The position numbers and the translations under genes were made by a program. From positions 1 to 42,855 of IMG/VR virus record IMGVR_UViG_3300037461_001664: 42,855 nt of DNA, one strand, 5' to 3'. The notes beneath the pieces are model-generated. The model had not been told where the DNA came from. It saw only the letters and a list, made by a program, of their open reading frames with translations, and did no database searches. Numbering within the stretch: position 1 is the first letter of the stretch; each line of letters starts with the position of its first letter. The DNA comes from a virus. Its lineage: Duplodnaviria > Caudoviricetes. Shown here in pieces: positions 1 to 42,855 of this stretch.

Positions 1-127
1 AAGCTGATAAAGGACGAGAATCCGGTAAGGATCTCCGGACTCGTGTTTAATCCGATCACAGAGCAGACGGTGAATAAGTATATGAAGGTCCTGGCAAAAA
101 AGAAAAGCATTAAAAAGAACATCACCA
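1..127. repeat. Terminal overlap identical to 42729-42855 (circular contig)
   Basis: Exact 127-bp identity of both ends; the integrase frame continues through the join. Confidence 0.97.
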
Positions 128-303
128 CCCATGTGGCCAGACATACTTTTGCCACTGAATTTCTCAAGCATAACCCAGGGGATATCGCCACCCTGCAGAA
201 GCTCATGGGACATTCCAAGATTGAGCAGACCATGATCTATGTCCATATTGACCTGGCCACAAAGATCAGCAGGATGAAAGCTTTTGATTCTTATATCAGA
301 TAG
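1..303 (+). CDS. int: Tyrosine integrase, C-terminal part (continues from 41862 across the join; 389 aa total)
   Basis: HVARHTFAT (HxxR), LMGHS and MIY catalytic motifs; in frame with ATG 41862 through the overlap. Confidence 0.95.
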   Translation, partial: KLIKDENPVRISGLVFNPITEQTVNKYMKVLAKKKSIKKNITTHVARHTFATEFLKHNPGDIATLQKLMGHSKIEQTMIYVHIDLATKISRMKAFDSYIR

Positions 304-2392
304 TGATCAGGGTAAGTTTGGCTGGCTGAATCTCCCGTTCAGAGATGCTCACCTCCAGCTCCTTGATCAGGTAATCAATACCACGGATCCGGTATTTCTT
401 AGAAAAGTCCATAGCGCGGATCTCTGCAGCTGACATATGCTTGTAATAGATTACCGTCCTGGCTGTTTCCATCTTATCCATAAAGTCCTTCCAGAATGTT
501 TCATACAATCCATTATCTCCATCCCATTTAAGATCATAACTTCCGACTAAATTACCTTGGGTGTCATAGTGCACCGGTGAGGCCAGGGGATAATCATTAT
601 TATTTTCATCCGGCTGCAGACCACGGTAAAAGAGCAGATGCAATCCGAAGTCATTCTTTCCTGTTGCGAATCCAAGGCTGGTTCCTGCCTGGCTTATAGC
701 CGGTATAACCGCCATGATTGAATCATCGCGTTGCATGGTCAGTGGGGCTGCTTCTGTAGAGATGTTCTGATCTCCATCACCAATGGTCAACGAAAGAAAA
801 TCATCAGTGAGCTTTGCCCAACCTGGAAGATTGTTTTCATCAACGGTAAAAATGTATATCGCGTTAAGGTTTTTCACACGTGCTATCTTATTCTGCTCTG
901 AACTCACAGGAAGATCTCCCAGGGTATCATATTCACCCAGCAGAGTATAACCAGAGTAATCCTTAAAATTATCATCAGTCAGCTCATCGGTATCAGACCA
1001 GGTAAATTCCATCTTATACCCGGCTTCCTGGTTAGTCTCTATATCTGGTTCGTCCAGGATGTTATCAGAGAAATCTATATAGAACGGGGATGTAATGATA
1101 TCCTTTACCAGTGCCAGCTTCGCTTCATTTGTAATATTGTCGACGAACAGAGCTGCACAAAACAGTTTCTTGACTGCATCCAACAGGACGCTGACTTCGA
1201 CCACCGGCACATGATTGACCGGGCTGATGGTTTTTGCCAGCTGATTAAGATTATTCTTCGATACATGGGTAACAATCAGCTCTCCCTCAGTCACCCGGTA
1301 CGTGTCGGATCCTTCTCCATCATTAAGGTTATATTTCAGGGATTTACCAACATCAGCATCTTCAGCAAAGAATGTATAGCTATGCTCCGAAAGGTCACCA
1401 GGCTGGATTTCAATCATGTCGATCACATCGCTATCCAGCATGATCCTTCCCTGGATCACATGAAGCGTATCTTCCACCAGGATCCCTGCATAAATATGAT
1501 GGTATCCCTTGTTAGATACTGTATAAATCCCGGTTGCGATAGCATAGATTGCATCCTCATCCTCATTTGGATCCGTATAATCATTATCGAAGATCACGGT
1601 TCCCTGGTCAATGATCGTTTGAGGATTGGTTCTTGAAGCCCTCACATAATATTTTTTCTCCTTCCGGTCCAATGCATAGTTATTATAAATGACTATACTG
1701 GCCAGTTCCGTATCCTGAAATAAATCACCAGTAGGATTAAGATTGAAATGCCGGATTATCTTTTCCAGGATAAATGTTAGGTAAAACATGGGGATCAGGG
1801 TCAGGCGATTATCCTTTTCCGGATCCTCCTTGATCTCATTTGCAATATAAGCGCCACCAGCTGCATCGAAAAGATTGATGATCCCTTCATAATCCGGATT
1901 CAATTCATTTTCTTCACCATAGAATATTGGATTATAAAGTGAAGGAAACTGACAGCTTACATCAGGATAAGTCTGGCCAGCAATGGCCAGTACTTCAGTA
2001 AGGATCTCCTCCTGATCATCACCGAGGTCTATATTGGATCCATAGTCTATCTCAGTCATCAGGATCCCCTTGATCATATCATTAAAATTTCCATTATCAG
2101 TAGTGAGATATCCTTCGATAGAATTCTTTGATGTCTTACGGACCGTTATCTGATCATCAATGAATGTAATCCCATCAAAGCTTATGCTGATATCATAAGT
2201 ATTTTCCCGGGTGGAATAGCGTTGCAACCGATCTGGAAAACCGAAGACCTTATTATTACGGGCCGTATTGGGAAAAGTAAAAGTATAAGAATAGCTTCCT
2301 TCATCTGGATAGAAGATCGGTGATTTCTTTATCCAGGTAAAAGAGATGCCGGAGGTGTCGACGAGCTGGGTATTAATTTTTACGCGGAGCAT
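296..2392 (-). CDS. Tail tip/baseplate hub-like protein with C1q-like insertion (698 aa)
   Basis: N-terminal SPIF..GSYSYTFTFPNTARN and C-terminal LKWDGDNGLYETFWK..DFSKKYRIRG resemble Bacteroidota phage tail proteins; last late gene, TAATG-coupled to the upstream ORF. Confidence 0.65.
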   Translation of the reverse strand: MLRVKINTQLVDTSGISFTWIKKSPIFYPDEGSYSYTFTFPNTARNNKVFGFPDRLQRYSTRENTYDISISFDGITFIDDQITVRKTSKNSIEGYLTTDNGNFNDMIKGILMTEIDYGSNIDLGDDQEEILTEVLAIAGQTYPDVSCQFPSLYNPIFYGEENELNPDYEGIINLFDAAGGAYIANEIKEDPEKDNRLTLIPMFYLTFILEKIIRHFNLNPTGDLFQDTELASIVIYNNYALDRKEKKYYVRASRTNPQTIIDQGTVIFDNDYTDPNEDEDAIYAIATGIYTVSNKGYHHIYAGILVEDTLHVIQGRIMLDSDVIDMIEIQPGDLSEHSYTFFAEDADVGKSLKYNLNDGEGSDTYRVTEGELIVTHVSKNNLNQLAKTISPVNHVPVVEVSVLLDAVKKLFCAALFVDNITNEAKLALVKDIITSPFYIDFSDNILDEPDIETNQEAGYKMEFTWSDTDELTDDNFKDYSGYTLLGEYDTLGDLPVSSEQNKIARVKNLNAIYIFTVDENNLPGWAKLTDDFLSLTIGDGDQNISTEAAPLTMQRDDSIMAVIPAISQAGTSLGFATGKNDFGLHLLFYRGLQPDENNNDYPLASPVHYDTQGNLVGSYDLKWDGDNGLYETFWKDFMDKMETARTVIYYKHMSAAEIRAMDFSKKYRIRGIDYLIKELEVSISEREIQPAKLTLITI

Positions 2393-5300
2393 TAATTATT
2401 CACCCTCCCAAGTTCTATATAATCATTGTCTGCCTGAACGAACAATATCAGCACATCATCCAATCCCCCTACCCATTGAGCAGATAAATTGAAATTTCCG
2501 CTATCCCCTATCGTTACTGTGTATGTGTCGGAATTCCCGATGATGTAATAGATTGCTCCAACATCAGGATTATCAAGGTCGGTTATCGTGACTGCGTTTG
2601 CACTTCCTGCATATGTCCAGACATTTGATGCTGATACATCAGGAGTAGCATCATTGTCCGCTATCGTCTTATCTGTCCTCTCTACCTTCGTTCCGTTAAT
2701 ACGTACAATGTCATTATCGAATTCACCATAGATTAATGGTGTTGCTGAATTCGATGATTCGATATACAATTTACGATTTCCAGTTTCAGAATATCCTGCT
2801 GAATCGCCAATACAAATATTATTAGACCCTGCATAATTTGAATATCCAGTAAATGCACCAATGTATGTATTACTGTGTCCGGTTGAATCATTATATGCAG
2901 ACCTGTAACCCATAAATACATTATCCGAACCACTTCTTAAATAATAACCTGATTCGCCACCAACAATTACATTCCCTGTTCCTGTATTTCGTGACATTTT
3001 ATTTAAGTCACCCTGCCCTGCTTCCTTTCCGATAATAACATTTAAATGACCTCCATATTTATATCTCCCTGAACTTTTTCCTATCATTACATTTTCCATG
3101 CCTCTATTAGGATAACCACTATAACTTCCAACGAATGTATTAGATGTTCCAGCATAAGATGCACTCCCAGACTCATGTCCTAAATATGTGTTTTCATTAC
3201 CCGATGAAGTTGAACCTGAAAAAGAACCTACAAACGTATTCTGATATTCTGTTGAGTATTTTCCACTTTCATTCCCGACATAAACATTATCAAAATTCGT
3301 ATTTGTCATTCTCCCTGCTTCACTTCCAATGAACACATTTCTTGTTCCTGTTGTTGTAGTATCACCTGCTTTATACCCAATTATTACATTATTAGTTCCT
3401 GTTAATGATGCAAGACTTCCGACTTCGCCTCCGATTAATACCGAATAATCTGGATTCGATGTATTATCAGAAATATTAACAGTTTTAGATACATTATCAT
3501 AATATGACAATGTATCTGGAACTACCACAGTCGTCATTACTGTACCATCATCGAACTTTATTCCTTTCTCAAAGATAGTTGTGTCGTTCATGGTAATATA
3601 TCCTTCTGTCTGCAATATCGGTGGGATATAGAAACCAAAATAGTTCGCAAGGTTTTCTTCATCTATCCCAAGAGTTGTTTCTCCAGTAACAATGCATAAC
3701 CTTATATTATCTGAACCCTCACACCCTTCTACATACTCATCATAACGTAATGTTATTGTTGGAGGTTCAGCACTTTCACCCATATTTGCATTGGTTATAT
3801 GAATAGTATCATCACCATATAGATAAATCTCTTCAAACCAATAATATCCACCCTCTTCTAATGCTCCACACAATTCAGGTTGATAGTCACATATATAGAA
3901 GTAGAAATCATATCCTTCTTCATCTCCATAGTCGGTTAAATCAAATCCTCCTGTATAAAGAAATTCTGGACAGAGTTCGGTCGTGTCCTTGATGGCAGAA
4001 ATTTCGGTGACTGTTATGTGTGGCATCTCTACCGCATCATACCCTGCTTCTGTCGTGTCGCATTCTACGCATCCATCAGGAACGTAAAAACTTAATACAT
4101 GTTCTCCCTCTGAAAGCAGACCACCATTTATTTCAATAGAGAATGATGTATCACAAACATCATAATTATCTGTTGTATCATTCCGTCCATAAATCATTGT
4201 TTCTGTCAGATAATAAGTTGTATCAAAATCAGTTGATATATAAATCTCAGGGAATCCTATTGGATCTCCAGAAAACCAATCTGCACAGAATCGGGTAAAA
4301 TCCAGTAATGTATCACAAAACAATATGTATGTACTCTCACTCAAGAGTACTGTATCCGAAGGAATAGTCCATGTAATTCCAAAACAATTAACTTCTGGAA
4401 CTGGAAGAATGATAGAGTCTGCATCAAATTCAGTTTCCAATGAGATAAGGGTAGCAGAATCCTGTGTCCACCATGAGTCTATATCACTCAAAGCAGCATA
4501 CTCAAGGGCAATATTGGCAGTATCGCCTTGTACTATAGATTCATATGTCATTATATATCCCTCAATGTCATCGTAAATATATATGTACGGGTAATCCCAA
4601 TATGATAAACCATTAGACCCATCAAAGTATTCCAAACATGGCTGGGTCATATCCTCAGAGAGCAGATAGTACATCCCTTCACCAACATCAATAACCGTAT
4701 CTGCTATTGCATAGGCATGTCTTACGCATTCTGTTTCGATGAGTGTCGTATCGCAGTCAATCGTTTGTGCATGATAATCACTTTTGATTTCTTTCGCTTT
4801 GATGTACGGAATCTCTGCCCAACCACTTTCCCCCACTCCAGTTGACATAAAGGTATTATCCCCAAATAATATCCCGGTTGTTGCATGAATTGTATCTAAT
4901 ACTGAGACTTCCCCGGTAATTGAGAGATCATTGAGGATGGATGATATCGTACCTGTCCAGGCAGTATTCTGTTCTGTTTCATCACCGAAAGTAATGGTAT
5001 TCACCCCTGCAATGTATGGAATGATAGTGGGTGTAGCTTCAAGCGCCGGCACCAAAAACCCGAAGTAGTCCAGGTCCTCGTTAAAATCCCCATCAGATAC
5101 ATAAAGAACAAAGCAGGTTTCTGATTCACAATCGATATAGACTCCTTCTCCGTAATCATTACCAGTGATTGTAGCATCATTCACGGTAAGATGGATAGTA
5201 TCGGTAAGACCATACACATAGATTTCAGGGAGGATTACCGAGTACTCATTCTCCGGATCAATGTATTCTTCACAGAATTGTTCAATCAAAGCCGTGTCAC

Positions 5301-6111
5301 AGATCACAAAAGCATAGGTCGCTCCGAAGTCATCATAGAGCACGGTATCAAATCCGGCTTCATAAAGGAAGCTGTCACATAAGGTGACCGACCCTCCGAT
5401 AATATTCCCATCAAGAGTGATATCCCCTGAGATCTCGATGCCGGTACCGCTAAATGAAATCAGTGTAGAATCATCCGTACCGATATCGAAAGGGGAGTGC
5501 CCTCCATAGTGTGAAAACTTTGCACTGTCTCCTGAAATATCAGCTCCGGTAACGGTGATGTCTCCGGAAGCATCGATTGTGGTGATCCCCGACAGGGCAC
5601 CGGCTGTGAGTGTTCCTACCCCATCAGTAAGAGTATCTGCTTCCACCTTCACCGATTCAATGGTGTTGGTGCCGGTGATACTCCCTCCTGCAATGCTGGT
5701 GGTCCCGTCTGTTATGGTTCCGGAGAATGTCCCATCAGCAGCGGTGAAGGATTCAAAAATAGCCGTGGAGTCTATTCTGACATGGTAATTAGTACTTATA
5801 GTATCACCTGACAGGTCCCAGTAATACTCCACCACTATTGCACTGAGCAACCAGGATGAAAGCTCAGTGTAAAGGCTGTCAATAGTGGAGTAGGATGGAC
5901 TGTCAATTGTTTCCCAATGCCATTTATAGGCATGGCCCTGGGAGGAAAGGATGATGTTAGGTGGATAGCTGAAGATTGACATCCCTGCTTTTTCGAAAGA
6001 GAATCGCTGACCTTCACCTGATATAGTTATTGATGTACCTGCATCAGTAAAGGTGTATTGCCCAAGTGCCATGATGGGCAATAAGCATAAAATCAGAATC
6101 AGTTTTTTCAT
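2392..6111 (-). CDS. Fibre/adhesin-like protein with signal peptide (1239 aa)
   Basis: MKKLILILCLLPIMALG|Q leader; IxFxDxT motifs; many NxxIGxxAG repeats; acidic Cys-containing modules; lies in the tail operon. Confidence 0.7.
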   Translation of the reverse strand: MKKLILILCLLPIMALGQYTFTDAGTSITISGEGQRFSFEKAGMSIFSYPPNIILSSQGHAYKWHWETIDSPSYSTIDSLYTELSSWLLSAIVVEYYWDLSGDTISTNYHVRIDSTAIFESFTAADGTFSGTITDGTTSIAGGSITGTNTIESVKVEADTLTDGVGTLTAGALSGITTIDASGDITVTGADISGDSAKFSHYGGHSPFDIGTDDSTLISFSGTGIEISGDITLDGNIIGGSVTLCDSFLYEAGFDTVLYDDFGATYAFVICDTALIEQFCEEYIDPENEYSVILPEIYVYGLTDTIHLTVNDATITGNDYGEGVYIDCESETCFVLYVSDGDFNEDLDYFGFLVPALEATPTIIPYIAGVNTITFGDETEQNTAWTGTISSILNDLSITGEVSVLDTIHATTGILFGDNTFMSTGVGESGWAEIPYIKAKEIKSDYHAQTIDCDTTLIETECVRHAYAIADTVIDVGEGMYYLLSEDMTQPCLEYFDGSNGLSYWDYPYIYIYDDIEGYIMTYESIVQGDTANIALEYAALSDIDSWWTQDSATLISLETEFDADSIILPVPEVNCFGITWTIPSDTVLLSESTYILFCDTLLDFTRFCADWFSGDPIGFPEIYISTDFDTTYYLTETMIYGRNDTTDNYDVCDTSFSIEINGGLLSEGEHVLSFYVPDGCVECDTTEAGYDAVEMPHITVTEISAIKDTTELCPEFLYTGGFDLTDYGDEEGYDFYFYICDYQPELCGALEEGGYYWFEEIYLYGDDTIHITNANMGESAEPPTITLRYDEYVEGCEGSDNIRLCIVTGETTLGIDEENLANYFGFYIPPILQTEGYITMNDTTIFEKGIKFDDGTVMTTVVVPDTLSYYDNVSKTVNISDNTSNPDYSVLIGGEVGSLASLTGTNNVIIGYKAGDTTTTGTRNVFIGSEAGRMTNTNFDNVYVGNESGKYSTEYQNTFVGSFSGSTSSGNENTYLGHESGSASYAGTSNTFVGSYSGYPNRGMENVMIGKSSGRYKYGGHLNVIIGKEAGQGDLNKMSRNTGTGNVIVGGESGYYLRSGSDNVFMGYRSAYNDSTGHSNTYIGAFTGYSNYAGSNNICIGDSAGYSETGNRKLYIESSNSATPLIYGEFDNDIVRINGTKVERTDKTIADNDATPDVSASNVWTYAGSANAVTITDLDNPDVGAIYYIIGNSDTYTVTIGDSGNFNLSAQWVGGLDDVLILFVQADNDYIELGRVNN

Positions 6112-6126
6112 GGTATTCAGTATTGA

Positions 6127-8985
6127 TTATTTATTTTTCTTTTCAAGTGCCTGTATCCTTTTTTCATGGTCTTTCAGTACTTCAATAAGGTAGATGCATA
6201 CCTGTCTGTATTTGATCCCCATCACGGCATTGCTGCTGTCATCATAGATCACCAGGTCTTTCAGTCCCATCTGGTCAAACTCTTCAGCTATATATCCCAT
6301 CTCCCAGCGTTCTGTAGTAACATCTTCGTATTGCTTTGGCTCTACCTCGAGGATCTTAGACCAGTAATTATTTGACTTATTATAAGACCGTATGTTTTTC
6401 TTATACCTATCCGATGATGTGGAATAGTAGATCACCCCGTTCGCAGAGTTATACATCATATCTGAATAAGAAGAAGCCGTTCCGTCCAATCCCTGGATAT
6501 CAAGGGTGCCATCCGGGGTTAGGTCATTTAATGATAACCTCCCATCCTCATCCAGCTTCAGGTAATAAGATGCTGATGAAGATTCATCCTGTGACTCTAT
6601 TATTATTTCAGATCCCAATGCTGATCCAATCTCAGCATTGGCATAGATTCCTCCTACGTTACTATATCCCGAGCTTTTGACATAGAATAATAATCCTCCG
6701 ATTTTATCACCGTCAACAGTATTGCTTGGTGACATAGTACTTCCACGGGTATGGCAGAAGTAAACAGAAGGAGCATCATAGTCTATGCTGTTATGACTGA
6801 ATAACCAGAGTGCCGGATTAGACTCCTCAAAGAAATATCTTGAGTACAGATTCTGTATGTCAATAAGATATCCGGGAGCATAAGTGTTAATCCCAATGAA
6901 TCCATCTTTATCAAAGGTTATGAAGGCATCATCAGTTGCCTCATCACCAAGACCAATTGTTAATTTATCATCATCCGAGTTATCAGCACTCATCACCCAT
7001 TGGGATCCACCGGTAATAAGCCAGCTGAGGTTGGCATCACCGGCACCGTCCTGTTCAATGATCATTGTCGGGGTGGTGATACTATTATCCACATAGATAT
7101 CTACCTTAGCATCAGGAGTGTCATCACCAATACCCAGTTCATCCCCGGCATTATCCAGATAGGTCTCGGTACCAGCCCGGGCCCAGTAGTTCGTATATCC
7201 CTGGGATAAAACCCAGTATCTGGTAGCATCCGTGGATGCAGTATCAGTATACGGCTGATAGGTAGAATGAGAATGAGCTGAAACCAGATCATGAGGATAC
7301 ATATAGACCAGTTTATCTGTGGATGTCAATGTCAGTATTGCTGTATCTGCAGCTGTAGCAGTGGTCAGTCCTGATATGAATATATTACCCACTTCAGTAC
7401 TTGATTGCAGCTTCCCAAGATAGACCGCTCCGTTGACATCCGTACTACCTCCAGCGATATAAACATCCCCACCGGTGGGCAACATACCACCTCCGGATGC
7501 CCCACCATAAAGAATAAGATCCCCGCCTTTACTCCCATTACTGGAAGCCCCGGCCTGAATGAAGATATCCTTACCAATCCCTGCAGTAGGGATGGCCATC
7601 AGCCCATTGTTATCTATAAGAAATTGTATATTACCACTTATATTGATCCGCTCGGTAAGTGTGTTGGAGCCAAAAACCACATTCCCGTCAAACCATGAAT
7701 TCCCATTGATATTAAAGGATCCATAACTCGAAGATGTTCCCACACGGATAGTATCGGAATAAAGATCACCAGTGATATCCAGTTCATAATCCGGAGTATT
7801 ATCCTTGATCCCTACATAGCCACTGGGATAATAATAATCGGATCCGGTCACGGTCCAGAGACCGTTAACCTGGTGAGTATGGGTGGTGCCTGATGATGAG
7901 TTTGTGGTCGATGAGGTCAAAGTTGAAGGAGTCCCAAGTGTGATTGTCCCGGTTGATGTGATGGGATTGGAGGAGAAGGACATACCATTACCCTGGCTTA
8001 TTGAGGTGACCGTACCGGCACCATATCCCTGGGATAACACCCAGTATCTGGTAGCATCTGTGGATGCAGTATCAGTATACGGCTGATAGGTGGAATGAGA
8101 ATGAGTATAGGCTGCAAAGTCATCTGAAAGATCATTGCTTGCAACCACATTGCCGTTGCGGACCAGTGCAATCTTACTGGTATTTACTCCCAGACCTGTC
8201 AGTGTAGTAGTACCGGCAATGGTTACATCATCATCAAAGTAAGTGCTGTCATAGAATTTTGTTAATCCCATTACTTTCATTGTGTCAGCATGTATGTAAA
8301 TGCCCCTGGATGCAAAAGTGTTAGAGTTGAAAAAACCGAAAAATATTACTGTATCCAACCCAAATGAGGTTTCATCTACCACACCCAGGTAAAGATATCC
8401 TTCATTATATGGTACCTTAAGTCCTATTCCTTTTGCATTTAGGCCATAAGAGGGTATGCTTATATAATCATCAGCTGCAACAAATCCAAATCCATCATAG
8501 TTCATATTCCAGTCCGTTCCGACAGTAAGCCCTGCCAGGGCTGTACTGGATCCGATAATAACAGAATCAGTGATGTCCTTCTCCAGGATCCAGTTGCCTG
8601 TCTTTCTCCAGGGGATGGAGTCTCCCCAGTTAGCAAGGGGATAGTATCTGAAGAATACTGAGTCATTCTTAATTACCAGGACCGTGTCAGATGAACTTTC
8701 AGTAAGTCCTGTCAGCATCAGGTTCTGACCAATCAAAGTATCGGCTCTGGCATTACCGATTATGTCAAGGGCTTCCCCGGGGCTGCAGGTATTGATACCA
8801 ACACTGCCAGTCACACAGGTAGATTTAAGGAACCGGACATAACTGTTCATAAAAACCGTATCCCTGATCAGGGGTGATAGTGACTCAATCGTATCAAATC
8901 CGGCCTTATAACCCACTATATCCTGGCCAGTAGTCATCAATGGGAAAAGCAATATTGAAAGTATGATATGTTTTATCCTGATCAT
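6127..8985 (-). CDS. Tail fibre-like protein with signal peptide and C-terminal S74-type intramolecular chaperone (952 aa)
   Basis: MIRIKHIILSILLFPLMTTG|Q leader; about five VGIxxxxPxxxLDI repeats; SSDRYKKNI..GYIAEE..IEVLKDHEKRIQALE C-terminus. Confidence 0.85.
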   Translation of the reverse strand: MIRIKHIILSILLFPLMTTGQDIVGYKAGFDTIESLSPLIRDTVFMNSYVRFLKSTCVTGSVGINTCSPGEALDIIGNARADTLIGQNLMLTGLTESSSDTVLVIKNDSVFFRYYPLANWGDSIPWRKTGNWILEKDITDSVIIGSSTALAGLTVGTDWNMNYDGFGFVAADDYISIPSYGLNAKGIGLKVPYNEGYLYLGVVDETSFGLDTVIFFGFFNSNTFASRGIYIHADTMKVMGLTKFYDSTYFDDDVTIAGTTTLTGLGVNTSKIALVRNGNVVASNDLSDDFAAYTHSHSTYQPYTDTASTDATRYWVLSQGYGAGTVTSISQGNGMSFSSNPITSTGTITLGTPSTLTSSTTNSSSGTTHTHQVNGLWTVTGSDYYYPSGYVGIKDNTPDYELDITGDLYSDTIRVGTSSSYGSFNINGNSWFDGNVVFGSNTLTERINISGNIQFLIDNNGLMAIPTAGIGKDIFIQAGASSNGSKGGDLILYGGASGGGMLPTGGDVYIAGGSTDVNGAVYLGKLQSSTEVGNIFISGLTTATAADTAILTLTSTDKLVYMYPHDLVSAHSHSTYQPYTDTASTDATRYWVLSQGYTNYWARAGTETYLDNAGDELGIGDDTPDAKVDIYVDNSITTPTMIIEQDGAGDANLSWLITGGSQWVMSADNSDDDKLTIGLGDEATDDAFITFDKDGFIGINTYAPGYLIDIQNLYSRYFFEESNPALWLFSHNSIDYDAPSVYFCHTRGSTMSPSNTVDGDKIGGLLFYVKSSGYSNVGGIYANAEIGSALGSEIIIESQDESSSASYYLKLDEDGRLSLNDLTPDGTLDIQGLDGTASSYSDMMYNSANGVIYYSTSSDRYKKNIRSYNKSNNYWSKILEVEPKQYEDVTTERWEMGYIAEEFDQMGLKDLVIYDDSSNAVMGIKYRQVCIYLIEVLKDHEKRIQALEKKNK
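7195..7277. repeat. 83-bp direct repeat, copy A
   Basis: Matches 8023-8105 with 3 mismatches; encodes HSHSTYQPYTDTASTDATRYWVLSQGY. Confidence 0.95.
8023..8105. repeat. 83-bp direct repeat, copy B
   Basis: Matches 7195-7277; 828 bp apart, same frame. Confidence 0.95.
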
Positions 8986-9341
8986 GTCGGTACAGCTACG
9001 TAAGAGTAATATCCATTTAATACCGGTTTCACTGTCAATCCAGTGGTTGTTATGTCATATTCCTGGTGCAGGATGATCTTATGTCCATCATACACCCTTC
9101 CGATAATGACAAAATTCATATCGTCAAACTCCTGGTCAAAGGACACCAACGTCCCTGCAGTCGTGCAATACACCTTTCCCCTTCGTATATCGGTGGATCC
9201 GGAGGAGATGACAGCTGCAATAGTATCCAGCAGATCCACCAGGAACACACGCAAATGCTCAGCGGTGATGTCTTCATCATAGTTCTCCAGGAAGTACTCC
9301 TGTACATACTCATGCAATTCTGTCCATGTCTTAACTGCCAT
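8982..9341 (-). CDS. Small tail protein, possible fibre adaptor (119 aa)
   Basis: Likely start MAVKTW at 9341; C-terminal VSFDQEF..DITTTGLTV..YSYVAV resembles small fibre beta-sandwich domains; ATGA-coupled to the 952-aa gene. Confidence 0.55.
   Translation of the reverse strand: MAVKTWTELHEYVQEYFLENYDEDITAEHLRVFLVDLLDTIAAVISSGSTDIRRGKVYCTTAGTLVSFDQEFDDMNFVIIGRVYDGHKIILHQEYDITTTGLTVKPVLNGYYSYVAVPT
9110..9144 (-). promoter_or_regulatory. Putative late promoter, internal, upstream of the fibre genes
   Basis: GTCCTTT-N20-GAATTTTG with the same 35-bp span as the other copies; lies inside a CDS. Confidence 0.5.
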
Positions 9342-10995
9342 GCCACTCTCCTGTAAGATAACTCGAATTGAACGATTTGTTGAAGTTCTTGCTTCCCAGC
9401 AAGTTATCATCATAAGAATAATGACTATCCTTGTAAGCCCTGGCATATTCAAATTCACGGTAATGCAGGTGGCTGTTATCCTTATGGATCTCACTCTTCT
9501 TACTGGTCAGGATCACCGGATACAGCCGGTTCAGGATGAATTCATAGACCTCGGAAGAGAGCTCAAACTCACGGAGATACTCAGCATATTCCTTTGTGAT
9601 GAAACCGGTTGATGCCTTATAGACCTGCTGCTCGAAGGCAATGTCATTGCGGATCTGTGGATTAAGTGATGTAAAGTCAAAATCATTCAACGTTTCCACC
9701 ACCGTCCTGGTCAGCTCTGTGGATTTGATGGTCTCACCGGTGCAACGGATGGTATCGAATCCGGATAATGAATTACGGAAGATGAAGATCCTGGCATTGG
9801 TATAAACCTTCCGGTCCAGTTCGAAGAACCTGGAAACAGAGATCTTAGTATCATCCTGATCTTCGATCCATATTTCATACTTTTCAATCTCTTTGTTAGC
9901 GGACTCAGGCAGACTTATGAGATCCAGCTTATTATATGATACCACGCATTCCCACAGACTGTATTGATAGGCTGTCTCTGAGGCTTTAGTGAATGTATGG
10001 GTGGTATCATCGGTGTAATAAATCTTAACCTTTAGGTTGATCTCATCAGTGTCTGCATCCCATACCAGGAAGTAGAGTTTCTCTGGCTGCCTTGGCCATA
10101 CTTTTTTAGTGACCGGCTGCCAGGTTAGAAAGTCTTTATTATATTGCATCATGTCCCAGAAGGAACTGCTGTCCTCATGGTACTTTGCCATCTTGATGAA
10201 GTCAATCCCCCCGGCCAGGATAAAGTTCTTGTTCTCTTCCGTCGAATAGATCCTCCTGGCCAGGCCCTCATAGATCTCCGTGTACCGTATAAAAAATTGC
10301 CTGCACTGGTCTGTACGGTCAATCAGAAAATCTGATAAGGTTTCTGGAAAAAGAAATACCGGTTTGTCCTGCATTTCCGGCTTCAGGTATCCCTTCACAT
10401 CAAAGTCAGCATATCCATCAGTATCTGGTGTTAATCGATCCTCTCCAAGGTAGATGTCTTCCGAAGAATGCCCCAGGAGGGCAAATCCAGACTTCATGAT
10501 CACCCTGGCCAGCAGCTTGTAGTTCTCCCTGAGAATAGGGGTCACCCCTGCAGTATTATCATCTTCGGTGAGATATGTTATATTATTATCACTCAGAGCA
10601 AGGGTATATTCTCCCCCATATTCCTTAGCAGTCAGCTCAATCGAATAGGTAGCCCCAGCCCCTCCGACAATATCGAAATCTCTTGATAACAGGTAATTAC
10701 TTTTCATTGATTCCACAAAGTCAGCTCCCCAAAGATTCAGGTCCTCTCCGGGTGATGCATACCGGATCTGTGAACCACTCTCATCAGGAGAAGCAACAAG
10801 GGTAAAAGTGACTGAGTTTGTCCCCCATGAAAGGGTAAAATGACCAGTTGCTGACCAGATATCAGTTAAGATCAATATAAGGACAGCCTTCACTCCTTCG
10901 GTGGAATACATATTGGTGGTCTTCAGGCTGAAAACCACATCATTATTAGCAAACTCCGCACCTGCAGGATAACTCTCAACAGTTATGTTGGCCAT
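9331..10995 (-). CDS. Tail structural protein, distal-tail-like (554 aa)
   Basis: FIFRNSLSGFDTIRCTG and ASTGFI..LREFELSSEVY resemble Bacteroidota phage tail components; position in tail module. Confidence 0.6.
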   Translation of the reverse strand: MANITVESYPAGAEFANNDVVFSLKTTNMYSTEGVKAVLILILTDIWSATGHFTLSWGTNSVTFTLVASPDESGSQIRYASPGEDLNLWGADFVESMKSNYLLSRDFDIVGGAGATYSIELTAKEYGGEYTLALSDNNITYLTEDDNTAGVTPILRENYKLLARVIMKSGFALLGHSSEDIYLGEDRLTPDTDGYADFDVKGYLKPEMQDKPVFLFPETLSDFLIDRTDQCRQFFIRYTEIYEGLARRIYSTEENKNFILAGGIDFIKMAKYHEDSSSFWDMMQYNKDFLTWQPVTKKVWPRQPEKLYFLVWDADTDEINLKVKIYYTDDTTHTFTKASETAYQYSLWECVVSYNKLDLISLPESANKEIEKYEIWIEDQDDTKISVSRFFELDRKVYTNARIFIFRNSLSGFDTIRCTGETIKSTELTRTVVETLNDFDFTSLNPQIRNDIAFEQQVYKASTGFITKEYAEYLREFELSSEVYEFILNRLYPVILTSKKSEIHKDNSHLHYREFEYARAYKDSHYSYDDNLLGSKNFNKSFNSSYLTGEWHGS

Positions 10996-11126
10996 TTACC
11001 TTTGCGTATTTCTTGTTGTTTTTCGTACTGCTCGGTCTGAATGGTCTTGGACCTGTATCCAATTTTGATACAGAAGCCACCCATTCGGAGCTTCTGTATT
11101 TTCTTAACCAGTTTCTTCGGGTTCAT
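10983..11126 (-). CDS. Small cationic peptide (47 aa; absent from ORF track)
   Basis: MNPKKLVKKIQKLRMGGFCIKIGYRSK...; TGATG-coupled to the upstream gene and fills the gap to the next gene. Confidence 0.55.
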   Translation of the reverse strand: MNPKKLVKKIQKLRMGGFCIKIGYRSKTIQTEQYEKQQEIRKGKWPT

Positions 11127-11485
11127 CAGGCAGCCTTCTTCTTTGCCAGCAAGGAAATAATGACAGCCTTGATCAATTGAAGAGCTGTCAGATATGTCTG
11201 CTGTTCTTCCGGTGTTCCATCAATAATGGGTGTATCAACGGCTTCAGCCAGGAGAACGGATAGCTTATTGGCTGCTGTATCATAATCCTTTTCGATCAGA
11301 GCATGCTCCAGGATCTCATTGATTATGTTATGATATTTTGGATTGATCTTATCCAACAGCCTGTTATCAAGTTGAGGGACACCGATGCTGATGCCAAGAT
11401 CTGATAATGTTTCAGCAATACCATGAAGAGGAACTACATCATCCAGGAATTGCTTTACTGCTTTTTCAACTTTGTCGGTTAACAT
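11126..11485 (-). CDS. Hypothetical helical protein in lysis cassette (119 aa)
   Basis: ORF in the late operon with an AT-rich leader. Confidence 0.7.
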   Translation of the reverse strand: MLTDKVEKAVKQFLDDVVPLHGIAETLSDLGISIGVPQLDNRLLDKINPKYHNIINEILEHALIEKDYDTAANKLSVLLAEAVDTPIIDGTPEEQQTYLTALQLIKAVIISLLAKKKAA

Positions 11486-11496
11486 AATAGTAAGAT

Positions 11497-11757
11497 TTAT
11501 TGGTTTGAAGACTCTTCTTTATTTTCATATGTAGCCAGTTTAGCACCGGCTGATAAGGTTCCGGATGCAGAGGCAATCATACCCAGGATGAAGCTCACCC
11601 ATACCGGGATGGCTATCACGGATGTGGCTATAGAGCTTACCGCTGCAGTGCTCAGCACAAATACCCAGAAGCTTATTTTTGATACCTTCTTCATGAAGGG
11701 AGGTGTGTCCTGGCCGAACCGGCTGACTACCTCATTATTCGTTATCTTCTCAATCAT
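11497..11757 (-). CDS. Holin-like two-TM protein (86 aa)
   Basis: RFGQDTPPFMKKV followed by two hydrophobic helices; ATGA-coupled to the endolysin. Confidence 0.65.
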   Translation of the reverse strand: MIEKITNNEVVSRFGQDTPPFMKKVSKISFWVFVLSTAAVSSIATSVIAIPVWVSFILGMIASASGTLSAGAKLATYENKEESSNQ

Positions 11758-12272
11758 AGGTGTGGAAGGTTTATGTAGTTTGATATGGTACTGGCTATAG
11801 CCTTAAGCTTGGATGCATAATCCGGATCCGTGGCATATCCTGCTTTGGCAATTTCTTCCAGGAACCGGAACGGTTCCTGACTTACCTTCAGGGCCTCATT
11901 GTACCTTGGGTTCGATAGAAAGAAGTTCGCATGATCCAGAAAGCAGTCCTCCGGAGTATGATACTTCCGGAAGTAATCCTTCACTCTGTACTTAAAGTAT
12001 TTCACCCCGTTTCGGTCCACCGGTGTGATGGAGATGATCTCAGGGAATTTAAGGTCAGAACGGCGGCTGTATTCAGTGGTTATCAGCAGCTGCTCATTGC
12101 CATTGACTCCATCGGTATCTTTCACTCCAAAGAACATATTACCGGGTGCCACATCCCCCCAGGCGCTTTCAAGGGCCGCCTGAGCCAGTATAGCCACCGC
12201 ACTGATACCGGTCTTCTCCTGGCATCGTTTGGCATGTGGGTAGAACTGTATGACAAACTCCATTGGTTTCAT
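11754..12272 (-). CDS. Endolysin, GH73/FlgJ glucosaminidase family (172 aa)
   Basis: ILAQAALESAWG, NMFFGVK, FRKY and GYATDPDY motifs. Confidence 0.92.
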   Translation of the reverse strand: MKPMEFVIQFYPHAKRCQEKTGISAVAILAQAALESAWGDVAPGNMFFGVKDTDGVNGNEQLLITTEYSRRSDLKFPEIISITPVDRNGVKYFKYRVKDYFRKYHTPEDCFLDHANFFLSNPRYNEALKVSQEPFRFLEEIAKAGYATDPDYASKLKAIASTISNYINLPHL

Positions 12273-13081
12273 GTGAAGATGTTTTGCCAGAATTGAAACA
12301 ATTTGAATGTCATCCCCTGAGGAAGAAGATTATCATTGACAATCCCATCACTAATCCCCTGGGTGCCGCAGTTGACAATCAGCCAGATCTTATCGGTAGA
12401 ACCATAGCGTCTGATCTTCTTGACCGGAATCCCCTGGATCTTCCACGTGACATCATAAGGAGTCAGCTCGAACTCCAGCCAGGTGAATTCAGCGGTGTAG
12501 TCATAGCAGTCGTTGACCACCCTATTATTGTGCGAATGAACAATCAGACCGGGCTTATAGGTCCAGCCATGATGATCAGCCACATTGATGGTATTGTCTT
12601 CCTCTGCTTTATGTTCATAGTCAAACTCAATCACCCCGCCCTTATAAGGATCAAAGCCCCTGTAAAGCCATACGGCACTACACAGCCCAAGCACATCCGG
12701 CATCCGCACCAGACACCGGTAGATCCCATTGCCATCCAGCAGCATGGACAAAATACCCACTGAGTACTTCACCCAGGGCTTGTTGGGTTCATAATGTTTG
12801 CGTACTTCCATCCGTACTCCATCAGAAGTAAGGATCAGGTTATCATTTTTAGGGATATCCGGAAGGTTATCGGGATCTCCGCCCATATTGACAGGGTACC
12901 AGTGCCATGGGAGATTGGTCCAGGCACCTTTGTTTCCGTCCCAGTAATTAAGCCTGAGGGTGGTAAAATTATCTTCACATACCTTCCTGAGATATTTCCC
13001 TGAAGGATCCGGTACTTTATCCCAGATGGGAAGCTCTGAACGGCGGAAGACCAGTTTCCGGTATGTGTTGGAGATGCTCAT
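12269..13081 (-). CDS. GH16-like glycoside hydrolase (270 aa)
   Basis: CSAVWLY..EFDYEH corresponds to the GH16 PAFWL..ExDxE motif; ELTPYDVTWKIQG resembles the GH16 C-terminal strands. Confidence 0.65.
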   Translation of the reverse strand: MSISNTYRKLVFRRSELPIWDKVPDPSGKYLRKVCEDNFTTLRLNYWDGNKGAWTNLPWHWYPVNMGGDPDNLPDIPKNDNLILTSDGVRMEVRKHYEPNKPWVKYSVGILSMLLDGNGIYRCLVRMPDVLGLCSAVWLYRGFDPYKGGVIEFDYEHKAEEDNTINVADHHGWTYKPGLIVHSHNNRVVNDCYDYTAEFTWLEFELTPYDVTWKIQGIPVKKIRRYGSTDKIWLIVNCGTQGISDGIVNDNLLPQGMTFKLFQFWQNIFT

Positions 13082-13323
13082 ATTTTATAGCGGAAGATTT
13101 TACTCTTGTCATGAAAGAAGATCCTGCGTACAAGCCAGGTGATAAGCCTGACCAGGAATTTTACTGAAAGACCACCAGCAGCTGCTATGGCTGCATAAAT
13201 GAATACCTGAAAGAACTCATTCACCTGGATAATACCCTGAACCCAGATTACTATAAAAGATAATATGCCACTACCCACTGTGGCCAGATTATCAATGAAG
13301 TTGTTCATAGTTATGCTTTTCAT
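13078..13323 (-). CDS. Holin-like two-TM protein (about 81 aa)
   Basis: Likely start 13323 or 13308, just after a late promoter motif; two TM helices and a basic C-terminus. Confidence 0.6.
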   Translation of the reverse strand: MKSITMNNFIDNLATVGSGILSFIVIWVQGIIQVNEFFQVFIYAAIAAAGGLSVKFLVRLITWLVRRIFFHDKSKIFRYKI

Positions 13324-13332
13324 GTTATGGTT

Positions 13333-13367
13333 CAAAAATCCGTCTTTCCCGTCCTGATTAAAAGGAC
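13333..13367 (-). promoter_or_regulatory. Putative late promoter (lysis cassette)
   Basis: GTCCTTT-N20-GATTTTTG. Confidence 0.75.
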
Positions 13368-13372
13368 ATATT

Positions 13373-16300
13373 TTACCGGCTGTTAACCCGGCTCTGTATC
13401 TGATCATACTGATCAAATTTTTCTTTGATCTTAACCCATGGTACCTCCAGTCCATTGCGGTCGATCTGTTCCATGATCTGAGAAAACCTATTGAGTGCCT
13501 CTATGAGCTGGGGATCTGTAAAAGTCTTTTCAATGGTCGTATTGTTATTGGTCACCATTTCAGTATTTCTCTGAGAAGCAGGCTGTGAGATTGTGGTAAT
13601 GAAAGGTACCGGTTGAATGGTCTTTGGATACTTCACTTCCACCTGGGGGAGACTGATAAGGTTCTGCTTAAGTGTGGCTGACATCTCCTGTATCCTGACA
13701 GATTCACTTATAAATGAATCCACCAGCTCATTACGCTGGCTGATAAGTTGCCTTTCGAGTACAATGGAGGCTGTTATTCTTTCACTGGTATTTGTTTCAG
13801 TTCGCTGCGTCTGTTCGAGCTGCTGTTTCCTGTCGATCAGTTGCCTGGTATGCTCTTTGGTAACTTCACTGATCTGTTCTTTCTCCCTGGTTAAAGATTC
13901 AGTCTTAAACTGCTTCTCCGTGGCAAAACCTTCTTTTACTGCCTGGCTGCGTTCTGTCTGCAGATCATGGATCTCTTTGATCTGTTCTTTCTCCTTTATC
14001 AACGATTCCGTCTTGAGCTTTTCAATCTGATCGATCTCATTCCGGAAGAACTCATAGATAGATTCAATCTCTCTGGTATCCACTTTATCTGATACAGAAG
14101 ATATCTTGTCAATAACATATACGTACTTCTGTACTGTGGTATTCTCTTCTATGAGATTCTCTCCCACTCTATAACTGCCATCCTGGGTGAATCCCCCATT
14201 CTGGAATTGTCTGTTGGTCCTGATGGTCTCGATCTCATCCACATACTTACGGACAGTGGGATTTGACTCCAGCAGTTTCCCGGGCACCACATATTCCGGT
14301 TTATTCTCAGCCACCAAAATGGTGGGACCTTTGATCAATCCTCTCTTATCCGGAGCCATCATTGCCCGGTATTGCTTCTTATCATCCTTTCCTTGGACCT
14401 TCACAAACCCGCCTTCCTGCATCTGAGGCAATGGTTCGCTGGCAATGATACCAAGCTGGACAGCTCCAGTAGCTGCTGCTAACGCTGCCAGTACAAAACC
14501 AAGAACTCCACCCGGATCCATAAGCATCTTTACAACTGCTGCAGCTGTATTTACGACGGTGTTAAAGTATGCCTGGGACTTTTCCCGCCGGGCTGCATCT
14601 TGTGCCACCTTGATCCTTCGCGATTCTGTAGCTGCCTCCATTGAGGATATAGCCTGGTCATATTGCTTCTGAGAGATCTCCTGGTTTTTAAGCTGTCTGT
14701 CAAGAATTTGCTTTCTCTTATTGGTATTTGCTTCAAACTCCTGCATTTCAGCCCTGTCTTTATTGGCCCTGATCCTATTAAAGCCAGCCCACATATCTGA
14801 AGCTTCCTGTGCTAATCCAATGGCATACATAAATTTGCCTTCAAAATCTTCCCAGTCCTCCGGAGTCATCCCGAAGATATCCTTCTTCTCTGGCTCTTCT
14901 TTTCCGGATTCGTTGAGTTCTGCCATTGAGATCCCAAGCTCTGAAAGTTTTGCTTTGAGCTCTTCAATCTTGGCCACCAGGTTACCCTTCTCCTCATCCG
15001 TAAGCAACGCTTCCTCAATACTCATATCTGGTATGGAAGCAAACAGGCTGCTTATTACACCCTGATTAAGCTCGGCCTCGTATTGAGAGACTAAAGCCTG
15101 AAGATGCTCTGCCTGTTTCTGCAATTCCTCCCTCCGGTATTGCTCAGTAAGAGCCTTCTTAGCTTCTTCGTTATTGCCAAGGGAGAGCAATTCCTCATTG
15201 TATTTCCTCTCCCTTACGGTCTTCTCGCGATCAAACCGGACAGACATATCGGAGAGGTTATCATTGAACGATTGGTCAGAGATCTCTTTAATGGTTTGCT
15301 GATGTTCACGCTCCAGGATCTCCAGGGCCTGCAGTTCCTCATCGGTCATCTCTTCCAGGTTCTTGCCATACAATCCTGCAGCCTGCAGCCGATCAGCATA
15401 ATCGAGGTTTTCCTTTTCGATAAGCGTCCTGGATCCACGGATGATCTGCTGTCTTACAGCTTCCTGGGACTCAAGGAGACGCTGCTGCTCAGCGGCCTGT
15501 TGTTCGGCCAGGCGCTGTTGCTCGGCTGCTTCTGCCTCAGATTGCCGCCTCCTCTTATCCGCTGCATCCTTTTCCCTGTTTAATCTTTCCTCTTCATTCT
15601 GCTTCCTGATATCAGCAAGCTTATCAAGTTCCTGTTGCGTCAAAGCCCTGACATCTCCTTCACCCTTAACGACTCCTGTTTTTACAGCTTCATAATAATC
15701 GCTTATCTGGCCTTCAGTCAATGGGGCAGGAGGAGAAGGCTTGGGACTTTCGGGTGTCACTCTTTTAGAAGATACCTCATTATATTCGCCTTGTAATTTG
15801 ATCTCTTCTTTTGTTAATTCATTTTGCTCCCTTGTGATCCTCCGTGCCTCTGCCCTGATCCCTAAATTCTGGGTTAGTCCATTTAATTCATCTTCCCTCA
15901 AAGCTCTCAGTTTCTCCTCAAAAGTGGCATCTGCTTTCTTATTTACTACATATTTACCATACAGATTGTTGATCATAACAATGTTCTCAACCTGCTTTTC
16001 ATAGTTCTTCCTTTGTTCCTCGGTCACATCTGCCATCTGTTTCTCATACACAGCATTCTTTACCCGGATATCATATTGTTCATTATAATCCTTTAATCTG
16101 TCGGATAGGTTTTCATAATTAAGGTCCTCAAGGTTCATATTCTGCAGGAAGGCAGGATAAGCTCCCTGGAGTTCTTTTATCAAACGGTTTCTGGTCTCCT
16201 GGTCATTATTAACTGACATTAAGGAATTGACTAATAGATTTAATCCAGCCCGCTCCTGTTCTATTTTTCTTTCAGTTGGTATCTCAAACCATCCAACAAC

Positions 16301-17362
16301 ATCTTCTTTCAGCTGTCTCCACCATGTTGAAAGATTTTTCTGGGTCCTCAGCAGTGACTCTCCTTTTTGGGCAAAGGCTGTCTGAGCATCAGCGCTCTTC
16401 GAATAGATCTGATTCAGGATGTCCAGGGCCCGGGCCTGTTCTTTAGTGACGCCCTCGGTCTCCATCATCACCTTGATCCTGTTGTTGTAATCCTGGGAGC
16501 TTTGGTCTATGACAATACCAAGCTGTTTGATTTGTTCTGCTTCTCCCAGCATGGCCTTGGTGAGGATCTCATTCACCTGGGCTGCTCCAAGGGTTCCCCC
16601 GCTCCATTCATCCAGGGCACCACTGAGATTAGTCAGTTTCACAGAAAGGTCTGCAGAGCGGTCCCTGGCAAAACCCAAAGGGACCAGCAGATCAGCGGTG
16701 CTGGCTGCTGCTTTTATAAATTCATTCCTGGTAAGTCCCAGCTGTTTGGCGTTCTCAGCTGCAGCTTTTGTAACCATCGGAAGGCTATCTCCAAATACAA
16801 TCTTGGCTTTCCGCTCCGTCTGCTCCATAGAGGTTGCAAGGTTGAGGAACTCTTTCCCAAGCTTAACAATGCCTCCAATAAGTGCACTTATACCAAGAGC
16901 GGGCAATAATGCCTTTAATCCTCCGAAAAGGCTGGATGCTTTACTGGTTCCGACATTCAGCTCATTTTGCCGGTCTTTGACAGCCTTTAACTGGTCATTG
17001 TATTTTTTCCATTCCGGTGTGTTTGGAGTAGTGCTATCAATCTGTATCTTTAACCGCCGGTACTCATCCCGGAGCTGTCGCGCTGTCAGACTGTTTATTC
17101 CGATCTCTTTGCGCATCTCACCCATCTTCTCCTTGCTGGCGGCAATGGTGGTATTGTTCTTTTTAAACTGCTGCTCCAGCTCTTTATATTCCTGTGAGTT
17201 CTTCTTCCCTGCAGCCTCAAGCTTTTGCAACTCCACGCGAAGCTCCTTATTGGTCTGTTCCAGGCTCCGGGTGGACTGCTCGAGCTCTCCCAGTGCTTTC
17301 TGGGCAGGATTGCCATTGATCTCAAGTGACCAGCGTAATATGTCATCAGTGAGCTTTGCCAT
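13373..17362 (-). CDS. Tape measure protein (1329 aa)
   Basis: Long coiled coil, hydrophobic segments, AMLGEAEQIKQLGIVI and GPTILVAENKPEYVVP motifs; position. Confidence 0.92.
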   Translation of the reverse strand: MAKLTDDILRWSLEINGNPAQKALGELEQSTRSLEQTNKELRVELQKLEAAGKKNSQEYKELEQQFKKNNTTIAASKEKMGEMRKEIGINSLTARQLRDEYRRLKIQIDSTTPNTPEWKKYNDQLKAVKDRQNELNVGTSKASSLFGGLKALLPALGISALIGGIVKLGKEFLNLATSMEQTERKAKIVFGDSLPMVTKAAAENAKQLGLTRNEFIKAAASTADLLVPLGFARDRSADLSVKLTNLSGALDEWSGGTLGAAQVNEILTKAMLGEAEQIKQLGIVIDQSSQDYNNRIKVMMETEGVTKEQARALDILNQIYSKSADAQTAFAQKGESLLRTQKNLSTWWRQLKEDVVGWFEIPTERKIEQERAGLNLLVNSLMSVNNDQETRNRLIKELQGAYPAFLQNMNLEDLNYENLSDRLKDYNEQYDIRVKNAVYEKQMADVTEEQRKNYEKQVENIVMINNLYGKYVVNKKADATFEEKLRALREDELNGLTQNLGIRAEARRITREQNELTKEEIKLQGEYNEVSSKRVTPESPKPSPPAPLTEGQISDYYEAVKTGVVKGEGDVRALTQQELDKLADIRKQNEEERLNREKDAADKRRRQSEAEAAEQQRLAEQQAAEQQRLLESQEAVRQQIIRGSRTLIEKENLDYADRLQAAGLYGKNLEEMTDEELQALEILEREHQQTIKEISDQSFNDNLSDMSVRFDREKTVRERKYNEELLSLGNNEEAKKALTEQYRREELQKQAEHLQALVSQYEAELNQGVISSLFASIPDMSIEEALLTDEEKGNLVAKIEELKAKLSELGISMAELNESGKEEPEKKDIFGMTPEDWEDFEGKFMYAIGLAQEASDMWAGFNRIRANKDRAEMQEFEANTNKRKQILDRQLKNQEISQKQYDQAISSMEAATESRRIKVAQDAARREKSQAYFNTVVNTAAAVVKMLMDPGGVLGFVLAALAAATGAVQLGIIASEPLPQMQEGGFVKVQGKDDKKQYRAMMAPDKRGLIKGPTILVAENKPEYVVPGKLLESNPTVRKYVDEIETIRTNRQFQNGGFTQDGSYRVGENLIEENTTVQKYVYVIDKISSVSDKVDTREIESIYEFFRNEIDQIEKLKTESLIKEKEQIKEIHDLQTERSQAVKEGFATEKQFKTESLTREKEQISEVTKEHTRQLIDRKQQLEQTQRTETNTSERITASIVLERQLISQRNELVDSFISESVRIQEMSATLKQNLISLPQVEVKYPKTIQPVPFITTISQPASQRNTEMVTNNNTTIEKTFTDPQLIEALNRFSQIMEQIDRNGLEVPWVKIKEKFDQYDQIQSRVNSR

Positions 17363-17760
17363 TATGATTTTGTTTCAATGGTGCCTAACTTACTTAACTC
17401 TTCATTGATGGCCTGCCTGACCTCCCCGGTATAGCCGAACCGTAAGCCCTGCAGCAGTGGCCTGTAAAGATGCCCGAATACTATCTCGTTATATAAATGA
17501 TACTGCTCCCTTCTTTTCCTGATTTTTGGTATGTCAAGAAACCTGAGATATTTAAGGTACCTTACCGTAAGCTTATGGCCTCCTTCTGCATTGTCAATGG
17601 AGAAATGTCCCTGCTGTTGGTTGATGAGCAGATTATAAAGTGCCCTGGAAGAAAACAGATTCCATTCTTCCACAACCTTAGCCTGCTCCGCAGCTATGGC
17701 TTTAGCCTCTTTATCAAGGAGTTTTGATACAAACCGCTGTTTTATTTTATCGCTTATCAT
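17362..17760 (-). CDS. Putative neck/tail completion protein (132 aa)
   Basis: Basic protein with YLRFLD..LYNEIVFG; coupled to the tape measure gene. Confidence 0.55.
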   Translation of the reverse strand: MISDKIKQRFVSKLLDKEAKAIAAEQAKVVEEWNLFSSRALYNLLINQQQGHFSIDNAEGGHKLTVRYLKYLRFLDIPKIRKRREQYHLYNEIVFGHLYRPLLQGLRFGYTGEVRQAINEELSKLGTIETKS

Positions 17761-18308
17761 CAGATCAACTGTATGTTATTTTTTGAAAATGTGACCACCC
17801 ATCCTATGTTCTGATAAAATAATTCCGGGATCACCGGGGATAACTCAATGGTGGAATCCAGGTACCGGTTTATCGGACATGTTACTTCATCGTCGTCCTT
17901 TATGGTCTGAAGGATCTGCATCACCAGGTCAAGGCATGCATCCGATATGATCAACTCTTCAGCTGAATCCCGGCCGGCATTATTGAAAGGTTTTGCCACG
18001 GTGAAGGCCAGGAATAAAGAGCCGTCTCTTACCCTGACATGATCCGGTGCTGAGATCTGTATCCGTCCGTATTCGACAAAAAGAAAATAGTCTTTCATGG
18101 TCCGGACCCTGTTTGTCACAATGGTCTCATCCTGTCCGAAGATGTAGTCCTTGATCTGTGGAAGTAATGGGCTGGTCAGCCCCGACATATAAGTCTTCAG
18201 GGTATCATAGCCTGCCTCCTGGGATGTAGTCCTGGAGAAGTTCTTCATGATCCCGGTGGTATCCGGGAACTTAGCGAAGTATTTGATGATATCTGTGAGG
18301 ATGGTCAT
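17760..18308 (-). CDS. Putative tail terminator-like protein (182 aa)
   Basis: Size, position and C-terminal GWVVTF strand. Confidence 0.5.
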   Translation of the reverse strand: MTILTDIIKYFAKFPDTTGIMKNFSRTTSQEAGYDTLKTYMSGLTSPLLPQIKDYIFGQDETIVTNRVRTMKDYFLFVEYGRIQISAPDHVRVRDGSLFLAFTVAKPFNNAGRDSAEELIISDACLDLVMQILQTIKDDDEVTCPINRYLDSTIELSPVIPELFYQNIGWVVTFSKNNIQLI

Positions 18309-19306
18309 ACCTTGTAGATTAATTCTGATGGGATATTTAATTCACTCGCAATGTCATGATCAGGTTTTTTCTGGGCTTTAAGGCTCCTGATTGAATCCAT
18401 GATCGTTTTCAAAAGCATGTTCAGATAATCCTCCAGCCCCATCTCACTCACCTGCTGTTTGGTGCCATAGCCTTCCTTGCTCAGGTTATAGACAGTGGTG
18501 ACCATCCCCAGGGATATCTTCCCGCTGTTGCTCTCGACCTTCTGAAACAGGTATTTGTAGACCGGATGATTTGCCAGGAATTCCTGAATATTCTGAAAGA
18601 AGAACAATACGGCATGCTTCACGGATTCATCCATTGCAGCCAGTAAGACGGCTTTCTGCTGGCATTCAAATGTTTTATATCTCTCCCTGTCCACCCGGTA
18701 AATGGTGCTCACCAGCCGGTCCAGGTATCGTCTCATCCTGGTCTTTTGAAAAAGCTGGTAATACTCCGAGGCATCGATATATTCCATGGCCTTCAGGTCA
18801 GTCTCTACGATACCAAGGGAATCGATATTGAATGCAGGTCCCAGAAACTTCGTGTGATGGTATTCAAAGAATGGCAATGGATTGCTCTTCATCGAAAAGT
18901 TGACCGATGCAGCATACCGGATCCTGCCACGGATCATCCTAAGCTCACCTTCCCATTTAGGATCTGTTATGTCATGAGGGAAATGAAACTCAAGTAAAGC
19001 CTGAAGTTCAGGACTTAAAACAGAAAGAATGTCTGGATTTTCATAGACCGGTTTCAGAGGGAACTGTATAAGCTCAGACACCAGGTACAGGTTCTCATTG
19101 ATCCTTTCGCGATGAGTGTTGTATCTGCGTGAAGGTTGATACCCGGCAAGCACCTGCAGGAGCTTTAAACGGAAATCCATCAATGGCATCTGTTTCTCCA
19201 TCAGCTTCTGGAGCAGATCCACAGTGGCAATATATTGCCCTGCAGTAAGCTCTTCCCAGAAGGAAGGGATCTCAACGGTCCTGTTATTTGCCTTTACGCT
19301 GATCAT
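18305..19306 (-). CDS. Morphogenesis protein, possibly a tail chaperone (333 aa)
   Basis: N-terminal EIPSFWEELT motif; ATGA-coupled within the neck operon. Confidence 0.55.
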   Translation of the reverse strand: MISVKANNRTVEIPSFWEELTAGQYIATVDLLQKLMEKQMPLMDFRLKLLQVLAGYQPSRRYNTHRERINENLYLVSELIQFPLKPVYENPDILSVLSPELQALLEFHFPHDITDPKWEGELRMIRGRIRYAASVNFSMKSNPLPFFEYHHTKFLGPAFNIDSLGIVETDLKAMEYIDASEYYQLFQKTRMRRYLDRLVSTIYRVDRERYKTFECQQKAVLLAAMDESVKHAVLFFFQNIQEFLANHPVYKYLFQKVESNSGKISLGMVTTVYNLSKEGYGTKQQVSEMGLEDYLNMLLKTIMDSIRSLKAQKKPDHDIASELNIPSELIYKV

Positions 19307-20448
19307 ATCATTGCAATGAACTTGTCCTCATCATCATATTCAACCTCAAACTTTGAGAAGATTGTCTCATCCTCATCCTCGGGTTCATCAAGGGATGAGA
19401 TATAATGATCGATCTCCATCAGGTATTCCTCTGCCTTATTCAGGAGTTTCTGATAGATAGCCGTTTTTGCGACCTCAACATCTCTAAACCTGTTGTTCTG
19501 AAGCATCTCGTTGTTGATAGTCTTACGGATGCTTCCAGGCAGATACCAGAAATCGAAACGGAATATGGCTGTGGCCATGGTCTTATAAGCCACAAAACGC
19601 TTTATCTTTCTCAACAGCGTTTCATCTGTTGAATCCCATGGATCCGATTCCCTTGGAAGGATGTCATCCTTAATAATCTCATTGATTATGAACCGGGACC
19701 TGATATAGAAGGCAGCGCTCTTATCAATGCCATAATATTTATCGAACTCTTTATAGTCTTTGAAGATCAGCTCCTTCAGTTCGGTACACTGTTCGCTGAG
19801 TGTCCATTCGTGGAATATGATAGTATCTTCCTCAAGCTCTTCCCATTTGTCAGCATCGAACTCATCTTCACTGGTATGGGCCTCGGTGCAGAGGTAGAAT
19901 GTCTCTTCATAGTAAACAATGTCATCGATCTCATATTCTGTTTCCCCCTCCCACTCTGTCCACTCTGTAGCCTCTTCGTTCAGGTAATCGATCAAATCAT
20001 TGATCTGCACCCAGGCTGTAAGCAGAAGTTTATCCTTGGCCTCATCGGTCTGGTATTTAAATGCAGCTGTTTCATTCTCACCTTTGATGACCGTAACGGA
20101 GTTATTACTGATGCGAAGCTGCAGCCAGATAAAATGATGGTACATGGTAAAATTTGCCAGAGCCGGCTGCACCAGGTGCACCAGTTCATCCAGCTGCTCA
20201 TAGCTTGGGATGGGCTCTTCTTCTTCTTCTTCACCTTCACCTTCACCTTCAGGCTCGGCCTCATAATTATCTGAGTTATAATGGTTGATCATCAGATCCC
20301 AGAGGTCTTTTCCAATGATGTCTTTCATCTCATTGGCTGCCAGCAGCAGTGAGGAATGGATATTCTCGAGTTCAAAGGAGATGTCAATATGACTGATCAC
20401 CCCTTTAAGCTCTTCGCTGGTTGCAAAAGGATATTTGTAGGTGCTCAT
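19303..20448 (-). CDS. Head-tail connector-like protein (DUF6712-like) with CBM5/12-like insertion (381 aa)
   Basis: Follows the portal; IIGKDLWD..QPALANF..AFKYQ motifs; inserted WEGETEYEIDDIVYY..YLCTEAHTS..KWEEL. Confidence 0.6.
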   Translation of the reverse strand: MSTYKYPFATSEELKGVISHIDISFELENIHSSLLLAANEMKDIIGKDLWDLMINHYNSDNYEAEPEGEGEGEEEEEEPIPSYEQLDELVHLVQPALANFTMYHHFIWLQLRISNNSVTVIKGENETAAFKYQTDEAKDKLLLTAWVQINDLIDYLNEEATEWTEWEGETEYEIDDIVYYEETFYLCTEAHTSEDEFDADKWEELEEDTIIFHEWTLSEQCTELKELIFKDYKEFDKYYGIDKSAAFYIRSRFIINEIIKDDILPRESDPWDSTDETLLRKIKRFVAYKTMATAIFRFDFWYLPGSIRKTINNEMLQNNRFRDVEVAKTAIYQKLLNKAEEYLMEIDHYISSLDEPEDEDETIFSKFEVEYDDEDKFIAMI

Positions 20449-20451
20449 GGT

Positions 20452-21939
20452 TTAGTTGCTTGATATGTTTTCCATGCGTTCTTTTGGAGGAAGCTCTTCC
20501 TGTCGTTCAGGGACATTGCGGAAGAAGCCCAGCTTTACCCTGTCTTTCTTCAGGTATGGGAAGTTGATGGCCAGTGCGGTGTTGATATCCTGGCAGATGA
20601 AATCCTCAGCATAATAAAGTGAGTTCAGGTAGATCAGGTAATTGTAATAGGACTGGCTTCCCGAGCTCTGGAAGATACCCTCTTTGCTGACATTGCTTAT
20701 GGATGGATCCAGTCCTTTGCCTTCAAGGATCACCTGTACGGTTCTTGCATCGTAATCAAGTATGCTTTTGACAAACTCCTGGTACTTGACCGGGATCTCC
20801 TTGAATTCCCATTCTTCAATACCGTGCTCGGTACGGAAGCGCCTGGAGACAAATGTCTTTCCCTGGTTCTCCCCTTCACCGGTCAGCACATTTGTCAACG
20901 CCTTCAGTTTGGCGTCGATAAGTTTCTGTACCATCCCATAATTGAAGATGGTACCGATATCTTCCAGTCCATCATAGGATTCGATCAGGGTCAATCCGGA
21001 CTGTTCGCGGTTCTTGTTTTCTTCACAGATATCGCGTAAGGTCTTCTCTTTGATCTCGATCCATTTTTGAGGGATGATCACATGGATCCTGGCACTGAGA
21101 GAATTCTTCAGGTATGAGTTGATATATTTTGGATTGAGGTTGGAGCCCTTGATCCATTCTTTAAGTCCATAATAAAATGACGGAAAGGAATAGACTTCCT
21201 CTCCAAATCCGAAATCCCTGACATAATTGACCGCTGTCGGGTATCTGGTAGGATCCGTATCGTCGAATCTGGGATATACATCATAGTCAAACCTGAATGG
21301 GATCTCCCAGTAACCATACAACACCACATCAAGCAGTTCATCTTCCAGCATGGAGGTGGGAGGGAGAAGCCCATTCATCCCCAGCCTCATTCTGGTGGAA
21401 GGATAATACTGCAGTCCACGGATGGGGATCTTACCGCCCGGGATCCTGCGGGAGAGATTGAAATAATACCGGGAGAAGATCCCCTCAGTATAGTAGTATT
21501 CCCGTATACAGAGCTTCAGGTAGGATTCGAAGTTTTGGCTCAGCCCGGATTTTCTCCATGAGCGGAGCCACTTCCACACTTCATCATAGTCCTCTTCCGA
21601 TGCCGGGATCCGGTTCTTCTTTTTCTTCTCGTTCTCTTCCCTGAATAGGTAAGGCCCATGACCATACATGAAGCGCACCTGCTTATTCAGAATCTCAGGC
21701 AGCAGATGATTGTCACGGATCAGGATCCGGAGCTCACCAGGCATGTTGTTATAGGTGCCATAGCTTGCAACCGTATAGTTCCCCAGGGTGAAGAATTCCC
21801 CGGGAGTATATGACTGCAGCATGCTTTCTTTTTCGGAATCGATCTCCGACTGATCAGCGCGCTTGATCAGCTCGAAGGTGAGCAGGGCATTTTCCCCGTT
21901 AAACAGGATTCCGCGGTTATCATAGCGTTGGATGTGCAT
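20452..21939 (-). CDS. Portal protein (about 495 aa; alternative start 21960)
   Basis: SYGTYNNMP, VYSFPSFY, LTGEGENQGK and SSGSQSYYNY motifs; size; downstream of terminase. Confidence 0.8.
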   Translation of the reverse strand: MHIQRYDNRGILFNGENALLTFELIKRADQSEIDSEKESMLQSYTPGEFFTLGNYTVASYGTYNNMPGELRILIRDNHLLPEILNKQVRFMYGHGPYLFREENEKKKKNRIPASEEDYDEVWKWLRSWRKSGLSQNFESYLKLCIREYYYTEGIFSRYYFNLSRRIPGGKIPIRGLQYYPSTRMRLGMNGLLPPTSMLEDELLDVVLYGYWEIPFRFDYDVYPRFDDTDPTRYPTAVNYVRDFGFGEEVYSFPSFYYGLKEWIKGSNLNPKYINSYLKNSLSARIHVIIPQKWIEIKEKTLRDICEENKNREQSGLTLIESYDGLEDIGTIFNYGMVQKLIDAKLKALTNVLTGEGENQGKTFVSRRFRTEHGIEEWEFKEIPVKYQEFVKSILDYDARTVQVILEGKGLDPSISNVSKEGIFQSSGSQSYYNYLIYLNSLYYAEDFICQDINTALAINFPYLKKDRVKLGFFRNVPERQEELPPKERMENISSN

Positions 21940-21941
21940 GG

Positions 21942-22256
21942 TTAGGAGTTTATGAACCAATCCACTTTCATGAGTTCAAAATCAGGAGGGAAGGCTACCA
22001 GCCGGATCAGTCTTTTAAAACACATCCTCGGTTCACCGGTATCCAGATCGGTATAAGGCAGATACAAGTCTGAGTCCGTCTTGAACAGATCGTCCGGCAA
22101 AGACGGACGGAGCCTGGCATGCAATACGGCATGCATCCCGTCTGTCTTCTCCCGGTTGATGTCATAGGTGAGATGGTGCATCTCAAAGTAACTATGCTCA
22201 TCATGCCTGAGCTGCCTCATCCTGGCAATGGCTTCGGCTCCTGAAATAACTTTCAT
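21942..22256 (-). CDS. Phage hypothetical protein between terminase and portal (104 aa)
   Basis: ORF directly after a late promoter motif. Confidence 0.75.
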   Translation of the reverse strand: MKVISGAEAIARMRQLRHDEHSYFEMHHLTYDINREKTDGMHAVLHARLRPSLPDDLFKTDSDLYLPYTDLDTGEPRMCFKRLIRLVAFPPDFELMKVDWFINS

Positions 22257-22261
22257 GGAGT

Positions 22262-22296
22262 CAAATTTCTATCTAATCCAACGCTGTTAAAAGGAC
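22262..22296 (-). promoter_or_regulatory. Putative late promoter (portal/neck/tape measure block)
   Basis: GTCCTTT-N20-GAAATTTG. Confidence 0.75.
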
Positions 22297-22302
22297 AAGC
22301 AA

Positions 22303-23976
22303 TTACACTCCCTGGTAATCCTGATCGCTGCCTGCCTTTGAGGGAAGATATTTTTCATAAAGCCCGAACAACAGATACATCAGCGAGCTGGGAATCTGTG
22401 TGGACCAGTATGCCTGGTCTTCATAAGCCAGCTTCTTTTCTGAGCTTTTGTCAAGCTCTATCACTCCTTCGGTTCTTTTCAGCGGACTCATATAGATGGA
22501 GGAGATGAGCTCTTCACATTCATTCTGGCAGATCCGGAGTTTAGGGACCCGCTTATCCTTTTCACCCAGGATGATGTTCAATAGAAGGTAATGTTCCCAG
22601 TAGAAGATCGTTCTGTTGGCCAGGCTCATCAGCTGCACGCTCCAACCAAGGTCCTCCAGCTCCTTTCGCATGATCTGGGCATCAGTCTCTCCTTTGGTAT
22701 TGTTCTTATAGATACGCTGGTTCCCGGCCCGGTCATAATACAGGTAGATCGTTTTGCGCTGATGGTATTGGAAGAAATCACTGATCCTCCTGGCCAGCTC
22801 AAAATGCTGGTCCGGAGTGATCACATAGAGGTTCTTGAGCACCCGGTGTTCTTTGTTCTTCTCTTGGGATATGACCACGCTCATAAAGTTCCCAGGGTCA
22901 TAGCCTATCAGTAATGGCTGGTTGGGATCACAATACTTCAGGTCCCGGGAGGTCTTATAATATTTGCCATCCACTGCATAAAGGTCGATGTTGTTGTACT
23001 TGTAGCTGTCATCGAAGATATGATGCTTGGAAAACTTCCCAAAGAACATATCCTTTACCTTGTTGGGCCGTATGCCAAGGATAGATAGCTTGAACCGGTC
23101 TATGTTGCTTCGGGATCCACGTAGCTGGTTTTTGATATAATCAAGGCCCAGGATGAGCAGGTTGGAGAAGCTGGATCCTTTTACGTAATAGGTGGCACCC
23201 TTTCTCTTCTCTGTCATCCTGGCATCCCACCGGTCGATGAAAGCCTGCAGCCTCTTTTTCTCTTTTTCATTCTGTGAGTTGATCATCGCATACTTAGCCT
23301 TTGAAACCCTAAAGGCTACATATATGATCTCCTCAATAAGCTCTTTGTTCATATTCTCCTCAAAGCTCAGCCACCAGTCATTATCGTTTTCAAAGTTTGG
23401 AGTGGATGAGAAAGCGGTGATCCCGGCAAAGTAGTGGCTCTTTCCATGGATCTGCCTGTCACCGCGAAGGGTGGGGAGAATCCTTTCAATAAAATCGGTC
23501 TCTTTGATCCTTAGAAGTTCATCCACGAATATATGAGCGGCATTACGGCCAATAGCACTCTCGGGCCTGTCGTTTGAAACAAACTGCACCACGGTACCCC
23601 AGGCAAATGAGATGGTATGTTCCCAGCGGGTTACTTCGGTATATGGCAGCCTGAAGTGCTTGGGTGGCCGTTTACCATACTCGTAGTGCACTCCCCTGAC
23701 ATAATTCTTTGCAAGATGGGTGATAATCCCAGGGACAATAGTTTCCAGGATGAAGGTATAGGTGGGGCCCACTAAAAGCACTATACTTCTTGGCATGGCA
23801 TAGGTGACCCTTACAATCCTTGGGGCAAACATCTCCGTGGTCTTACCGGATCCCCGCCCGATCTCACCGATCACATTCTGGGTATCAGCCAGAAGCACCC
23901 TGGTCTGCAGGACGCTCAGGTATTTTTCTTCGAAAAGATCCCAGTTAATTTCCGGAGACTTCTTCATAATCCACAT
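22303..23976 (-). CDS. terL: Terminase large subunit (possible start 23967)
   Basis: Walker A GRGSGKT, Walker B IFVDE, SST coupling motif, nuclease IGYDPG and YYDRAG. Confidence 0.92.
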   Translation of the reverse strand: MWIMKKSPEINWDLFEEKYLSVLQTRVLLADTQNVIGEIGRGSGKTTEMFAPRIVRVTYAMPRSIVLLVGPTYTFILETIVPGIITHLAKNYVRGVHYEYGKRPPKHFRLPYTEVTRWEHTISFAWGTVVQFVSNDRPESAIGRNAAHIFVDELLRIKETDFIERILPTLRGDRQIHGKSHYFAGITAFSSTPNFENDNDWWLSFEENMNKELIEEIIYVAFRVSKAKYAMINSQNEKEKKRLQAFIDRWDARMTEKRKGATYYVKGSSFSNLLILGLDYIKNQLRGSRSNIDRFKLSILGIRPNKVKDMFFGKFSKHHIFDDSYKYNNIDLYAVDGKYYKTSRDLKYCDPNQPLLIGYDPGNFMSVVISQEKNKEHRVLKNLYVITPDQHFELARRISDFFQYHQRKTIYLYYDRAGNQRIYKNNTKGETDAQIMRKELEDLGWSVQLMSLANRTIFYWEHYLLLNIILGEKDKRVPKLRICQNECEELISSIYMSPLKRTEGVIELDKSSEKKLAYEDQAYWSTQIPSSLMYLLFGLYEKYLPSKAGSDQDYQGV

Positions 23977-24574
23977 CCAGCACTTCTGCTGCCTCTTTCA
24001 GTATTCTTTCTTTGTGTACCGTTTCAAGGTCAAGTTCTTCCAGGAAAGTATTTGTATCCAGCCACATCTTCCGAAGGTTACGCTCCTTGAGCCCAAGGCG
24101 CTCCGGTGACATATCCGGGGAAATGATCTGATCCTTTATCTTCAGGTCCTCCGGATTGATGGCATTCTCATCGCGCCTGGTACGTAACTCATGTGCCTTT
24201 TCAAGACATAGCCTGGCTTCCTTTAAGTCTCCAAGCTTCTTATTATCATCAGCCATTTCTTCGAATCGATCAGCATAATACTGATCCCAGGCTTCATTTT
24301 TTACCTGGTTGTTCAGGTGGAAATAATTCATAGCATCAGATATCTTACGTTCAGCATCTCTGAAGCTCATCCCCTCATCCTGGAATTCATCCATTAACTG
24401 CCTGACTGATTTGTAAGTATCACCACAATACCTCATAATCTGAACAGCACGGTCAAGGTGAATGATATATCTCTGTAGATATTCAGGTATGGCCATGGAT
24501 TGCTTTGTCTTCCGGAATTCTGCAATTATGGCAGGATCGATCTGGTCAAGTTCCCTTAAAGAAGGTCTGGGCAT
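23945..24574 (-). CDS. Putative terminase small subunit (209 aa)
   Basis: Helical protein overlapping the terL start; ends in DVDYEEV, as many TerS proteins do. Confidence 0.6.
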   Translation of the reverse strand: MPRPSLRELDQIDPAIIAEFRKTKQSMAIPEYLQRYIIHLDRAVQIMRYCGDTYKSVRQLMDEFQDEGMSFRDAERKISDAMNYFHLNNQVKNEAWDQYYADRFEEMADDNKKLGDLKEARLCLEKAHELRTRRDENAINPEDLKIKDQIISPDMSPERLGLKERNLRKMWLDTNTFLEELDLETVHKERILKEAAEVLDVDYEEVSGN

Positions 24575-24588
24575 GATGTAACTTTTGT

Positions 24589-24623
24589 TAAATATTATCG
24601 ATTTATATATTTTCCGAAAGGAC
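24589..24623 (-). promoter_or_regulatory. Putative late promoter (terminase), variant -7 box
   Basis: GTCCTTT-N20-AATATTTA. Confidence 0.6.
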
Positions 24624-24704
24624 GCTTTTACTGCATTATTCCGCCATTTTTAGATATCTAATGTATTTAATGATACTTTCTTAATCACATTATCAACTTT
24701 TCTA

Positions 24705-24778
24705 TGCCATTTGGTCACACGGCCGATTCCGTTCACGCTGAGCCCGGGCTTTGGAACACACCTGCCAGTTTGTCACAC
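24705..24778. other. Candidate packaging (cos/pac) site
   Basis: Direct repeats TGCCAkTTkGTCACAC (24705-24720, 24763-24778) around palindrome AGCCCGGGCT (24741-24750), in non-coding DNA upstream of the putative terS. Confidence 0.4.
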
Positions 24779-24791
24779 AAATATGAGGCTT

Positions 24792-25199
24792 TCAGCGTGC
24801 TATCAGGCGCTTCATGATGCCTAACTTGACCTTGTACTGCCTTATCAGCTCCTGCCAGGCCAGTTTTTCCTCATCATTCTTATACTTTTTGTTTTTCAGC
24901 TGGGATTGATACCTGGAAATACTTTTATCAGCATTCACCAGCTCATTCATGAAGCGTTCAGGATCCGTTTTACGCATCTGGTCGAGCTCATCGATCAGCT
25001 TCTGATCCTTGAGCAATGGGTGTTTATACAGGAACCGCCCATGCTTCTGGTAGTGCTCTAACTCCTGGAAAGCCAACCGGTTTCTGATGTCATCAGAGAT
25101 CATCTGCTTTATGTTATCCAATGAAGGATCCCTATCAAGCAGATGATCCGTCCTGGCCATACGCTCCCATGCATATACACGGTCGTTGTATAAGACCAT
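24792..25199 (-). CDS. Downstream half of a -1 frameshifted pair (fusion about 287 aa)
   Basis: Frame stays open upstream to the A9 run at 25268-25276 (SGPKEEYPAINWEDTSNPDIQIC-MVLY). Confidence 0.75.
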   Translation of the reverse strand: MVLYNDRVYAWERMARTDHLLDRDPSLDNIKQMISDDIRNRLAFQELEHYQKHGRFLYKHPLLKDQKLIDELDQMRKTDPERFMNELVNADKSISRYQSQLKNKKYKNDEEKLAWQELIRQYKVKLGIMKRLIAR

Positions 25200-25237
25200 G
25201 CATATCTGGATGTCAGGATTAGAGGTATCTTCCCAGT

Positions 25238-25654
25238 TTATTGCGGGGTATTCTTCTTTGGGACCGCTTTTTTTTTGCGCGGTGTCTTCGGCTTTGCAGG
25301 AATATCAAAGGTGAAATTGCCTGCATCTTCACCCTCTGCCTGATCAGCGGCTGCCTCCTGTCCTGTGGGAGGCATATCCGGTACCGGCTCGGGTGATGGT
25401 GCCGGAGTTACCTGCTCCTTCATCCAGTCGGTGATGATCCCACGGTTTTCCAGGACAGTCTCCCCACATACCACATCAAGGATCTTCAATAGCATCCGGC
25501 CATCAAGGTGCTCCTTGTTGTACTGATTGGCTTTCTCAAGCTCTGGGGTCAGCCTGGAGTCAGGGTACAATCTCTTGTAGAGTTTCTTATCTGCCTCGAA
25601 GTATTCAGCTGATGTATGCTTTACCACGAAGTTATTCTTTTCAGGGAATGTCAT
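25238..25654 (-). CDS. Upstream half of the frameshifted pair, possibly a tail assembly chaperone (138 aa)
   Basis: CGC AAA AAA AAA GCG slippery run shortly before the stop; follows the putative tail tube gene. Confidence 0.75.
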   Translation of the reverse strand: MTFPEKNNFVVKHTSAEYFEADKKLYKRLYPDSRLTPELEKANQYNKEHLDGRMLLKILDVVCGETVLENRGIITDWMKEQVTPAPSPEPVPDMPPTGQEAAADQAEGEDAGNFTFDIPAKPKTPRKKKAVPKKNTPQ

Positions 25655-25690
25655 AATGATATTGCTTTTAGGTTACTGACTATGATGCAG

Positions 25691-25725
25691 CAAAGATGGT
25701 TTGTAATACAATGACTCAAAAGGAC
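25691..25725 (-). promoter_or_regulatory. Putative late promoter
   Basis: GTCCTTT-N20-CATCTTTG, immediately after a terminator. Confidence 0.75.
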
Positions 25726-25727
25726 AT

Positions 25728-25771
25728 AAAAAACCCCGGGGAACATTTCTCATAACAATGTTCACCCGGGG
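25728..25771 (-). terminator. Rho-independent terminator after the capsid/tail tube genes
   Basis: Stem CCCCGGGTGAACATT/AATGTTCCCCGGGG followed by T6 on the minus strand. Confidence 0.8.
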
Positions 25772-25809
25772 AAAACCCAATACGTATGATTATGGAATGG
25801 GGTTATCTT

Positions 25810-26829
25810 TTATGTCCTGGTGCCGGCAATCTCATAATACTTGTATGAAGCTGCACCATCTTTGAAGACTTTGAAGCAGATCTGGGTATTGGCCAGCGCT
25901 TCCCATTCTTCACCGGCGATCAGCAGGAAGTCGTTGCCATCTCCGATGGTTGAAGGATAAGTACCACCCGAACCAAGGATAGTGACGGTCCTTCCGATAT
26001 CAGCATCGGTCACGCTGGTGAATCCTGTGATCTCCACAGCCGCCACAGTTCCATCGGTAAGCTGGTACCTTGGATTGTCGGTCATGGTGATGGTGACTGC
26101 ATCTGCAGCCACGGTGTCGGGATCTTCTGTCGGGGTGTTACCTACGTACTTGCTCCAGACCTCACCGCAAAGATTCTTGAAAGTAAGTGTGAGGGAGGTG
26201 TTTTCTTTGGTGGCCCCGCCCGTGAAGCTTACCAGCTTCAGTGGTTTACATCCGTTGCCTCCAATGAACTTATCACCTGTAGCACAAATCTCCCAGACTA
26301 CAAAGAAACCTTTCCCAAGTCCGGTTTCCAGAAGGTCTAATACATCATCCTCCATACCACCCAGAACGAATGTCAGTTCATTGGTAATATTGGAAGCGAT
26401 ATCGCCTTCTTCAGCGCTCGTCTTGGGTTCGGGGGAATCGAGTACAGACTCAATATAATGCCAGTACTCTCCTGCTTTTAAGGGTATATTACCGCGTTCG
26501 CGACCGCTTCGGGTGGGGAATGCCTGTGTGTCATCCCATTGGTCCTCAGAAATGACCCAGAGCTTTGCCCTGACCTGTTTCCCGACACGCTTTTCATTGG
26601 TCACGCTGTCGATATCACCCACAGCTCCCATGATGGTTGCTACTCCGATGGTCCCGCCACCGATCTTGAAGAAGTCTTCTTTGGTGGCAGCCCCTGTTGC
26701 ATACATGCAACCCACGGTAAGCACTGCGAATGCCATCAACAGCCCGAAGAACAGACATCTTTTCTTACGCAGGGCCTCGAAGTTCTTTTCGGATGCCCAT
26801 GCTAACTGTTTTGCATTTAGTTTTTTCAT
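25810..26829 (-). CDS. Putative major tail tube protein with hydrophobic N-terminal leader and C-terminal accessory domain (339 aa)
   Basis: Beta-rich core (IPLKAGEYW..ELTFVLGG..FIGGNGCKP..LTLTF); follows the capsid gene and precedes a terminator and the frameshift pair. Confidence 0.6.
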   Translation of the reverse strand: MKKLNAKQLAWASEKNFEALRKKRCLFFGLLMAFAVLTVGCMYATGAATKEDFFKIGGGTIGVATIMGAVGDIDSVTNEKRVGKQVRAKLWVISEDQWDDTQAFPTRSGRERGNIPLKAGEYWHYIESVLDSPEPKTSAEEGDIASNITNELTFVLGGMEDDVLDLLETGLGKGFFVVWEICATGDKFIGGNGCKPLKLVSFTGGATKENTSLTLTFKNLCGEVWSKYVGNTPTEDPDTVAADAVTITMTDNPRYQLTDGTVAAVEITGFTSVTDADIGRTVTILGSGGTYPSTIGDGNDFLLIAGEEWEALANTQICFKVFKDGAASYKYYEIAGTRT

Positions 26830-26877
26830 GATCTGTTATGTTTTTTGTTTTTAAATTGATTGGTTATCTGAACAATT

Positions 26878-26911
26878 GGGACCGGTAAGTCACCGGTGCT
26901 CCACCGGTCCC
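26878..26911 (-). other. Intergenic hairpin between capsid and tail tube genes
   Basis: GGGACCGGT..ACCGGTCCC inverted repeat without a U tract. Confidence 0.55.
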
Positions 26912-26921
26912 TCCATTGATT

Positions 26922-28874
26922 TTAGGTTGTCACCTGACGGTCGACTTCCACGAATTTGCTGGTGGTTGAATTCCAGTACACTTCCAGGAAGTCTCCCACT
27001 GCTGTGGGGATCCAGGCATCGATGTTGCTGAAATAACCGCTCTTGGCAGTTTTGGAAGCATTGGTGGCGGATCCGCACTCAATCCGGTACACAATACCCT
27101 CGGTGGCACTGGTGATGTTGGAGATGGTGGTGGATCCGGAATTTGCAATCGTCTTAAACCGGTCGTTCTTGCTGCCATCACAGGTGGTGGCATCTGCAAG
27201 AAGCTCGGTGTAAGGATCGTTCAGGAAGATGAACTGATTGGCCCGTGCACTGGCAGCGAGCTCCACTGCAGAGGCATACTTGCGTCCGATCAGATAGGCA
27301 CCGGAGCCCTCTCTCCACCAGCTGGCAGCGATCAGCTCCTCGAGATCCCTCTGGAAGTAGATCTTCTCCATCTCACCCGGAACATCTTCGTACAGCTCCA
27401 CATTTTCCGGCATGGTGATCCACATCACACACAGGTTGCCCATGTTGGGCACCCCTACGATCCCGTCAATGGCCGAGTCGATCACCTGAAGCACCGGCCC
27501 CTTGAAGTCCAGATCGGTGCCATAGGCAGTACGATAAAGGGCTTTGTACCAGGGGATGTGCTTTTCATTCATGTAGAGGTAGTAACCACGAAGGGAGGGG
27601 ACGATCTGACTCACTTTTTCCACAAAGCTCTCCACATAGGTGAGCAGGGTGCTGGAGGTGTACATGCTCAGGTCCGTGAAGGGCTCCACCTGGAAAGCAG
27701 CCACATAGCTGCGAAGCCTTTTCACCACACCATCTGAACCGAACATATGGTGACCGGCTGTTCCTTCGGTGGGCTCGATGCGATAGCCGCGGATCCGGCG
27801 CTGCTCCCGTTCATTGAACAGGACCTTCAGCGTCTGTACCATCAGCCACTCAATGAATGTCCACTTCATCGGATCGGATCCTTCGCGGTTCAGGTAACCT
27901 ACATATTCCTTCTCCAGGAGCTTCAGCAGGGTGAAGTTATGCTTGAACATCACATCATCCACCTTAGCCACCTCGGGGATCAGTTTAAAGGTGCCTTTGT
28001 ACACTTTACCGGCCTGGTATGCCTGGCTGAACTCCGTGAAGAACGAATTGGTCATGACCATTTTGTTCTGCACCCCGTAACGGACCGGGAAAATAGCTGA
28101 CACAGAGGGGAGGCTCCTGATATAGGCTACCAGGGCATCCTGGCGCCTTACCACGTATTCATTGCCGTAACCGGTATTGTCGAAGGAGTCGTAGTTGATG
28201 CTGGAGACCATATCCTTGGTGCCGAGCACTCCCATTTCGTGAAGCTGCTTCACACGGTTGCCCAGGCTCTCGGAATACTTATTGAACTCATCCCGGAAAG
28301 CCGTGGCATCACCACGGGACCAGTCATCCTTGATCCTCCTGGTGACGGTGATTTCATTCCATGGTTTTGACCTGGAGAAGAATTCATGATCGATGCCAAA
28401 AGCATGGGTGGCGGTATGTACCCCGCCGGTGACGGGTGGTTTGGTCTTTTTGGGATCAGCAGGCACTTTGGTTGGGTTGCCAGGCTCCGGGCCGGCACCC
28501 AGTTTGTCGATGACCTGCTGCTGGGCAGTCACTGTTGATTTGAGATTCCGGATCTCTTCTGCCACGTTCACCGGCTGGGCGGCCGCCTGGGTAACAGCGG
28601 CCGGCTGGGCCGGCTCGGCTGCAGCAGCCTGGGCAACCGGTTCGGCTGCAGGAGGTTCAGAGGTTTCGGAAAACAGAGCGGTGAGAGCTTCCTGGTGTTC
28701 TTTCTCGAGCTGAGGCACCTTTTGGGCGTCCTTGATCGCATTGAGAATGTCCACACCATGCTCCTTCTTGAACTCAGCAGAAAACTTCTGCCAGTCCTCA
28801 CTGGTCATCTCTTTGTTTTTGATTTTGTCAAAGAGCCCCAGCTTTCTCGCTAAAGCCATGATCTTTTCTTTCAT
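26922..28874 (-). CDS. Major capsid protein with N-terminal scaffold-like region and C-terminal extra domain (650 aa)
   Basis: Directly after the S49 protease; Ala/Pro-rich N-region; core FSQAYQAG..YLNREGSDPMKWTFIEW. Confidence 0.75.
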   Translation of the reverse strand: MKEKIMALARKLGLFDKIKNKEMTSEDWQKFSAEFKKEHGVDILNAIKDAQKVPQLEKEHQEALTALFSETSEPPAAEPVAQAAAAEPAQPAAVTQAAAQPVNVAEEIRNLKSTVTAQQQVIDKLGAGPEPGNPTKVPADPKKTKPPVTGGVHTATHAFGIDHEFFSRSKPWNEITVTRRIKDDWSRGDATAFRDEFNKYSESLGNRVKQLHEMGVLGTKDMVSSINYDSFDNTGYGNEYVVRRQDALVAYIRSLPSVSAIFPVRYGVQNKMVMTNSFFTEFSQAYQAGKVYKGTFKLIPEVAKVDDVMFKHNFTLLKLLEKEYVGYLNREGSDPMKWTFIEWLMVQTLKVLFNEREQRRIRGYRIEPTEGTAGHHMFGSDGVVKRLRSYVAAFQVEPFTDLSMYTSSTLLTYVESFVEKVSQIVPSLRGYYLYMNEKHIPWYKALYRTAYGTDLDFKGPVLQVIDSAIDGIVGVPNMGNLCVMWITMPENVELYEDVPGEMEKIYFQRDLEELIAASWWREGSGAYLIGRKYASAVELAASARANQFIFLNDPYTELLADATTCDGSKNDRFKTIANSGSTTISNITSATEGIVYRIECGSATNASKTAKSGYFSNIDAWIPTAVGDFLEVYWNSTTSKFVEVDRQVTT

Positions 28875-28885
28875 GATTTATCGTT

Positions 28886-29767
28886 TTAAGTGAATAGTTT
28901 GGATGTTGTATTGGTCATATAATCAAAAGCATACTGTACGATATCCTCTAAAGGCATCACCTCATCCACCAGGCCGTTCTTCTGGGCATCATAGGCATAG
29001 AACTGCCTGCCTTCAATGATGCCTTCCACCGATAAGTCAAGACTGGGCCGGTATGTTTTCACCACGTTCTGGAAGCGCTGAGCCCATGGAGAGAGCTCTT
29101 CCTGGATGAGCAGCTGCGGTTTGCCGTTCAAGGCTTCGTTGTAAGCCCGGTTCTTCCATTTGGATTCAGGGGGGACGATCTCGATGATCTTCAGCCCAAA
29201 TTCCTCTTTCATCTTCCTGTCATCAAGGATCCTGGCCATGATGCCAATGGATCCCACTTCTGCCATCTGGTCGATGGCAATGATCTTATCAGCGAACAAT
29301 GAGATGTAATAAGCGGCGCTCATAGCCATGGAGTCCACAGCAGCTATCACCGGTTTGTTGCGGGCCTGGATAGCTGCCTCCAGGGGAATGACTGAATGGG
29401 TGGTGCCACCAATGGAATGGATCCGGAGTATGACCGCTTTGACAGAGGGATCCTTGTAGGCATCCCTGAGGCTGGAGGCATATTCTTCGGAACCATAATC
29501 CCACCAGTCACCATACTTGGTAAGCATCCCACGGATGGGTATGATGGCTACTGATTCCTGGGTGGTCTGTTCGGCTTTTTCAGTGGTATCCAGTTCATCA
29601 AAATCAAACGAGAACCGCCTCATCAGGGAGGCATTCTTCTTCTCAGGCATGTCCGCCTGTTCGCCACGAAGTATCTGTTCGATATAAGGCAGATAGAGCT
29701 GCAGGGCCGGGGCATAAACAGCTACATTGCCATCAAGGATCTCTTTGATGAAGTCGGGATAGATCAT
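28886..29767 (-). CDS. S49/SppA-family prohead protease (293 aa)
   Basis: AIIPIRGML, ILRIHSIGG, AMSAAYYI, VGSIGI and GLVDEV motifs. Confidence 0.92.
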   Translation of the reverse strand: MIYPDFIKEILDGNVAVYAPALQLYLPYIEQILRGEQADMPEKKNASLMRRFSFDFDELDTTEKAEQTTQESVAIIPIRGMLTKYGDWWDYGSEEYASSLRDAYKDPSVKAVILRIHSIGGTTHSVIPLEAAIQARNKPVIAAVDSMAMSAAYYISLFADKIIAIDQMAEVGSIGIMARILDDRKMKEEFGLKIIEIVPPESKWKNRAYNEALNGKPQLLIQEELSPWAQRFQNVVKTYRPSLDLSVEGIIEGRQFYAYDAQKNGLVDEVMPLEDIVQYAFDYMTNTTSKLFT

Positions 29768-29788
29768 TGCCGGTGAATTAATTCACGG

Positions 29789-29823
29789 CAATATTAAATC
29801 AAGGGCCTCCGGAAGGGAAGGAC
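29789..29823 (-). promoter_or_regulatory. Putative late promoter (protease/capsid)
   Basis: GTCCTTC-N20-TAATATTG. Confidence 0.7.
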
Positions 29824-29860
29824 AGGGGAGAGGCTTGTTAAGTTATTGTTTTATTGATTG

Positions 29861-30244
29861 TTAGAATGTAAGTTCTGGTTCTTCCCATTTAACAATAAGC
29901 TTGGATCCCGGGAGTTGTCTGTCAAGCCCCTCTACCTGTGCCGGATACTCCATGCTACCAAAAAGGACCGTGTTTCCGTTACTAAGGGTTAGGGAGAAGA
30001 TCAGGTCGCGGTGAAGGATCTCGTTCAGATCATCATATTCCATATCAGAATAAATATCCAGGGTTTGTTTTGAGTAAGGGCCCGCCTCATTGGACTTCAA
30101 CTCCTGGGAGTGTTCTACTTTACTGGCCGTTAATGACCTCATGGTAAAACCGCTCTTCAGGGTGATATCAGTACCATCGACTTCATCGATTTCACTCTTT
30201 GGGACATATTCCAGTTTTTCGCAGAAGATGATTTTTGTGCTCAT
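29861..30244 (-). CDS. Small beta-rich protein, tail-tube-like fold suspected (127 aa)
   Basis: ITLKSG..YSKQTL..VLFGSMEYP pattern parallels the 339-aa core. Confidence 0.6.
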   Translation of the reverse strand: MSTKIIFCEKLEYVPKSEIDEVDGTDITLKSGFTMRSLTASKVEHSQELKSNEAGPYSKQTLDIYSDMEYDDLNEILHRDLIFSLTLSNGNTVLFGSMEYPAQVEGLDRQLPGSKLIVKWEEPELTF

Positions 30245-30294
30245 GGTAATGGTTATTAATTGTTACTATATTTATTCAGTCTAAATTTACCTAT

Positions 30295-30333
30295 CGTCGC
30301 GCACCGTCGCGCACCGACTACATAGCGTCGCGC
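30295..30333. repeat. Three CGTCGCGC repeats
   Basis: Copies start at 30295, 30305 and 30326 in an AT-rich intergenic region. Confidence 0.8.
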
Positions 30334-30352
30334 GATGTTAAAAAAAGGGCGC

Positions 30353-30862
30353 TCAACTGATGCGATTTTTTATATTTTTGCTTCTTAAAACACTCCTTTT
30401 CCTGAAACGTTGGTCTCGTTCCTTTTTAAGATACCTTTGATATTCTTTGAATAACCGGTCTTCATAATCGACCGGGATACCCCATTCATCCATCAGCTGG
30501 TAGATAATTTCATTTTTAAAGAATCCTTTTTTCCTTCCAATGGCTATCTCCTCATGGAATAAAGTCAGGAAGTATTCCCTGATCCGGTTCTGGATCATCT
30601 TGTTCTTAACCTCAGATATGTAGTTGTAATAAAACGGATCCTTATGGTCCATATGGGGGATGCTGATATAAAAGTCCCAGGGATGGGGATCGCTTTTAGC
30701 CGGCATGTCCCTGGGGGGGATTGAAAGATAAAACTCCAGACGCATCAATAGATCATTTCCTTTCGGAAACTCAAATACCGGATTGTGCTGGTCAAAGTGA
30801 CCACGCAGGAACTTCTGCAGGAATGGATCCAGCTTTATCTTTACAGCATATCCTGATGGCAT
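30353..30862 (-). CDS. Hypothetical protein, candidate late transcription activator (169 aa)
   Basis: Last gene before the head module; basic helical C-terminus; function inferred from position only. Confidence 0.55.
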   Translation of the reverse strand: MPSGYAVKIKLDPFLQKFLRGHFDQHNPVFEFPKGNDLLMRLEFYLSIPPRDMPAKSDPHPWDFYISIPHMDHKDPFYYNYISEVKNKMIQNRIREYFLTLFHEEIAIGRKKGFFKNEIIYQLMDEWGIPVDYEDRLFKEYQRYLKKERDQRFRKRSVLRSKNIKNRIS

Positions 30863-30901
30863 AGATAGTCAACTTTTATTAATAATTTGTCGCTTTCTTT
30901 C

Positions 30902-31243
30902 TTAAAATAATTCCAATTGTCCTGACTTCTTTTCAACATCCCAAATACTCCGAAGAATTGCAATTGTCTTCCTTCTGGGAATTTTAATGGTATTCATTTC
31001 TTCATCGACTAATTCACAGTCAAGAGATCTCTTGTATTCGAATAACCAGTATGGTTTAAATGAATCTGGTAAAGTAAAACCACCACCTAATCCAAATACG
31101 GCCCCAATAAGTTCATTGAAATCCTTATGTATAGTCAAAGCCTTTACATTGCAGTTTTTACTGCAATCAAAACACATGGTATAAATCATTCGATTCATGC
31201 AATACTTCAAGGTGTTAAACAGATGCTCTTCCATAAATTCCAT
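30902..31243 (-). CDS. Hypothetical Cys-containing protein (113 aa)
   Basis: AT-rich ORF with CFDCSKNC; ends in QLELF. Confidence 0.6.
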   Translation of the reverse strand: MEFMEEHLFNTLKYCMNRMIYTMCFDCSKNCNVKALTIHKDFNELIGAVFGLGGGFTLPDSFKPYWLFEYKRSLDCELVDEEMNTIKIPRRKTIAILRSIWDVEKKSGQLELF

Positions 31244-31249
31244 TAATGT

Positions 31250-31321
31250 GAAAAAGAGGGCTGCAACTAAAAAAGAACGAACCCAATTTGAATGAAAAAG
31301 AACGATTTTTTGCAGCCCTCT
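31250..31321 (-). terminator. Large-loop terminator/attenuator
   Basis: Perfect 12-bp inverted repeat AGAGGGCTGCAA/TTGCAGCCCTCT followed by a T run on the minus strand. Confidence 0.55.
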
Positions 31322-31326
31322 GTACC

Positions 31327-31851
31327 TTATTTATTATACCTCCATTCGCATACTTCGCCCCGTTCATCATTTATCCACGCTTTTGCGTCTTTAAGGTGTT
31401 CAAATCTGCAAATCGTTACCGATCCGGGAGCATGCACATTTTTCAGATCAGCCCGGATATTGACAGCATACCCTTTCTCTTTGGTCAGGGTATCGCCAAA
31501 TTGATTGATAAGACTTTGCCCGACCTTTAGTTGAAGATACTCATACATGTCATGGTCGATCCATGCCATTATCTTTCCGTTCATGCCTGGCTGGGGCGTG
31601 ACATCAAAGGAGTCAAATACCCGGTCGACGAAACGCTGCAGGTAGGGATCATCCCACTCCTGAATAATTTTGTCGAGCTTTTCAATGTTCTCTTCTGTCC
31701 GCTCAACACGGAAGACCCGGAGAACTTGCTCAAGTGTGGTTAGTTTTTTCATTGTATTATGTTTTGGTTTCCGATTCCGTAGTCTTTCAATTTCATCAAA
31801 GGCTTTTAAATTGACAGATTCAATTGTGTGCAAGATTCCAAGCTGTGTCAT
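31327..31851 (-). CDS. Hypothetical early protein (174 aa; alternative start 31752)
   Basis: ORF in the early operon orientation. Confidence 0.65.
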   Translation of the reverse strand: MTQLGILHTIESVNLKAFDEIERLRNRKPKHNTMKKLTTLEQVLRVFRVERTEENIEKLDKIIQEWDDPYLQRFVDRVFDSFDVTPQPGMNGKIMAWIDHDMYEYLQLKVGQSLINQFGDTLTKEKGYAVNIRADLKNVHAPGSVTICRFEHLKDAKAWINDERGEVCEWRYNK

Positions 31852-31862
31852 GGCTGCTCCTC

Positions 31863-32129
31863 CTACTTTGATAACGTTTTCCCTTTTCTTACCACGATAC
31901 CTTGGTTAGCCCGGCTTTCAACTAACCACAGATTCAAATTCGATCGCTTCCGGCAATGCTCCTGATCATAATAGTGCCTTTGATGAAACCTGGCCTCTTC
32001 ATTCAGGCAGCTTGTCGGAACGCATCCGACAAGCATCCGGCCAAAGAAGTAAAGCAAGCTGATCAGAATGATAGCATACCATATACGGTTCTCGCGCCGC
32101 TCACGTTTTTTGTCATTCTCTGTTTTCAT
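31863..32129 (-). CDS. Small membrane protein or lipoprotein candidate (88 aa)
   Basis: Hydrophobic helix ending in LVG|C. Confidence 0.5.
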   Translation of the reverse strand: MKTENDKKRERRENRIWYAIILISLLYFFGRMLVGCVPTSCLNEEARFHQRHYYDQEHCRKRSNLNLWLVESRANQGIVVRKGKTLSK

Positions 32130-32134
32130 GTTTT

Positions 32135-32305
32135 TTACGTATATAAAATTTCACATTTTTTCAGAATCCTTGATTGATCAGGATACTGTTGTTTAATCCA
32201 TTCAATACCGTTAATGATGGTTCTGAATTTTCTGGTGATCATACCAACACCTTCAATATGGAAGGTGAGTTGGTACCCTTTCACTGTCTTACTCTTTGCC
32301 TTCAT
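32135..32305 (-). CDS. Hypothetical protein (56 aa; absent from ORF track)
   Basis: MKAKSKTVKGYQLTFHIEG...; tiles the operon. Confidence 0.55.
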   Translation of the reverse strand: MKAKSKTVKGYQLTFHIEGVGMITRKFRTIINGIEWIKQQYPDQSRILKKCEILYT

Positions 32306-32432
32306 TTGTTTTGTTCTGATTAAGTTTTGCTTCGGATCCTCTTAGAAAGAGCATGATGATGATCACCATACCGATCCAGATGATCACTCCAAGCATACAC
32401 CAGTATTCAATTATCATTTTTATAGCTGTCAT
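32289..32432 (-). CDS. Small single-TM protein (47 aa; absent from ORF track)
   Basis: ATGA-coupled; LGVIIWIGMVIIIMLFL helix. Confidence 0.5.
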   Translation of the reverse strand: MTAIKMIIEYWCMLGVIIWIGMVIIIMLFLRGSEAKLNQNKTNEGKE

Positions 32433-32671
32433 GGTTCAGAAGTAAAGACAAACACCCTGTGATCACTGATAAATGGCTCCAGAAACTTAGCTGTAAGACT
32501 GTCGGTGACCTCATAAAGCTGATAAACCGGCCAGTGAATCCCAAAAATCAGGAATTTCATCCCTGTTTTTTTACGGCCATTCACATGAAAGTCATCCATC
32601 GAAGCTTCCCTGGCATCACCAGGTAACTTTTCCAGGTACTTTAATCCATTTTGATCAGTGAGGTATTCCAT
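32429..32671 (-). CDS. Hypothetical protein (80 aa)
   Basis: First ORF after the iteron array. Confidence 0.7.
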   Translation of the reverse strand: MEYLTDQNGLKYLEKLPGDAREASMDDFHVNGRKKTGMKFLIFGIHWPVYQLYEVTDSLTAKFLEPFISDHRVFVFTSEP

Positions 32672-32718
32672 AAAAAAAATATTTCATTTAGAATTGGGAT
32701 ATATTTTTTTAAAAAACT

Positions 32719-32925
32719 AACTACCAAAACTACCAACCACATTATCAATACTTTATAAAATATATTTGGTAGTTTTTGGTAGTTTTTAGGGTGTTTTGGT
32801 AGTTTTTGGTAGTTTTTTTAACATATACAACTTCCCTAAATACTACCAAAAACTACCAAAAACTACCAAATTTTAAAGCTATTTTATTAATAATCAATGA
32901 AGTAGTTTTGGTAGTTTTGGTAGTT
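32719..32925. repeat. Iteron-like array (ACTACCAA), putative replication origin
   Basis: About 11-12 copies in four alternating-orientation blocks, 9-10 bp period, AT-rich, directly downstream of the primase gene. Confidence 0.8.
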
Positions 32926-32965
32926 GACATTTTTTCAATATTTCGGTGTTGCATCATTTTTTTTA

Positions 32966-35900
32966 TCAAAAAGGAAGTTTTTCAGCCGGTTCATGAAATA
33001 AATCCGGTTTTACCACCTTCATCATTATATCCATCTTACCTTCAATAATCCTGGTCAGGTTAATTCCGATCTTGACATAATCAAAACAGTATGCCGTGGT
33101 GACCTGAATATGCTCTTTCATCTCTCCAGCCTCCCTGTCATACTCCTTATAGATAAACTTTGAGCTCCTCTCCACACCGATATAGTACTTGGCATTCTCC
33201 AGGTAGTATTTTAATGTGGTGTTTGGCAGAACTGTTTGCCCCGTTTTCCTTGCATGCTCTGCATAGAGTTTGTAGATGCTGGAGAATTTAAGTTTAAGCA
33301 CCTCAATGGCAGGCTCCATAGTCCTTTTAATATCCACCAGGTTCAACTCATCACACCAGTCAATTTTAAAGTGCCACCGGTCGATCAGGATGTTCTCATC
33401 GAACAATGCCTCAATGATCTCCCAGAAGATGGCCAGCTCATTGCTCTTTGATATCTGATTATTCTGGTCACGGACACTCCGGATCCCCACCTCTTTCAAT
33501 TCATCAAAGGTGAAAGGCAAATCCAGCTTATTCTCCAGCACCTTAAAGGCAGCCAGGATGGTGCACATGCTCCGGAGGATCCGGTCCTCAATGTTAGATT
33601 TCTCAAGCCTGGTATAGACATCTCCAAGCACATCCTCATAGGTGGAGTAGTAATGTTTTTCGAAATATTCCCTGTGGGCTATAACCTGAGCGGAAAGATG
33701 GGAAAGCCCTTCATTTTCCATAGCCTTAAGCTCATCATAGGATTGCTTTTCCTCCCGGGAGAATTCCGTCTTCTTGAACTGCAGGAAGATCACCCTGGAG
33801 AAAAGAGCCACATCAGCAGTAGGCATCTCCTGACCCGAGAGGATCACCGCTGAATTGACCAGGGTGGTCTCTTTCTTTTTTCCCTTATCCATATTCAGCC
33901 TGGACCGGCCAATGGCATCATAGATGCTCTTCAGGGTCTCCACCTTGTCATAGTCCAGGTTATTTTTATATTCATCCACCCATGCCAGGGCATTGATAAA
34001 TTGCTGGATATGTTCAGCCAGCCCGGGCTTGGTGCCATTATGGATGTTGAAAGGAGTCTGGCCCGAACCAAACAGGCAGCTCAAAGACATGGCCAGCTGG
34101 CTCTTACCGGATCCTTTGGGCCCGAACAGGTTAAGGATAGGGAAGTTTTTGAAGATGTGCAGGATGAAGTCACGGTGCATCCCTGCCAGCCAGAAGGCTA
34201 TTGAGATTATGGCATTGTCCTCAAATACGGCCATGAACTTCTCAGCCCACTGCCTCATAGGGATCTCGCGGGACTTATAGGAGAACTTACGTTCATCGAT
34301 GAATACACTCCTGTCATCGATATAGATTTTAGAGAAGGCAGGAATATAAAAGTACTTGCTGTTATGTTCCACGATACCGTTCTCATCCACGGCCTGAAAC
34401 CCATTGGAGTTGGTGATGCCGTTGGCCCATGCCCAGAAACCTTCATTCTGCCAGCCCAGGTTGCGGATCTCCAAACATGTGCGGGTTTGCTCATAGAGCT
34501 TAAGCTTGAGCTTATTCATATGAGAATCGGTGCCCCAGAAAAGGAAGTTGCCACGGCCCTCGATATTCTTCCGGAAGCTGCCCAGGGAGGTCATCTCCAT
34601 CATGTCAAAGTCGATGACACACCTGTACCCTTTGTAATTGATCAGCTCATAGATCCTTTTGGTGTCGTTGATGCTCTCCACATGGAAAAGCGGACGCATG
34701 ATGAAGTTGGAGAACTTCCGGATGCCGTCCCTGGTCCGGAAATAGTATTCATTATTGTAGGAGTAGAAGCCCCACTTCTCATACTCCTTCACATCCACTC
34801 CTTCGGGGATGTCCACTTCATCATCCCCGCCTTCAGCATCAGCCTGGGTGACAATCTCATCCAGCTTTTCCTGGAAGAGCTTCCTGTTAACAGAGCAGCG
34901 TTTGGAGATCTGCTCGATATAGAATGCCTGCAGGGTTGATTCATTCAGCAATGACAGCAGCCGGCTGATCTCATTGACTGCTTCATGCTTGACCATGGGA
35001 TCGTCGGCTGCTTTCTCAAAGAGCTGCGAGGATCTCAGAAAGAGATAATCCTGTTTGTTTTTACTGATGGATTCAACCGTCTGGGAATTGAAGTAATCGA
35101 ACGGATCCTGCCCTTCTTCAAGGGAGAACACCTTTACGTTCATGCCCATCGAAAGGCAGAGTTCACCGTTACGAATCACAGCTTTACGGCCGGCACTGTC
35201 ACCGTCAAAGATCAGGATCACATTCTTTGTAAAACGCCTGATGACTGTAAGCTGCTCGGATGTCAATGCAGTGCCACAGGGTGCCACTGTGTTGATCAGG
35301 TCCAGGGAGTGCAGCCGGATCACATCGGTATAGCCTTCCACAATATGGCAGCAATCCTTTTCCTGGATCGCTTTCCATGCGAAGTTCAGGCCATAGAGAA
35401 CCTGGCTTTTGTGATAGACCGGTGTGTCGGGGGAGTTAAGGTACTTAACCTGGTCACTGACAGTCTTAAACGTTCTGCCTCCAAAAGCAATCACCCGGCC
35501 GGTACGGTTAAAGATAGGGAAGATGATACGGTCGCGGAAGTAATCATAGACTTTATTATTCTTTTCCGATTGCTTCACCAGGGTGCTCTTCAGAAGAAAC
35601 TCTTCCAGGTATCCGGCCTCCCTGGCAGCTTTAAAGAATCCATCCCAGGAATCAGGTGCATACCCGATCCTGAACTGTATGATCTCGTCCTTCGACATCC
35701 GGCTTTCCGCGTAATCCAACGGACCGGATCCTTTCTGGAAAGCAGCCATACTTTTCTGCAGTTGCTGCTGGAACCATGTGGAGGCCCACTCGTTAAGGTT
35801 CATAAACTGCTCCTGGATCCGGATGGCTTCATCATCCTGCTGGCTTTCCACCTCCTGGATCCGGATGTTGTACATACCAGCCAGGTGATGGATAGCCTCC

Positions 35901-36139
35901 GGGAAAGACTTATGATGGTATTCCATCACAAAGCCCACGGTATTGCCGGATCGCCCACAACCAAAGCATTTATAAATACCTTTGCCCGGATGCACCGAGA
36001 AGCTCGGAGTCTTCTCCTGGTGAAAAGGACATAACCCGAAGAGGTTACTGCCTCTCTTCTCGAGGCTGACCACCGGCGATACCACCTCTTCGATGGACAT
36101 CCTGTCATAAATTGACTGTATATCTGTTTTTGATATCAT
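32966..36139 (-). CDS. Replication protein: CHC2 Zn finger and TOPRIM primase fused to a P-loop ATPase/helicase (1057 aa)
   Basis: CPFHQEKTPSF..CFGC; VEGYTD, FDGDSAG; GPKGSGKS and WVDEY. Confidence 0.93.
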   Translation of the reverse strand: MISKTDIQSIYDRMSIEEVVSPVVSLEKRGSNLFGLCPFHQEKTPSFSVHPGKGIYKCFGCGRSGNTVGFVMEYHHKSFPEAIHHLAGMYNIRIQEVESQQDDEAIRIQEQFMNLNEWASTWFQQQLQKSMAAFQKGSGPLDYAESRMSKDEIIQFRIGYAPDSWDGFFKAAREAGYLEEFLLKSTLVKQSEKNNKVYDYFRDRIIFPIFNRTGRVIAFGGRTFKTVSDQVKYLNSPDTPVYHKSQVLYGLNFAWKAIQEKDCCHIVEGYTDVIRLHSLDLINTVAPCGTALTSEQLTVIRRFTKNVILIFDGDSAGRKAVIRNGELCLSMGMNVKVFSLEEGQDPFDYFNSQTVESISKNKQDYLFLRSSQLFEKAADDPMVKHEAVNEISRLLSLLNESTLQAFYIEQISKRCSVNRKLFQEKLDEIVTQADAEGGDDEVDIPEGVDVKEYEKWGFYSYNNEYYFRTRDGIRKFSNFIMRPLFHVESINDTKRIYELINYKGYRCVIDFDMMEMTSLGSFRKNIEGRGNFLFWGTDSHMNKLKLKLYEQTRTCLEIRNLGWQNEGFWAWANGITNSNGFQAVDENGIVEHNSKYFYIPAFSKIYIDDRSVFIDERKFSYKSREIPMRQWAEKFMAVFEDNAIISIAFWLAGMHRDFILHIFKNFPILNLFGPKGSGKSQLAMSLSCLFGSGQTPFNIHNGTKPGLAEHIQQFINALAWVDEYKNNLDYDKVETLKSIYDAIGRSRLNMDKGKKKETTLVNSAVILSGQEMPTADVALFSRVIFLQFKKTEFSREEKQSYDELKAMENEGLSHLSAQVIAHREYFEKHYYSTYEDVLGDVYTRLEKSNIEDRILRSMCTILAAFKVLENKLDLPFTFDELKEVGIRSVRDQNNQISKSNELAIFWEIIEALFDENILIDRWHFKIDWCDELNLVDIKRTMEPAIEVLKLKFSSIYKLYAEHARKTGQTVLPNTTLKYYLENAKYYIGVERSSKFIYKEYDREAGEMKEHIQVTTAYCFDYVKIGINLTRIIEGKMDIMMKVVKPDLFHEPAEKLPF

Positions 36140-36152
36140 ATTTTATTTTCAG

Positions 36153-36182
36153 AAAGGAGGGTTACTAATCTTCACCCTCCTT
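36153..36182 (-). other. Hairpin in the primase leader
   Basis: AAGGAGGGT..ACCCTCCTT stem ending about 14 nt before the ATG. Confidence 0.45.
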
Positions 36183-36262
36183 AAAGCGGCTTCCTATGGG
36201 TGTTGGAAACCTGGTTACAGGGCACTGCCCTTTCAATGAACTAACTAAGATCAGCCCTTTGG

Positions 36263-36460
36263 CTAATTAAATCCGAACAGCTGCTTCTGAGCTGTTGCTT
36301 TCTTCCATACTTTATTCTCAGGAATAACTACAATATCCCGGCGGTTCACCCTGGGAAGTATTTCAACGAGCTCAGTGAAGACCATATCAATAGCCTGGTA
36401 TTGTGACTCGGCCGTGACGGAGGAGTAAAACCTGCCTTTGTAATGTGCTTTCCAGGTCAT
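36263..36460 (-). CDS. Hypothetical protein (65 aa)
   Basis: ATGA-coupled in the early operon. Confidence 0.65.
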   Translation of the reverse strand: MTWKAHYKGRFYSSVTAESQYQAIDMVFTELVEILPRVNRRDIVVIPENKVWKKATAQKQLFGFN

Positions 36461-36852
36461 AGTGGTTTCGGGATAATGAAGTACAGCTCGTGTTCACCGG
36501 TGACAACAGGGAAGGGGGATACCAGGAATGTGGGATTCTTTTTATCTTCAGGTACCTCGAGTGACTCCTGGATGATCCTTGCAAGGGCAGTGCTAAAGAA
36601 GGCTACCTCTCCATTCTTATATTCTTTCAATTCCCATCCGGTTGGATCTGGGGTTTTACACAGGTACCAGTCCTTTATATTTTCGTTGCTTTGCCCGGCC
36701 ATGACATAATTCCCTTTGCGCAAAACCATTATCCTGAGCAGTTCCTTACTCAATGAGAATCTTCCATGTTTAAACATGATCCTCAGCGCTGGTTTCTGAA
36801 GATGAAACCCATTTCGGGTTAGTTTTTTCCGATCATAAAATGTTAATTCCAT
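36457..36852 (-). CDS. Hypothetical protein (131 aa)
   Basis: Tiles the early operon. Confidence 0.7.
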   Translation of the reverse strand: MELTFYDRKKLTRNGFHLQKPALRIMFKHGRFSLSKELLRIMVLRKGNYVMAGQSNENIKDWYLCKTPDPTGWELKEYKNGEVAFFSTALARIIQESLEVPEDKKNPTFLVSPFPVVTGEHELYFIIPKPL

Positions 36853-36854
36853 AA

Positions 36855-37157
36855 TTATAAGATTTTAAATTCACGTGTATGATCCCCGGTGACAATGATG
36901 CGTGGCATCTGCGTGGTTATATTCACCAGCACCAGGTGAAATAAACCACGGCTGTCCTTGTTTGCCCTGGTCACCTTGTACCGGTATCCATTCTCAGCGA
37001 TCACCATTCGTTCGCTGATCTTGTCGATTGTGAGTACCATCTTGTTGATATTTGAGGAGTTCTGAAAGCCGTTTAACCTTCTTAACCTGTGACTCGGGTA
37101 GCTCTTCCTCCTGGTCTGCGGAGAAAACCAGCTGTGTTTGTTTTCCCATGTGATCAT
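36855..37157 (-). CDS. Hypothetical basic protein (about 100 aa)
   Basis: ATGA-coupled start at 37157. Confidence 0.55.
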   Translation of the reverse strand: MITWENKHSWFSPQTRRKSYPSHRLRRLNGFQNSSNINKMVLTIDKISERMVIAENGYRYKVTRANKDSRGLFHLVLVNITTQMPRIIVTGDHTREFKIL

Positions 37158-37705
37158 ACTATGTGGTTTTGACAGGCATAACAAGTGACACCAACCTTGG
37201 TGAAGGCACCGATCTTATCTTCAATATGTTTGATATGGGTGCGGACCGTGTGAATTGACAGTACCAGCTTCTTGGCAATGATCTTATCAGGGTAGTCCTG
37301 GGAGATAAGCTTGATGATCTGTATCTCCCTGTTGGTAAGCCTCCCGAAGGGAGCGCGGAGAGGAACGCAAAGGATCCCCTCATAGAAGCATTTGCCATGC
37401 TGGCCACAATCCCAGAATTCAGGATGGGATTCACCGTCTTTCAGATCACCCACTTCGTTGAGATCCGAGTAACGGCACTTGGCATATTGGTATAACTGCT
37501 CCAGGGCATTATCGATCCCCATTTGTTCCAGTGCCTTTAAAGCTATCGGATTCCTGTCAAGCTCATCCCTGAGCAGAGTGGCAGCGTTCACGGTAAGCTC
37601 CATGAACGGGCTTGTGATCCCGTTCTCGATGACCATCAGTTCACCATTTGCCATGAAGAATTCGATGGAGGTATCGACAAGGCCGGCTGGGATGTGGGAG
37701 TTCAT
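37154..37705 (-). CDS. LuxR/GerE-type HTH regulator with a Cys cluster (start 37705 or 37723)
   Basis: LTNREIQII..DKIIAKKLVLSIHTVRTHIKHIEDKIG, preceded by CGQHGKCFYEGILC. Confidence 0.85.
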   Translation of the reverse strand: MNSHIPAGLVDTSIEFFMANGELMVIENGITSPFMELTVNAATLLRDELDRNPIALKALEQMGIDNALEQLYQYAKCRYSDLNEVGDLKDGESHPEFWDCGQHGKCFYEGILCVPLRAPFGRLTNREIQIIKLISQDYPDKIIAKKLVLSIHTVRTHIKHIEDKIGAFTKVGVTCYACQNHIV

Positions 37706-37709
37706 CCGC

Positions 37710-38216
37710 TTAGTGAGTTTCATTTTCTTCCAGCGGCAGCTGAAGTTGGTCGTCCAGGATATCCCGTATCCGTTTCCAGTTGGCCTGCTTCTTATAACGG
37801 AGGGTGGTCCGTGTAATGGCAATGGTGTCTTCGGCCTCCAGACACTCCTTCAGCTCCTTGAACTTCCTTTGGTAATAGCTGGCATCACCCTGGATCCGTT
37901 CAAAGTATTCGTGGATGTGGAGCTGGTACTGGATAAATTTTTCGCGGAGATTTTGATCGACCAGGTTGGACGAAATTCCGGCAAGCCAGATCAAAAAGCC
38001 GTGTTTATGCACCGAAATCATCAAATATTGCTTCCCATCAGCACCAGTTGTCCTGTTTTTTCGGGATAACTGATGTAACACCCTGTCATTCTTGAATCTA
38101 TGAGCTTGGTGTTTGTAGTTGATTCCAAAAAAATCACACAACGGTTTAATGGCAATGTACTCATTGTCATCAAGTTGAACTGTCTTTTTAAAGATCAGTG
38201 ATAGTTCTGAGTTCAT
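37710..38216 (-). CDS. Phage antirepressor N-terminal domain protein (P22 Ant-like, 168 aa)
   Basis: YIAIKPLCDFFGINY..GADGKQYLM..WLAGI..YQ motifs. Confidence 0.85.
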   Translation of the reverse strand: MNSELSLIFKKTVQLDDNEYIAIKPLCDFFGINYKHQAHRFKNDRVLHQLSRKNRTTGADGKQYLMISVHKHGFLIWLAGISSNLVDQNLREKFIQYQLHIHEYFERIQGDASYYQRKFKELKECLEAEDTIAITRTTLRYKKQANWKRIRDILDDQLQLPLEENETH

Positions 38217-38241
38217 ACGTGTTAGGTTTTAATATTTAGGT

Positions 38242-38463
38242 TTAAGCCGACTGAAGTTCTGCGATGCGTTTTTTCATTGATATCTGAGCTTCCTTGTGTT
38301 CTTCTGCAAGTGCAATCGCCTTTTCGATAATTTGCTGATTCTTCCGTAGTCCAAACAGCACCTTCTCAACCAAGGATTTGCTTTTACCCGTTCGTTCAGC
38401 AATGATCTTAGAGGCATTGAGAGGAAGGGATTTTCGTAATATTTCCAGAGATTCCTGATCCAT
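38242..38463 (-). CDS. Cro-like small HTH regulator (73 aa)
   Basis: KIIAERTGKSKSLVEKVLFG HTH; first gene divergent from the repressor. Confidence 0.75.
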   Translation of the reverse strand: MDQESLEILRKSLPLNASKIIAERTGKSKSLVEKVLFGLRKNQQIIEKAIALAEEHKEAQISMKKRIAELQSA

Positions 38464-38478
38464 ACTATTATAATGCTA

Positions 38479-38509
38479 TTTGAATGTGCGTTTAAATGTG
38501 TTATATTTG
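38479..38509 (+). promoter_or_regulatory. Bacteroidota primary-sigma promoter for the repressor
   Basis: TTTG-N19-TATATTTG matches the TTTG/TAnnTTTG consensus. Confidence 0.7.
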
Positions 38510-38525
38510 TGAAAATAAAGTGCGA

Positions 38526-38557
38526 CAAAACTAAACTAAAGTTTATCAAAAAGCAAG
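38526..38557 (-). promoter_or_regulatory. Early lytic promoter with candidate operators
   Basis: CTTG-N20-TAGTTTTG; AAAGTTTATC repeats at 38538-38547 and 38561-38570. Confidence 0.65.
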
Positions 38558-38616
38558 AGAAAAGTTTATCCAAGCTTAACCTTAGGATAATTTATAAAAC
38601 TTCTAAATAATAGTAC

Positions 38617-38997
38617 TTGATATACAATAAGATAAAAAACGAACTAACAAAACGAAAGTACAGTATTAAGGAATTCTTTGAAGGGAAAATAGGAATGACA
38701 GAAACAGGATTTCATAAGATGGTACGAATGAATTCCTTAAAAGTCCGCGACCTTGAGAAGATATCCGAAGAGCTGGGCGTACCAGTGAGCTACTGGTTTG
38801 AGGATCAGCCGGTGGATAATATATCCATGGCAGCGGATCGTTCCTGGGAGTATAATTCACAGGGATATAAGAACCTTCGTGAGGAGCTAATCAGGAGCCA
38901 GGAACACAGGATTCAATTATTAATAAAAGAGAACAGCAGACTTGAGGAGGAGCTGAAGAAGTGCCTGGAGGAAAACAAAAGGTTGGGTGTTGGTTGA
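38617..38997 (+). CDS. Repressor-like XRE/Cro-C1 HTH protein (126 aa)
   Basis: KIGMTETGFHKM..LKVRDLEKISEELGVPVSYWF; C-terminal coiled coil; no S24 peptidase domain. Confidence 0.85.
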   Translation: MIYNKIKNELTKRKYSIKEFFEGKIGMTETGFHKMVRMNSLKVRDLEKISEELGVPVSYWFEDQPVDNISMAADRSWEYNSQGYKNLREELIRSQEHRIQLLIKENSRLEEELKKCLEENKRLGVG

Positions 38998-39073
38998 GGG
39001 TGGTGTGGAATAGAATACAATCTATACGGAGCAGGCTATTTATAATAAAAATAATTTTATAATCATTTATCTT

Positions 39074-40135
39074 ATGGACTTTCAAACAGGCATGAAACTA
39101 TTATCCGACAGGGTAATAAAGCTTAAAGGTAACATTCAAACAGAGGAGGCTACCAAGAATGCATTGGTTATGCCCTTCATACAATTACTCGGATATGATA
39201 TTTTTAATCCAATGGAAGTTATCCCTGAGTTTACTGCTGATGTTGGTATTAAAAAAGGAGAAAAGGTTGATTATGCCATACTGAAAGATAACAATCCCAT
39301 TATCATTATTGAATGTAAGCACTGGGTGGAAGATCTTAATATCCATGATAGTCAGTTGTTCAGATACTTTCATACTACCAAGGCAAGGTTTGGGGTACTA
39401 ACGAATGGAATTAAATATAGGTTTTATACCGATCTGGTTGAACCAAACAAAATGGACACCGAACCATTCCTTGAAATAGATTTTGAGAATCTCAAAGAGT
39501 CGACCATTAATGAACTTATTAAATTCCATAAATCCTCTTTCGATATAGAAAAAATCGTTGATAGTGCCAGTGAGCTGAAGTATTCCACCATGATAAAAAC
39601 AATCCTTGAGAAGGAGCTGAATGAACCATCAGAGGATTTTGTCAAGTTCTTTGCCAGGCAAATCTATTCCGGACGCCTAACGGCGTCCATGATGGATCAA
39701 TTCAAGGAAATTGTTAAGAAAGCAACCAATCAATCATTTAAAGAGATTGTAAATGACAGGCTGAAAGCTGCACTCAAAAAGGAAGAAGAAGTAATTCAGA
39801 AGCCAGCACCTGAAATACAAGAAGAGATAGAAAAGATCATTACTACAGAGGATGAGATCGAAGCTTTTCATATCATCAAATCTATTGTCAGGATTAAAAT
39901 AGATATTAGTAGGATCGTTGGTAAGGATACCCAGTCCTATTTTGGTGTCTTGCTCGATGGCAAACCAGGGAAGCCTATTTGCCGGTTCCATTTTAACGGA
40001 CCTAAAAAATACATCGGACTGCTGGATGAGAATAAAAAGGAAGACAGAATACTGCTTAACAAAATGGATGACATATACCAGTATTCAGAACGAATAATAG
40101 AGACGGCACTTAGATATGATAGTAAAAATCAATAA
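39074..40135 (+). CDS. HsdR N-terminal-like PD-(D/E)xK nuclease protein (353 aa)
   Basis: TEEATKNALVMPFIQLLGYD, EKVDYAI..IIECK, QLFRYF and LTNGIKYRFY motifs. Confidence 0.88.
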   Translation: MDFQTGMKLLSDRVIKLKGNIQTEEATKNALVMPFIQLLGYDIFNPMEVIPEFTADVGIKKGEKVDYAILKDNNPIIIIECKHWVEDLNIHDSQLFRYFHTTKARFGVLTNGIKYRFYTDLVEPNKMDTEPFLEIDFENLKESTINELIKFHKSSFDIEKIVDSASELKYSTMIKTILEKELNEPSEDFVKFFARQIYSGRLTASMMDQFKEIVKKATNQSFKEIVNDRLKAALKKEEEVIQKPAPEIQEEIEKIITTEDEIEAFHIIKSIVRIKIDISRIVGKDTQSYFGVLLDGKPGKPICRFHFNGPKKYIGLLDENKKEDRILLNKMDDIYQYSERIIETALRYDSKNQ

Positions 40136-40137
40136 TC

Positions 40138-40275
40138 ATGGGAAAAGCAAAAACCACACATTACCGACGGGCCGACACCGGTCAGTACACCACCGAAAAA
40201 TATGCAAAAGATCATCCAAGAACGACCGTTAAAGAGACGGATAAGGGTAAACCGAAGCCAACAAAGAAGAAGTAA
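40138..40275 (+). CDS. Small basic protein (45 aa; absent from ORF track)
   Basis: MGKAKTTHYRRADTGQYTTEKYAKDHPRTTVKETDKGKPKPTKKK; 2 nt after the nuclease stop. Confidence 0.7.
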   Translation: MGKAKTTHYRRADTGQYTTEKYAKDHPRTTVKETDKGKPKPTKKK

Positions 40276-40287
40276 CATTCATTCAAT

Positions 40288-40779
40288 ATGAGAGATAAAA
40301 TCTGGTATGAATTGGTAAATACCAAGTTTGGAGAAATTTACCTTTCCAGGTACATAATTCTCCAAAGGAAATTTAAGAAGTATATTCACGTTGTAATACT
40401 TCTAATCTCAGCGATTGGAATCGCCGGATGGAAAATCTGGGAGCCGGTTGCCTGGATCGCATTTGCCGTAATCATCATTATAGAAGTGCTAAATGTTATA
40501 GAAAATCAATGGATCAGATCAAACGAAGACATTGGAAAGCTAATCGCTCTTAGAACCGACTATATAAAATACTTCAATAAAATTGAGAAACTCTGGATAG
40601 ATTATGAGAATAATAAATATTCAGAAGATGATGCATTAAATTTCTTTCATGGGCTTCGTATCAATGACTGGGTCGAAATCGAAAGGCAGGATGATCAATT
40701 AATTATACCGAAGAGTAGAAAATTAATAAAAGAAAGTAATCCTGATACCATTGAATATTTAAAGAGATACCATTCATAA
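40288..40779 (+). CDS. SLATT-like two-TM protein (163 aa)
   Basis: N-terminal helix, two adjacent TM helices, then a long charged helical domain. Confidence 0.6.
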   Translation: MRDKIWYELVNTKFGEIYLSRYIILQRKFKKYIHVVILLISAIGIAGWKIWEPVAWIAFAVIIIIEVLNVIENQWIRSNEDIGKLIALRTDYIKYFNKIEKLWIDYENNKYSEDDALNFFHGLRINDWVEIERQDDQLIIPKSRKLIKESNPDTIEYLKRYHS

Positions 40780-40780
40780 T

Positions 40781-40906
40781 ATGGCAGCTATAAAAAAATC
40801 AACCGGAGCGCCTAAAGTAAAAAAAGGCGCTACTACAATACGGGAAGCCAAGGGCAATGTCCCAAAGATGAAGAATCCGCCGCCACCACCACCTAAGAAG
40901 AAGTAA
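40781..40906 (+). CDS. Lys/Pro-rich peptide (41 aa; absent from ORF track)
   Basis: MAAIKKSTGAPKVKKGATTIREAKGNVPKMKNPPPPPPKKK; starts 1 nt after the upstream stop. Confidence 0.65.
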   Translation: MAAIKKSTGAPKVKKGATTIREAKGNVPKMKNPPPPPPKKK

Positions 40907-41027
40907 TACGCTTAGGAGGCGGGGGAGGATCAGACATTTTAGGAATACCGAAACTGGTACCACAACGGTCACATCTCCGGTCATGAATATCATGTCCCCT
41001 GATGAAGCATATAATTTTATTAATCAT
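40893..41027 (-). CDS. Small Cys/His protein (DUF1660-like) with Pro-rich tail (44 aa)
   Basis: MINKIICFIRGHDIHDRRCDRCGTSFGIPKMSDPPPPPKRITSS; CxxxGH..CxRCG pattern; 26 nt downstream of a late promoter motif. Confidence 0.65.
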   Translation of the reverse strand: MINKIICFIRGHDIHDRRCDRCGTSFGIPKMSDPPPPPKRITSS

Positions 41028-41053
41028 CAATGAGTGGATTAAATAAACAAAGC

Positions 41054-41088
41054 CAAAAGTAGAATTAATAGTTCCATGTAAAAAGGAC
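41054..41088 (-). promoter_or_regulatory. Putative late promoter, antisense to the accessory locus
   Basis: GTCCTTT-N20-TACTTTTG. Confidence 0.7.
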
Positions 41089-41090
41089 TT

Positions 41091-41501
41091 ATGATAGAGA
41101 ATGAATACCAAATCATCGATGATCTGCTTAGATATCTAATCATTGAGAAGCGAAATGTTGCATCCACACTTGAAATAGTCGAATATTTAAATAAAGTAAC
41201 AAATAATAATGAGATTACTTTTTCTATTATAAACCAGGCAGTAAGTCATGATTTAATCAAAGATACAAGGCAAGGATATATATTGACCACTAACGGTTTA
41301 AGGGCGTCTCAAATCGGATTGAAAGAATTTTTAGCAGAGAAAGTTGAACTGAGGTTGTTAGATAAAATAGAAAAGGAATCCAGTATCCGGATGAGTAAAA
41401 AATTTTGGCGCATCAATGTGGCTCAGCTTGTCTGTGTAATACTATCAATATTAATAATAATACTTGGGATCCTAATAGAACAAAAAGTAATACGGTTTTA
41501 A
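41091..41501 (+). CDS. Winged-helix-like protein with C-terminal TM helix (136 aa)
   Basis: DLIKDTRQGYILTTNG wing-like motif; hydrophobic C-terminus. Confidence 0.7.
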   Translation: MIENEYQIIDDLLRYLIIEKRNVASTLEIVEYLNKVTNNNEITFSIINQAVSHDLIKDTRQGYILTTNGLRASQIGLKEFLAEKVELRLLDKIEKESSIRMSKKFWRINVAQLVCVILSILIIILGILIEQKVIRF

Positions 41502-41601
41502 CTTTCATTAATCGCATAATCCTGTTCTGATACTTCGTTTTTAATCTAAGAAACTCCAGATCTGACATAGAGTTATAATCAATTTTCTTGGACATATACA
41601 T
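41413..41601 (-). CDS. Small single-TM protein antisense to 41091-41501 (60-62 aa)
   Basis: Starts 15 nt after a late promoter motif; TM segment VLLFVLLGSQVLLLILIVL. Confidence 0.55.
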   Translation of the reverse strand: MYMSKKIDYNSMSDLEFLRLKTKYQNRIMRLMKVKTVLLFVLLGSQVLLLILIVLHRQAEPH

Positions 41602-41616
41602 TAGATTTTAGGCAAT

Positions 41617-41651
41617 CAAAAATATTAATCTCCCATCTGGCGATAAAGGAC
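41617..41651 (-). promoter_or_regulatory. Putative late promoter, antisense to the accessory locus
   Basis: GTCCTTT-N20-TATTTTTG. Confidence 0.7.
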
Positions 41652-41722
41652 ACAATTAAATAACTTCAAAATTGTAAAAAGTACATTTTGTAAAAAGCAT
41701 GATAACAGCGGATTAACCGATT

Positions 41723-41744
41723 GGTTCGAGTCCCTGCCGGGGAG
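41723..41744 (+). other. attP core: tRNA 3' fragment (possibly tRNA-Asn)
   Basis: GGTTCGAGTCCCTGCCGGGGAG = T-loop, T-stem 3' side, acceptor strand and G73; 117 bp upstream of the integrase. Confidence 0.75.
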
Positions 41745-41861
41745 ACGAATTCTCACTTTCGCCTGATTTAGAAAATGATAGCCATTGAATTTCAGGTAAG
41801 TAAGTAACCGATTTCCCATGATTTCTGGCAGCCGGACTTCAAAATTCCTACAAAATATTTA

Positions 41862-42855
41862 ATGAGTAATATAACAGTCTATCGGAGAGTAAGTTACGTG
41901 CGTAAAGACGGGAAGGCACCAATCTGCCTGATGATGTTTATTGGTGGGAAGAAGCTGGAAATCAATACGAAAGTGCTGGTAGAGGAGTATCATTGGGATG
42001 ATATCAAAAAAATTGTGAAGCCATCACACTCTCATGCCTCTGATTACAATCTGATCATCTCGGATGCCGTGGGAAGATCCAACAGGATCTTTATTAAGTA
42101 CAGGTTGCTTAACCGTACTATTACTCTCACTCAGTTTAAAGCCGAATATAAAAATCCATCTCTGGGAATGGATTTTTATGAGTGGATGTTAAAGGAGATA
42201 CTGGATCGTAAAGGGACAATAGCAAATCATACTATCAATAACCATAAGACAGTCCTTTCTAATCTCATCGAATTTAAAAGCGAACTGACATTCTCTGAGA
42301 TCAATGATGAATTCCTGGATGGCTTTGTGAAGTTCATCCAAAAGAAGCATAACATCAATATAGGAACCCAATATGATAAGATCAAAGTCCTGAAGGCATA
42401 TGTGAATATTGCCCATAAGCGTGGCATGATCGAAAGAAATCCTTTCCTTAACTTCAGGATGAAGAAAGCCAAGAGTAATCCGGTTTGCCTGGATAGCGAT
42501 GAATTGAAGAAATTTATTGAAATGTACCGGAAGGATCCGGATATAACACAGAGCCAGAGAAAGGTTCTCAGACGCTTTCTGTTTGGATGTATGACATCAT
42601 TAAGGTATGGGGATATACTTTCCCTCACTCATGACCAGATCATCTCTGATATCATCGTAAAACATCCCAGCAAGACCAGGAGTATTAACAGGGAGCTGGT
42701 TCAGATCCCTTTATGCAAATCCGCAAAGAAGCTGATAAAGGACGAGAATCCGGTAAGGATCTCCGGACTCGTGTTTAATCCGATCACAGAGCAGACGGTG
42801 AATAAGTATATGAAGGTCCTGGCAAAAAAGAAAAGCATTAAAAAGAACATCACCA
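41862..42855 (+). CDS. int: Tyrosine integrase, N-terminal part (absent from ORF track; ends at 303)
   Basis: Open from ATG 41862: RKDGKAPI arm-binding domain, IERNPF, FLFGCMTSLRYGD. Confidence 0.95.
   Translation, partial: MSNITVYRRVSYVRKDGKAPICLMMFIGGKKLEINTKVLVEEYHWDDIKKIVKPSHSHASDYNLIISDAVGRSNRIFIKYRLLNRTITLTQFKAEYKNPSLGMDFYEWMLKEILDRKGTIANHTINNHKTVLSNLIEFKSELTFSEINDEFLDGFVKFIQKKHNINIGTQYDKIKVLKAYVNIAHKRGMIERNPFLNFRMKKAKSNPVCLDSDELKKFIEMYRKDPDITQSQRKVLRRFLFGCMTSLRYGDILSLTHDQIISDIIVKHPSKTRSINRELVQIPLCKSAKKLIKDENPVRISGLVFNPITEQTVNKYMKVLAKKKSIKKNIT
42729..42855. repeat. Terminal overlap identical to 1-127
   Basis: Exact match. Confidence 0.97.

Follow-up and report, generated by a model that had tools for sequence, protein, structure and literature searches.

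SLATT proteins are predicted pore-forming effectors of defence systems, and the partners described for them are reverse transcriptases or nucleotide signalling (PMC9226505; 10.64898/2026.04.29.721553). The effector candidate of the present phage shares with SLATT_4 (PF18186), as well as with the SLATT proteins of DRT10/UG17, CBASS and RADAR, its size, helix-TM-TM-helix layout and defence-type neighbourhoods, together with a weak profile and structural likeness. It differs in having neither a significant Pfam SLATT match nor, in the neighbourhoods scanned, a fixed SMODS, SLOG or reverse transcriptase partner, the constant partner being a polyproline peptide of about 44 aa. In Pseudomonas phage JBD26, the prophage defence gene tab is accompanied by a neighbouring counter-defence gene of the late programme, anti-Tab, which averts self-targeting (PMC10884400). 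The module would resemble this pair in timing, with a putative late self-antidote beside a putative defence gene. Tab, however, blocks tail assembly and is not known to have a peptide partner, whereas the effector of the module is a putative membrane protein; furthermore, the candidate antidote repeats the motif of the system's own peptide and occurs in chromosomal copies, too (PMC10884400). Compared by position alone, the module, located between repressor region and integrase, does not take the Tab-type place between terminase genes.

A phage antitoxin-like gene without its toxin, such as one provirus (L107) seems to have, finds a counterpart in AdfN versus DarTG1; AdfN is an enzyme (PMC11825919), whereas what is shared here is a linear motif, about 11 residues long, borne by varied scaffolds. 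The small prophage proteins of DUF1660 (PF07874) have the C-x4-H ... C-x2-C pattern in common with the protein encoded opposite the peptide gene, which is distinguished by a C-terminal polyproline motif, by its position facing an effector operon and by the Pfam profile matching none of its 10 members. With type II toxin-antitoxin systems and integron-cassette defences (10.1101/2024.07.02.601686), the module has in common the two-gene operon, the toxin-antitoxin-like loss and often cassette-like surroundings; in contrast to type II systems, its putative toxin comes first and is predicted to be membrane-bound, its putative antitoxin has no recognisable DNA-binding domain, and a third, convergent gene carries the motif. 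No account of an effector-peptide-mimic unit was found in the main texts of the literature searched, motif spellings included; supplements could list the family. The module is real, conserved and apparently undescribed.

The phage genome and the layout of the module

The window, i.e. the whole stretch of 42,855 nucleotides that was analysed, is a single contig whose 127-nt terminal repeat (1-127 and 42729-42855) suggests that the phage genome is probably circular. Its genes for a tyrosine integrase, repressor-like and Cro-like proteins and a primase, together with head, terminase, tape-measure, lysis and tail genes, characterise it as a temperate phage. Almost all genes are located on the minus strand, the plus strand carrying the repressor, an HsdR-N-like endonuclease, the module and the integrase; the module is thus positioned between the repressor region and the integrase, in the phage accessory region. 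A Bacteroidota host is suggested by the 20 genome records of homologues, which belong to Bacteroidota taxa (e.g. Flavobacterium, Fulvivirga, Bacteroidales). A search based on the integrase found no close relatives of the phage, and its late-promoter layout is known from the window alone. Contigs from four sequencing runs yielded scattered pieces, evidence in neither direction.

The whole module is shorter than 800 bp (Table 1), the 41-aa ORF beginning two bases past the 163-aa ORF. The arrangement described in the initial annotation, with a 163-aa gene, a 41-aa peptide and a convergent 44-aa ORF, was recovered at the same places, and so was the 14-nt overlap of the two small ORFs, which runs from stop to stop. 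The shared motif is indeed encoded by separate DNA, at about 40859-40891 on the plus strand and 40946-40914 on the minus strand; the ending quoted for the 44-aa ORF lacked its last four residues. The facing ORF has 44 aa when read from ATG and 72 aa if read from an upstream TTG.

Table 1. Features of the module and its immediate surroundings in the window
Feature	Position	Strand	Basis
SLATT-like protein of 163 aa, predicted to be all-helical with two TM helices; putative membrane effector/toxin	40288-40779	+	ORF, hydropathy, AF2 model, homologues
41-aa basic Pro-rich partner peptide, putative antitoxin, ends GNVPKMKNPPPPPPKKK	40781-40906	+	ORF, linkage, alignment, pN/pS
44-aa convergent ORF, Zn-finger pattern and motif copy (...FGIPKMSDPPPPPKRITSS), putative mimic/antidote	41027-40893 (ATG form)	-	alignment, pN/pS
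GTCCTTT-N24-TTTG element, likely phage late promoter	41054-41088	-	exact copy, position
Imperfect inverted repeat built from both motif-coding stretches	40859-40946	.	by-product of peptide conservation
Neighbouring 136-aa gene, C-terminal hydrophobic segment	41091-41501	+	ORF; context, second unit of similar layout
62-aa ORF overlapping the 3' end of 41091-41501, behind second promoter copy	41413-41601	-	ORF; context
Second exact GTCCTTT-N24-TTTG copy, aimed at accessory region	41617-41651	-	pattern match

Between the endonuclease and the module lies a 45-aa basic ORF (40138-40275, plus strand; MGKAKTTHYRRADTGQY...), which presumably resembles a widespread small-protein family. As a candidate part of the module it was rejected, no such ORF being present upstream among the relatives displayed.

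The membrane protein and its partner peptide

Hydropathy of the 163-aa protein peaks in two segments, roughly residues 28-46 and 52-76, where Kyte-Doolittle 19-mer means reach 1.5 and 2.0, the first segment being only moderately hydrophobic. These segments fit the SLATT layout, in which a pair of neighbouring TM helices is flanked by soluble helical regions at both termini in a chain of about 150-200 aa. An AlphaFold2 model from a 115-sequence alignment has five helices and a pLDDT of 94.5. The HMM search proposed for this protein yielded 631 homologue clusters at E<=0.001 with a profile built from 5 sequences. Neither it nor the two small proteins had a significant match in Pfam, PHROG or NCBIfam, and the annotated phage collection contained no match to the 163-aa protein. 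Foldseek returned nothing at E<=0.001 for the model and VIA gave a best Z of 9.9 among generic helical bundles, neither of which indicates a new fold. SLATT_4 occurs in 12% of the members of its Atlas neighbours, the best structural neighbour there (TM 0.77) being a SLATT_4 cluster below the Atlas naming bar. The SLATT_4 profile matches 1/115 family members (E 0.0057), PADLOC 2TM effector models match at most 4/115, and hhalign of the family against three SLATT_4 proteins gave probabilities of 4.7, 11.4 and 0.4%, a range (0.4-11%) that leaves SLATT membership weak. The designation SLATT-like is fair as a resemblance only, given the lack of a match in Pfam, PHROG or NCBIfam; the protein is best called SLATT-like without being filed as a SLATT member, its links to SLATT being weak but consistent.

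The family is rare, being found in 6/401 Bacteroidota genomes, one of which is the seed and one marginal. Its conserved soluble positions are mostly aromatic (W6, Y18, Y22, Y92, W103, F120 and Y157). Polyproline-binding surfaces are typically aromatic; these residues may equally be core residues.

The downstream region was compared in 69 loci (the window, L001 and L030-L096), six of which were dropped from the peptide count because the gene was cut or fewer than 140 nt followed it. In all 63 usable loci a Pro-rich peptide is encoded directly 3' of the SLATT-like gene (60 by pattern, 2 by eye, 1 frameshifted), in the search of homologue neighbourhoods that the initial annotation had proposed, a facing motif ORF being present in 15/59 loci. 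The peptide has about 44 aa. With few exceptions, such as L001 with 150 nt, it starts about -16 to +41 nt from the stop codon of the effector gene, so that effector and peptide form the tight two-gene operon typical of type II toxin-antitoxin systems. According to the alignment, its conserved part is the C-terminal GxVP[KRT]MxNPPPPPKK, the N-terminal two thirds being freely variable. For 14 motif codons in 51 distinct peptides the pN/pS is 0.26, with an entropy per codon position of 0.40, 0.41 and 1.36. This value and that of the facing gene (0.47) agree with the proposal that both small ORFs are conserved as coding sequences, since purifying selection acts at the codon level in both. Pro-rich peptides with other motifs also trail 4/4 more distant effector homologues, and a distant clade has LPKY[QE]TPPP peptides. 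In L001, a prophage, a different convergent, hydrophobic ORF of 46 aa (3492-3632, minus strand) lies between the effector and peptide genes.

With seven contig-edge loci left out, 55 of the 56 intact effectors are accompanied by an intact peptide and one (L091) by a frameshifted peptide, whereas among six broken effectors four keep the peptide and two have lost both. The putative toxin is thus almost never kept without an intact putative antitoxin (55/56 vs 4/6), in small numbers that sequencing errors may have affected either way. The asymmetry looks like the pattern of toxin-antitoxin pairs, small numbers and possibly erroneous metagenome frameshifts notwithstanding.

Most relatives of the module are chromosomal, a prophage-like setting being seen in few loci. 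A scan of 155 neighbour ORFs from a subset of loci, with no background control, repeatedly encountered genes of the types restriction-modification, GmrSD, HEPN, HNH, TIR, STAND, dynamin, SLATT_5 and nucleotidyltransferase-HepT, interspersed among ordinary genes. No recurring SMODS, SLOG or RT partner was present among these 155, a single RT fragment being found in L034. In a crude, uncontrolled scan, long inverted repeats end 15/55 loci; these resemble cassette recombination sites (attC).

The facing gene, the inverted repeat and the probable late promoter

The facing ORF encodes the pattern C-x4-H-x6/7-C-x2-C (DUF1660-like), followed by FG[VI]P[KR]Mx[ND]PPxPP. Scored in the 59 loci with at least 330 nt downstream, the gene is found in 15 (10 distinct intact, 3 duplicates and 2 broken) and absent in 44, and is dispensable. 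Among the 10 intact proteins H12 and C22 are invariant, while C7 and C19 are kept in 9, and from this Cys/His pattern we infer that the product binds zinc. An Atlas DUF1660 cluster scores 0.89 for it, a lead only. Over the whole ORF its pN/pS is 0.47; for the Zn-finger half, which the inverted repeat does not reach, the value is 0.45, and variation is greatest at third positions. The antisense frame in the same register has a similar pN/pS, as expected, but contains stops in 8/10, the stop-free state of the facing frame partly reflecting how the loci were selected. The stops of both small genes overlap by 4 nt in 6/9 other loci.

Loci with the facing gene are scattered across the effector tree, which fits an old part that has been lost repeatedly, and DNA remnants of the gene above shuffled background were detected in 1/45 loci lacking it (L035). 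In L036, L054, L075, L079, L081, L090 and L105 its ATG and first residues derive from a long inverted repeat that resembles a cassette recombination site, several unrelated repeats supplying them in frame. The complete three-gene set recurs in another phage (L105/L119), recovered by an independent search from the Zn-finger pattern; there, the Zn-finger gene is on the phage main strand and both copies have VPRMENP. The corresponding DNA pattern gave 23 matches, 20 of them unrelated, and among four further loci checked one was L107 again and three were without the motif. In L107, a provirus (72% complete), the Zn-finger gene occurs alone directly behind a tape-measure-like gene (labelled by eye), and the last codons of the peptide (PPPPRKKE-stop) remain on the opposite strand. 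The view of the facing ORF as a mimic made by the phage is borne out in that the same motif follows a Zn-finger pattern, and is not in that the gene is no phage invention: it is part of the module in chromosomal cassette-like loci without the promoter. It appears rather to be an old, optional part of a mobile module, put here behind the phage's own late-type promoter.

A profile of the facing gene matches 31 protein clusters. In two of these (P0164 and P0176) a second Zn-finger-plus-motif unit follows in tandem with a variant motif, PKYPNPP or PEYPDPP, like the LPKY[QE]TPPP of the distant clade; these tandem proteins are possible dual-specificity decoys.

The imperfect inverted repeat noted initially is present, and its fold is weak (z -2.08; 11/200 shuffles fold as well). 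Codons for the same residue are identical in both copies in 18/76 cases within loci versus 212/653 across loci, and in 9/10 loci half or more of the synonymously recoded controls equal or surpass the native fold (97% for the window). Because the codons disagree and recoded controls fold equally, the two peptides are what selection acts on, the inverted repeat being a by-product of two peptide copies, and an RNA hairpin was rejected as the selected feature; the proposed hairpin or RNA-pairing role is not supported by the same two results. Even so, the module would be overlapped by any transcript made late from the minus strand. No significant covariation of motif residues was detected between the copies of a locus (permutation p 0.14, 10 loci), which lends no support to a pairwise tuning of both copies.

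As the initial annotation had it, the 44-aa ORF stands behind an exact copy of the promoter-like element, which ends 26 nt before the ATG. The window has six exact copies of the pattern GTCCTTT-N24-TTTG, every one of them on the minus strand, which bears the late genes, against 0.02 expected and 0/100 shuffles reaching six, and with one mismatch in eight copies against 1.11 expected, these odds being post hoc as the pattern was derived from the window itself. Four exact and two near copies precede late blocks (head, terminase, lysis and tail), while two exact copies point into the accessory region. On account of this position it is likely a phage late promoter, and presumably the 3' box TACTTTTG of the copy facing the module fits the Bacteroidota -7 consensus TAnnTTTG. 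Late control of the candidate counter-defence gene is thereby suggested by the sequence pattern. With at most one mismatch the pattern is located downstream of the module in 2/69 loci and is not conserved with it.

The motif in other phages and the possible working of the module

A pattern for the motif matched 1/401 Bacteroidota genomes, the match being the seed's own module, so that no host core gene of this sample was found to contain the motif. IMG/VR gave 32 matching loci, which represent 25 distinct contexts; five of these were removed, having no ORF or a match that runs antisense to real genes or in another frame, and 20 were kept. The 20 ORFs comprise one module peptide, one orphan Zn-finger gene and 18 other proteins. 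Just before V/I, at a position that the search pattern leaves free, 17 of them have G, S or N, as the module does, and seven of the 20 contain a TM-like segment. One portal-like protein of 507 aa has the motif at its N-terminus, and other motif ORFs are found beside terminase or tail genes; these gene labels, like the Bacteroidota-like assignments of the phages, were made by eye. The effector gene was found within 1.5 kb of the motif ORFs only at the module itself, and it was not found in five whole records, only one of them complete. A longer peptide pattern gave no viral matches. Fusion of the motif to the N-terminus of a portal-like or terminase-small-like protein (again labelled by eye) is seen in L003 (1947-3470), L017 (563-2083) and L151, and the L151 record also carries GTCCTTT-N24-TTTG copies.

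What the sequences show is the order of the genes and their linkage, coding-type conservation in both small ORFs, the motif that these share and, in this phage, a promoter-like element. The locus is a conserved three-gene Bacteroidota module. To the reading that in it a SLATT-like toxic anti-phage effector is restrained by a polyproline peptide and the Zn-finger mimic serves as a second, longer-lived antidote, we give an even chance. In the lysogen, the plus-strand operon would make effector and peptide together; the low-complexity peptide would be short-lived, and the host shut-off caused by an invading phage would free the effector, which might then oligomerise and damage the membrane, leading to abortive infection. 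When the carrier phage itself enters lytic growth, the GTCCTTT-N24-TTTG promoter would drive the mimic, which would occupy the same site and prevent self-targeting, convergent transcription perhaps helping this self-protection. Other phages may have acquired the motif as a decoy against this effector family, either by itself or attached to late proteins and proteins with a membrane anchor.

This antidote reading is favoured by the obligate linkage of the peptide (63/63) with Pro-rich followers in 4/4 distant homologues, by the asymmetric loss (55/56 intact effectors with an intact peptide, 4/6 broken ones keeping it), by third codon positions varying most in both small ORFs, by L105/L119 having all three genes while L107 keeps the Zn-finger gene alone, and by the motif being present in 20 distinct phage ORFs versus 1/401 host genomes. 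A role in defence is further suggested by neighbours that are often restriction, HEPN, HNH, TIR, STAND or dynamin genes, a count without background control. Against it count the dispensability of the Zn-finger gene (absent in 44/59, broken in 2 of the 15) and the fact that most carriers are chromosomal and without the promoter, where a second antidote is hard to account for, as does the missing covariation between the motif copies (p 0.14, 10 loci). The intact effector of L091 with its frameshifted peptide, possibly a sequencing error, counts against the antitoxin role; furthermore, an effector family in 6/401 genomes provides a thin selective force for many phage decoys. A bolder form of the same reading, which is held tentatively and with more doubt than belief, is that a Bacteroidota membrane immune effector is run through VP[KR]MxNPPPPP: the motif would be the whole working part of a labile antitoxin and its own Zn-finger-stabilised opposite-strand copy the off switch, which phages would counter by late-promoter wiring, by theft of the orphan gene or by attaching the 11 residues to portal proteins, membrane-anchored proteins and proteins of the terminase region, tandem copies with two motif variants included.

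The occurrence of the motif in large or late phage proteins (the 507-aa portal-like and terminase-small-like proteins and the neighbours of terminase and tail genes, labelled by eye) could also mean that it binds a third-party host protein engaged by phage late proteins, the peptide being a bait whose displacement fires the effector. A function in phage growth beyond the countering of a family in about 1% of genomes would be explained in this way, but the host partner is hypothetical and effector-carrying phages that make the motif late (the window and L105) would kill themselves, so that this explanation is considered unlikely. Obligate linkage would suit a required subunit as well as an antitoxin. 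The peptide could accordingly be a necessary co-activator, or the effector could sense the motif in phage late proteins, with the Zn-finger product acting as a late trigger (a lysis aid) or a competitive blocker, and 7/20 phage motif ORFs have TM-like segments that would bring them close to a membrane sensor. A trigger role of the motif would, however, turn small stand-alone motif genes and the L107 orphan into liabilities, and the peptide is kept in 4/6 broken-effector loci while an intact effector is almost never without it; activation by the motif is thus quite improbable.

Loss asymmetry and the cassette-site-like inverted repeats that end 15/55 loci in the crude, uncontrolled scan are equally what a toxin-antitoxin pair stabilising a mobile cassette or prophage would leave, with no anti-phage role and the facing gene as a spare antitoxin. 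Such plain addiction, to which we accord little probability, leaves the motif in unrelated phage proteins, the late-operon orphan of L107 and the late-type promoter unaccounted for. Control at the level of RNA, by a hairpin, an antisense RNA or transcriptional interference from the late promoter with the 44-aa ORF incidental, has the slimmest chance: the promoter points into the operon, as the second copy faces the next plus-strand gene, and the fold of the repeat is slightly more stable than that of shuffled sequences (z -2.08), but codons agree less within loci (18/76) than across them (212/653), half or more of the recoded controls fold as well in 9/10 loci, and the Zn-finger half outside the repeat has its own pN/pS of 0.45.

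If the antidote reading is true, a SLATT-like effector would be under peptide-gated control, whereas described SLATT proteins answer nucleotide or cDNA signals, and a function would be assigned to a microprotein family that annotation ignores. Anti-defence would be exerted by an 11-residue linear motif graftable onto many proteins, and such activity would be predicted from sequence for about 20 phage ORFs.

The stretch next to the module (41091-41651) mirrors its layout, with a plus-strand 136-aa gene overlapped by a minus-strand 62-aa ORF behind a promoter copy; the 136-aa gene has no family match in Pfam, PHROG or NCBIfam. Several accessory genes of this phage may have late promoters directed at them. 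Before the integrase, at about 41720-41750, a stretch like a tRNA 3' end (GGTTCGAGTCCC) is likely attP, no whole tRNA being detected in the window by ARAGORN. Repeats of 10 nt, both direct and inverted and made of TTTGGTAGTT units, cluster just past the primase gene (32719-32918) and likely mark the replication origin, and within a tail gene an 83-nt direct repeat occurs with 96% identity at 7195-7277 and 8023-8105.
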